From NCBI GenBank assembly GCA_951406725.2, contig OX597832.1, forward strand, positions 5,952,001 through 6,016,000: 64,000 nt of DNA, written 5' to 3'. Positions 1 to 64,000 of this stretch are shown here, piece after piece. Source of the stretch: Octopus vulgaris (taxonomy: Eukaryota). The notes below the pieces were generated by a model. It was not told the origin of the DNA, ran no database searches, and saw only the letters and a program-made list of their open reading frames with translations. The position numbers and the translations under genes are program-made. Every line of letters begins with the position of its first letter. Positions within the stretch are counted from its first letter, which is position 1.

Positions 1-489
1 GGTGTAAATATCACACGTTCATTTTGACGGTTTACTTAACCTTCTTTGTTTAATTTACATGATCAAAGCAGCAACGGCAAATGACGGGGTGCACTGTCAG
101 TGTTTAAATATCATGTTTAAATTAACTGGAGATTTTGCTACTTTCATGCGATTTTATAGTGTGTGCGCGCGCGCGCGTGTGTGTATGTTGTGCATAGGAG
201 CATGAATCCATATATATATATTGTATTGAAGGGAGTATAATTCAAGCTGAGTCCTCGTGAAATATATCTGAACGTTCCAGTAAACCAGTGTATGTATATA
301 GATGTTATATTTCAAATGAGGCATACCTTTTGCAATTTCTGGTGAATCATATTTACAGAGTAGGTATATATTGAAGCAAAGACTGGGAAATTTCGTATAT
401 TTTTAATTCCATGTTACACGTCTTTTATTACTGTACAAGAAATATATTATGAATATAAACAATATATTAATAATAATAACAGCAATATA

Positions 490-691
490 GGCGCAGGAGT
501 GGCTGTGTGGTAAGTAGCTTGCTAACCAACCACATGGTTGCGGGTTCAGTCCCACTGCGTGGCATCTTGGACAAGTGTCTTCTGCTATAGCCCCGGGCCG
601 ACCAATGCCTTGTGAGTGGATTTAGTAGACGGAAACTAAAAGAAGAGTGGATTTAGTAGACGGAAACTAAAAGAAGCCTGTCGTATATATG

Positions 692-728
<37 letters not shown>

Positions 729-940
729 TTGTGTGTCTGTGTTTGTCCCCCTAGCATTGCTTGACAACCGATGCTGGTGTGTTTACGTCCCCGTCACTTA
801 GCGGTTCGGCAAAAGATACCGATATAATAAGTACTGGGCTTACAAAGAATAAGTCCCGGGGTCGATTTGATCGACTAAAGGCGGTGCTCCAGCAAGGCCG
901 CAGTCAAATGACTGAAACAAGTAAAAGAGTAAAAGAGTAA
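490..940 (+). mobile_element. tRNA-derived SINE, family A (octopus-type), full length
   Basis: Head ggcgcaggagtggctgtgtggtaag...gggttcagtccc with pol III A/B-box-like motifs, an internal (TA)n(TG)n tract and a gtaaaagag repeated tail. More than 10 homologous copies occur in the window. Confidence 0.9.
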
Positions 941-944
941 TATT

Positions 945-1300
945 ATTATATTTTTTTTACTTTTCGTTTGATTTCCATTTTATTTGATTTTCTGGCGTGT
1001 TCTCAACCAAACACCTAAAGTACGCATTCATTAGAGGGAGAGAAACTTCCTGAGAAGATGGGCGGTTGATGTCACCACAATTTTTTGAACTTCGTAGATT
1101 GTTGGTTTCCCTGGGACCTGGTCAAATATTCTGTCGGTACCTTTCTTGACTATTTGCAGGGTACCCACAGCAACAAGGATGGTTTCGATTTTTAATTGCC
1201 ACATCCTAAATATCTCATTCTCAAGATCCTTGCATTTCGATAGTTCCTTTAATTCTTTTGCAGAGATATTTCTATCAGAAGGCACCGCCATATCAAATAA
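945..1300 (-). mobile_element. R4/Dong-type LINE 3' remnant (restriction-like endonuclease C-terminus)
   Basis: Translation DMAVPSDRNISAKELKELSKCKDLENEIFRMWQLKIETILVAVGTL...TAHLLRKFL matches the RLE C-terminal pattern D..VP.D.NI..KE.EK..KY.DL..EI.R.W. A TAA-rich tail follows. Confidence 0.8.
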
Positions 1301-1599
1301 CAGGCGCGCGCGCACACACACACACACACACAAATATTCACACCATACAAACATATTTACATATATACGGCAGGCTTCTTTCAGTTTCCGTCTACCAAAT
1401 CCATTCGCAACATGTATTTGGGAAGCAAGATTCTTACCACACAGCCACGCCTGCGATCATATTAACTAATTAGTAAATTTAATTCTATTGATCTAGATCT
1501 ACATAGATATAGTGGAGTAACAGAAAAAGCCATTAAATACAAGGCTGAGAGAAGACTTTGCTAACCTTTCCAAAAACTTTGACCTTAAAGGTGCTAACC

Positions 1600-2050
1600 G
1601 TAATACACTTCACTTAATGGAGGGCAACCTCAATTTAGTTTCAGCTGCATTTGGCCTCTCTTGAAGACCCAACGAATTTACATGGTATATTTACACTGGT
1701 TCTACTTACACCCCTGTTCTTTTCAGAAATTTATCTGGTAATATGAGCAAGGAGATTTCCTGATTATCTTGTGATGAAGAGATATTTAATCGCGTAGCAG
1801 CGTCTTAAAATGAGACTCTTAATAATAATGGCTTCCCGGAAAAAAAAAATTTAATACTCTCTAAGGCAGAGTATTATTGAAAAAGATAAATGATGTGGTA
1901 CAATCAAGCATTTAGTTTTAATGTCAGTTGAAATGATACCTGTTCTTTCCTGAACTTAATTTAAAATATTCCTTCTGTCGAAAAGGTGTACTAAATTTTC
2001 AGTTAGAACAATACTAAGGTTACCTTTTGGCAATTTTTCATATCCGTTAG
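1600..2050 (+). mobile_element. Penelope-like element remnant (RT thumb/linker)
   Basis: Degraded reading ...LFRNLSGNMSKEIS*LSCDEEIFNRVAAS*NETLNNNGF...MWYNQAFSFNV resembles the PLE motifs LS.NEEIF.KAA..Y..AL..SGY and IW(F/Y)NPPFS.NV. Confidence 0.65.
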
Positions 2051-2139
2051 CTAGAATTAATAGAAAAAATTATCACACACAAAACCACGATACAATTCCA
2101 CAACAGGACACCCTACACAATGTATCATGAAGATCTTGG

Positions 2140-2760
2140 ACAAGCTTAAAGTGTAACATCTCGAAATTTCACCAAACACACATCACGATTTTCTGCTCAA
2201 ACTGCCCTTGTTTGACAATAGGTTCTGAAGCCTGGTCAGAAGGAAGCCACCAATTTCTGAAATTAGGATTACGAAAATTCATTTTTCATCCCCATTTACA
2301 ATTCGACGCCAAAAACGGGTATCCCAAGGGTTTGACACCAGTTATTTGCAAATGTCCACATGTCGTTGAGCCTAGTCATTGGTCAGTTCATGAGTAGCTT
2401 CTCTCGACAGCGTCCGTTCACAAGGCCGAACTTATGGCGGTGTCGACTGATGGTACTGTGTGAAGTATCAAGGTCTGCCATCATTGTATGAGTGCTTGTA
2501 CTTGGCTGGTGTCAAAACATTTCAAGAAATGTCTCATCTTCCTCCAAACTTCTGAAGCAATTGTATGCCTCGTGTTCTTTGACAGTTCCTGGGTCATCCA
2601 CATCATTATTTTCTTTTACCGCTGCCCTTGCACTCAGTTCACTAGCAGTGTAGTAATATGTCTCTAAATGTATTTTTTCTCTACTCATTATCAACGCTGT
2701 AAAATAAAGAATAAACAATTAATGTTTATGTTATATATCAAAAATAAACAATTCAGCAAC
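2140..2760 (-). mobile_element. mariner transposon remnant (N-terminal half)
   Basis: MSREKIHL...AAVKENNDVDDPGTVKEHEAYNCFRSLEE is HTH-like, followed by degraded STISRH.HKFG...HELT...RHVDICK segments. Confidence 0.7.
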
Positions 2761-2861
2761 GATTGAACAACAAATTGTATCAAATTGATGATATTACATG
2801 GAGATAAATCCGCCAAATATCATCAGTGAAAATCCGAAAATTTTTATAACTCAACCTGGTA

Positions 2862-3182
2862 TGTAGTAAAGATTGATTGCCAACATAGCATGGCAGCTCT
2901 GGTTTACGACGAATGTTGCTGTAATTTAAGCCCCAGGAGACATCGTCTCTAGTATACGACACGATCTAGCCGAACAATTATTGTGCTAATGAAGGGAAAA
3001 ACCCTGAAATCGCGATACACAGATATTGTTTTGAGTTGAGTGGGGGTGCTAGATTCCCTTGTTCGAAAATATAAGAACACATCGTGTCGAATAGCTAGCT
3101 GAAGACTCCTGGGGCTAAATTACAGCAACATTCGTCCTAAACCAGGACTGCCATGTTATACTGGCAAACGATCTTTACTACA
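2862..3182. mobile_element. MITE-like element with ~100-bp terminal inverted repeats
   Basis: 2862-2965 (tgtagtaaagatt...cgacacgat) is the diverged reverse complement of 3081-3182 (atcgtgtcg...atctttactaca). The spacer is ~115 bp. Confidence 0.75.
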
Positions 3183-3524
3183 AAGTACTTTTGCTGAATA
3201 TCTCAGGTTGTGAGATTTAAAAATAGTAATTTTCTAACTCAAGCTGGTATTTTCTATAAGCAGTTGAGCGTAAATCAGGAATTTAAATATTAAAAAATCT
3301 TAGCTGTGAAGGAAAATATAAAACTGTAAACTCATTCTTTCTATGCTATGCTTTCAATGTACGGGAAAAGAGAGGAGGAAATGTCTGATTTGGGAAGGAA
3401 GTCGCTTACTTTAATTTCTGAGGGAAACCAACAACAAAACGTCCATCAGGAGTTTCTTTTTCCTCACATAGAAAGCATAAATAGAATGTGCTTATAATAT
3501 TACATTTTCTCTCAAGGAAGCAAA

Positions 3525-3945
3525 ATGACAAAATCGTTAGCACGCCGGGCAAAATGCTTTGCGGCTTTTCGTCCGATTTTACGCTCTGAGTTCAAATTCC
3601 ACCGAGGTCGACTTCGGTTTTTCTTCTTTTCGGGTTGATAAAAAGAATCACTTGTTGAATACCGACTTACTTCCTATTTCAAAATTGCCAGCCTTAGGTC
3701 GCAATTTAAAACTGATATTACATATACTCTTCAAGGCGGCGAACTGGCGGAATCGTTAACACGACGAGTAAAATGCTTAACGGCGTTAGACCGACTTTAC
3801 GTTCTAATTTCAAATACCAACAAAGTCGACTTTATCTTTTCATTGTTTCGGGGTCGATAAAATTAATACCAGTTGAGTACTGGGGTCGATGTAATTGACT
3901 TACTCTTCTCCGAAATTGCTGATCTTTTGCCAAAATTTTAAAATA
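3525..3945 (+). mobile_element. Two tandem SINE family B copies (MetaSINE-like central domain)
   Basis: Each has the ggcggcgagctggcagaatcgttag head, a gagttcaaattcc B-box and a gactttgcctttcatcctttcggggtcgataaa-type core, in diverged form. Confidence 0.8.
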
Positions 3946-4196
3946 TTACATTTCCTCTCACAGCTAAGGCTTTCTAATATTTAAATTGTTTTCGACCACC
4001 TGACTGACGCTGTATTCGGTATAGAATAATTTTTTAATTAACAATTAACCGTGAAAAGCACAATATGTAAATTAAGTTTAATTTCTGGCTGCATATATGT
4101 GTATGTTTGTGTGTGTGTTTATGTGTGTGTGTGTGTGTGTGTGTGCGTGTGTGTGTTTGCGTGTGTGTATGGTAGCACATATACACACACATATGC

Positions 4197-4236
<40 letters not shown>

Positions 4237-4601
4237 ACACACACACATATTTTCCTTACATCACAGATTAAGGCCTTAAAAGGAAGGTCATATTGGATAT
4301 TTTTAGATGCACTGAATAAAGACGTGATGGTCACGATAGGAAAGTCTTTAATCACAAGACTTTTAAGTTCAAGGCAAGCCTGAGAGTAAACAACAACAAC
4401 AACAGCAACAACTCAGTCTTGCATTCATTAAAATAACACAATTTTATGTATCACCAACTTCAGTGTGGAAGAGAGTCGATGATGCATTTTAATTTCCAGA
4501 TAAATGTACCGACGGCTCCTAGAAGTACATAATAAACAACAGATAAACAAAATAAATGCATAACCCTCACATGATTTGACGTAATCAGTAAAGATGACCT
4601 T

Positions 4602-4737
4602 AGGAGGAGGAGGAGAAGAAGAAGAAGACGAAGAAGAAGAAGAAGAAGAAGAAGAAGAAGAAGAAGAAGAAGAAGAAGAAGAAGAAGAAGAAGAAGAAGA
4701 AGAAGAAGAAGAAGAAGAAGAAGAAGAAGAAGAAGAC
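4602..4737 (+). repeat. (GAA)n microsatellite
   Basis: About 130 bp of nearly pure GAA. Confidence 0.97.
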
Positions 4738-4896
4738 ACGTGATGTAAGGTTTTATTCTTGCCATCAAATCACACAATGGTGGGATCTATATTGCAAAAA
4801 CAAAAAAGTACTCATACACACACACACTCTCTCTCTGTCTCTCTGTCTCTCTGTCTCTCTTTCTCTCTCTGTCTCTGTCTCTCTCTCTTATACACA

Positions 4897-4935
<39 letters not shown>

Positions 4936-5039
4936 ACACGAAACGTATTAGAATGGAAGGTCACGCCCTTAGATTACCCGATGGTTGCTTAGATAAGGAT
5001 ATGAACATACACACACGCACACACATACACGTTCACACA

Positions 5040-5092
<53 letters not shown>

Positions 5093-5636
5093 ACATACAC
5101 ATACACACGCACGCACCAAAGTAAAACTGAAACTTTCAGAGTTTCAAAGGTCAGCAAGAGCCGAAATAAACAAGTTTTTTCTGGAGAAACAAATGAAAAA
5201 TTTTTGTTGTTTTTTTTAATTCAATTTTATTTTATGTATTTATATATATTTTTTTTCTTTCAAAACGTGATGGTCAGATAAACAAGCTATTTTGCACACA
5301 ATCAAAATTAAAGAAGATGATTGAAAATTATCTTTCACAAAAACATACTCTCAAAGAAAAACTTTGGAACCCACCTAAATGCATTATATTTTTTAGATCC
5401 GCCTGTTTCACTAATGTGTTTCATTCGCAACATCGAGTTAGACTTTGCTTACATATTTCTCTTGACAATAAAATACGGCCAATGAACTTTATCTTTACCC
5501 CCTCAAAATCGCTTTTTTGCCTTGGTAAGTTAAACCAAGAAGTGTCCTATTGTCTCTTTCTCTCTCTGTCTCTCTGCCTCTCTGTCTGTATGTCTGTCTC
5601 TTTCTCTGTCTGTATGTCTGTCTGTCTGTCTGTTTG

Positions 5637-5713
<77 letters not shown>

Positions 5714-6119
5714 ATCTATCTATCAAGTTTTTATATATGTCACACAATTCAAAGGGAGACAATAATGCATTCGATCCTTCCGGAGGTTATTTACCTACGT
5801 ACTGGTGTTCAAAATATCTCAACTTTACTAACAAATCATCTTTCCGATCAGATTAGAAAACTGATCATAATTAAATACTTACATAGAACGTAAATAGTTA
5901 ATAATGCTGACTTCATAAACTGGAATTCGTTATGATGAAATAGTTGGAACTTTCATGCCTCTCCCAAAAATATTTACAGTATTGTCAAACTGAATTGATT
6001 TGGAATTCACATTGAACTGCAGATGTATTAAATCGAAATTCGACAAGTATTAACACAATGTCAACTAAGAACTATGAAGATAAATATTCTATGATGATGA
6101 TGATGATGATGATGATGAT

Positions 6120-6300
6120 TCTTTCTACTAAAGGTTCAAGGCTTGAAATTCTGGAGGAGGCGGCTAGTCGATTACATCGACCCGAGCACAGAACTGGCAC
6201 TTATTTTATCGACCCCGAAAGGATAAAAGGTGAAGTCGACCTTGACGGTATTTGAACTCAGAACGTAAAGAACCGGAAGAGATATCGCATGATATTTTGT
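6120..6300 (-). mobile_element. SINE family B copy
   Basis: Reverse complement of the family B core (tttatcgaccccgaaaggataaaaggtgaagtcgacc...tttgaactcagaacg). Confidence 0.8.
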
Positions 6301-6865
6301 CCTAGTTCTATTACATCATGTTTAAGTAGTTCTTCTTTACGCTTTGTAAGCTAGTGGTTTATTGACCTTTGTATACCATTCACAAAGTTAAAATGGTTTT
6401 AAGTCCTCTTCTCTAATCTTCCGTTTCATCAATAAATAAGTGATATTAGACTTTGGATGAAGCACTTCGTGTATTGCTAGTTTTTTTTTTCAAGTGCAAC
6501 TATTTCATCTTTTTCTCAGTTTACTATTTCAACAATATAACACCCACGTGTTGATCTCACTTAAAAATTAATTGAATTGAATCTGGAATTCAATACAAGC
6601 TTTAATCTTTCAAATCCATTTCTTCGTGTCTTTATACATTATATCATCGTCTTCCAATATGTCTAGATATTTGTACCCATTCTCATAAAGTTCCAAAATC
6701 CGTTCTTCCTGTAAATTTATTCCATTAAAATGGGATATGTTCCCTCTCTTTACGGTTAATGTCACATTTTTATATACCAAACTCGATTCCAAGATCACTG
6801 CAGCACACCTTTATTACATCAACAAATGAATTAATCAATATTTCAGTCTTTGCAAACAAGAAAAG
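6300..6865 (-). mobile_element. R4/Dong-type LINE reverse transcriptase remnant
   Basis: INSFVDVIKVCCSDLGIEFGI and YKYLDILEDDDIMYKDTKKWI match RT subdomains 6-7 (FS.DIGM.FG..KC; YKYLGILE.D.I). Confidence 0.75.
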
Positions 6866-6999
6866 ACGAAAACATACAAAATCAGGATAATTTGTAAAAA
6901 GAAAACAGAAAGCACTAAAAGAAATACAGTAACACGAACAGTTCAACAGAGACACCAAAAGTGAGGAAAATCCTGTCATGTCTCCAGAGTAAAAATTTA

Positions 7000-8590
7000 A
7001 AGGGAGACGTTCTTTGTGGCTGCTCAAGATCAAGCTCTGTCATTAGTTCAGTGAGCAAAGGGAGAAGAAAGACATTTCATTTTTGCCAACACCATCATCC
7101 CAACAGTACCAATTCCAACAGCAAAAGTAGCAGCAGCACCAACAGCAGTGTGCGGTCATAACAGCAACACTGACGATAGCTGCAGCACTAAAACTAGCAT
7201 CCGTGAAACCAGCAGTTTTGCGGTTGCTGAAAAGGAACATTTCACCAACAGCAACTGGAAACTCTGAAACAACCACAACAGGACTCTTGAGCTGCTACTG
7301 CGAAAATTAGATACTGAGGAGGACCTTGCACTAATTAGGATGCAAAAGATCCGTGTTGGCATACGTAGAGGACATCACCATAAGAGTGTTAGACACCAGG
7401 CACATCAAGGTGATACTTACTGTTCTAAGGCTCTACGAGGAAGTGATTTGAAAAAAAAATCAGCCTACAAAAGTCTGCTGTTCGGCACCTGAAAAGGCAA
7501 TTCATGCTATCCAGTGGAGCGCTAGATAGACAGACTTGTTCAATTGCTTGGAGTCAGGTGTGATCCATATCTCCTAATGGAGAAGAGCTGGAATGAAGTG
7601 GTAAGCAGTGAGACCAATCTCACCCAGAAATGGTCCGAGAGAAATCTATCTCTGAAAGGTTGGGCATAGGTGAAGAACACTTACATCGCCTCCATTATAT
7701 ATTACCGTCTGACCGTCATGCATTGAACCGGTTCACGTCTCACCAGATTAGAGCACCTGAAGCCAACACTCACTGAATGGAGGACTGTGTATGCTGTGGT
7801 TGATGATGAGCAGACATGCACTGGAGTTGTGACATCTCCAGCAGTTTCTTGGCGATAAACAAGTGTGGTCACTGTTGGTAGACTGACCTTTCTGCAGCTC
7901 GTCTCATTGACAAAGCTGCAGTTCAGAGTCAAGCAAAAAACAAGACAGGATGATTGGAATTTGGTACTCACAGACCTCTACGAGACAGGTAATGCGGTTG
8001 GTGGCAGCCCCACTTTGGTATATAGCAGGAAAGAGCAACAACACTCTCGAGAAGATTCTGGGCATCGACGAAAATCAACTCGTTCGTCTGTTCCGGAGGA
8101 GTCGAGGCTTATGGCCAGGCAGTGGTAACGGGGACAATGCCGGTTCGAGATAAACTCTGCAGACATGGAAGTGCCATCAGTTGGCCTGTCTGAAATGCAC
8201 ACAGAACGACGAAACTGTTCTGCATGCACTCATCCAGTGCTGGAGCATTGCTGACTTATAGAGTTATGTCGAACACTTGCATGTGTAGGACGGCTCCAGT
8301 TATCAGCTGGGTCCATTGTGAAGATCATACCGTCACCTTTCTTTTCCAGGATGTGTTTTCTGTCTAGTGCTCTTAGGGAAAGAAGTTATGTGGTTTTCTT
8401 AGCGAAAGAGATTGAAAGGACTGAAGTTTAGACACCTTCTTTGATGAAGCCTTCGCCAAGTTTTTTCAAGTTTTTTAGAAAAGAAATGTGAAGGTACAGA
8501 GTGATGAGAGTAGCGAGTATAGTCCGTGTGAAACAGGCCTATTTTGAGCATGCACCTGTAAATTAAAGGGTGAAGATATTTGCCTTCGTA
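7000..8590 (+). mobile_element. L1/Tx1-type LINE remnant, internally deleted
   Basis: Degraded AYVEDITI (YADD), LLGVRCDPYLLMEKSWNEVV and WSERNLSLKG motifs. An upstream CAG/ACA-rich stretch looks like an ORF1 C-terminus. Confidence 0.7.
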
Positions 8591-9521
8591 GTCAGTGAGA
8601 CCTTGGTTTTTCATCCTTTTGGAGTAGTACTAGTTGAGCACTTGAGTCGATGTAATCGACTTAACCTCTCCCTCCGAACTTGCTGGCCTTGTGCAAAAAT
8701 TGGAGACAAATGTTTAGCGGGATCAGAAATGTGAATTTGAAATTGAGGAATTATGAGGAAAACGATGGATAAAATTCACATGTTTAATTAATTAAATTGT
8801 TTTTTTCGTTTACTTATCACGAAGTTCTTAAAATATCTAATCGATGTTAGTTTCAGAAAAGAGCACTAACCGCATATTAACACCCTTTTTCTATAAAAAT
8901 GATAGTTCCTCTTCCAGTCTCCTATAAATATTCATTCTATATAAATTTAAGGCTTGAAAACTGAATATGTTTTTTTTAAATAATCAAGTACTATAGTCGA
9001 TTTCATCGACTATGCCCCAACCCCGCAATGTGAGGTCTTTAAATTGTTAAAAAATAACGTTTGTTCCTATTTAGATTCACTATTTAGATTTACTGGTTTA
9101 GAAAGTTTTTGATTGATCTTGTAAAGCAGTGTATGCTTTTAAGATTGCCTGTCATTTAAATGTGCACAATTTATGTGACATATTCGTGCAACAGTACAAC
9201 TTGAAACCTTCATTTATGACTGTCTGCATCTCAGGAAAGCATTTATTTTGACGTATCTTACAAAATGTCAGGCATATGTTTCATACCATTTCCTGTTTCG
9301 TGAACCAATTGTGTTTAATAAATTTCAGCGTGTGTACTTAAAGCAACGTATGCGTATGCATTTTGTATGAATCTATTTGACTTGTCGATGACAAATTACT
9401 GAGAAGACTGCATTTACGAGCGTATGTACGCTTGCGAAAATGTGTATCTATTAGTTTCTTTTTAATTTGGGACATTAACTCAGTATTTTCTGTGAATGTA
9501 TCTCGTGTGCGCTTCTTTGTG

Positions 9522-9600
<79 letters not shown>

Positions 9601-9699
9601 TTTATGTATCAGAATGTATCTCAGTGGTAAACTCAATGTAAAACTATGTCTTAAAGTGTGTCATGTATGAATGCAAATGTTTATGAATTAAACGATCAA

Positions 9700-9772
<73 letters not shown>

Positions 9773-10390
9773 GTGTGTGTCTGTCTGTCTGTCTATCTGT
9801 CTGTCTGTCTATCTGTATGTCTGTCTATCTCTCTGTCACTGTCTATCTACCAGTTTGCCTGCTTGCTTATCTGTTTGTGTAACGTGACTGTTTATGTGTA
9901 AGTTTACGCTAAAACTCCATCCGATTGGTCATTAACTGTATTTGTGTCAACCAGTGTATTTTTAGTTCTTTTAAAAAATCTGTGAGTGTGTGAAAACGCA
10001 TATGTGTGGTGTGTCTGTATGTATCATATTGTATCAGCTTATATATATATATTTTAAAGTATTTTACTGTATGTAAATGAGTATGAATGAGTGTGCGCAC
10101 GGTAACTCTTATGCCTGATTGGTGAATAATATGTGTTTCTGTGTCATTGTGTACCTCGGAAATGATTATCTACGTGATACAATGTGAATTCACTCGTGCT
10201 ACCGTGATGCGAGAGATGTGTGTCACTGTTTTATGTATGTATGTAGGTATCTATGTATTATGTATGTATGTATGTACGTACGCAGGTACTGCTTTATTTT
10301 TAAAAAAAACTTCTCATCAGTAGTGAGAGTAACCATCCAACCCAGAAACAAGACTCGTTCACTGGAATATATGACTAGGAAGTCATGTTC

Positions 10391-10695
10391 GTATGTATGT
10401 ATGTATGTATGTATGTATGTATGTATGTATGTATATATGTATGTATTATGTATGTATGTATGTATGTATGTATGCATGTATGTATGTATGTATGTATGTA
10501 TGTATGTATGTATGTATGTATGTATGTATGTATGTATGTATGTATGTATGTATGTATGTATGTATGTATGTATGTATGTATGTATGTATGTATGTATGTA
10601 TGTATGTATGTATGTATGTATGTATGTATGTATGTATGTATGTATGTATGTATGTATGTATGTATGTATGTATGTATGTATGTATGTATGTATAT
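10391..10695 (+). repeat. (TATG)n tetranucleotide microsatellite
   Basis: About 300 bp of near-perfect array. Confidence 0.97.
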
Positions 10696-11146
10696 GTGCA
10701 TGAATGTATGGATAAATGTTTGTATGCATACTTGTATGTTCTCTTCTATTTGTAATTATTTGAAATCTTCTTGTAAAAAAGAAGCTGGTTTCTAATAAAT
10801 ATACGAAGTTCCATCGTTGGAATGTAGATTTTAAAAACAAATTCACATTTTGAATATGAGAAAGTCATACACATTTTTACGCCGCTTACAGATAGTATTT
10901 GTAATGTGCTTCTTAGCTGGTTGATTTCTTTTTCTGAAAACCTCAGTTATAAGAGATTATCTCTAAAACATTTACTCATAAAACCAAGTTCGCCAGTTAT
11001 TGGTATAAACGTAAATTTATAATCTGGGTGTACAAGCTGGAAGTTTCGAAGCAGCAGTCCGTAGTTATTCCTTTTCTCTGAAATTTTCGAAGAGATTTTC
11101 ATAGCATTAGGGTAGCTGATCTCTCTGACGATACATACTTTTTGTT

Positions 11147-11500
11147 ATTATAATAATAATAATAATGAAATTATTGTATACAGTGCTCAGGTGCACCACA
11201 ACTTGTCAAAAGTGCGTATAAAGCATATGCAGTAATGTACAAATGTCTTGGCAAGTGAACAGTGTATGAGTCAGATACATACTTTCGTGTGTATGGAGGG
11301 GAGATTCCTGGCGAATCTCAGGAAGCATGGAAGTTTTGAAGGATGCAGTGCTCCGACAACTAACAACTGATGCCGGCAGTTTGTTCCATACTTCAGCAAC
11401 TCTTAGCGTGAAAAAAGTCATGGGAGCTGTGCTGTTTTCTGACTTTGTAAACATGTCCAACGGTATTAGACCGCTGGAGTTTGAAAAGGTGCTCAGAGTT
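11147..11500 (-). mobile_element. CR1/L2-group LINE 3' end
   Basis: FFTLRVAEVWNKLPASVVSCRSTASFKTSM matches the terminal motif FF..RV...WN.LP..VV....L..FK. An (ATT)n tail follows. Confidence 0.85.
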
Positions 11501-11939
11501 ATGTATGTATGTATGTATGTATGTATGTATGTATGTATGTATGTATGTATGTATGTATGTATGTATGTATGTATGTATGTATGTATGTATGCCAATAGAG
11601 AAAGAAACATGTATGTACATGTAGATTTGTATGTTTTGTTTTATATATGTCTTCTTATGCATATCTAAACATGCTCTTATATACTTACGTGATAAACTTC
11701 TGGAAAGTTTTACAGATTTTTTCAATTCTAGTGATGGATTGGATCTGTAGTCTTCGAATCAGCTTTCTCCTTTCTGGTTTTGAGAAACCTAATGTGTGCT
11801 TGTTTGAACCTGCACATGCTTGTGTGTACAATGCCGCTTGCATATAACTGTGTGTATTAATCTGTGTATTTTTGCTTGTAAATGTGTACACATGCATAAG
11901 TTTTTATATTTCTACACGTGTATATACGTAAATATAACA

Positions 11940-12420
11940 GTCTTAAGTTCTGCAATGTTCCACTTATTTTAACAGTTCCATTAGTAGCTTGTAATTATAA
12001 TTTCCTAAATAGCTAGTTTTGTGAAGCCTAACTATTCAAAACTGGCGCTGATACACTTAGCTACATATCCAAATGCCTCACCAATCATATATATAAAGCT
12101 AGTGTCCTGGTGTATATCTGAAAATTTCTTATAGATATTTTCTTCATCCTTTGTCTTCAACATATCTTAATGTCTTACTTAAAACGAATTTCTATTAATA
12201 TGTACAGTTTTCTTATTTCTATCTCAGATCATTATGTCTGGCCTCTTGTGCGTACATTATACATTATTTTTGACGGGAACATTCTATTAACATTATTTCA
12301 TGATGTAGGTGAATGTGTCTTCAATATTGCTGTTACTTATATTTCCATCTTCGAGACTATTCTTTCTACGATTGCATTGTATAATCTTGACTACACCATC
12401 ATACCTCAAGGGTAGCAATT
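11940..12420 (-). mobile_element. RLE-type LINE remnant (R4/CRE-like)
   Basis: Degraded RYDGVVKIIYNAI (RHD motif), HKRPDIMI*DRNKK.V..IEI and GEAFGYVAKCI segments. Confidence 0.6.
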
Positions 12421-12479
12421 AACGTAGAAACACTTTCTTACAACTACTTATGACAGTGGTCATATCTTTGGTGTTAATT

Positions 12480-12850
12480 CTGTAGAGTCGGTGCCGGTTG
12501 ATCCTGTTCTACCTGTATTCTTACCGCTTTTGAGCATCAACTTCATTTTTGGGAATTTTCTGTTTCTGGTTTCATGACATGCACAATACATACCCTTCAA
12601 ACCAGAGACGTCGCTACCGGACAATATCTGCTAATGGTTGAGAACATGCTATTTGTAAAATTTCTGCTCTGATGATTCTGTCCCTGTATATGTTCTTTCG
12701 TAGACATCTTTAGTAGAACACATGAAACCGCCATGATATTTTGACTGTGAATTTTCTAAATCTCAATGTCTGCAGGAATAACAATAGTTTTCTTTTGCAA
12801 TGTCAGTAGATGCCGTTGACCAAATTATTTTGCCTCTCATGTTTGAAGCA
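12480..12850 (-). mobile_element. RTE-clade LINE 3' remnant
   Basis: RCLRK..YRDRIIRAEILQIACSQPLADIVR*RRLWFEGYVLCM resembles RCLRRIL.I.W.DR.TNEEIL...RRLRF.GHVLRM. It is related to 48985-49330. Confidence 0.65.
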
Positions 12851-13169
12851 TAGGACTGCCACTTATTTAATAGTTCCTTACAAGATTTGAACTCAGAACA
12901 TTTATGTGTCAGCATTTATCCGGTGAACTAACGTTTCTGTCATTCAGTTCATTCCATAATAGTGTTGATTTTAGTTATCGTTCAAGGCCACCTGTTTATC
13001 TGTAACAGAGGATATCTCAAATGAGCAAGGTCAGAACACATTTGTGAACTCTCTCTGATGAATGACCTTTGTGGAATTAGATCATAATGGGATTATGGTA
13101 TGCTGTTCTTTTCTTGTGAGAAGATTTTTTTCTCTAAATTTGTTTAGGGTTGATCGATCTACATTACTC

Positions 13170-13397
13170 TGTAAGGAGTATGGGGCCCGTTTCCCGGTTT
13201 CTCTGGCGTATATATTCTTCCCTGGACGGGACGCCAACCCGTCGCAGGATTACTCATTTCTACCAGCTGAGTGGACTGGAGCAACATGAAATGAGGTGTT
13301 TTACTCAAGAACACAATGTATCGTCCGTCCAGGAATCGAAACGACAATCTTACGACCATGAGTCCAACGCGCTATTTACTGAGCCATGCGACTCCAC
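13170..13397 (-). mobile_element. tRNA-derived SINE family C
   Basis: Reverse complement has a tRNA-like head (gcatggctcagt...ttcgattcc) and the tgtgttcttgagtaaaacac...ttgctccagtccactcagctg core shared with 46744-47003. Confidence 0.8.
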
Positions 13398-16020
13398 TTT
13401 CTCTCAATTTACGACTGTTTAATTCTTGTGAGCAGACATCAACGGTGATTGAAAATATTTTGATATTCCAAAGTGTAGTATCCCAATATTTTTGCGGAAG
13501 ATTTGCTCCTGGTTGCGATATAGTTTGTTCTTCAACATAAACTTAGAATTTCGAAAGAATATTGATAACTTTATCACCATTCATAAAGTTCTCTAATAAT
13601 AAAATTTGAATTTTCAGTAATGAAAATCAATGAAAATAGTTTATGCTTTACAGAGATCATTGATGAGCAATTCTTTTTTTTTTTTAATAACACCCTGTCT
13701 TTACCAAATTGTACATGAATAACGGTGGGAGAAGAAGCTAAGTACTACGTATGATATTGACTCCTCAACAATCATAGAAAAGTCTGGTTTTGGCTCATCT
13801 AAATATTCTTATGAAACTGAATACAACTTCTAGGTAATGCGCCACTGTCAAAATATAGCCGTTATTTCCACTTTTGGAATCATATTTGATATTAGCTTAT
13901 ACATAAAGTATCTGAAGCATAAATATTAACATATATTCCTGTTTCACTAACTTCATTCATTACAGCGCCGCCGTATTGGAGCTCCACCTTTTCGAGGATG
14001 ATATCTACTCTAGTACTTCTTTCAGTCTGATATTTATTGTATCATTCCCTCTTTATCGAAAGACTAAGTTACCTTATGGAGCAAGGAGACAAAACTCGGC
14101 TGTAAATCTATGACTACATTACGCATGACCTGAGAGAAGTTTCAATAGTTCCCAATTTTTTTGGGTATTGACGAGGTCGATGAGATTAGTCAGAGAACTA
14201 TTTGGTAAACAAATATTAAATTACTAGTGATGTGTGTTATTGTTAAAATCATCACATTTGTAACTTGGGTTCGACTGGCACTCCTAGAGAGATTTCTCTT
14301 GTCCGCTTCATTAGTGTAAATGTATTTAGTTTTGATAAGAAAAGAAGTAAAAAGGAAAGCAAGGTAAATATGTCACATTTTGTTTTTGTATTAAGACACT
14401 TTGAAGTGTTACTATCATTTCTAAAGTTTGTTTCATGTCTTATCTTCCCAGACACACAACTTACTCATATGACTTGGGCAAATATGCAAAGTAAGGTATA
14501 TGTTATAGTTTTTCAAAAGATTTCATTATGAAAATGTGTTTAAAGTGAGTTATCTTTAAATAAATTGATTTTCGTCCATGTCTCGGTAAATTAATTTATT
14601 AGAGATAGGTAAATATTTATTTATAAGTAAGTCAGAAAGTAAGGAGGATGAGAAAAGAAGTTGGAGGTGGAGACAAGAAGTAAGGAGTTGGAGAAGTGGG
14701 GAAGAGAAAGTGAAAGAATAATGGCAACAGTGCCCACAAGCTTTTAGAGCATTCCCAACTACTTATATATGGATATTTATGACATTAATGCGGTTAATGT
14801 TCAGTTTCAAATCTTACAACTTAACTGCAACAGGAGGAAATAGTTTTAAAAGAATGCAGTTCTGTAGAACACGATTTACTAAAGTTTTAGTACAGGATTT
14901 CGTATTAAAGAGGAGAAGTGGATGCAAAGACTAGTCTATTGTAGAGAGAGAGGAGGGAGAGAGAGAGAAAGGATGTTTTAAGGTCGTAGAAATAAGGTTG
15001 GCTATGAGAGTTGTAAGAGAACGAGAAAGGTGAAAACATGCTACTTAACTGTGGCAAACTACATCAAGAATGTTTGTTGGTTAAGGTTTTCTTATAAGGC
15101 AGAGGACTATTTTTGCATGTAGATAATGTGAAAGTACTGTAACAGATATATAAGCAGTACTATAACATTTTCAAATCCTTCTTGTGCCGTACATTTATAA
15201 TCAAGCAGTTTTCAAAATGAAAACAGGGCAAAATTGTATACTTCAGTCTTGGTTATATATGTATGATCCCTATGAAAGCTTATTAGAGATTCGAAAACTA
15301 AACATATTTACTGTAATAATTTGTCTTGAGAACATTCTCTTTTGAAATATGATCCTCAAGCTTATAAATATTACAAGTAGGCAGGTTTCCTGAACATCTT
15401 CTTGGGAATTATGTTATAAACATATTGGATCGCAACAGCTATATACATTTTCCTATGTGCTTTTATGAAAAAAAATGCATGTTTATTAAAGTTATAATTA
15501 TATGTTATCATTAGTAACTATGTTAGTATATATGTTATAATTAGTAACTCAGTCTCCAGTCACAAAAAAACCCAGATATGTTATAACACCTTTCACACGT
15601 ATATACGTGTATTATCACACGTATATTAATTTTTATGAGTATATATGTCTCTATTTAAGGGTGAAGAAATTCTATAAACAGATTTGGCTGTGTAGTTAAG
15701 ACATATATTTTGCAACTACTTGGTTCCGAAGTTAGTCATACTACATGCCAGCCTTTTACTGTAGCCTGTGGTTGACGAATATCTTGTGAGTGAAATTTGG
15801 TAGACGACTACTGTGCGTAGGCTCTTCGAGGGTACAATCGCGTGCACGCATACAAGCAAACACACACATATATACGTATATACATACATACATACATACA
15901 TACATACATACATACATACATACATACATAGAGACAGACAGACAGATAGATAGATATAACTTTAAATATGTTTGTTTGTGTGTGTGTGTACATACACACA
16001 AAGAAAGAAAGAAAGAAGGA

Positions 16021-16087
<67 letters not shown>

Positions 16088-16199
16088 TGTATTATAGCTT
16101 ACATGAAGCTCTGTCTGATATAGATAATTGTTTTTTATAAGAAATAAGATAAGCCAAATGTGTGTACTTTTATCTAAATATTGCGATATTTCGAGATTA

Positions 16200-16920
16200 C
16201 GACTCCGATAATACCGGTTCCTTACCTCTACATGATGTGCAACTCAAAATCACTGAGTAGGAATCCTTCTCCCCTAGCATTTACAGAAAAGCAGCATGTA
16301 CAACGATACATGTGCATTACAATTCATCGCTACCCATCAGAGTTAAGAGGGCCAACATAAGAAGTGAGAGCCACGAGATACGCAATAAATTCAGTGAGGC
16401 AGGAGACAAAAAAACAGCGTCATACAATTCCGAAAAGTCCTTATAGAGAATGGTCATTCGTACCCTTACATCAAACACCAGGATATCAACAGACCTAACA
16501 AAAAGCACATTCAGGGATAACATCTGTTGGGAATGATCAAATATTCGACTTGCACACTCTGGAACGTCTATGAGGAGGTTCCTTACAAAAACTGGACCAA
16601 TACAAAACAACCCATACCCACATTGCCCAAGTGCCCAATAAACGATAAAAACATATGTCTGCGGTTTTGCATGGTGTTCAAAGTAACGTATAGTGAATGC
16701 AATGAAGTACCATCAGATCCTCACGCATACTAATTAAAAAAAAAACATCTCTATGATAATGCTTCTTTCGTGAAAATAACCGAAAATGCCACACCCAAAG
16801 CATTCGGGTTTCTGTTGACACCACAGTATGAAACATTGGAAAACTGAGGACAAAAGAAACCATCATCATTAACAAAACAAAACCACGTATTAACAACACA
16901 ACGGAACAGCACGCAGTCAA
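16200..16920 (+). mobile_element. Penelope-like element remnant
   Basis: LPLHDVQLKI...SIYRKAACTTIHVHYNSSLP resembles LPFLDV..SVYRKPT.T..Y.H..S..P. It is followed by ENGHS (NGYP-like) and a GIY-YIG C-terminal-like TKETIIINKTKPRINN. Confidence 0.7.
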
Positions 16921-17075
16921 TTGGCTTTTGTAGCAATGATATTCTGCTTATACAAGACAATCCTAAACACACACACACAAGTAGAAAACCTAGCTTGCAA
17001 CACTAAATCCCCCCCCCCCCACCCCGAAGGGTTCCTAACCCCGAAAAATCGAAATACAAAAGTACGAAGAAGCAG

Positions 17076-17431
17076 TTGCCCGGTTGTTATACGAGGATGC
17101 TTAGAATGGCACTCAATGTTTCCTGGAAGAGTCATACAACAAACGCCGACTTATATCAGAGACTACCAAAAGTAACATTGAAGATACAGCCTAGAAGGAT
17201 GGGGCTAGCTGGACACTGCATCAGACATACCGATGAAATTGCTAACAAGCTAGTGATCTGGCAACCAACGGAAGGAAGAGCCAGGAGAGGAACGAGGAAG
17301 ACGACCTATATCGACAACTTAATCGAGGATACTGGTATGGAAGGTGTACAGGAGCTGAGGACCATTATGGAAGATCGAGGTGAATGGGGAAAATATGTGG
17401 AAACAGTGTTGGGGCGTTCTGAGGGACGATC

Positions 17432-17492
<61 letters not shown>
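17076..17492 (+). mobile_element. RTE-clade LINE 3' end with (AGAT)n tail
   Basis: The open frame GCYTRMLRMALNVSWKSH.TN..LY..LP...RRMGLAGHC.RH...W.P...R.RG....Y.D....D...MEDR..W stops directly before an (AGAT)n tail. Confidence 0.9.
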
Positions 17493-17494
<2 letters not shown>

Positions 17495-18209
17495 GTACGA
17501 TCCTTTCCCTTATCCGCTAAAGTGACCACTGAAATCCCAGTAAAATTAATTAATGTAGATTAATATGATCCGCATGCTTCGCTATTGTAGAAGGGGCTAT
17601 AAGGGACTCTACCTATTCAATTACTCTGCTCTATGTTTATATTCTATATTTAAATTAAATATTCTGGAGAGATGCCAAATGTTCTCGGTCTGTTGACGGC
17701 CAAATCTTGTCGGTCAGACGAGTAATATTGGCATTGATGTAGCGACATTTGAAATTTTGTCTACGTGAATCTAGTCAACGAGAACTAATCAAATTTACGT
17801 TAACAAATGTAATTTGGAAAGTTCGAAATCTAGGTCCGAGATTATCCACATCTAGATTGTACATTTATTTAATTTTCTTACAGGTAAGATGAAATGTTTT
17901 TATGTTCGCCGCCCGCAAACATTTATATATATAGTATTTTATAATGATCTTAAAGAAAAGCAGTTTAAATAACTAATTCTTTCGTGTATGTCATATGAAC
18001 CTGTTTAGGTTTAATAAATTAAAAACAATTTTCAAAATCACCTCCTCACATTCTCACAAAAACCTAATTCCCACTCTAATCAAAGCCACACACTCAAAAA
18101 TGATTTTAACACAACAGAAACTATAAAGGCAAGATTAACTCTAATGCATCGCAGTCCGACAATGGCTTAGCTGGTCAAAACTTCGAAGTCACTGTCAACA
18201 ACATTCTTC

Positions 18210-18988
18210 TATGGGGTACCCAAAAGAAACGGGAATTTTGCAATATTATTTTATTCACTTAGTTTTATATGTTTATACTTTTACTGCCTTCAAAATATTC
18301 TCCATTTGAAGCAATGCATCGGTCCAGGCGTGTTTTCCACTGTTCGAAGCAGTCCTGGGACTCTTGGGAAGTGGTACATTACAGCGCCTTCGTCGTTTTC
18401 TTCTTCACCTCTTCCACACCTGCAAACTTTTACCTTTAACGACTTTTTCATTTGGAGGAACAAAAATAATGTCGCAATGAGCAAGGTCGGGTGAATAGGG
18501 AGACTGGATAAGCATGCGTCATGCCATTTTTAGTTAAAAACTGTCTCACACTCAAAGCGGTGTGCACAGGCGCAATGTTGTGATGAAACCACAGTTTGAC
18601 CAAGAGGAACAAATTCTGTGTGGACAATTCCTTTCGCAAGGATGAAACAAATCAGCGTGAACACTACTCGTAAACTTGTGTTTTGCTCATGGCAGCATCC
18701 ATGTAAGGTGGTTTGGCCGATGTTTTCGGCCGCTGTTTTCCCCAAGAGAACACAGAATTTCACGAAAGGACGCTGTTCCTTCGTTTCAGCTATCGCAAAA
18801 TTCGACGAACAGAGAAGAAGCACTGCAAAACAAAGACGCACAGCGTGACAGTAATACCACAGACGAAGACGCCGGTCGGTAGCCTGATGCCTGGGGGTCG
18901 CATCAAGTGGCTTCTAGCGGCAGAAGTCTGAACTACAACGAGCTTGTCCGATAGAGAACGTTTGTGGTAACTTTCGTGTAACTCCATG
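18210..18988 (-). mobile_element. mariner remnant with internal deletions
   Basis: EQRPFVKFCVLLGKTAAE, KGIVHTEFVPLGQTV, HHNIAPVHTAL.V.QFLTK and a degraded YSPDLAPCD followed by LFLQMKKSLK. Confidence 0.85.
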
Positions 18989-19114
18989 TATGTATGTATG
19001 TATGTATGTATGTATGTATGTATGTATGCATGCATGCATGTATGCAGGTATGGATTGATGGATAGATGGATGTATAGATGAATGTATGTATTTATGCATT
19101 TTTGCATGTATATA

Positions 19115-19328
19115 TTCTTTTATTCGTTCACTTTTTCAGTCATTTGACTGCGACCATGCTTGAAGGGCTTTAGTTGAACAAATCAACTCCGGACTTATTT
19201 CTTAAGCCTAGTACTTAAGAAGTTACGCTAAGTTACGGGGACGTAAACATACCAGCACCGGTTGTCAAGCGGTGATGGGGGGGGACAAACCTATACAGAC
19301 ACACAGACAGACATACAAACACACGCAC

Positions 19329-19372
<44 letters not shown>

Positions 19373-19497
19373 GTATACGACGGGCTTCTTTCAGTTTCCG
19401 TCTACCAAATCCACTCACAATGCTTTGGTCGGCCCGAGGCTATAGTCGAAGACACTAGCCCAAGGTGTCACAGAGTGGGACTGTACGTGAACCATGT
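19115..19497 (-). mobile_element. SINE family A copy
   Basis: Reverse complement homologue of 490-940, including the internal microsatellite. Confidence 0.85.
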
Positions 19498-19591
19498 CGA
19501 TATGAGAGAAAGCTGGAAAACCTATGCTATACATATGAGCTAAGTTCTTCGTGCTATTAGTTCTGCACCGAGTTACAGACACTCTATTCTT

Positions 19592-19644
<53 letters not shown>

Positions 19645-19937
19645 GCTCGCTCGCTCCACTGGAAATTCAGTGACTTAGTTATTAGGTCGGTAGAAACCTG
19701 TAGCCAACGACGCTATATTTCACCTACAACGATATAAAGGAAATGAATGAAACATAGATCTATAGTCTTTAGATGTCTCAATAAATGGTGGATGTCAATG
19801 TGATGTGCAGCTCTGTCTTCTAATAAAACACAACAGACTGGACATCGTTCAGTTATATCCAATTACGTTAACTACCACATTTATTGTGATTGAATGTAAC
19901 GCTGAAATATTAATAATATTCCTGAACAGTTAAAATA

Positions 19938-21143
19938 TTGATTTCAAATTTTGGCACAAGGCCAGCAATTTCGTGGGGAAGGGGTAAGTCGATTGCTTCG
20001 ATCCCAGTGCTTAACTGGTACTTATTTTATCGACCTCGAATGGATGAAAGGTTAAGTCGACTGCGGTGGAATTTGAAATCAGAACGCAATGACGGACGAA
20101 ATGTCGCTACTTTGCCCGGCGTCCTAACGATTCCGCCAGCTCACTGCCTGTTGAATAGTTAAAATATTGATGAATATTGCTGCTTTTCTGGCGTTGTGGG
20201 TAAAGGTTTTTGTAGCCAGTGACATACATACAGGCGGTGGTTTCAATCTCTGCTCGGAATTACAAAGGGCTCTTATTAGATATTCTCATCTATAGGAGCA
20301 GGCATGTCTGTGTTGTTAAGAAGCTCGCTTTAATCAATTCATTTCGAGTTAAATCCCATTGCTACAGTTCCTTGGGCAGGTGTCTTCTGCTATAACTCTG
20401 GGCCAATGATGCATTGTGAGTTAATTCGGTAGACAGAAAGCGTGTGGAAGCCCACCATATAAATAAATATGGCCTACTGGTTAAGGTTTTGCACTCACGA
20501 TCGCGAGGTCGTGGTTTCAATTCCCAGACCGAGTGGTGCGTTATGTTCTTGAGGAAAACACTTCATCTCACGTTGTTCGGCAATCACTTCAACACTGATG
20601 TCTGGTACACTGTGCACCTGTTCAGGTGCACGGTGTACCACATCGATTTGATTAAGAGAGTACGTCACATACATTTGATCACTATAAACAAATAATTTGT
20701 GCAGGTCGTTCGGCAAAACGCTGGACGCTCATACGTCGTCTTCGATGGCAGAGTCCAGCAAGTATATATATATATGTTTCAGTCATTTAACTGAGGACAT
20801 GCTGGAGCATCGCCTTAAAAGGTTTTAGTCGAAGAAATCAATCCCAGGGTTTATTCTTTGTAAGTCTAGTACTTATTCTATCGGTCTCTTTTGACGAACC
20901 GCCATGTTACGAGTACAGAAACACACCAGCACCTATTGTCGAGAAGTGATGTGGGGAAACACAGACACAAAGACACACACACATATATACGATGGACTTC
21001 TTTCAGTTTCCATCTACCAGATCAACTTACAAGGTTTTGGTCGGTCTGAGACTATAGTAGAAGACACTTGCCCAAGGTGCCACACTGAACCCGGAAACAT
21101 GTGGTTGGGAAGTAAGCTTCTTACTACACAGCTACACCTACGC
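19938..21143. mobile_element. SINE cluster: B(-) 19938-20150, A(+) 20295-20455, C(+) 20465-20760, A(-) 20775-21143
   Basis: Homology to the other family A, B and C copies in this window. Confidence 0.8.
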
Positions 21144-22194
21144 CTATATATATATATATATATATATATATGCATCGAAATCACGCGTAAACGGCTCCTC
21201 TCCCCAGAAAAGGGAAGATTTTGCTGCTATTTCTTGCACGCCCTGCTTCCACGTAACAGGTATTTCGGGTCCTTTATCGCAAATAGCTGTTACGTGGTAG
21301 CAGGGCGTGCTAGAAATAGCAACCAAACCTTTGGAAGTTAGATACGTTGAATGCATTCGAAAGAAACCTATGGAAATAAACTCTCGCATCGAGGTTACGA
21401 ACGGGTCTTTTATGAAATATTTACCGTATTTTTAAAGTCATTTTCACTTAAGAATATTTTGCCTATCATAATGTGTATAATGGAAAGGTTAGAGTTTCTT
21501 CCCTTTCAGGGTTAAGTGATTTTCTGAGTGTTTTCTCATTATGCACCGTTTTGGGTATTTATACCCCCAAAACCCCAAATATCTCAATAACCACTGGTCC
21601 GATTTATGCGAAACTTGTTTTATTCCGTTTGTATTCACATTTCAAGGGCACTTTACTTTCAAAGTATTTTCCTATTATACGCCAGTTTGGCTGTGTAACA
21701 TTGCAAGCAAGCAAGCAAGATTGGAATTCATTTTTAATGTAATCTATATGTGTGTATGTGTGTGTGTGAGTGTATTTGTGTCTTTGTGTTTGTCTCACCC
21801 ACTTGAGAACCAGCGTTGGTTTGTTTACGTCTCCTTAACGTAGCGGTTTGGTAAAAGAACGATGAAATCGGTACCAGACTTAAAAATAGGCACTGGTGCC
21901 GATTCATTCGACGAAGCCCTTCAAGGCAGTGTCTCAGCGATCCTGCAGTCCAAGTAAACTATAAAAAGATAAAGATTTAAAATATCTGCACTCAGTTTTA
22001 GCGGATATGGAAATCTAATCCAATTCCTCGGTTACTCTGAGAGAGGTAATTTTAGATATTTTCAATCATAAACTTATGTAGTCAGTCTTCACAACCACCA
22101 CTACTACTACACCCACACAACATCATCATCACCACCACCACCATGACCGGTAAACAACCAAATAAAATATATCTTTATATGTTTCATGAGAAAG

Positions 22195-22410
22195 AAGGCA
22201 GTGTCCTGGCAGAATCGTTACCGCGCCGGACAAAATGCTTAGTGGTATTTCGTATGTCTTTACATTCTGAGTTCAAATTCCGCCGAGGTCAAATTTGCCA
22301 TTCATCCTTTCGTTGTCGATAAAATAAAGGCCAGTTGACCATTAAGATCAATGTAATCGACTTAGCCGACTCTCCGAAATTGCTGGCCTAGTGCCAAAAT
22401 TTGAAACCGA
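22195..22410 (+). mobile_element. SINE family B copy
   Basis: Complete head, core and ggcctagtgccaaaatttgaaac tail. Confidence 0.85.
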
Positions 22411-22779
22411 TACGTTTCATGAGAAAATATGAATTGCATGCCTTACATAAAAAGGAGCTTAAATGAGAATATTTAGCAGTAAAACAAAAATTCTGAAAAT
22501 AAAAAAAAATTATGTTTCAAAAACCTGATGGAATAACGTCTTTTTGTTTACTCAGTTTTCATCAGTCCATTAATAAAGAACCTTCCTCTAACCTTTCCTT
22601 ATGTTATTGTAAAGTTTTCTTAAATTCCTTAGCTCTTCGTGTTAAAAATGCTTAAATATAACTTTAGAATGTTACTGATATATGCATTCTAATCTCGTCT
22701 CACCCTACGCATAGCTTCTAATGTTTGACAGGTTTATTTCATTCGCTTCACTTGAATTCAGAATCTATTTGAGGCCTCG

Positions 22780-23190
22780 TATCAGTGCCAAGCTTGAAGT
22801 CATTACTTTGGGAAATGTCTCTTCTTCGTTTAATGGATTTACCTTATTCAATCGCCAAGCTAAGCTTTTAACCGATGTCGAGTTTATTCGATCCAACCCG
22901 ATAACACACAATATGCTCTCCGTCCTCTGTTTGAAGATTCTTGTATAGAAGGGGTTTACCTCAGATCTCTGCTTTAACTGAAGTCAGTGTCCTGGATGTA
23001 ACTTCTAACACAGCATTGACTTTACCATATATTATTTCTAAACTTGAGATCAACACAGTTTGTAAGAACTCTTGTAAATTACAGAATTGTTTCATTCTGC
23101 TACCAGATACCGGATTACGTAGATAGAGATTCACGATGACATGCAAAAATCCTTTTGCTGACATACGCGATGACGTCACTTCCACATTTA
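22780..23190 (+). pseudogene. Possible decayed cadherin extracellular repeat(s)
   Basis: RRGLPQISALTEVSVLDVTSNTALTLPYIISKLE...LPDTGLRR*RF...FADI aligns by eye to the cadherin consensus DGG.P.LS....V.V.DVNDN.P.F...Y...E...D.D.G. Upstream ITLGN...FTL and TQYAL lie in shifted frames. Stops and frameshifts are present. Confidence 0.35.
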
Positions 23191-23282
23191 TTGCTAATAC
23201 TACAATTAACATTACAACTAATACTACTAGCACAGTTATTACTAATAACACTACTAATATAGTTTATAAGAAATTGTATAGA

Positions 23283-23318
<36 letters not shown>

Positions 23319-26092
23319 CATCAACTAGCAGTAGTAGTATTGTCTTTTGCTCATACGATGTCACTATTTCTTTAAATAAAAATGATGACCTAAACTATGT
23401 TAATACTCCTACTGTTGCTGCAAATGTTAATGATGTTGATAATGATGATGATGATAGTGGTGGTGGCTGCTGCTGCTGCTGCTGCTGCTACTAGTGTTTG
23501 TGATAATGACGACGATGATTGATGGAGAATGGTGAAGTGTAATAGGAGACGGTGTAATAGCACATGAAATATGGCACGCGTAAAAACAAAAAAAAAACCA
23601 CAAGCAAAAAGAACCCTGATCCTCCTGCTACATGAATTTGTCCTCGCACGTGTTGATATATTGTTGCACATTGTATTATAGTGGTATTTGATAACTGTTG
23701 GCAACAGAACAAAAACAGCACGTCGCAGCTAATTACCAGGCGAAGGTGGAATACTGACAATGAAGTCAGCGGGAATACCAACAGTGAAATAAGAAGGTAC
23801 GTGCATTCAGTTACCGACAAAATATACATGAATGTCTTACAATAATATAAAGCTTTTGATTTATCGGCCAATAAATGAAATTCTGTAATAGACCTTTTCA
23901 AACTGCATTAATTAAGCTATCTAAAGGAAGAGAATAAGCTTCGATCAGAAATTGAAACCGTGTTGTGGATTCCACACCTCGGGAATTTAGCTCCAGCTCT
24001 ACTGCCTTCATCAAAATATATCATATATAATGTATTTGACTTGACGTAGATGAAGTAACAAGCTTCTGTTTTCAGTTGAGAATCAACTCTCGATTCATCG
24101 AGCACCTACTTTTTGTTTAATAGAAGTTGCTGTATATTTTATAGGATTCCCATTTTGGGAAATTAGCGCCAGCTCAGAAGCCTTCATTAAAATGAATTAT
24201 ATATGATGTAGTCTGCCTTGATGTTGATAAAGTAATAAAGCTTCCGGTTAAGAATCAGACACGCTATACAAACTAATCTTGTTCGTATATTGTGTCTGAT
24301 TCTTAACCTTATTTTACTGGATTCGCCAGAAAATAAAATACAATATTGATTTCGAATCAGCACAAAATTTCTGAAAGAGAAGGGTGAATACAATTGAGTC
24401 AACTCCGGTATATAACATTCTATTGACTTGGTTTGCAGGAAGTGACTATGCTCAGGTTTTGCAAGGTGAATCAAGACTATTTCAAAACCTCGGGCTGCGG
24501 AGGTCCTCTCAAAGTTCAAGAACTCTGTGAAATATTTTTATAGCGAGGGCCTCGTCAGATATTCACAAGCCCCGCTCACCTTCTCCAACCTCGTTTCTTT
24601 GGGCCCCAGACTGATGAACTAGCTGTGGCGATGATCATTTCAGATTTTCCAAGGTCTGTAAGACCAACCAACTGCTGGAAAACCATAAAGAAAAAATGTC
24701 TGCAGAGGTTAAAATCTAGAGAAAGTGGGTTCTGTTAGAGTGAACGTCTAGGTGCATACTTTGTGCTGGAACTGAGGACTAGCCACAGTTATGGGTATAT
24801 ACATCCATACATGTATATATGAATGTATGTATTTATGTATGTACACACATGTGTGCGTGAATATATATAATATATATACATATATGTGTGTATGTATGTG
24901 TATGTATGTGTATATATAAGGGTCGCTACTTTTTGTTTACTTATCTTATTTTCCATTTTTTCTCTCGTTGTTTATGTATTTAACTCGCTTGCTTACGTAT
25001 TTCACGTTGTTTTCACAGTTGGTGACGTCCTGTACCCATATATGCATGCTTACATATATATGCGTGGGTATGTATACACACACACACACACACACATGTA
25101 TGTATGTATATATGTATGTATGTATGTATGCATGTATGTATGTATATATGCATGCATACATGCATGTATGTATGTATGTATGTATGTATGTATGTATGTA
25201 TGTATGTATGTATGTATGTATGTATGAATATATGCACGAGTGAGTGAGTGAACAAATGAAAGAGTCACTCAACACGGTATGACTTATATATATAACTATT
25301 TAAAACAGTTTGTTTCGGTTCTATGGAACTTCAAGTTTCGTAGGTTCGTCATAGGAACCTAGCTCGTCGGGCAACGAGAAAATAGGAAAACTGAAGTCCA
25401 GGGCGATATGATACACTAGTTTGATGTAATATTTCTATTGATTGGGCATAAGTCATTAACTTCAATTTGGAATTGTAACAGCATTATAGTTTCGACTTGT
25501 CCAAAGCTTATTTCTAATCGAACTGTTGAGCAAGTTGACAGAAACGGTTTGAGATCAAATGGTTTCTCTCATTCATGCTGGTAAATATAATTTATGTAAA
25601 AGCAAGAGGCTTAATCTGTCAATCGGTTTAACATAATCTTGCTTTCGGTGTCTGTAATGTAGTTTATTCTCTTGTCAGCGTTCAGACCAGGTCCCTAATC
25701 TGAGGATAATATCCGTCCTTTTCCCTCGCAGTTTCGGTGACCCCGGAAGTAATCTTGGATCATTCTGTCATTTCTCTCCTGACTAAATCATAATATTTGG
25801 GTGGGCGTCCGATTCAGTGGCTTTCCACTTCCCTAACAACCTTGGCTAATTACCTCGTTAATCGCCATCAGTACAAATTGCTTCATAATTGTCTGTTTTG
25901 TCGCAGTTCTGGAGAGATCTTAATGGCCGTGTAGATAGGTTGTTTGGCTCTGGTACCAGTGTACCAGTAATACACTGGTATCTTGCCACAAGTACTTTGA
26001 AAGTAACAGCTCAGCGGTCGTCGAAACCCTTTATGGATGTGAAATAGTTTTGGCTTGATTTTTGCATGCATACTTGCATATATAAACACATT

Positions 26093-26160
<68 letters not shown>

Positions 26161-26790
26161 AAAGAGAGAGAGAGAGAGAGAGAGAGATCATTATAGAAAT
26201 AAATATTATATATTCTTGCAAAGCTTTTACAAACAGCTCAATAAATATGAATGGATACAATTTTAGAACGACTATAAAATAATATGACGAAGGCCTAAAC
26301 AAAAAGACATTTGAAAATAAAGATAAGTTATACATGATCAATGTATGTGTATGTTTTAATTATATTTTTTTAAAAGCCAAAACAAGACAATTTATAAAAA
26401 TGAAACAGGCTAATAGTACCAAGTATTTCAATATTTCAGGGATAGGACACTCCTCGTGAAATCTTTGAAGATAAGGTTATTTGCTGAGTACTCTGACCTG
26501 TAATGTGTGTGTATTTGATATGCGTCACTATAGTTACAGTCGGCTGCGTGCAACTCTGATTTGTTATAATATATAATGTGTATTTCTTAATTGAAAGATC
26601 TTTTATTCCTAAGTTTCAATGGAAACCTGCATGTGTCGGGTACATTTCTACAGATGCCTTTTGACGCAAGAAGCATTAACACAGAGATCTTCTTTAAACT
26701 CTAAATGTAATTGTCCGATGTTTCTTCCGATAGAAAATTCGTTGCATTAGCTATATATTAAATAATGAAATATATTATGATTTTATTATA

Positions 26791-27344
26791 TTGGGTTGTC
26801 CGGAAAGTTCGTGCCGATTCATAGTAGCTTACCTTTCGACTTATTTTAGAACATGGTTGAGTCCATGAAATAGGATTTGACTACACCTCCATTTAAGCTA
26901 TATTTTCGTGGAAGAAGGTTTATGTTCCTATAACCTGTGTTAATTCTGTAACCCTTTAAAATGGAAGATAAGGAAGTTCATTTTCGGCACTTGATGCTTT
27001 GGGAACCAGACAAAAATTGCTGCAGCTCGGCTGGGATGTGTTACCTCACCCTCCATATTCACCAGATATTGCTCCTTCGGATTTCCACTTATTCAGGTCT
27101 CTACAGAATAGTCTTAATGGTAAAAATTTCAATTCCTTGGATGACGTAAAAAGATACCTTGATTAATTCGTTGCCGTGAAACCACCTCAGTTCTGGAAAG
27201 AGGGTATTTTCAAGTTAAAGGAAAGATGGAGACGCAGTGTGCAACAAAATGGTTCACATTTGGTTGATTAAAAATGTAATGGCAAGTATTTATTAACCTT
27301 TTTCTTTCCTTTAAATATCGGCATGGACTTTCCGAACAGCCCAA
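26791..27344 (+). mobile_element. Internally deleted non-autonomous mariner (554 bp)
   Basis: TIRs ttgggttgtccggaaagttcgtgccgat and atcggcatggactttccgaacagcccaa, with TA on both sides. MEDKEVHFRHLMLWE is fused out of frame to LGWDVLPHPPYSPDIAPSDFHLFRSLQNSL. Confidence 0.95.
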
Positions 27345-28054
27345 TAGAATTCTTCTCTTGCATATTTAAGTATTGTTCTTCCCTTTTATTTAAATTTATA
27401 TACTATATATTTTACAACATTTATATTTTCCTTTACATTTTATCTTTTATTTTTTTACTTTACCTTTATGTTTATGTTATTTTATTTTATTTTATCTTTA
27501 TTTACATCAATAATTCACTAGCTGAATACATACGCATTATACATTATATATACGATCTAACTTCTTAAACTTATAAGTAATTCGTCAGCATCCTTTCAAG
27601 AAATAAGTTAACCTTTGTTGTATAAGCTCATAAAGTCCTGATGAGGTTCTGCCCCATATAGTTGAAATGATAACCAATTCTTAGCATATGACCCTACCCA
27701 AATGCTTAGAAATACGAATCACTTTGGGGTATGAATCGAAAAATATAAGTAGGATTTTGGCATCTGCTATTGCTTTTAGAGTTTTATAATTTCTAATTTA
27801 TTTGTATTGCTTTAATAAAAAAAAAACTTTCAACCTCATAATATCATACATATAAATTATTTATGTATCCATAATTCTCTATTTTCTTTCTGTCATTATT
27901 AACTATATGTATTACTATAGAAGTCCCTAACATATCGTCGAGACTTCTTCTTTGAGGACCTGACCTCCCTAATGAGGACCTGGCATCCTCGAATTGACTA
28001 TATACATATATATGTACACACTTACACACGCACACAAACACATACACACATGCA

Positions 28055-28129
<75 letters not shown>

Positions 28130-28632
28130 GAAACTTCTTATTGGCTTAGCTTTGCAAACGAAGGTTAAGAAGGGATTTGTACACGTTGTCTGCAGGTACT
28201 TTTATGGAAGCAGTTGAATGTCTGGTCAGGATTTCACACCGATGTGTTTCAGTTCTTCCTTTTGCGTCTTTTGTCCTTGAGAATGGCTCTGTAGATGTTT
28301 TTGTGAGAGGAGACAAAATGGTTAATGGTGAGACACCAGGCGTCACGATCCTCGGCTGGAGTGGACCACTGGTGATGGTCGATGTAATAGGTACCAAAAG
28401 ATTTTTTCAAACTTCTTTCGTGTCACTCTGCCGCGTTGGCCTTTGAAGAGTTCACCGTACAACGTGATCTTGGACAGGTTGATGAGCCTTCCTGCTGGAG
28501 GTGTGTCCTGCCCAGCGTAGCTGGGGACTTCAGCAGCACGTTCTCCATGCTGGTAATCTTAAATACTTGCTTAAGAACTTCAACATTGAGGATGAAGTCA
28601 TTCCAGTGGATGCTGACAATGATGGTGCAGCG
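28130..28632 (-). mobile_element. RTE-BovB-type LINE 3' remnant
   Basis: IHWNDFILNVEVLKQ..ITSMENVLLKS.QLRWAGH...LSKITLYGEL.KGQR...IDHHQWST.AEDRDAW, read across frameshifts. Confidence 0.85.
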
Positions 28633-28959
28633 ATATATATATATATATATATATATATATCTTACATTTAGTAGGATGCAGAGGGGCTTGCAGGAGACCA
28701 CCAGGGATAGAGAGCGCTGGGGAACTTGGTCTGCTCTACACATGATGACATCTCTCCACCACTAACCTGCGATGATCTCAGCCACATCTTGCAAGAGCAT
28801 GAAATGAGAGAAGCAAGCGCGTACAATAATAATATAGGACACATCTATATACGTAACAGTACAACAGCAGTGTGGTATCCACACATCTATACATATATAG
28901 ATATGAATATACATCCAGTTATACACGGACACGACAAAAGTAAATAGACATCCTTATAA

Positions 28960-29905
28960 TCGTTAAACTGTATTTAAATCGGAAATTATACATTCAAATT
29001 ATTTATTAATTGTTATAATGTAAATGTCTAATATTTAGTAGAATGCCCTTTACATTTTTCAATGTAAGGACCCTATTATGCATGCTACTGATCATATGAC
29101 AAATATTCTCTTGAGGGATTTTTTGCCAAATTGTATGCAGTAATCTCAGAAGATCTGGCTTTGAGGATGCTTTCTTGCTCTTTTTACATAGGGTTCTATC
29201 CATTATGGCTCAGAGGTGTTCAATGGTGTACATATTTAGTGACTGGCTTGGCCAGGGAAGCTTTTTAATGCCTATTTCTTCCAACCAATCTTGAGTATTT
29301 CTAGTTGTGTGACTAGGAACCCCATCTTCCATAAATAAAGTCTTCCTTAATCATTTTACCACTAGAGAAGATTGGAAGGAGTCCTTTCTGCAATATGCAT
29401 AATATTTATCTGAATTTTTGTTTCCCTCACACTCCACCAGCCCTGATTGACCATTGCTCCCCAGACCATCACAGAATGGCCTCAGTGTTTCATTGTTGGC
29501 TGCAATCTTTTCACATCAAATTCTTGATCACAGAGTCTCGAGGCCTACACTCGACCACTCTCAGGAAATACAGCAAATCTGGACTCATCATAAAATATGA
29601 CAGTATGCCAAAATGCTAGTGGCTTTTCCATCCTCTCACTGGCCCAATCTTTTCTTCCGATTGATATTGGCTGGTCAAAGAAGTGGCTTCTTTCTTGCTG
29701 CCCTGCTACAGTAACCAAGTTTGTGGAGATACTTGACAGCTGTTCTGGGACTGACATCAACTCATTCTGCTATGTCAGAGGCCTAGCAACACTTCTCTTT
29801 ACAAAGCGAAGGGTCCTGCCAGAGAGCCCTGAGTCGACCTGGGTGAGGTGATGTGAACTTCTTCGCCTCTCTGGTGAATTGCTCCATGCCACACAAGCAG
29901 AACCC
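28960..29905 (-). mobile_element. Tc1-family (DD34E) transposon remnant
   Basis: WHTVIFYDESRF, a degraded LPWPSQSLN, and IWQKIPQENICHMISSMHNRV..L..VKG. Confidence 0.85.
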
Positions 29906-30390
29906 AGTCATGGCTGCCATACAACTTGAAGTTCTTTTGCCAGTTCTCGAGTAGTTTTATTTGGATCTTTCTCAATGACGGTCATTAATTGACCGTCATC
30001 GATGACAGATGGGCATCCAATACACTCGCGATGTTCAATGCTCAGGTCACCACTGCAACATCGCTGTAACCACTTTCGAGCTGACCACTCACTGGTCATT
30101 TCTTCACCAGACGTTTCGTTAATATCGCGAGCAGTTTCAGCTGCTTTACGTCATTTTTCGAAGTTAAATAGCAAAGTTACTCGAATATTGCGCTTCGACC
30201 GTTCCATTTCAGATGATTGTAATAGCTATGAAAAAAAATCAAAGTTAATTTATTGATGCATTTGAGCAAGTCTGTGACTGTATTATCAGACAATTTCCAA
30301 AAACATTTTTTAAAAATTCAAAACTTTGCAAAGATCCGCTACAAATTCTTCATGGTTCAAAACACTGCTTACTTTTTACTCAACCTGATA
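29906..30390 (-). mobile_element. mariner 5' half (TIR plus HTH region)
   Basis: TIR-like tcaggttgagtaaaaagtaagcagtg. MERSKRNIRVTLLFNF...KAAETARDINE...SARKWLQR...GDLSIE...DPNKTTRELAKEL. Confidence 0.85.
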
Positions 30391-30394
30391 TATA

Positions 30395-30556
30395 GGCGCA
30401 GGCGTGGCTGTATGGTAAGATGTTTGCTTCCCAACCACATGGTTCCGGGTTCAGTTCTCTGCGTGGAACCTTGGGCAAGTGTCTTCTACTATAGCCTTGG
30501 GCCGAGTAAAGCCTTGTGAGTGTATTTGGTTGACGGCAACTGGAAGAAGCCCGTTG

Positions 30557-30611
<55 letters not shown>

Positions 30612-30621
30612 CTATGTGTGT

Positions 30622-30661
<40 letters not shown>

Positions 30662-30875
30662 GTGTATTTGTGTGTCTATGTTTATTCCCCTCCGTCGCTT
30701 GACAACCGATGCTCGTATGTTTACGTCCCCGTAACTTAGCGGTTCGGCAAAAGAGACCGATAGAATAAGTACTAGGCTTACAAAGAATAAGTTCTGGGAT
30801 CAATTTGTTCTACAAAAGACGGTGCTCAAGCATGGCCGCAGTCAAATTACTGAAACAAATAAAAGAATAAAAGAA
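30395..30875 (+). mobile_element. SINE family A, full length
   Basis: Homologue of 490-940. Confidence 0.9.
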
Positions 30876-32139
30876 TCTATATCTACATATATATATATAC
30901 AGAAATATATATATCTAAATATATATACATCTATACAAGTGCATACATATACATATGACTGTGTATGCTTGCGTGTGTGTACGTATGTATATATATATAT
31001 AGACACTCCAAAAGATACCTCACCATCTCACTATCCGAATATATATGAAGTTCAAAGGATGACCTATATTCACAATTATAAAATCAAATGGCTCATAAAA
31101 GAACGTGCGTTCTCCCGGTATTAATTTCCCCAGAGGTAGTAATTGTCTCTCGGAGAAGTATAATATCTTGTTACAGTCTTTTGCCATTTTTAAAAAGAAA
31201 GGTCAGAATTGGTGAAATATTACTGACACTTCCATCAATATTTTCTAAAGAACTCACAGCTAGCTAAACCACTTTATTCCCCACATAATGTATTTGCCAT
31301 TCTCCTCAAAAGATACTCACATATTGAAAATTGTTTATTTTTTGAAGAAACACATTCAGTTACCTTTCAACCATAAACCTTCATTAGCAATAGTGAATTC
31401 CCTTGCTTTGATGTGCTTAATAATACGGGGGTCATAATATATCATGTTTTCTGTATGTAAATTGATTAATATATCATGTGTTCTGTTGAATAAATGAACG
31501 TGTAAAGCATTTTTTAAAGACTATTAACCACCAAACAAATCTCAATAGGAGATAACATGTATACGCTCTCTCTCTCTCTCACACACACACACACAAACGC
31601 GTGCACCCTCTCTCTCTCCCTCCCTCTCTTTCTCTCTCTCTCCCTCCCTCTCTCTGTCTCTCTCTCTCATACACACATACAAACAGAGGCACACATGTTT
31701 ATTTGATAACTCTGATGCAGCTCCACATTACTTAAACTTTCGTGAACGTGGGCACATTCACTCATCAGATGTTCGCAATAAGAAAGGAGATAACTTAAAA
31801 GAAATTTAAAGTGGCTTCTAGTTATTTAAGCATCCATTAGTCAATTCAGATCATAGTTGTTTATGCTATCAAGCGGCCGTAGTTGTTTTATTCTTCGATC
31901 TATGAGGAGCAGTCAGTATGTCGGAGTCATTTTGTCGCCATTTTGCAGGAATATATTTGGCGACACCAGTTCTTTAGACTGGGTGTCACAAGTGGAAGAA
32001 CGGACAAGTTGTTGACGTGAATTAATTCATTGTGTGACCTAAACAGACCAATGGTGGCTTAAAAATCTGGATGTCATTTTAAATTTCCTCCACATCTTAT
32101 GAGGAGGAAGAGTCCTACGTCCACGAAATTTACATATAT

Positions 32140-32372
32140 ATTTCTTTACTACCCACAAGGGGCTAAACACAGAGGGGACAAGCAAGGATGGACAAAGGGA
32201 TTTAGTTAATCACATCGACCACAGTGCGTAACTGGTACTTAATTTATCGACCCCGAAAGGATGAAAGGCAAAGTCGACCTCGGCGGAATTTGAACTCAGA
32301 ACGTAACGGCAGACGAAATACGGCTTCGCATTTCGCCCGGCGTGCTAACGTTTCTGCCAGTTCGCCGCCTTT
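32140..32372 (-). mobile_element. SINE family B, alternative-tail subtype
   Basis: Family B head and core ending in ...gtcccctctgtgtttagccccttgtgggtagtaaagaaa. Confidence 0.85.
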
Positions 32373-33171
32373 TTCGAAATTTACATATATGCACACATTT
32401 ACATATACAGACATATATGTATATATGCATTTATTTATATATGTGTCTGGTTATATGTGTGTGTGTGTGAGTGCGTGTGCAAATGTGTATGTGTATAATT
32501 TTCGGAAATGTATATTGATTGAAGAGTTAATGATTGTCAAGAAATTTGATAAGCCGAACGAGATCCTTTGTGATGTTTCTTTCACTGGAGTTGCTCTGAG
32601 ATTTCAAGACTAAACTGCTTTGATCATGGTTCCACTCGAGCAGTATTGACCTGGGACTAAAACACTAACAACAATGTACTTATTAATCTTAGTGATTCAG
32701 ATGAAGGATGTCCGCTATAACTGTTATCTTAATTAAATTATCTTGACTTACTTATATCAAGTACGCTAACGCCTACTTTACTAAGTCTTCATCCAACTTG
32801 TGTCACTGGGAGTGCAACTTTAGTGTATGGTCTACCTCAGTATCCGTACGCTAGGCCGTCATATTACGTGATCGGGATTAGGATTAGGGCTTCGGTTTAA
32901 GGTTAAAGTAAAAGTTAAACTGGGTTGTAGCTGTGCTACCAACATAAAAAACTAAAATTAATCCAACTAAATTAACTGAGGGTAACTACATGCAAAAATA
33001 CGAAGACATGTCTGTTAGCCAGTCATGCAATACTAAAGGGATTATTATACATGCACCCTCCCCCAAATACACTCACACACGTACATGTGTATACGTATGT
33101 ATATATGTATATATATATATATATATATACCAGCGATAATAATTAATTTTATTTTATCGCATTCTGACTTT

Positions 33172-33213
<42 letters not shown>

Positions 33214-33218
<5 letters not shown>

Positions 33219-33950
33219 ATCCAAACAAGAAAACACAAAAAACAAAAAAGCACAACAACGCGATGACGTGGAACAAATAAAGTATTATTGGACGCTCAGG
33301 AAAGAAGGGAAGAAGGAGAGTTTAACGTTTCGAGCGGAGCTCTTCATCGGAAACATAGGAAAAGGAAAGATCCCGAGAAGGGAAGACAGAGGAAAAAATC
33401 GCCAGCGCTACTCACGAGGTCACATATTGAAAGACCGGAAGTAGAAAGGTGGAAGAATAATGTTTTTTAAAGACAGGAGAGTTTTCAAAGACAGTAGGTA
33501 GTATGTCAAAGACAAGGAAAGTGAGGGGGGAATGTGTGTGGATGTGTGCGTGCGCGGAGGTCTGCATATGCGCGTGTGTGTGTATGTGTGCAATGATGAC
33601 ACGTGTGTGTATGTGTGCAATGATGACACGTGTGTGTGCGTGTGTGTGTGTGTATGTGTATATGGCGAACAACTGGCTAGTAGCTGGCCAGTTTGTAAGA
33701 ATAAGGAGTGGTGTTTTTTGTGTCCAGCCACAGGTCAAAACAAAGAGGTATGTGTGTGTGCGTGTATGTATATGTATCATGTGTGTGTTTTGTTTGTAGT
33801 GTGTGAGTGTATGTGTGTGTTCGTGTGTGTATGCGTAGAGTTTGGGTGTGTGGCGAGAAACTGTGCTTAACTTAGTGTATGTGTGCGTGTGTGCTTGTAC
33901 GTGCGTGTGTGTACAAATGTAGAAGTTTATATGTGTGTTTATATGTTTAT
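33214..33950 (-). mobile_element. Penelope-like 3' terminal region ending in (TA)n
   Basis: CA-rich UTR, HHR motif and terminal segment are homologous in layout to the GIY-YIG-linked copy at 53452-53900. Confidence 0.6.
33320..33354 (-). ncRNA. Minimal type I hammerhead ribozyme-like motif
   Basis: GUUU-CCGAUGA-A-GAGC(UCC)GCUC-GAAACGUU-AAAC. Helix I GUUU/AAAC, helix II GAGC/GCUC, palindromic helix III, U4C core variant. Confidence 0.7.
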
Positions 33951-34008
33951 ATGTGTGTATATATATGTATGCAAGCACACACTTTATAATTGAAAGATTG
34001 ATATATAC

Positions 34009-34116
<108 letters not shown>

Positions 34117-34314
34117 TAACAAAAAGGGACAACAAAACATCCAGATATACGATACAAAAAAACAAGGTAATGTCATTCGAAGCTTTCTATCCTCAGTCAA
34201 GAACCGGATCATCCTCGCAATTTTGGCTGATTATCGTCTATGGATGTTTTGTTGTCCCTTTTTGTATCACCTAGTTGTCCGGATCTTTTGCGTTCTTGTC
34301 CCATTTTGTATTAT

Positions 34315-34388
<74 letters not shown>

Positions 34389-34438
34389 TTGGCAAAAAAT
34401 GACCATCTCGAAATACAATATATACATATATATATATA

Positions 34439-35177
34439 TTAGCAGTAATACCCGTCGTTGATCGGGTAGTTACTTTTATTATTTCCCGGGCCGAGAAGCT
34501 AGAAAATAGTTATATCACATAGAAGTATAGCTTTACGGAATCTAAGTGACTGCGATGGCACTGTAAAGGCTACAGGTCAAATGGAACATCCATTTGTCAC
34601 TATTTCTGTTGACGTTTGAATAGGCGGTATGTGAAAGAGAATTGAAAGATTCAGTTTTTTGAAACTGCGCCAGAATGAGACTACGCCTACAGATTTAGGT
34701 TTAGTCGTCCTATATGTGTGTATTATGTAAGAGAAAAATATGTAATAATTGAAGTAGAAAAAAGATGGATTTCATATACGAATTTCTGTTTGTTCTTCAA
34801 GTTACAATCCAGCTACTTTTAGTATTTGGCCCTGAGTTTTATTAATTCTCATGGCAAAAGAAAGCGCGATAGGAAACTGTAACAGCTTAAATTTGAATGG
34901 GACGTTAGGTGGTATAACTGGTATGCAAGGAACGAAAACAGTGTTAGCTTTATCACAACCGGAGAGAATATTTGCCTCAATGCAGTTCCTCATAGGATTG
35001 TGTACAATTAATGTTGTACCATTGCATAATTTTTGTTGAGACAAATTAGGCAATAGCATAATAGGAGATATAGAGAAAACATAATAGCTTCCCTTGAACC
35101 ATCTACTTTCATTTTGGTGGACAAACAAACGAACAAATACACAAACGGAAAGAATCTCTCTTTTATATGTATATAGA
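34439..35177 (-). mobile_element. Non-autonomous Helitron carrying a PIF1 helicase C-terminal fragment
   Basis: KLCNGT.LIV....N.IEA.ILSG.....VF.P.IP.IP.NVPFKFK.LQFPI.LSFAM.INK.QGQ.LKVAGL. The 5' end is TC, and the 3' end is a cccg-atcaacga-cggg hairpin followed by CTAA|T. Confidence 0.9.
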
Positions 35178-35340
35178 TATATGATATAATATAATATAAT
35201 AATAGATAGATACATATACATAATAGCTTCCTTTGAACCATTTAATCTCAGTCTGGTGGACAAACAAATGAACAAACACACAATCGGACAGAACTCCTCT
35301 TATATATATATATATACAATCTATATATATATATAAACAA

Positions 35341-35949
<609 letters not shown>

Positions 35950-36059
35950 GATATAAGATAAAATAAAATAAGAAGAAAAAGCATAATAGTTTTCCTTGAA
36001 CTATTTACTTTCATTTTGGAGGGCAAACGAACAATCACACAAACGGTCAGAATCTTTGT

Positions 36060-36146
<87 letters not shown>

Positions 36147-37255
36147 CGAGAAAGTTAGAGAGCAGAAGTTATCTTCACCAAGCATTAAACTCGTATGTAA
36201 TGATAATGCATGTATGATGGGAGTTGAATTTAGCAACACTATTTCAACTACATTTTTTCCTTAATAAATATAGAGATTAAAACAAAATCTATGTGTTACA
36301 TCCGGAGGAAGAAAAACAAATCAAGCAACTAATTTTAACAGCAAATGGAAGAAATGCGACAAAGTGTTGCGGATGAAGCATCACTGAGAAGACCACATCG
36401 CTAAACTCTTAATAAATATACAATATATCTTAATGCAATATCGAAAACCTTCTCTGTTACGTCTCTACTTCGATAAATATCCCCAGAAACAGTACGAGAT
36501 AATACAACCATCTTGGTAAAAGGATCTAAGCCTAACTAATTACCGCAAAATACACCATCCCTGTTTTCTTCCGCAATTATAAACAACTAATAGATACACC
36601 TTATCACACTATGGCAATACACTCTTTGACTTTTCACCTGTTGCACCGGGCTCTGACTTTTCTAATCAGCTTTTATCTTTCCTTAACACGCACGCGCACG
36701 TACACACACACACACACACACACACATACACATACATACATACACACACTACTCTCTCTTTCTCACTCTCCTTCTCTCTCCCTTTCACACACACAAATAC
36801 ATGCATGTACTTTATTTATCGACCTCCAAAAGATGGAAGACAAAATTAGCAGCGGCAGATTTAAACAGGGACTGCAGAAAACAAGAACAAAAGCAACCTT
36901 AATTCTTTGATACGGCGCATTACAACATGTACTCCGCTGAATTACCACCCAGTGGTGTAACGCAATTTATACGACGCATTCTACACAATTAATATCCAAT
37001 AAATAACACGAACACACTCTTATATAATCGATATCTGATAATACAACACGCCTCGCAGTCCACCAGTGACTCATATGATTCACATTGCATCTAGTGTACA
37101 CATCAAAACAACCACAACCTCCTCACCACACAACGAAACAAAGTTACATTAGTAGCATACAAACGCGATTCAACTTCCTTTAAAGATAATGTTATGCATA
37201 TTTCAGGCACATAGAGATACACCTGTTGGTGCAGCAGAAAATCACGTGAAACTAT

Positions 37256-37410
37256 TGATGATGATGGTGATGGTGATGATGATGATGAGGAGGAGGAGGA
37301 TAATGACAATAATAATAATAATAAAAATAATAATAATAAGAAGAAGAATGATGATGATGATGATGATGACGATAATAATAATAATAATAATCATAATAAT
37401 CATAATAATG

Positions 37411-37502
<92 letters not shown>

Positions 37503-37579
37503 AAGAAGAAGAAAAAAGAAGAAGAAGAAGAAGAAGAAGAAGAAGAAGAAGAAGAAGAAGAAGAAGAAGAATGATGATG

Positions 37580-37619
<40 letters not shown>

Positions 37620-37620
37620 G
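37256..37620 (+). repeat. Compound trinucleotide microsatellite (GAT/AAT/GAA)
   Basis: Alternating in-register blocks, read directly. Confidence 0.95.
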
Positions 37621-38003
37621 TTTCAATTTTTGGCACAAGGACAGTAATTTCAGTGGCGAGGTGGCTTTTTTCGATTACACTGACTCCAGTGCTCAACTGA
37701 TACTTATTTTATTGACCCGGGTAGGATGAAAAGCAAAGTCGACCTGGGCGGAATTTGAACTTAGACGAAATGCTGCTAAGCATTTTGCCCGGCGTGCTTC
37801 ATCCTTAAACAACCCTTATTCAGGGACCTTTTGAGCGGGATGGGCTACTCGAACTGAAGAAAATTTTAACTGGGCTCCACCTGCAAGGTCATGTGCTGTT
37901 TATCTCGCGCACATATGGTTGTGATGCATGTATCCGGTGCACACTTAACAGACGAGTAGTCATGATGGCTATATTGTATCCGAGTATCACTTTACTCTCT
38001 CAT

Positions 38004-38067
<64 letters not shown>

Positions 38068-38076
38068 TAATAATAA

Positions 38077-38129
<53 letters not shown>

Positions 38130-38139
38130 ATAATAATAA

Positions 38140-38700
38140 ATGCCCTGATGCAGTACCAGGCAGTGGCTCTCATGGCTTCTGATCTTAACTGATTGGAAGT
38201 GTTATCATGTACAGTGTTTTGTCTTGGTACAAAAGATGGGCTACAGCAAATATTCTGCTCAATACCACAGATTTGTTTGTCAATTGTTTGACCTTAACCA
38301 GTTGAGCATGTCCCTTAGTGGCTGACGATATGTGCATCTCTGATCACGAGCAGAAGTAGTGGGGGAGCATCATGGCCGTATGTTGAAAGGAATTCTTAGA
38401 GGTTTGGATTATTCACCTTTGGAAACACGGGTAGTTCGTTCAACATCCTTAAACAATCCTTGTTCAGGGACCTTTTGAGCGGGATAGGCTACCTGACCAG
38501 AAGAAACTTCTAATTAGGCCCCACCTGCAAGGTCATGCGCTGTTTATCTTGATATGAGATCACCATGTCGCGCACATATGGTTGTGATGCATGTGCCTGG
38601 TGTACCCTTATCAGACGGGTAGCCATGATGGGTATACTGGGCTTCGTATATTTTACCCCAGTGTCACTTTGATGTCATGCACCGCTCTCCCACTCAATAA
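38140..38700 (-). mobile_element. Non-coding interspersed repeat embedded in (TAA)n, with a partial second copy at 37800-38005
   Basis: 37800-38005 duplicates 38444-38690 in diverged form. Both abut TAA arrays. Confidence 0.7.
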
Positions 38701-38705
38701 TGATG

Positions 38706-39320
<615 letters not shown>

Positions 39321-40019
39321 ATGCTAAATTACTGTTGACATTGTTGGAAAAACTTCCCATGAGAATCCCATTAATGTCACAAACGTTCACTTAATCATTC
39401 TGGTGTTACGTTAGTGAAAAGGAACAATACTGAATGAATTACTAAAGGAAACTGTTGGGAGATTGGCTGTAATAATCAGGTACATCCGTGTATATACTCT
39501 GAATTAAATCATTAAATCTCCTCTCAAAATTACGAATGACACCATGACCATAAATCATTTCTTTTTTTCAAGCTTTTGGTGAAGTTGAAGGTTGTCATTG
39601 TGTCATTATAGAATAATTTCAAAATTAAACTATTCGGTCGCAAATATCAATGTATTTATCCATTTTTACTTACACAGCACATTGTGAATTTTTCACTCAA
39701 ATGAAGCGTTAAAAATTATCTAAAACATCTTGGGCAGAAAGTTTAAATGACTATCACATAATAACCGGATATGATTTAATTGAGTCTGTTTGAGCACTCA
39801 AAAAACGTTTGGTATATTTTCCAAACAGAAATTATCCTACTATCAGAAAATATTGTGGTAAAGAAAATTAAATACAAAATGTTTGCTTATTGATGAGATT
39901 GTATTAAAAGTATTTATATACAAGAATACATACTGGACTATATATATTATACAGGAGACTACCTTTTACCTCTTATCTTTTGCTGGTTTCAGCCAGAGAC
40001 TGAGACCAAGCTCAGGCAC

Positions 40020-40200
40020 TTTGCTGTATAGTTTCTGGTGAAGTAGCGGGTTGGAAGGAGCTGCTATTCTTCGTGCCTCCTACTCCAATGTAGGTCCATC
40101 TGGTATCTTAGATAGAAATTTGTCCAGACGTTCTTGAAGACCTCCACATCTACACCTCGCAAATCTGTGAGGTTCTTTGGCTGAATGTTGATGAATAGTT
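40020..40200 (-). mobile_element. CR1/L2-group (Crack-like) LINE 3' end
   Basis: RLDKFLSKIPDGPTLE*EARRIAAPSNPLLHQ resembles FK..LD.FL..(I/V)PD.P.......A.SNSL..Q. Confidence 0.7.
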
Positions 40201-42005
40201 GTGAACACTTGAAACCTTATATATAAATTATACACAAGACTAAGTATATTATATACATGACTATAGAGGTTTCTTATGAGGGTTTCAATGAGGACACCTG
40301 TCAATCAGGTAAACTGTCAAGAAAACTCAAGAAGTAAAACTAATATTTTTGTGTTAGTTTTGTAGCAAAAATTTCACTGAAACATCTATCTTTTAGTTTT
40401 TGTAAAATGAAAATATGATACATAAAAGTCGTAGATAGTAAACTTATAGATTCTATGTGAATGGTAGACGCTTGTATGGTTGATTAAGAAACCACTGAAA
40501 CTTTTGATTTCATGCTGTGATTTACGAGAGGATCATATTCAGATGATAGCGAATCGAGTTTAGTTTTGGATCGGATATCAGGCTGAAGGGACGAAAGTTC
40601 CTAACCCACTCTATTCAGTCTGCGGATATGAAAGAAGTTCACTTATCTGTAAGCAAGTAATATTACAGCCTCCTTCCCATTTGAACTGACCTGGATCTTA
40701 CGATAAACTTTGCCCCCTCAACCAACTCTTAGCAAATTCTTGACTTCCGCCCCATCGTATATCTCACATACTATTCACATCACCTGTCACTAGCTTTCCA
40801 GCTTTCTTGCATACCAAATCCCCTACATTACTCTAAATAACTCCATTCGCAATTCTGTAACATCAAGGCAACTTTTCTTTGTTTCTTTTTCTCACTGTCT
40901 TTCTTTCCCTCCCTCCCTTCCTTCCTCTCTATCTCTTTCTCTCTGAAAAAGACGATAGTAAGAAACCTTAGACTATTTCACTCCGCGCGGCAGATCAACT
41001 CTTTGAACTTTCCAATGACCATGCATATATAACTCATTGGTGTAAGGAGCGGAATACTACATATATTGCAAATGTTTCATTAGCTTACAATGTGTAGTTC
41101 AAGACTTCTTCTGGGGAAGGCAATGGGATTCACTAGCGGATTCATAATTGGCTTAGAGCTCTGTAGAATTTTGGTTAAACTTGCCATTGTATGTAGTACA
41201 CATTTTGGACATCATTTGGGTGTGACGGCCAATGTTAAACAAGTCGCCCACAAGCATCCACCACCAAGTGAATTCCTAACATTGATGAATATACAGTCGT
41301 AACTGTCGTTTATTTGTATTTAAAAATTTTCCTTAGACCCGCTTTAAAAACAAAAACTGAACATATCTCCCATGTCAAAAAATAAACCGCCTTTAGCTAG
41401 ATAAAAACAAAAAAAAACTTATTTTCAGGGATAACCCATAAAACCGTATCTCTGCTCCAAGAGGATATATAACAATTACTAGATGGTAAGTTAGAACAAG
41501 CTCCATATGAAAGGGAGAAAGAATCTCAAGAACCAAGAATTCTCCAAAGTTGACATGCCAGGTTATCAGATCCTGTCAAACTGTCCAACTCATGCCAGCA
41601 TGGAAAACAGATGTTTAGTAATAATGATGATGTATGTATATATATATATATATATATCTTTATATATATAAAACTGAGAATGTGTGTTTGTCTGTCTGTC
41701 TGTCTGTGTGTTTCCCTAAAACTTGAGAACTACACAACCAATTTCATTCAAATTTTACACATGCCTTACTTAGGGTCCGGGGAGTGTCATCGGCAAAAGA
41801 AATTTAACTTTTTGCCTAGGGCGAGCCCACAGCAATATCATATCTTCTCCATTACGATTCCCTAAAACTTGAGAACTACACAACCAATTTCATTCAAATT
41901 TTACACATGCCTTATGTAGTTTCATGGGCAAAAAAAAAAATGTTCAACTTCTTGCCTAGAGCGAGCCCATAGTAATATCATATCTTCTCCACTATTTTAG
42001 TATTA

Positions 42006-43299
42006 TGAGGGACGTTCAATAAGTAATGCCTCTGACCCACTTGCAGTTGTTTGATCTAGCTGTGCAATTTTGCATGTGCAATTGTTTATATCTCTATAGA
42101 TTAAGTGGCAAATTACAGCTCTGAGCTAATTGTGGTTTCTGATTTACAGGTGTTTGAACTGAGTCAAGTGTGAAATGGAGCCTGTTGAGTGTCAAGCAGT
42201 GATCTGGTTTTTGTATTTGAAAGGACGCACACCACGGGAGACTTTTGATGAAATGAAAGTAACTTATGGTGATGATGCACCATCATATGACCTTGTAAAA
42301 CGCTGGCATCGTGAATTCAAACATGGTCAGAACTCTGTGGAAACAGCTCCCAGATCTGGTCACCCACCTTCTGCCATTGATGAGGCATCTGTCCGTCAAG
42401 TTGAGGCTGCCATTTTGGAAGATCGATGCATAACTATTCGCCAAATAGCCCATGAGGTCAAGATTAGTACCGGGTCTGTGGAAACTATCATTCATGACCA
42501 TTTGCATATGCAAAATGTGCCTGCTAGATGGATTCCCAGGTTGCTCACGCCTTTCCAGAAGCAAGAACGCGTCGAGTACTCGAGGGTGAATTTGGAGATG
42601 TGCCAAGAAGATGAGTCAAAATTTTTCAAAAGTCTGATTACACAGGATGAAACCTGGGTCCATCACGATGATCCAGAGACCAAAGCCCAGTCAATGCAGT
42701 GGAAGCAAAGTGACTCATCCCCTCCAAAGAAGGCAAGGGTGCAGCCCTCCGCTGGCAAGGTCATGCTCACAGTCTTCTGGGACCAGGACGGAGTAGTGAT
42801 GACAGATTTCCTGGCAAAGGGTACCACAATTGCAGGAGCTTATTATGTTTCACTTTTGAGGAAATTAAGAGAAGCTATCAAAATCAAGAGGCAGGGCAAG
42901 ATCAGCAAAGGCATCCTTCTCCTGCAGGACAACGCTCCAGTCCACAACTCGCTTGTCGCCAGATCAGAAGCACAGGCGTATGGCTATGAACTCCTCCCCC
43001 ATCCCCCTACTTTCCTGACCTTGCACCCTCTGATTTTCACCTCTTCCCAGTCATGAAGTTGTTTTTGAAAGGAAAGCGTTTTCCAGATGATGCAGCCTTG
43101 ATTTCTGAAGTCACGTTCAGGTTGGAGGACCAAGCTGGGGTCTTCTACAAAAACGGTCTCCAGAGCTGCATCAAGCAATGGGAGAAATGCGTAACTCTGG
43201 GTGGTTCCTATGTAGAAAAAGACTAATAACTGTGCCAAGTTTCGTTGCTCTACTGCTATGGGAAGTGGGTCAGGGGCATTACTTATTGAACGCCCCTCG
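42006..43299 (+). mobile_element. Full-length mariner (DD34D, irritans-like), 1294 bp
   Basis: TIRs tgagggacgttcaataagtaatgcctctgaccc and gggtcaggggcattacttattgaacgcccctcg. TA duplication at 42004-42005 and 43300-43301. Confidence 0.97.
42175..43226 (+). pseudogene. mariner transposase with a single frameshift
   Basis: The 293-aa ORF has WIPRLL, DETWVH and QDNA. A 1-nt loss in a C-run at ~43005 moves YFPDLAPSDFHLFP...WEKCVTLGGSYVEKD* (stop at 43226) to another frame. Confidence 0.93.
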
Positions 43300-43434
43300 T
43301 ACGCGTTAAAAGTGAAACAAAAATATTTCTCTATTTTATGTCAGATGCTTTCACTTTAACAATAAAAATAATAATAACAATTGAATTATATGTAGTAAGT
43401 AATAATTAAAATCAACGACGGGTCTTTAATGCTA

Positions 43435-43473
<39 letters not shown>

Positions 43474-43729
43474 CATGAGTGTATATTTCTGTGTGTGCGT
43501 GTGTGTGTGTATAAGCATGTGTCTATTACCCTCTCCTTGACTTGACATTGCGTATTAATTGCAAACAAGTATTACAGTCATATGATCAATACCCTTTGTA
43601 TTTAGTCTTCCACAAAAACTTGTCTGGTCACGGAGAAATATCATTATATTTCAAAACAAGTGTGGCCTGGCAACAGGAAGAGCATCAATATTTCCACTCT
43701 ACCACTTAAAAATGGTACATCATAATCAT

Positions 43730-43805
<76 letters not shown>

Positions 43806-43834
43806 TTCATCATCACCAGGAATCTGGTCAAAAA

Positions 43835-44410
43835 TTTGTCACTATCTTTCTTAATCATTCACGGGCCACCTACAACAACTGGAATGGTTTTGGTTTTTAA
43901 TTGTCACGTCTTAGATATCTCATTCTCAAGGTCCTTATATTTCGACAGCTTTTCAAATTTCTTTGCTGAGAAGTTTCTTTCAGTAGGCACTGTCATATCA
44001 ATTAACAGGTATGTTTTTATTTTTTTGTCTTCTGTCTTTGATGACGGTGTCTGATCTGTTATCATTTATTTGCCTGTCTGTATGTATCCCATAATCCTAT
44101 AGGACCGTAACATTTTCTCTTTCAGTGACTGACTCTGGATGGTGTTCATACCAGTTTTTAGGGTGCGGGATATCATAGTGATGGCATACGCTCCAGTGCA
44201 AGTATTGGCAAACTCGATCATGCTTGCTGTTATATTCTGTAGGGGCAAGGACTGAGCAAGCGGCAACATTGTGGTCAATACTCTCAAGTTTATCAATAAA
44301 GAGTCTTCACTTTGCGTCTGTTTCGTTGTGTGTGACATTAGCTTGATGGTTCCGAGTGAGGAGACGTTGGTCTTGTGCCGCTAGGATAAATATTGTTTCG
44401 GCTTTCAAAG
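43835..44410 (-). mobile_element. R4/Dong-type LINE remnant (CCHC plus RLE domain)
   Basis: HDRVCQYLHWSVCHHYDIPHPKNWYEHHPESV...HTDRQINDNRSDTVIKD...DMTVPTERNFSAKKFEKLSKYKDLENEISK. Confidence 0.88.
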
Positions 44411-44447
44411 CAGCACTCTGCAGCCTCTGATGAGCTCTTCTCATATC

Positions 44448-45288
44448 AAGGTGGCGTGCTGGAAGAATCGTTTGCACGCCTCACAGAATGCTCAGCGGTA
44501 TTTCGTCCGTCTTTACGCACTGAATTCAAATTCCACCGAGGTAGACTTTGCCTTTCATCCTTTCAGGATCAATAAAATAAATACCTGTTTCTTTATTACC
44601 CACAAGGGGCTAAACATAGAGGGGACAAACAAGGACACACAAAGGGATTAAGTCGATTACATCGACCCCAGCGCGTAACTGCTACTTAATTTATCGACCC
44701 TGAAAGGATCAAAGGCAAACTCGACCTCGGTGGAATTTGAACTCAGAACGTAACGACAGACGAAATACCGCTAAGCATTTCACCCGGCGTGCTAACGGTT
44801 CTGCCAGTTCGCAATAAATTCCGGTTGTGTAATCTACTCACTAAATCAAAATTACTGGCCTTGTGTCAAAATTTGAAACCATTATTATTATCATAATAAT
44901 TATGAATTAATTATTCTTTGAGGGGTTGATAAAATAAGTACCAGTCAAACACCGGGGTCGGTGTATCGACTAGCTCCTACCCCCAAATTTCAGGCCTTGT
45001 ATCTATAGGAGAAAGAATTATTATTCACTATTATCAAGGCGGCTACGGCGGCTAAGGCGGCAAGCTGGCAGAATCGTTAACACATTGGGCAAGATGCTTA
45101 GCGGTATTTAGTCCGTCTTTACGTTCTAAATTCCGCCGAGGTCGACTTGGCTTTTCATCCGTTCGGGATCGATAAATTAAGTACCAGTGAAAAACTGGGA
45201 TCGATGTAATCGATTTACCCCCTCCCCAAGAATTTCAGGCATTGTGCCTTAAGAAGAAAGGGTTATTATCAAGGCAGCGAATCGTTTG

Positions 45289-45290
<2 letters not shown>
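44448..45290. mobile_element. Cluster of at least 4 SINE family B copies in both orientations
   Basis: Copies at +44448-44580, -44585-44812, +44920-45020 and +45055-45270. Confidence 0.85.
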
Positions 45291-45376
<86 letters not shown>

Positions 45377-45684
45377 AGTATACAATATTTAAAATTTTAA
45401 AACCTTGGAATTAATTCGATTTAAGGAATTCAATTTACCAGATTTTATATTTTCGTATCATCTGTAGATATTTCTACATTTAGAAAGTTTATTTTTTAGG
45501 TTATCGCTTGTCTTTCTTTCTGTTCTGCGAGTTCTGGGTTTCTGCCGTGCATCTGATCCCAACACAAGGAAGCAGCCATATAGATTCAGCTATCATATCT
45601 CGGGTTTTTTCCCTTACTTCCAGCAGTTGTTTGTTTATAGGAAAAGTACCAAGACGTACAGTTTGCTTGTCTGTTCACTTAGTT

Positions 45685-45726
<42 letters not shown>

Positions 45727-46318
45727 GTTCTCGTTTTTTCTTATGCTCTTATGCTCAGTTTGTTTGCGTCAGCGAACAGAAATATTGGAAGTTTCCACTC
45801 TAGCAACGCATCGCCAATTTTATTTTGTTTCATTGCCACCAGATCGCTCAAATTCTCAGAGGTAATGGGGGATATAGCCAAAGAAGGCTGCTCTTTCAAG
45901 GCGTACATTACTGTTTCATTCTTTTAGTGATATTTATAATATATGGTACAAAAGTATGATGTCAACAAATAAAAAAAAAGACAAGATAAGAATAACCACA
46001 GAGGAAAAGTGAGTTAAGCAATCAAAATGATACAAGTACGAAGTTAAAACGCGCTGGTGGGTACGTTATTTAACAAAACAAAAGCGAAGATCTCTCGCTT
46101 GTGGCACTATGTGAGTGCTGCCTATACAGCAGAACTTAGATAGTTTGTGTAAAGTTGCTAAAGATAAGAAGCTCGAGGAAATACAACTAAGATTTTAGCT
46201 AAATTTTTCGAAGATGTTAACAATGGTGAATATTTGATTTTAGGCTTTTTAGATCAATCTGCACGAATGAAAATTATTTTAGACTACGTATGTATGTATG
46301 TATGTATGTATGTATGTA

Positions 46319-46369
<51 letters not shown>

Positions 46370-46583
46370 ATGTATGTATGTATGTATGTATGCATGCATG
46401 TATGTATGTATGTATGCATATGTATGTATGCATGTATGTATGCATGTATGTATGTATGTATGTGTGTATGTATGTATGTATGTATGTATGTATGTATGTA
46501 TGTATGTATGTATGTATGTATGTATGTATGTATGTGTGTATGTGTGCGTACATGTTTTATATATTAGCACTCCTTTTTAATAT

Positions 46584-46630
<47 letters not shown>

Positions 46631-46743
46631 CAGACAAACAGACAAACAGACAGACACACAGAAGCAGGTAGATAGACAGATTTATATGTATATACATGCA
46701 TATATATGTGTGTGTGTGTATGTATACATATGTGTGTGTGTGT

Positions 46744-47003
46744 GAAGGCGCATGACTCAGTGGTTAGAGCGTCGAGCTTACGATCTTGAGGTTGTGAGCT
46801 CGAATCCCGGACCGGGCTGCGTGTTGTGCTCTTGAGCAAGACACTTTATTTCACGTTGCTCCAGTTCACTCAGCTGTAGAAATGAGTTGCGACGTCACAG
46901 GTGCCAAGCTGTATCTGCTGTTGCCTTTCCCTTGGATAACACTGGTGGCGTGTAGAGAGGAGGCCGGTATGCATGGGCGACTGTTGGTCTTCCATACACA
47001 ACC
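46744..47003 (+). mobile_element. tRNA-derived SINE family C
   Basis: tRNA-like head ggcgcatgactcagtggttagagcg...gagctcgaatccc and core gttgtgctcttgagcaagacact...ctcagctgtagaaatgagt. Confidence 0.88.
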
Positions 47004-47194
47004 TAATTTTCAAAATTTCGAACCCATTTTCCGCGCTTAAATTACAAATCCGCTTCCACTTTCGCATGCTGAAAATTTGATTGAAATCGGGCAAAAGGTG
47101 TCCAGTCTAGACCCCCAAGTGTCCCCAAAAATCAATAAAATCCCCGTTTTCACAGTATACATACATATATACATATATATGTGTGTGTGTGTGT

Positions 47195-47848
47195 ATGCCT
47201 ATATTGGTACAGGACGTCACCAACTGTTTAAGCAGCAAAAAGTACGAAAACAAACGAGTTAAATACGTAAACAACGAGAAAAAAATAGAAACAGAACAAG
47301 TAAACACAGAGAAAGAACTCTTCATGTGTTGTCGGCTGTCTATCTAATCCTCATTTCGAGCATTCAACGATAATATCAGTCTTCAAAGACAGTTGCTTCC
47401 ATAAATTACAAAATAAAATTTTGGATTTATGGAGGGTCAAAGTTGGGAACATAAACAGGACAGTGGAGACATACAAGGAAACCGAACGAAAACAAACCAC
47501 GGAGGGTCGTTAGACCAGAACGAGAGGAAAATAGTGAACGCTGGAGAAATATTTTCTTTGAAAAGAGAAAAGAGAAGCGAAAGAAAACTCCAGTCCTTAG
47601 GACCTCGTGTAGGAAAAGAAAGATGGTCACGTGAGGAAAAGAAAGATGGACGATGGTCACATGTGAGGAACGAGAGAGTGAAAAAGAGAAAGGGGGAGAG
47701 AGACAGATAGAAAATGGTGAACGTGAGAAAAAGAAAATTAGAGAAGGATTGGGGGAAAAACAGTATAGAGTAGAAACGCATCAAAAAGGTGAAGATAAAC
47801 TGACTTGGAAATGGATGCGTGGCGTTCAGTTAAATAATGATGTAAATA

Positions 47849-47907
<59 letters not shown>

Positions 47908-48030
47908 CATATATGGGTACAGGACGTTACCAACTGTGTAGGCATGAAGTACGAAAACAAGAGTTAAATGCGCAAACAACGAGAGAAAAAATGGAAAATA
48001 GGGCAAGAAAACACAGAAAACGGTTGTCAT
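47195..48030 (-). mobile_element. Probable Penelope-like 3' end(s), terminal segment present twice
   Basis: 47195-47320 and 47905-48030 are diverged direct repeats, and a third copy is inverted at 24920-25050. All abut TA/TG microsatellites. A degenerate HHR-like motif lies at ~47334-47393. Confidence 0.55.
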
Positions 48031-48079
48031 ACACACACACATACACACTCACACACACACTCACACACACACACGCACT

Positions 48080-48111
<32 letters not shown>

Positions 48112-48494
48112 CTAGCAGTATCGCCCGGCGTTGCTCAGGTTTGTAAGGGAAATAACTATAATGCATTTTTAGAGAGTTATAGCCAAAAATTAGCAAAAAA
48201 ATGGAAAAAAACGATGGTAAATTTTTTTTTTAGTTAAAAAAGGTGGAGTTGCGTCCCCTAGACAGTTTGCGGTTTGTGTTTCTGATTCTCGACCCCATGT
48301 CGAATTTATCGATTTTTTTCAGAACTGGGGGAACTTTTCAAAATTTTCGCTGCGTTAGTTTTGAATTATGACATTGGGCTATGTGTGTGTCAAGTTTCAT
48401 CAGAATCGGTTGAAAGCAGTGGTCAGGGTGAGGGTACAAGCAAACAGACACACAGAAACACGCACAGACAAACTGCCGTTTATATAGAGAGAGA
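48112..48494 (-). mobile_element. Non-autonomous Helitron (~380 bp)
   Basis: The minus strand reads A|TCtctctctatataaa...cctg-agcaacgc-cggg hairpin...CTAG|T. Confidence 0.85.
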
Positions 48495-48984
48495 TAAATA
48501 TATAAAATATATATAATTTGTTATTTATGTTTTGGTTTATGTCTATCACTGTTTGAGTTGCATAATAGTGGTTTTATCTCTAATTTATATCTTATATATA
48601 TATAATAGAATAATAAAGAGAAAGTTCTTGGTATCGTATTACATATATTTGAAAGAATGAGATGGCTTTTTGTGGGAGGGGATAATTTTTATTAAGGTTA
48701 AAATAAAAATCATCCCCTTAAAAAAGCCATCTTTACTCATATATATACGTGTGTGTGTGTATACACACACATATGTGTATATGTGTATATATATATATGT
48801 ATATACGATGGGATTCTTTCAGTTTCCGTCTACCAAATTCACTGACAATGCAAATAGAAGACACTTGCCCAAGGTGCCACGCAGTAGGATTGAACTAGAA
48901 CCATGTGGTTGGGAAGCAAAACTCTTACCACACAACCACGCCTGCGACTATGGTATGCATAAATTTGTCACATAGACAGAAAAT

Positions 48985-49330
48985 TAAATTTATTCAATCA
49001 AAGGTGCTTCAGAAAAATCTTGAGGATCAATTGGTGAGACCGTGTCACAAATGAAGAGATTCTGAGAGAAGCAAAGTCACGACCACTACCAGAGATTGTA
49101 GTAGCGCGCCTATTCCACCTGGTTGGCCATATTCTCCGTCAAGCCGATCAACGTTGTTCTAAAACAGGCATAAAAGGGGCAAGTCGAAGACCGCCTTGCG
49201 GTGGACATTTCAAGACGACTTGAAGATAGCCGACATTATGTTGAATCGATGTGCAAAAGTAGCAGCCGATCAAACACGTGAAGGGAGATGGCTGCCCAAT
49301 GTACTGATGGACACAGGATACAAAGCAAAA
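48985..49330 (+). mobile_element. RTE-clade LINE 3' remnant
   Basis: FNQRCFRKILRINW*DRVTNEEILREAKSRPLPEIV..R...LVGHILR. Confidence 0.8.
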
Positions 49331-49572
49331 AAAAAAAGAAGAAAAATCCAAAGCAACTAATTTATTCCTTTATTTATTTCAATCATATTACTGCGGCCAT
49401 GCTGGAGCACCACCTTTAGCCGAGAAAAATGACCCCAGTACTTATTCTTTGTACGCCTAGTACTTATTCTATTGGTCTCTTTTGCTCTACCGCTTACTTA
49501 CGGTGACGTAAACACATCAAGATCGGTTTCAAGCGATGTTGGGGAGAGGAAAACAGAAACATAGACACACAA

Positions 49573-49635
<63 letters not shown>

Positions 49636-49771
49636 TTGCAAAGATAATCTGGATCTCGACTGAGGAAAAAAAAACTCCGAATGGCCCGTCCTTGTTTTCT
49701 TTGTAGCGTCTATCTGGATGTTCTGTGTTCTTGTTCCATTTTGTATATATATATATATATATATATATATA

Positions 49772-49973
49772 CCGGAGTAAACACATAAATGTGAAACAAG
49801 GTGGAAAAAAGAGTACTCAAATACCAGTGGTAGAGTAATATGCTTTATTTAAAGCAGCAGAAAATTCAACAAAATCTGTTACTCTGAGTTTCTCGTTGCC
49901 GTTCATCAGACAGAACGGCAACGAGAAACTCAGAGTAACAGATTTTGTTGAATTTTCTGCTGCTTTAAATAAA

Positions 49974-49979
<6 letters not shown>
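49772..49979. mobile_element. Foldback HHR element, family H1, copy 1
   Basis: Arms 49838-49904 and 49913-49979 are inverted, with an 8-nt spacer, a ~66-bp one-sided extension and (TA)n on both sides. Confidence 0.9.
49876..49913 (-). ncRNA. Type I hammerhead ribozyme motif
   Basis: CUGU-CUGAUGA-A-CG(GCAA)CG-A-GAAA-CUCAGAG-UA-ACAG. Intact CUGAUGA, GAAA and UH core, helix I CUGU/ACAG, helix III ACUC/GAGU. Confidence 0.8.
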
Positions 49980-50018
<39 letters not shown>

Positions 50019-50561
50019 CATAATTAATAATATCAGGGTAATAAAGATTTTAGAAATTTTTACTACCAGTGGCCTAGCGTACTAGTCAATAGACTATATA
50101 TTATTCATATAAGATACAGTGTACATTTAAACACATTAAGAGGTATCCATCATAGGACTCCCTTATGCTAGAAGGAACAGCTAAAGTCCAAACCACTAAT
50201 TAAGGATAAAATCTCGAAGGGAATGAAAAATAAAAACATTTACCATCTATTTACTGGACCATGGTTTCTGAATGTTTTTAGCAAATAAAATAGGTAAGAT
50301 GGATGGAATTCGAAAGAGAAGGGAAAATTTTAATTTAGAAATAAGGGCGATATTTAGAGAACCTATATGAAGTGTTGACCTTTTTGTTCCTTAGAGTATG
50401 AAAATCCGTGGTTGGTAGAAATATCCAACATCAAGTTGGTTAAAGGTGTTGTCAAGCGAGTTAAAATAGTTGGCTTCCATTGTCCGTATGCACGTATGAC
50501 CCAATGATTGTATGGTTCCACAGACTAAGATCCCACCCAGGAGGTCTTAACCATTCGGTCA

Positions 50562-50629
<68 letters not shown>

Positions 50630-51583
50630 ATGCACGTTCACTTGCACATACATATACACACATATACTCACAGAAATTAAAAAAAACGCAAACGTACCAA
50701 GATGAAATAAAAACAAATTTTACTGGCATTTTTACTGAGAAGGGTAATACTGTGAGAGTGGTGATAAAATACCTTGGAATATTTGTTTTCTCCAAGGTGG
50801 CGAGCTCGCAGAAGCGTTAGCACGCCGGGGGAAATGCTTAGCGATATTCTCATCCGTCTTCACGTTCTGCGTTCAAATTCCGCCGAGGTCGATTTTGCCT
50901 TTCAGGGTCGATAAAATAAGTACAAGTTGAGTACTGAGGTCGATGTCCTGGTGTTGTGCCAAGATTTGATATCGATATGTGTTTTGTTCCTTTACAACCT
51001 ACATTTAACCCCACTGAATTCAACTTTGATCTCATCCTTCCGTGGTCGATACAATGAAGTATCAGTCACGTATACGGCTCAGAATAATTGACTGTTCTCT
51101 CCACCACGGTTTTCTGGCCTGGACTATATTAGAACGATTATAGTAGAGAGCGAGACAAAACATCACGTTGTTTATCAGTCGCTAGTGAAGTGTGTCAGTA
51201 CATAATAAGTAAACAAGTTATGTAAACCCACATCGTGAAGTATATTTGTTTTGGACTTAACAAGGAAGGAAAAAAAACAGAAAACTTTAGTTTGTTCTAA
51301 ACATGAAATCAAAATGCAGACCAATCGTTAAAACACGTGAATGAAACTGTCAACAACTGAGAAAGAAAAAAAATCTTTTATCTCTTACTTGACTGCGGCC
51401 ATGCTGGGGCACCGCTTTGAAGTGTTTTAATCGAACAAAGCGACACCAGGACATATTTTTTAGGCGTACTGCTTATTCTATCGGCCTCTTTTGCTGAATC
51501 GCTAAGTTACGGGGACGTAAACACATCAACATTGGTTGTCAAGCTGTACTGTGAAACCCCCAACCCGCGCGCACACACACATA

Positions 51584-52856
51584 TTGGCTTGGCAAAAAAG
51601 TAATTTAGTTTTTTTAGTTTGAAATAAATGTCATTTTTTTCATACAAACAATGAACTATATATTTTCCATTTTGTTCGATGATCTTTTGCCATCTTTCTG
51701 GCAACTTCATGATTCCGCGCTCATAGAGCTTCTGGTCCTTATCACCGAAAAACTGAAGCAAGTGATATTTCATGTCACCATCATTATTGAAAGTTTCACC
51801 ATTCAAAGAATTTTGCAAACTATGAAATAACTGGTAGTCTGATGGTGCAAGGTCAGAGCTATATGATGGATGTGACATCATTTCCCAAACAAGCAACAAT
51901 AATTTTTCACGAGTTAGTAAAGACGTGTGTGGTCTAGCGTCGTCATGGTGGAACACGATTCTTTACGATTTGCCAATTCTGGCCGTTTTTCTTTGATTGC
52001 TTCCCTCAGTTTCATTAGTTGTTGACAGTAAACATCTGAAATGATCGTGTGATTCCTTGGAAGCAGCTCAAAATACAGAACGCCTTTGTAATCCCACCAA
52101 ATTGAAAGCATGACTGTTTTTTGTTGCAATTCAGATTTCGATATGGTTTGTGCTGGTTCAATACGCTTGGACCATGATCGTTTTCTATTGATGTTATTGA
52201 AGACACTCCATTTTTCATTACCAGTGACGAATCGCTTCAAAAAAAGGTCGATTTTACAGCGTTTGAGATTAATATATTTAAAATATTGATTCGTTGTATT
52301 AAGGAAATCTCTTTCCATTTATGTAGAATCAAAATATTGAGCTTCTTATTGAGTCCAAGACATTTTAAGTGATTTTCAATAGTTGTATGCGATACATTTA
52401 ACCTCTCTGTAATCCCTCACACAGTTATATGACTCTCAGATTCAATTATGGATTTGATTCGGTCATCATCAACTTCAGTAGATCGACCAGAGCGTTGGGC
52501 ATCTTTGAGTGAAAAATTTCCAGAAGGGAATTTTTTTAACCATTTCTGACATGTGCGTTCTGTTAAGCAATCAACACCATAAACTTCACCTGTCTTTGTG
52601 AGCCTCAGCAGCTTTCTTGCCTATACGGAAATAAAAGAGCAAAATATGGGGGAAATGTTCGTTTTTGCACTCTATGTTAAAACTGACACTGAACTAACAG
52701 GTGTAAACAAAATTACGCGCAATTTGTTTCTAAAGTAAGCAAAAAGTAACGGCTATCAAATGTCAAAGAAAAAATCATGACATTGACAAAAGTTTTTTTA
52801 AAACATCGTAACTCTAGCGCTTTGCAAAAAATGAAATTACTTTCTTGTCAACCCAA
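51584..52856 (-). mobile_element. Full-length degraded mariner (1273 bp)
   Basis: TIRs ttgggttgacaagaaagtaattt and ttggcttggcaaaaaagtaattt with TA flanks. Motifs VTGNEKW, MLSIWWD, FHHDDARPH and YSSDLAPSDY are present with several frameshifts. Confidence 0.95.
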
Positions 52857-52923
52857 TACACACAGACACGCACACACACTCACATACACACACACACACA
52901 TACATACATACATATATATATAC

Positions 52924-53010
<87 letters not shown>

Positions 53011-53015
<5 letters not shown>

Positions 53016-53409
53016 ATATTAATTAGAGACAAAACCACTATTATGCAAATCAAACAAAGAAAGACTTAATCCAATACATAAAAAATTTTATATAAATTAA
53101 ATATAATTAAGATTAATTAAGATATACACTACGATCGTTTCTTGTCACTTCAATGGACATTCATCAGGTAAGGTCTTGAAAACCACCTGATGAATGTCCA
53201 TTGAAGTGACAAGAAACGATCGTAGTGGATATCTTAATTAATCTTAATTATATTTAATTTATATAAAATTTTTTATGTATGGGATTAAGTCTTTCTTTGT
53301 TTGATTTGCATAATAGTGGTTTTGTCTCTAATTAATATTATATTATATTTTACTATAAAATTGGATTCAATCATAAATCTGATTTTCCCTGTAAATTTGG
53401 ATTTATTCC

Positions 53410-53412
<3 letters not shown>
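53011..53412. mobile_element. Foldback HHR element, family H2
   Basis: Arms ~53011-53169 and 53185-~53345 are near-perfect inverted copies, with a 15-nt spacer, a ~65-bp one-sided extension and (TA)n on both sides. Confidence 0.92.
53183..53228 (+). ncRNA. Type I hammerhead ribozyme motif (mirror copy on - strand at ~53127-53170)
   Basis: CCAC-CUGAUGA-A-UGUC(CAUUGAAGU)GACA-A-GAAA-CGAUCG-UA-GUGG. Helix I CCAC/GUGG, palindromic helix III ACGAUCGU, predicted cleavage after A53224. Confidence 0.85.
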
Positions 53413-53451
<39 letters not shown>

Positions 53452-53455
<4 letters not shown>

Positions 53456-53900
53456 GAATTCACAAAGAAAATAATAAAAGACGAAGACAGGTGCTACAGA
53501 CAACAAAAGCTCGGGAAGTGAAAAAGTCTTTAACGTTTCGAGCCTACGCTCTTCCACAGAAAGGAACACAGAAAAAAAAACAAGGAGAGAAAATAAAGAA
53601 TATGTAGTGGCTAGCGATCTATCATGGCGAATGACCTGAGTGTCATTGCCGAGTCGGATGTTTCGGAGGTGTTCCGCGAACCAGGCAGCCAAGCGGCGTC
53701 CCGTTTGCCGGATGTTTATAGAAGGGCAGAGAGATCAGGAGATGCAGTAGATGACATTGGTAGAAGTGCAGGTGAAGGAGTCGGTGATGTGATAGGGTCG
53801 ATGGTGGATGCCGGTGAGGAGGGTGGTGTTGTAGAGGTAAGGGCAAGTGCGGCAGCGTGGGCAGGGGAAGGGGAAGGACGACTGGCTTCTTTCAGTTTCC
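53452..53900 (-). mobile_element. Penelope-like remnant: GIY-YIG endonuclease fragment plus 3' terminus
   Basis: FTCTSTNVIYCIS*SLCPSINIRQTGRRLAAWFAEHLRNIRLGND, followed by a terminal segment with an HHR-like motif at 53528-53563 and (TA)n. Confidence 0.88.
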
Positions 53901-54811
53901 TAGAAATAGTTGACAAATTTCCATGAAATTATAGTCTAACGCCTAAAAATAGGAAGGACATATCGTACAATGTGGTTCCAGACATTAAACAAGATGGGGT
54001 GATCACGGCTCGAAAGCCTTAGATCATAAGTTTTCCCGGTGGCTCTATCCTCAGCTGAACAAGAACACATACATGTATATGCGCGCGTTTCACTTTGTAT
54101 GTATGTATGCGTGGTAGTGGGGAGGATTCGCGCACGAGTGGAAAGTTGATGTCGACTATCTTTATAAAGTACCGAATAGATCGTTGTGGGCCAGCATAAC
54201 TAGATAAACACGAATAAAAATGTTTGTGCATTTGTGCTTTCATAACTCATGCTGCAGTACACTATGACAATAGCGGTCAGGTCGTTAACCTCGTAACATT
54301 ATTCAAGTGAGTTACGTCAGTCACAAAGTTTGTTTACAAATGTAAATGTGTTACATCCGTCTAAAGTTTGTTTACCTTGTAAAAAGTAATCTTCATCTGC
54401 TATCATTAACAGTTTCGGTGATATGAGTGAACAATGAAACTAGTTGTTTCTATACTTTTACAAGGCTAGCGAAAAATCTTTGGTAGACCATGTTTCTAAA
54501 TACGACATACTATTAAATGTCTGCGATGCGAGTCAAGATATTTACTTATTTATTCATAACCCACTCTAGTTTTCTATTTAAGATACACATACACATACGC
54601 ATAAATATATACTAGCTACCAACTCTAGTTCTCTAGTTCAGTTATACACATGCACACGCATATATACGAGGTGAGTAGCCCGTTGTTGCGGGGCAATTTT
54701 CTGATCATGTCTTCCTCGTCGGATAGGCCACTTGATCAGGATAGATGTTGTTTGGGGCAATTTATGATGTTGCGATAAACGAAGTCTTTTGTTTTCCTAT
54801 TTGGTACATAG

Positions 54812-55224
54812 ATACTCTTTACTCTCTTTTACTCTTTTGCTTGTTTCAATCATTTGACTGCGGCCATGCTGGAGCACCGCCTTTAATCGAGCAACTCGAC
54901 CCCGGGACTTATTCTTTGTAAGCCCAGTACTTATTCTATCGGTCTCTTTTGCCGAACCGCTAAGTAACGGGGACATAAACACACCAGCATCGGTTGTCAA
55001 GCAATGCTAGGGGGACAAACACAGACACACAAACACACACACACATGTATATATACATATATACAACGGGGGCTTCTTTCAGTTTCTGTCTACCAAATCC
55101 ACTCACAATGCTTTGGTCGGCCCGAGGCTATAGTAGAAGACACTTGCCCGAGGTTCCATGCAGTGGGACTGAACCCGGAACCATGTGGTTGGTAAACAAG
55201 CTACTTACCACACAGCCACTCCTG
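54812..55224 (-). mobile_element. SINE family A, full length
   Basis: Reverse complement homologue of 490-940. Confidence 0.9.
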
Positions 55225-55739
55225 TAAAGATTCTTTTTCTACTTCCTACTCTTGAACTCCTAACGTAAAACTATCCATGGGTAAAGTAGGGCTTTTCATG
55301 GTGTAAACTGGTAACCGAAAATGTTCACCTTTGCGATTTGTTGATGGTCGTGGCAAAGCTAAAGCTCACTGGAGATTGAAATCGTTTGAAATAAAACGGG
55401 ATATCGTTTCCTGAGTTCGTGTGAAGGAAGCTCTTGTGCACTCATCACCTAATCGATGCATCCCATGCTGGGTGTCTCCTGAAACCGTGCGACAGAGACT
55501 GGTGCTCGAATATCAAGTCTATTCCCTCTCTGTTCGGGTGTCTCCTGAGCTTGCTGCTAACGCTTTGAGCGAGTTTTTCGACTCAGTCGCCCAAATGAAA
55601 TTTCTTGCATACGTAAGCACGCATGCGCGCGCGTACGCACACACACACATACACACATACATACATACATACATACATACATACATACATACATACATAC
55701 ATACATACATACATACACATATTCAACGTGAGAAATATA

Positions 55740-56280
55740 CATATACAGAGAAAGCGTGAGGGAAAATATGGTTAATATATATAGAGAGGCGAAAAGTTTA
55801 CAGTAGTGAAAGCATAAAAGACAGAGAGACAGATAAACATATGAACTGACAGAGAGGGGTTCATCGAGATACGCACTCGGTTCCTGTAACTGCTTTGCAT
55901 TACATATCATATCAAGAGATAAGTGGGTATGCATGCCTGATACACACACACATGCACACATACACACACACACGCACACACACAGTGAAAGAGAGAGAGA
56001 GAGAATGATAAATATATGCAGAGAGGAGGTAAGTTTACAGTGAGAAAAGCGTAAAAGACAGACAGACAGACGAGACGGACAGATAGAGAGAGGTTCATAG
56101 ACGGACGCGCTCGACTCGTGTGACTGATTTGCATTAGAGGGCATATTAAGAGAGACAGTGGGAGCAGCATTTGTGAGAGACATACATATTTAGAGACAGA
56201 GAGTGAGAGAGTCTATGGTCAATATATAAAGAGAGGGTGACGGCACAAAAGACAGAGACAACACAGATAGACAGACAGTT
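55740..56280 (+). repeat. Diverged ~235-bp tandem repeat (~2.5 units)
   Basis: aatatata..gagagg..aagtttacag..aaagc.taaaagacaga...ggttcat...tttgcatta...aagaga recurs at ~55775 and ~56010, and partly at ~56220. Confidence 0.7.
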
Positions 56281-56291
56281 TGAAGATCACA

Positions 56292-56330
<39 letters not shown>

Positions 56331-56644
56331 ACACAGGGGATCATGAAATCATAACTTTTAAGATGGCGACTTCTAAAGACATTCGATGTTGGCGATCTGT
56401 AAGTTGAGTTTTTTCTCGTAGTAAATTATATTTTTTGATAACTAATAACCAGAAACCTTTTCCTTGAGACGCTAATTTCGAAAATCAAATCCGTTTTCCT
56501 CTCGGGTATAACGTTTCGAAGCCTTTCGGTGATACACACCATAAACTCTCACTTACATAGGTGTATACACACACACGCGCATATATGTGTGTGTGTGTGT
56601 GTGTGTATATGTATGTGAAGGCGCATGGCTCAGTCGTTAGAGCT

Positions 56645-57500
56645 GGACCGTGCCTCTGATCTTTCTCCGCGTGCCTGCCCCACCCTTATTCATCTCCCGT
56701 TCCCCTTCCCTACCACCCCTCCACCCTGTCCCTCCAACGCACCATTCTCCGAGCCTTCCGGCGACTCCAGTCAGACGCCTCCACCTCGCACATCTTCCCT
56801 AACCTACACCTTTCCTCTTTCAAACGAGCCAATAACCTGCCACCTAGTCCACAGTTTCTGCCCTACCCTCACCTCCCAGCCTGGCTCCTCCCACTATACC
56901 CGCTCACGGTATCGCACCCGTTCCTACTCTCCAACACAACCATCCTCACAGGCACCACGTCACCGACTCCTTTACCTACACCTCGAGTAATGTCATTTGC
57001 TGCATCTGCTGCTCTCTCTGTCCTGGGAGGCCGATTGGCTGACCGGTTCGCGGAGCACCTCCAGGACATTAGACTCGGTAATGACAACTCAGTTTCGCGC
57101 CATTTCCGATCTACCGCTCATTCGCTACAACATCTGTTTGTGTTCGGACTGTCTCTACACAGGGGCCACCTGGACTCCCGCCTTCGCTGTGAACAGAAAT
57201 TAATCTTCTCTCTTCGTTCCTTTGTTGCATATGGGCTCAACTCATCTACTCTCTTCATCTGACACCAAACTCATCTCTCTTCACTTAACGCCAATCCCAC
57301 AGGGATTCTCACTCACCTCTCACACCCTCTACCTACATACCGGCATACCCCCTCGGTACCCTCACCCACACTCACCACTATACACACACCGATGCACACT
57401 GTTCAACTCATCACTCACTTCACTCACCATTTCACACCCACCCACAACACCTTCCCACTCCAAACACACTTCTCAGCACCCACACAATCCACCATGATCC
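56645..57500 (+). mobile_element. Penelope-like remnant (GIY-YIG domain to stop, CA-rich 3' UTR)
   Basis: SNVICCICCSLCP..GRLADRFAEHLQDIRLGND..VSRHF...H....L.V.GL......SRLRCEQKLIF.L.....GLN. Same family as 53452-53900. Confidence 0.88.
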
Positions 57501-57526
57501 ACACACAAACACACACAATCTTCAAT

Positions 57527-57738
57527 ACCTATTTCTTTATTACCCACAACAAGGACAGACATAGGTATTAAGTCGATTACATCGACCCCAATGAGTAACT
57601 GGTACTTAATTTATCGACCCCGAAAGGATGAAAGGCAAAGTCGACCTTGGCGGAATTTGAACTCAGAACGTAACGACAGACGAAATACGGCTACGCATTT
57701 CGCCCGGCGTGCTAACGTTTCTGCCAGCTCGCCGCCTT
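57527..57738 (-). mobile_element. SINE family B, alternative-tail subtype
   Basis: Near-identical to 32140-32372 over the head and core. Confidence 0.88.
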
Positions 57739-58042
57739 CAATACCGTCACCACACATACCGCTATATGAGTATCCACACACACTGTTTAACCCAGTACAC
57801 ACATCACACACTATCATGTACACTCCTACACCCACACAAGCACACAATACCTCTACACACACAGTATATACTCCCACATCCACGTAAGCACACAATATCT
57901 GAATACACACAATATATACACATACACACATACACACAACACGCATAAACATACGCAACACACATAGACAAAGATAATTTTCGCTCACACACATGCACTA
58001 TACACATGCACACTATTTGGTCACAGTGGTACAGATATAGAT

Positions 58043-58131
<89 letters not shown>

Positions 58132-58280
58132 CGACGGACTTTTTTCAGAAATCCACTCACAAAGCTTTGCTCAGTCCAAGGCTATAGTAGAAGACAGTTG
58201 CTAAAGGTGTCACACAGAGGAACTGAACACAGAACCATGCGGTTGGAAAGCAGGCTTCTTAGCACACCGTCACGCCTGCG

Positions 58281-58330
<50 letters not shown>

Positions 58331-58332
<2 letters not shown>

Positions 58333-58566
58333 GGAGTAAACACATAAATGTGAAACAAGGTGGAAAAAAGAGTACTCAAATACCAGTGGTAGAGTAATAT
58401 GCTTTATTTTAAGCAGCAGAAAATTCAACAAAATCTGTTACTCTGAGTTTCTCGTTGCCGTTCAACAGACAGTTTTTGCTAGAATCTAGCAAAAACTGTC
58501 TGATGAACGGTAACGAGAAACGAGTAACAGATTTTGTTGAATTTTCTGCTGCTTAAAATAAAAGTA
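58331..58566. mobile_element. Foldback HHR element, family H1, copy 2
   Basis: Starts with the same ccggagtaaacac as 49772. Arms 58403-58483 and 58485-58563 surround a 1-nt centre. HHR motif on + at 58496-58530, (TA)n flanks. Confidence 0.9.
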
Positions 58567-60213
58567 TATATATATATATATATACTGTTGTATTTCGAGT
58601 CATTTTTTTTTTTTTGGCCAAATAAATACACGCACTTTGTTCACTAGCGTCATTACACATACCACTATATAATAGTGCCTGTGTTTATTTGGCAAAAAAA
58701 TAATAAATAAATAAATAAAATGACCGTCCTGAAATACAACATCTGTTTCAACACACGATTTAATATCAGGAATCTTCTCGGAATTCATCATAATCATCAA
58801 TGTTTCTAGACCGTCAGTCTTAACTTCGAGATTTCCGATGTGTAACAACTTCATTGTTATGACAGGTAAATATTTTAATGTTTAGTCCTCTGGGTCAGAA
58901 TTTGAAGTTTGATCGTTAGGTTTACACGTCATAAACCTAACATGGGTGAATATATTCTTAAGGTCAACTTTTACTTATTTGCGAGTACTTCTGGCTTCAT
59001 CACTAGTTCAGTTCTCAACAAATTGAATGCATTTTTTTTAGCAATGATGGTCCAAACCTATGCCACATTCATTTTTTTTTTTTAGCAATGATAGTCCAGT
59101 TCTAAGCTACATTTTGAGATAAATTAAATGAAATTCGGTTCATCCCCAAAAAATGTTAACTCAAAATATGAGGACAAAAATGGAAGAGTAAGGCGAAAAA
59201 TTGACTTTTTTTAAAATATCTCAGTTATTTTAAAAGAAAAGTATAAATTAAATAGATTTAAAAGAATGTGCTCATTGAAAAATAATTTTTTGGTGAAAAC
59301 CTCGTTAAAAAGTATTTGCTACAAAAAAAGTAGTGTGGCTTTAAGTGACAAAAAACATGGTAATTAACCTAAACATTGATTTTGAATCAAAATATCTCAG
59401 CTAACACTGTTTATGATAGTATCATCATCAATTTATGAAGGTAAATATTAATTATAGTAATAGAAGAGTTGCCTGTATAAAAAAGGTGAACTAGAATGAA
59501 GAATGCGGGCGCAGAATCCTAGAATTAACTTCTTTGAAAAAGACAACCGTTTGACTTACAATTACAAGAGTGAAGATTGTGGATCAGATCTTTATGAGTT
59601 TTCAATAACAGCATCTAAGATAGTAAATAATTTTTCAAACTAGTAATTTCAGTAGATATGAGTGGAAAACAGGATCGAAAATCTTTCCATAATCAAGCGA
59701 TATTGTATCAACATTTCTGTAATGTTTTCTTATTTCAGTCATACAGCTTTATCGATCAAAATTCGATCGGCACAGCCTCACACCCTCTTCTTTCTGCTGC
59801 CTGCTCATCATTCCCCAAATTTGTCGTAACGCGAAATTACTATTCCCATTGATTTTCATATTCTAAAATGATAATGTATTCCGAGGAGGTTTTCTGTTAT
59901 TCTTTTTTCGGAAGGAACAGCAAACAAACATATATACAAGCAGCATAATAACTTTTATAAATGAAAATATTTTATAAACATACACAGTGCAATATGTACA
60001 CCAATCCTCATTGACGTAAGATCAAAGACATTTCATTCAACATTTTAAATACTCTGGAGTATCACATTTATCGGTGTGATTGTACATTGTTTTAGATGGG
60101 TGTTGCTTACCTTCTTCGTACTATAGTTGCTGTTGCTGGTGGCCATTGTATTGGTTTTGGAGTTGATGATAAGTATTGGTGATGGTGAAGGTTGATTCAT
60201 GTGTGTGCGCGTG

Positions 60214-60249
<36 letters not shown>

Positions 60250-60328
60250 CAAGAAGAAAGAGAAAGAGTGAGAGAAAGAGAAAGAGAAAGAGAAAGAGAG
60301 AAACGAAGTAAGATAGACAAATAGACAG

Positions 60329-61532
<1,204 letters not shown>

Positions 61533-61889
61533 TCCTTTCATTCTATCACCGAGGCTAAAATAAATTGAGATCTTCCTGAAAAGCGACTCTTTTCACTAAG
61601 ATATTTTTGCCATCATTCTATATACAATTTCTGAAGTAGAAGTAAAGTTGTGGTTAAAGGTGGCTTGTTTTAATACTTTCTTAACTTTAAAGTTAATTTT
61701 CCCTCATGATTTTGGTGTTGAATCTCCATACATTTTTGTTATTTTCTTCCATGAGATGTAGTTGGTTTGTGATGGACTTTCTTTTCACTTTCAATTTTAA
61801 GGATAATATTTTAATGTCCGATTCTGCGGCACATGTTGTTTATTTCTTCTAGTTTCGTTATAGATCTTGGTTACTTCTGTTATTTCACT

Positions 61890-62410
61890 ACTTCGTACGT
61901 AGCACATGACTTCAGAGAGACCTGAATCCGATCGAGAACTTGTGAAATTATGTTTCCAAAAAGTCCATGCCAAAAAACCATCTAATCTAAACCTATTATT
62001 CGATTATAGCAATGAAATATGGCAAAACATTCCCATAGAATTTAGTAATCACTTAGCGAATTCAATGCCGAGGCTTTGTTCAGCCGTTATTAAGAATAAA
62101 GGCTACGGCACAAAGTACTAATATGTATTTCGTTCTTGTTGCTCATTTTTGCTACAATCTTAAGCTTTAAATAAAATTATAATGATACGGTCTTAAACTA
62201 ATTTTACCAGTAAATTTGAAACGTTTATATTAATTTAGCATTAGAATTCTTCAAGTTGTATAAAAATAATTATTGTCTGCATCATTCGAAAGAGAAATAA
62301 ATTCTGCATAATTTGTAACAGATAAAAATAATTTGTATGATGTTAGTAACAAAATATTTTGCAAGAAATAGAACGTTTATCATCGGTCTTAAATTTATTT
62401 GTTGCCAGTG
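61890..62410 (+). mobile_element. Tc1-family 3' remnant
   Basis: DLNPIENL...EIWQNIP......LANSMPR.CSAVIKNKGYGTKY*. It ends in cagtg. Confidence 0.85.
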
Positions 62411-62760
62411 CATGTGGGTAGGTATGTATATATATTTATAAAAAAAAAACAAGTATCATTGCTTATAACGACTGCAGCAGAATTTCTGTTACACGAGAAA
62501 ATGTTCTCCTATTCTCTCACCCAGTTCCTGTTAAGTATGTAAAGAATACTAGCAGTTACTGCGTGTCAGTAACAAACATTTAATGAATAAATGTCAGCTG
62601 AAAATGTACACATAAATACAAGTCAAGTTATACTATTAGATATGCACTGGCGTGTGTTCTTGTTCTCATATCGTGTCTGCTCACATATAAATTTGTGCCA
62701 GTACACAGATACTTGAGCTTATAACTGTACATATGCACCCTTGCGTACTTATGAAGATAT

Positions 62761-62801
<41 letters not shown>

Positions 62802-62827
62802 CATACATACATACATACATACATACA

Positions 62828-62858
<31 letters not shown>

Positions 62859-63041
62859 TTATGATATTTATGTATATGTATATGAATCGCTGATGAAATC
62901 ACCCAAAAATGAACGATATTATCGTTAAAGTTGTGAACTTGTAAAGATTTTTAGGACGATAACTGATGAGGATAGGGCATGTCCATGTCTTGTGCGTGAA
63001 TTTCCCGTTCGCTTATTTCCACTTGTGTTTAATTTTTGAAT

Positions 63042-63083
<42 letters not shown>

Positions 63084-63089
63084 TTATAT

Positions 63090-63634
63090 ATCACCTCTCC
63101 CACTACCCAACATCACCGCACCACACACCACCACACCACAACACACCACCACACACCAACACCACCATACCACACCACATCACACCACCCCGCACGTACT
63201 ACCATTGACTACCTCCCAGCACCCACACCAACGCACACACTAACACTGACCACTTCCCAGCACCTACACCATCATCCATACACCTACATATGCACACACA
63301 CACACGTCAATATCACCAGCCCCCTTCCACACGCACATACACGCTCTCACATACACACGCACGCGCACCTTCGTTTTGGGATCACCACTACTTTATTATC
63401 TCCCCTTCTTCCTTGCTCTCCTGTGTGACCCCTTCTGTCTGGTGCTCGCCATGATAGATCGCTAGCCACTAAACCTTTTTCTATTTTCTCTCCCTGTTTA
63501 ATTCTGTGTTTCTTTCTGTCGAAGAGCGTAGGTTCGAAGCGTAGACTTTCTCACTTCCCGAGCGTTAAATTAATACATCTCTTTGTTGTTTACACACCCG
63601 TCTTCGTCTTTTGTTTTTTTGTTTTGTTTTTGTA

Positions 63635-63640
<6 letters not shown>
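63090..63640 (+). mobile_element. Penelope-like 3' UTR/terminus
   Basis: 63445-63640 is homologous to the reverse complement of 53452-53630 (cgccatgatagatcgctagccacta...gtcttcgtctttt). A degenerate HHR lies at 63512-63546. Confidence 0.8.
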
Positions 63641-63716
<76 letters not shown>

Positions 63717-64000
63717 GAATTAGACTACACAAATTGGGTACTCACATACATACACACACACATATATGTATGCATGTATGTGTGTATGTCTGTCTATATA
63801 CATACACATATGTATACACATACACATACATACATGTATACATACATTCATACATACATACATACATACATACATACATACATACATACATTCATTCATA
63901 CATACATACATATATATGTTTATATATATGTGTGTGTGTATGTGTGTGTGTGCGTGTGTGTGTGTATAAAGATATTAATTCTTGTTGCCTAAATGCCTAA

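Follow-up and report, generated by a model that had tools for sequence, protein, structure and literature searches.

Why should short palindromes lodged in (TA)n tracts of the octopus genome turn back on themselves close to a predicted hammerhead ribozyme, and why should one arm of each outrun the other before reaching its target tract? The question is raised by three elements, A1, A2 and B, which belong to two unrelated families and lie within a 64,000-nt stretch of the Octopus vulgaris genome (contig OX597832.1, positions 5,952,001 to 6,016,000), referred to here as the window. A first-pass annotation had proposed that the arms were primed from two fixed RNA positions, that the template was uncleaved at the hammerhead ribozyme (HHR), and that the reverse transcriptase (RT) stalled or switched at the ribozyme fold. 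The features concerned are given below, with arm positions counted from C3, the first C of CUGAUGA (position 0), negative values lying 5' on the RNA strand.

49744-49771, (TA)n target tract left of A1, doubling as the 3' flank of stub G2
49772-49974, whole palindrome A1
49772-49913, minus strand, long arm of A1 (family A), its 5' end lying at the 5' edge of helix I (-4) and its 3' end at 49772
49772-49842, minus strand, tail of A1, 71 nt by strict count
49876-49913, minus strand, predicted minimal type I hammerhead motif of A1 (pattern scan), core 49909-49903
between 49880 and 49879, minus strand, predicted cut of A1
49913-49974, plus strand, short arm of A1, 5' end at +5, within the core
49975-50014, (TA)n tract right of A1
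58283-58330, (TA)n tract left of A2
58331-58564, whole palindrome A2
58331-58485, minus strand, long arm of A2, 5' end at -17, one change in the core
58331-58401, minus strand, tail of A2, 71 nt, letter-for-letter equal to that of A1
58485-58564, plus strand, short arm of A2, 5' end at -15
58496-58530, plus strand, motif of the A2 short arm, helix III with a 3-nt deletion
58565-58584, (TA)n tract right of A2
52935-53010, (TA)n tract left of B
53011-53413, whole palindrome B
53011-53169, minus strand, short arm of B, 5' end at -2 (about -10 with an alternative gapped alignment)
53170-53413, plus strand, long arm of B, 5' end at most -17 (about -8 with the alternative alignment)
53183-53228, plus strand, predicted type I hammerhead motif of B with a palindromic helix III, predicted cut after 53224
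53349-53413, plus strand, tail of B, 65 nt (up to 70), a single copy in the window with presumed family membership
53414-53451, (TA)n tract right of B, which also borders the 3' end of a family D copy (53452 to about 53890)

All three elements are head-to-head inverted and 5'-truncated, the motif strand pointing outward on both arms (3/3), and their outer ends abut (TA)n in six of six cases, so that target-site duplications are not readable. Pairing between arms is perfect in A1 (62/62 paired bases identical) and reaches 97% complementarity across 173 nt in B, while the cores of A2 and B lie 20-32 nt apart. A hammerhead pattern is present on at least one arm of each element, and in all three one or both arms span the complete HHR, as the first-pass annotation had stated; the pattern scan returned eight matches with a score of at least 8 in the window against 0.3 per shuffled window (10 shuffles). 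The folding energies of the motifs are no better than those of shuffled sequences (MFE z against 300 shuffles of +0.64 and +0.13 for A, and -0.84 for B). An Rfam search of the whole window with E up to 1 gave 181 matches; among the 150 listed, all fall below the gathering threshold and nearly all are microRNA models on simple repeats or hairpins. The B motif matched RF00163 (Hammerhead_1) at 15.1 bits (E 0.22), below a cut-off of 34, although minimal forms may score low, and a search of the A1 motif gave no Rfam match. In family A, helix II has only 2 bp and two of the three motif copies carry changes. Searches for the exact family A motif in viral, metagenome and prokaryote contigs gave no match in any of them. 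Coding content in the family A and B stubs is confined to a 29-codon frame that starts at the AUG of the A1 core, and no RT or endonuclease ORF was linked to either family. Together, the hammerhead-bearing terminal repeat, the inverted truncated copy, the (TA)n bias and a tail at one end with two fixed 3' ends are features of EN+ Penelope-like elements, and A1, A2 and B are likely stubs of such an element with one longer arm. A retrozyme reading was set aside: the window holds neither family as a direct tandem, and a single tandem join appears in one contig of sequencing run X4.

One arm does carry an extra tail before (TA)n in both families, measuring 71 nt in both copies of family A and 65-70 nt in B, the upper value for B applying because the TATAT of the short end fits family and target alike. 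The first-pass annotation's separate lengths of 66 and 70 nt for family A reduce to one identical tail, the figure of 66 nt arising in A1 if the arm is taken to include the final ATAT and one mismatch, as that annotation did. Its tail of about 65 nt does not hold as a general constant, the extension being about 44 nt in palindrome G and published tails 30-40 nt. Tails A and B share no alignment longer than 6 nt, and a motif shared by both 3' ends was discarded as a general rule, since it is present in G (best score at +1 of 44 positions) and missing from A and B. Between A1 and A2, the long arms show 2 differences in 141 positions; that their folds differ while their tails are identical indicates that the mirror half was not inherited from one master palindrome.

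Two fixed priming positions are borne out for family A, the ends of which recur in other copies. For that family the two fixed 3' ends rest on two window copies and on contigs from four sequencing runs (X1, X2, X4 and X7) compared with the A2 reference, where a contig documents presence and not absence; for B they rest on one copy plus B2 (48498-48592), which starts at about +58 and shares the family B short end. Both family A 3' ends recur against (TA)n among the contigs of these runs. At 58397, contigs depart from the reference into (TA)n, as seen in X1 (29/6421), X4 (40/4997) and X7 (13/1660), and rows for 58397 and 58485 are not among the six X2 rows listed. At the long end, among the pieces listed, all four runs have starts at 58321-58327 in (TA)n, including pieces with 7-10 differences that leave the reference at 58402-58412. 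No strand-change joint occurs among the rows listed, outside of which stand 394 further loose-end rows. Upstream of -17, family A reads GGAAC and then, on the plus strand, a run of alternating A and T (about -23 to -30; 10 contigs in X1, 19 in X4, 3 in X7), which represents a fixed edge facing the target or else a TATA-like box; letters behind this run are common to the X4 and X7 consensus rows, the consensus beyond a median length of 13-24 letters consisting of few contigs. Depth falls across the motif, but the profile was set aside: at 58465 the reference carries a base of its own, an edge lies nearby, and tail-to-arm ratios run from about 0.5 (X1) through about 1 (X4) to above 1 (X2 and X7).

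As to where the arms stop, the predicted cleavage site is crossed in six of six arms of A1, A2 and B, in keeping with the proposed uncleaved template; one X4 contig, which departs from family A exactly at the cleavage site (58438), is a possible exception and counts against this step. The claim that the fold lies at the ribozyme stands in the loose sense of proximity, the ends (-4/+5 in A1, -17/-15 in A2 and -2/-17 in B) having a 22-nt spread that lies mostly upstream of helix I. Further elements in the window served for comparison.

2862-3182, palindrome K, its unpaired centre holding the hammerhead motif (2986-3017), with arm ends at most -20 and +95
34119-34310, palindrome G, left arm starting about -27 from a CUGAGGA core-like motif (at most 35 nt upstream), right arm starting at +37
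48605-48735, palindrome F, no core on either strand
49633-49743, plus strand, solo stub G2, 78% like G, starting at about -27
63446 and 53452 to about 53890, copies of family D that read past a similar motif by at least 71 nt and about 330 nt, respectively

In G, the extension repeats the end motif and belongs to the more truncated arm. The core of G is only core-like and K has flanks other than (TA)n, and both may reflect another process. The endonuclease-like frames of families D and E, presumably of the GIY-YIG type, gave no useful Pfam match, no Atlas match and no homologue in protein searches.

Across the five motif-bearing palindromes of the window, the furthest arm always ends within 35 nt upstream of the core (5/5), its maximal reach being 4 nt in A1, 17 nt in A2 and in B, 35 nt in G and 20 nt in K, while the other arm ends at +5, -15, -2, +37 and +95, respectively. 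Under a crude exponential null, five of five within 35 nt has p = 0.002 at a mean truncation of 100 nt and 0.0001 at 200 nt; at 50 nt p rises to 0.03 and at 30 nt to 0.15, and should truncation typically be 30-50 nt, significance is lost. The sample is, moreover, five palindromes, partly found via the motif, with a 35-nt zone set after they had been seen. The ceiling thus survives as an observation within one window, and its most likely cause is run-off at the 5' end of the RNA.

The preferred reading as a whole, to which we give a probability of roughly 0.5, combines two-site priming, reverse transcription across an uncleaved hammerhead and run-off about 20-35 nt upstream of the core. Each element would be one Penelope-like insertion with head-to-head arms within a (TA)n tract. 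Both target strands would be nicked and extended, as occurs in vitro for the PAc element and by extension in A and B, and RT would start at two family-specific sites 65-71 nt apart, giving the short end and the long end; recurrent ends are seen for family A, and PAc suggests their cause. The template would remain uncleaved, the arms visibly crossing the cut site, and the furthest cDNA would halt where the template ends, the RNA presumably starting just upstream of the ribozyme, within the terminal repeat. Lastly, the two cDNA ends would be trimmed and joined, leaving the observed overlap of 0-1 nt, so that every fold comes out different. In this scheme the ribozyme is likely a neighbour of the fold and not its cause. 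The common start of G and G2 at about -27 speaks for run-off. Transcription of Drosophila virilis Penelope starts 46 bp before a 75-bp intron (PMC2377424), the end of which coincides with helix I's 5' end in the available part of PMC4209133. Against run-off, the unspliced distance from start to motif in D. virilis is about 120 nt, exceeding the ceiling found here, and family D copies extend far beyond their motif.

The alternative that fares best, though it is rather unlikely, supposes a single priming event, after which a long cDNA folds back at its 3' end and copies itself while the endonuclease, or a second nick at a constant position, defines the short end. It accords with the tailed arm reaching further 5' in A1, A2 and B (3/3, B being ambiguous) and with the two arms of A1, and likewise those of A2, agreeing in their allele at a variable site, the A2 allele being the rarer one in contigs; self-priming has been proposed from junction palindromes in the available part of PMC3846280, and EN-mediated resolution of tails in that of PMC8557442. 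But the junction overlap of 0-1 nt is small for such an event, the A2 loop would measure 1-3 nt, the extended arm of G is the more truncated one, and two RT starts have been shown directly in PAc (PMC11167929); the allele sharing, weak in that it concerns two elements, fits two cDNAs from one source as well. Fold-back and run-off need not conflict, as run-off could still determine where the fold lies.

It is less probable still that chance and ascertainment explain the pattern, with ordinary short 5' truncations, a motif near the short end (67 nt away in A, 162 nt in B) and palindromes picked for that motif. The scatter of second arms from -15 to +95, the start of B2 and the absence of a core in F suit this account, as does the null at a mean truncation of 30 nt. 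Yet the ceiling tracks the motif despite the different motif-to-end distances of the two families (p of at most 0.005 for three events under a null of its own), and the common start of G and G2 is left unaccounted for.

Distinctly doubtful is a form of target capture, whereby a cDNA extending as far as an internal (AT)n run just upstream of the motif would pair with the (TA)n target and close as a solo copy, only shorter ones giving palindromes, so that the RNA may start much further upstream. The AT-alternating run of family A, the common letters behind it in X4 and X7, which favour an internal run, and the (TA)-like letters at the short ends of A and B are as this would have it; against it, no upstream AT run is visible in B, G or K within the sequence examined, the consensus behind the run comes from few contigs, and the start common to G and G2 goes unexplained.

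Stalling or template switching at the folded ribozyme, with which the first-pass annotation had explained the fold, appears very unlikely. The long arm of A1 does end at the helix I 5' edge, its short arm within the core and the short arm of B at -2, and since protein assists the ribozyme of PAc (PMC11167929), a complex bound there might obstruct RT in a way not captured by folding energies. In RT-stop mapping, however, a structural stop is expected where RT first meets the structure, which for an enzyme travelling 3' to 5' is the 3' strand of helix I (about +30 in A, +38 in B); none of the six arm ends lies there. Five of the six are found 2-17 nt to the 5' side of the core, a stretch that RT would reach with the motif already unwound. 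The motifs are, in addition, no more stable than their shuffles, A2 arms read 11-13 nt and other family A contigs at least 18 nt beyond helix I, and family D reads much further. An origin of the palindromes as DNA-transposon MITEs or as fold-back artefacts of assembly is highly improbable, for although they are short inverted repeats in TA and no contig listed spans a whole element, their ends are asymmetric, the centres of the near-identical A1 and A2 differ, the arms of A2 and B diverge by substitutions and indels (93-97%), and X2, from another study, covers 58489-58496, beyond the A2 fold, at 18.1, like one single-copy contig (seen among the cover values, the piece itself not being listed).

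The stubs may be tentatively regarded, at somewhat less than even odds, as a fossil map of the element RNA, with a pair of RT start sites marked by the outer ends and the transcript 5' end, just upstream of the ribozyme, by the inner end that reaches furthest; the abundant hammerhead-centred animal stubs would then be run-off products from the first, 5'-proximal start-site copy, readable per family from DNA alone. If the ceiling reflects run-off at the start of the RNA, thousands of stubs could yield RT start sites and transcript starts for families that have no known active copy, and it would be clear why so many begin at a hammerhead. If short truncation is all there is, the elements add a longer tail to a layout already in print and are otherwise unremarkable. 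The origin of Penelope-like inverted ends is named as a task ahead in the available part of PMC8557442, and the later insertion steps were left unvalidated for PAc (PMC11167929).

Among known systems, the closest is PAc (Poseidon_Ac of Anolis carolinensis), in which, in vitro, two RT start sites bound the tail, both target strands are extended, the template is unprocessed RNA and HHR mutants are without effect on insertion (PMC11167929). The layout with one long arm is already explained in print, and A1, A2 and B add further cases with a longer tail (65-71 nt compared with the 30-40 bp quoted with PAc). Families A and B resemble PAc in having two likely RT starts downstream of the hammerhead, an AT-rich target, presumed extension of both strands and a probably uncleaved template, and a start codon sits at the motif in each case, the AUG of family A 27 nt before the cut and that of PAc 26. 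They differ in being without a known protein, and the main text of PMC11167929 does not treat fold position. As far as the available parts of PMC3846280 and PMC8557442 (for the scheme) go, Adineta vaga Pen2a shares the inverted 5'-truncated copy, the junction palindrome, the tail at one end and the (TA)n bias, and the TATA-like run of Pen2a-type pLTRs recalls that upstream of family A; A and B differ from such insertions in that each arm is a stub of 60-245 nt and no ORF separates the two. The metazoan Penelope-like hammerheads of PMC4209133, again in its available part, are likewise of minimal type I, with a short helix I, an extra nucleotide after position 9 and a palindromic helix III, and pairs 100-700 bp apart on opposite strands are on record among them, whereas the cores of A2 and B are closer, helix II of family A has only 2 bp and the hammerheads here are predictions. 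Lastly, the non-LTR retrozymes in the accessible portion of bioRxiv 10.64898/2026.07.22.740005 are, like A and B, non-coding, derived from Penelope-like elements and equipped with a type I hammerhead, but they form direct tandem arrays, whereas A and B form inverted pairs.

The three palindromes flanked on both sides by (TA)n tracts (A1, A2 and B), which are read as stubs of Penelope-like elements, proved on re-measurement of tails, arm ends and hammerhead pattern to be laid out as the first-pass annotation had described them, with asymmetric arms of shared design. Arm ends are counted on the RNA strand from the first C of the CUGAUGA hammerhead core (0, with negative values lying 5'), and the tail is the extra stretch at the 3' end of one arm, here called the long arm.

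Palindromes and comparison elements in the window
49772-49974: A1, family A palindrome; arm 5' ends at -4 and +5
58331-58564: A2, family A palindrome; arm 5' ends at -17 and -15
53011-53413: B, palindrome bearing no relation to family A; arm 5' ends at -2 and -17 (about -10 and -8 under an alternative alignment)
34119-34310: G, palindrome whose motif is core-like; arms ending at -27 and +37; extension about 44 nt long, duplicating the G end motif in degenerate form
49633-49743: G2, solo relative of G, 78% alike; start also at about -27
2862-3182: K, old palindrome without (TA)n flanks; arms reaching -20 at most and +95
48605-48735: F, old, asymmetric palindrome (77%); extension of roughly 40-55 nt; no hammerhead core found
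48498-48592: B2, short end as in B; start downstream of the cut
53452-53890 (-), 63446-63640 (+), 33215-33440 (-) and 56640-57260 (+): family D/E fragments; endonuclease-like frame, variant hammerhead core

The long arms of A1 and A2 show two differences over 141 positions, and the two tails, each 71 nt by strict count, match in full; the arms of B are 97% complementary and its tail measures 65-70 nt. A minimal type I hammerhead pattern occurs in each of the three, the motif strand being directed outward on both arms, and all six arms extend across the cut predicted at +30 in A and at +38 in B. The pattern scan gave eight matches scoring at least 8 in the window versus 0.3 per shuffled window; backing from Rfam for the A and B motifs is weak. 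The motif of K, which lies in the unpaired centre, is well formed, with a helix I of 5 bp, a helix III that is palindromic and a z of -2.26. Decayed hammerhead-like motifs, spotted by eye and scoring below 6 in the scan, lie near TA-rich ends at 25330-25375 (-) and 62890-63043 (+).

In all five motif-bearing palindromes (A1, A2, B, G and K), the furthest arm end lies no more than 35 nt upstream of the core, and the end of the other arm is scattered between -15 and +95. Against an exponential null, the p values for this are 0.15, 0.03, 0.002 and 0.0001 at mean truncations of 30, 50, 100 and 200 nt, respectively, for a 35-nt zone picked post hoc and with the imperfect cases G and K included in both count and null. 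Of the family D copies with a variant motif, which served as read-through controls, the one at 63446-63640 runs upstream past that motif for at least 71 nt and the one from 53452 to about 53890 for about 330 nt. Run-off at the 5' terminus of the template, combined with trimming, would give a ceiling with scatter below it, and we put the probability that the ceiling reflects run-off at the RNA 5' end at about one half. A precedent for transcription that begins a short way upstream of the motif comes from Penelope of D. virilis, for which the available part of PMC2377424 places the transcription start within the terminal repeat, with 46 bp between it and a following 75-bp intron, and that of PMC4209133 has the intron end at helix I. 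That the second arm was made by fold-back of one cDNA is a tentative and rather improbable reading; fold-back can account for how that arm arises and is compatible with run-off. Because reverse transcriptase travels along RNA in the 3'-to-5' direction, a stop at the ribozyme fold, which the first-pass annotation had proposed as setting the junction of the two arms, would place arm ends on the 3' strand of helix I. This stall is very unlikely, as none of the six arm ends of A1, A2 and B lies there, five of six lie upstream of the core, beyond the structure, and the predicted folding of the motifs is no more stable than that of dinucleotide shuffles (z +0.64, +0.13 and -0.84). A block by a protein-bound or dimeric form of the ribozyme is conceivable. 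That the ceiling is set by the start of the RNA is a related possibility, and a testable one.

Public contigs from four runs (X1, X2, X4 and X7, from four studies with three organism codes, X1 being perhaps the source of the window) were placed on the long arm of A2, yielding 6421, 1467, 4997 and 1660 records, respectively. Among the matches listed, loose ends run into (TA)n at the short end, 58397, in 29 cases from X1, 40 from X4 and 13 from X7, this position being absent from the six matches listed for X2. At the long end, listed pieces from all four runs start in (TA)n, including diverged pieces that leave the reference near 58408. Since both 3' ends recur against (TA)n in contigs, both are fixed in the family, and the proposal of two fixed priming positions is supported for family A. 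A diverged subfamily with the same tail and long end and a different arm (at 58408-58409) is present in all four runs. Contigs that run past the motif depart at 58485 (10, 19 and 3 in X1, X4 and X7) with GGAAC and then an AT-alternating run; family A extends upstream to at least -22 and there abuts the target or passes into an internal TATA-like run, the latter being favoured because X4 and X7, in a few contigs, have common letters behind the run. One X4 contig jumps from 58438, the first base past the predicted cut, to the (TA)n end at 58321 of a next copy, and may be the product of a cleaved template or due to chance. No strand-change joints occur among the matches listed for the four runs.

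The tests were drawn from the window, these contigs and published papers. The window has a G+C content of 37% and abundant simple and dispersed repeats, a landscape that we take to resemble that of octopus. Three single (TA)n tracts are each the common 3'-end site of two families, namely 48593-48604 (B2 and F), 49744-49771 (G2 and A1) and 53414-53451 (B and D), and are the same tracts hit by repeated insertion. The endonuclease-like frame of the D/E fragments, presumably GIY-YIG, had no database match. An element at 60420-61387, within (GATA)n, has 243-nt inverted repeats (93%) that start CACTG and a 490-nt centre encoding a piece that we take for the N-terminal region of a non-LTR reverse transcriptase (YRPIA motif); it is possibly a non-autonomous DNA transposon with a captured retroelement fragment. 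A fragment at 44190-44360 (-) presumably derives from the C terminus of an R4/Dong-type non-LTR element; three elements, at 42004-43301, 26785-27350 and 51584-52856, are bounded by short terminal inverted repeats and are presumably mariner copies.

Most of the mechanism behind A1, A2 and B is already published. Two adjacent internal starts of reverse transcription, the interval between them forming the tail, are shown in PMC11167929; the same paper shows that both strands are extended, that targets are AT-rich and that the template is uncleaved. The accessible parts of PMC8557442 and PMC3846280 report inverted 5'-truncated copies with junction palindromes, a tail of 30-40 bp on one side and a (TA)n bias, and hammerhead motif pairs on opposite strands are remarked upon in that of PMC4209133. 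The portions available of PMC6765202 and of a 2026 retrozyme preprint added nothing on the fold, and a literature search covering mainly open-access papers turned up nothing on where the fold lies with respect to the hammerhead. A1, A2 and B are a further case of a known kind of insertion, the stall at the ribozyme being the sole new claim that had been made for them.

Follow-up and report, generated by a model that had tools for sequence, protein, structure and literature searches.

Penelope-like elements (PLEs) are known to leave inverted, 5′-truncated copies and one-sided tails, as described in the part of Craig et al. 2021 (PMC8557442) on which we draw, and the supplement to that paper contains an element, Penelope-13_HM, in which an inverted 5′-truncated copy places a hammerhead on each strand. 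In the same part, Hydra-clade PLEs are characterized by DKT instead of DKG, no GxKF, a CxCx5C linker and RWK, together with CxxC and CxH around a conserved E and N, with CCHH absent. For Poseidon PAc of Anolis, the relevant sections of Frangieh et al. 2024 (PMC11167929) report that two RT start sites bound the tail and that both strands are extended; uncut RNA is the main substrate, and a protein dimer is predicted. Opposite-strand hammerhead pairs 100-700 bp apart are described for Schistosoma, and in the Drosophila virilis Penelope the intron end adjoins helix I, according to the pertinent passages of Cervera and de la Pena 2014 (PMC4209133). Arkhipova et al. 2013 (PMC3846280), in the portion cited here, put forward self-priming for rotifer Penelope elements, possibly on an antisense template, with a sense template left possible. 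In the portions of this literature used here, the inverted ends and tails of PLEs, their intron keeping and the role of their hammerheads are treated as open. Among the papers listed by full-text searches, with subscription papers and Repbase outside their reach, none has a title or abstract opening on PLE twin priming or spliced pLTR stubs.

We analysed a window of 64,000 nt (the whole stretch of DNA under study, from contig OX597832.1 of Octopus vulgaris), in which an insertion at 53011-53412, non-coding and without the ORF of the element, is almost certainly a PLE stub (Table 1). The initial annotation had described an inverted repeat of ~160 bp whose arms are 15 nt apart and which is flanked by (TA)n. 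The repeat is real, with arms of 159 nt each (53011-53169 and 53185-53343) around a spacer at 53170-53184 (15 nt), and arm-versus-arm alignment gave 2 mismatches, at 53228/53126 and 53281/53073; the (TA)n flanks were likewise found. An asymmetry had gone unnoticed, in that a tail of ~70 nt is present on the right arm only. In full-length copies this tail region is 5′ UTR, ~70 nt upstream of the ATG. Because both element ends lie within (TA)n, a target-site duplication is unreadable, and in the window copy the TA also blurs the outer boundary of the tail-less arm.

Table 1. Coordinates of the two-armed insertion and its flanks within the window.
Feature	Position	Strand	Remark
Left (TA)n target tract	52935..53010	.	
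Tail-less arm: inverted 5′-truncated pLTR, outer end at putative start site 1	53011..53169	-	
Hammerhead, core and helices II/III intact, helix I of 3 pairs including one wobble	53126..53171	-	
AAG, equal to the final 3 nt of exon 1	53170..53172	+	
Tailed arm: pLTR (exon 2), splice acceptor to putative start site 1	53173..53343	+	
Type I hammerhead	53183..53228	+	predicted scissile bond 3′ of A53224
Self-complementary helix III	53216-53223	+	
One-sided tail, between putative start sites 1 and 2	53344..53412	+	
Right (TA)n target tract	53413..53451	.	

A complete hammerhead had been claimed for each strand. On the + strand this was borne out by a full core (CUGAUGA/GAAA/UA) and three helices, with helices I and II of 4 bp each and a palindromic helix III; the predicted cut falls at A53224/G53225, and the dimer duplex formed through helix III has an energy of -10.6 kcal/mol. 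On the - strand the core is kept, with a predicted scissile bond at 53130/53129, but the claim of completeness fails at helix I, which is cut short by the junction, which took two bases from its 5′ strand, and by the substitution at 53126, which strikes its 3′ strand. What remains are the pairs C-G, A-U and U.G and a U/U mismatch, and duplex folding of helix I gave -1.7 kcal/mol for the - copy versus -4.6 kcal/mol. A hammerhead descriptor run on both strands had 2 matches in the window (53187 on + and 31768 on -), whereas none of 60 two-base block shuffles had any. The first match is the + arm; the second, at ~31725-31772 (-), combines a helix I of 4 bp with a helix III that contains a mismatch. 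The Rfam search named as a check turned out negative, with no hammerhead at the gathering threshold nor at E<=10, and the Rfam matches were generic hairpin (miRNA) models only, all below gathering.

For single arms, the minimum-energy fold was not the hammerhead (z -0.98 and +0.23). A longer helix I spanning the splice junction was considered and rejected, as duplex folding gave just the 4-bp helix. Because the splice acceptor lies 9-10 nt ahead of helix I, spliced and unspliced forms have the same 4-bp helix I. The whole palindrome has a folding energy of -245 kcal/mol, and in a read-through transcript, where cleavage would compete with the long hairpin, these models make it plausible that the hairpin would dominate. 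The family spreads long perfect hairpins genome-wide and may be a source of dsRNA if these are read through.

By sequence identity, the arms are the pLTR of RT/GIY-YIG elements that this genome contains, which supports the earlier suggestion of an extreme PLE product made of two ribozyme-bearing termini. Compared with its own genome (2.8 Gb), the arm had 93-100% identity at the best 40 of 1,364 candidates, and one arm 20-mer had 2,188 exact genomic matches (0 for the control). Layouts of the form pLTR-tail-ORF-UTR-pLTR were present at loci L031, L197 and L199/L200. The order in L031 is inverted pLTR, pLTR, tail, ORF, 209-nt UTR, pLTR and tail, with one frameshift in the ORF, and L197 has an intact ORF of 840 aa between two pLTRs, with 86% identity between this ORF and the frame in L031. 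Nested introns bring the unspliced unit to 5.9-6.3 kb; the spliced unit in L031 measures 2.98 kb.

The L197 ORF contains DKT (aa 128), YRDD, a CxCx5C linker (aa 691), YIG, CxxC (aa 797) and, close to the C-terminus, CxH, as well as RIKWK at aa 41, which resembles RWK without being literally equal to it; a motif search for GxKF and for H-x(2-4)-H had no match (CCHH absent). Pfam, NCBIfam and PDB sequence searches with the ORF gave no RT or GIY-YIG match. Atlas look-alikes of the ORF were found at 0.95-0.98, and some of their members carry GIY-YIG, HTH_animal or RVT_1; it is because of the motifs and these look-alikes that we assign the ORF as RT/GIY-YIG. The source element would, on the evidence of its motifs, be a Penelope-like retrotransposon of Hydra-clade character. 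L197 (2910-5432) also has, between its RT and nuclease parts, an extended Asn-rich region, a feature known from rotifer Penelope ORFs in the part of PMC3846280 consulted. At another locus (L052, 1644-2214), the region upstream of exon 1 is present as one direct and one inverted copy that overlap slightly, which is an inversion within the element and not a second pLTR arm.

The repeat common to the copies starts at a splice acceptor, TTTTAG/GTCTTG (the slash marks the junction), and at four loci a 27-nt exon 1 is followed by a GT donor. The GT-AG intron of this donor A is 1,116 nt long in L045; a donor B in the 3′ UTR has the same acceptor. For this subfamily, we counted 43 exact junctions spliced from exon 1 (donor A) and 33 that retain the intron, and the exact spliced junctions of donor B numbered 3, all in one locus. 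An intron close to the pLTR promoter that genomic copies still carry is a trait of endonuclease-bearing PLE insertions, and the family shows it. Among the exon-1 arms, 11/36 end at one same base and 33/36 at or inside that base. This common end probably marks the transcription start, and it would fit an initiator consensus. The stub would accordingly correspond to 5′ UTR of the element's RNA. If exon 1 does begin at the transcription start, the stubs would be without a promoter and thus dead ends, and the present locus would be one dead scrap among many in the genome. The window copy has three bases ahead of the acceptor, one of them informative, and this single base, which separates AAG from the intron end, hints weakly at a spliced origin.

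The rules that govern the ends of the family became apparent across copies. Of the 66 loci listed for contig C1, we took the first 60 by position, and these comprised 44/60 divergent pairs and 16/60 single arms. One tail-less and one tailed end were present in 43/44 pairs of the sample (p 2.6e-12 versus independent choice), and in 89/90 over all fetched loci, some of which were found by a tail-bearing query; L153 has two tailed ends. Arm lengths and junctions differ between copies. In 29 of the 78 pairs whose centres are short, it is the tailed arm that extends further 5′, and in 21 it is the tail-less one; another 7 are ambiguous and 21 unclassed. Splice forms were compared in pairs with both arms past the acceptor (n=20, of which 5 had one unclassed arm), and the form was equal on both arms in 15/15 classifiable pairs (8 intron, 6 exon 1, 1 UTR), which is in keeping with a single RNA or with sister RNAs that share a source.

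Overall, we regard the insertion as very probably a 5′-truncated, two-armed pLTR insertion, and its likely origin is dual-end priming on sense RNA, with two fixed start positions. The competitor that survives best is fold-back, in which self-priming of one cDNA or antisense RNA supplies the inverted arm, as put forward for the rotifer elements. Fold-back accounts for the 29 pairs with a longer tailed arm and is in keeping with the short palindromes and microhomologies found at many central junctions, but it is contradicted by the 21 pairs in which the tail-less arm extends further 5′ and its partner is tailed, and an antisense RNA as its substrate is at odds with the 43 exactly spliced junctions, which require a sense, spliced template. 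We consider it unlikely, and the counts argue against an antisense-template model for the octopus family. Because a longer tail-less arm with a tailed partner is not makeable from one cDNA, two primings are the simpler account, and two independent primings are what we think probably took place.

In dual-end priming as we envisage it, the element's enzyme would nick a (TA)n tract on each strand; priming would occur at site 1 from one DNA end and at site 2, ~70 nt downstream, from the other. By analogy with the in vitro work on another PLE, the two outer ends would correspond to two RT start sites. Both cDNAs would proceed toward the RNA 5′ end and would then be joined head to head at their 3′ ends, often via short microhomology. 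The two cDNAs may come from one RNA molecule or from co-bound sister RNAs, and the predicted role of the ribozyme lies in the parent RNA, where it would act as a dimer or be assisted by protein. We infer the priming order and the number of templates from end products. For an origin of both arms from one RNA molecule the chances appear evenly balanced, as two RNAs transcribed from the same source locus would likewise yield equal splice forms. A fuller version, in which one enzyme dimer on one sense RNA, spliced or unspliced, primes both cut ends, always one at site 1 and the other at site 2, and the hammerhead cuts few templates in vivo, is offered tentatively and falls somewhat short of an even chance. 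If true, the family would preserve a genomic record of how PLEs insert, no antisense template would be needed to account for the inverted pLTR, the tail on one side or the kept intron, and hammerhead cutting would explain those cDNA ends, and the 32-nt piece of foreign sequence, that lie exactly at the scissile bond. The one-of-each ends, the matched splice forms and the exact splicing yield sharp predictions for the existing in vitro assay.

The initial annotation had also considered a non-autonomous ambisense ribozyme retroelement, that is, a palindrome (or retrozyme) that spreads as a unit. A hammerhead core on both strands, the high copy number and the proposal that retrozymes derive from PLE pLTRs, argued in the part of bioRxiv 10.64898/2026.07.22.740005 seen here, would suit such a unit, and two central junctions do recur at unlinked loci on different contigs (L022/L027 and L189/L190). 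The central junction of the window, however, is single-copy in the genome at <=1 mismatch, arm lengths and junctions are variable, and similar centres amount to only 5 pairs among the 78, of which one is a local duplication and two are ~90% alike. Furthermore, the loci examined had no head-to-tail tandem units, their pairs being divergent, the - ribozyme is damaged and 61/98 arms in the C1 sample end before the ribozyme, so that we hold this reading to be very improbable; re-mobilisation of a two-armed unit may occur occasionally and would be rare. Three near-identical two-armed stubs (L194, L195; C15:56.71-56.73 Mb) lie 6.5 and 12.6 kb apart and are probably a local duplication. An assembly artefact is a negligible prospect, since the arms differ at 2 positions with a tail on one only and dozens of loci obey the same asymmetric rule with different junctions, a family fold-back junction also being present in the contigs of one run (possibly not independent of the assembly), while the window junction was not recovered in the contigs of 4 public runs, an absence that is uninformative.

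Conservation of the core and helices, raised as a check in the initial annotation, was seen in an alignment of 15 variants, hand-picked from 40 (116 matches) with most single-copy point variants left out; 165/165 cells were paired, a value reached by 1/500 shuffles, and both this choice of variants and the search pattern, which itself required the core, make the alignment lean toward structure. Helix III alternates between two palindromes by a double change (G-C in 4, A-U in 11), the one double-change pair, and between subfamilies loop II and the flanks vary with helices I and II kept. In the C1 sample, 3/37 arms that reach the cleavage site start exactly at it (rough Poisson p 0.002-0.011). 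We also counted by hand the first 100 of 199, of 158 and of 151 pattern matches. Among these matches listed, 7 events lie <=2 nt from the cleavage site versus 9 at 3-9 nt (p 0.18-0.21), and all but 8 arms of the 300 run >2 nt beyond the cut site. Most templates were presumably uncut when copied, and the arm ends, like the insert described next, at most hint at ribozyme cleavage in vivo.

At one locus (L188, 570-605; C12:30435300-30436400), a 32-nt piece of another repeat sits exactly at the scissile bond, and 21 nt of it are also present in the second arm. Its identification as a U6-type RNA end was rejected, since the insert derives from a different repeat, likewise flanked by TA, for which there were 35 matches at <=2 mismatches, 8 of them examined. 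This TA-flanked repeat family (L202-L208) often has an inverted second arm, and no Rfam family matched it.

Other PLE remains are present in the window. The 3′ end of a different PLE family (53452-53884, -) was inserted in the same (TA)n tract; its GIY-YIG remnant and a second ORF of L031 have 66% identity, and at 53559 it has a variant hammerhead core, CUGUGGA. A decayed copy of this other family lies at 56696-57262 (+) and is 55% identical to it in translation. Two more (TA)n-flanked two-armed stubs, of another family, are located at 58331-58566 and 49772-49975; their hammerhead cores are divergent, and the tail, of ~70 nt, is again one-sided.

Compared with the Hydra-clade PLEs as covered in the part of PMC8557442 used here, the octopus family shares the C-terminal GIY-YIG-type nuclease, DKT, CxCx5C, CxxC/CxH, the absence of CCHH and the (TA)n targets, and its hammerhead shares the 4-bp helix I, the extra base after CUGANGA and the short helix III. 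It differs in that its hammerhead equals no motif listed in File S2 of that paper letter for letter, in its tail of ~70 nt versus 30-40, and in its unspliced unit of 5.9-6.3 kb, with a window insertion that has no ORF. Like the minimal PLE hammerheads in the pertinent passages of PMC4209133, the octopus ribozyme is of type I, located in pLTRs and equipped with a palindromic helix III; unlike them, it has a helix II of 4 bp without the G10.1-C11.1 pair and an acceptor 9-10 nt before helix I. The non-LTR retrozymes are similar in consisting of short, non-coding repeats with a type I hammerhead and in their relation to PLE pLTRs, but they are head-to-tail tandem units, whereas the octopus palindrome is a head-to-head pair with a variable junction. 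With Poseidon PAc, the family has in common two internal start sites (putative in the octopus) that delimit the tail, AT-rich targets, presumed extension of both target strands, a template RNA that is mainly uncut and a predicted protein dimer; that element belongs to another clade, its start sites lie in the ORF and not in the 5′ UTR as in the octopus, and the relevant sections of PMC11167929 describe no difference in start site between the strands and no one-of-each rule per insertion. The two-armed architecture is already published, and the octopus family is a Hydra-type addition to it.
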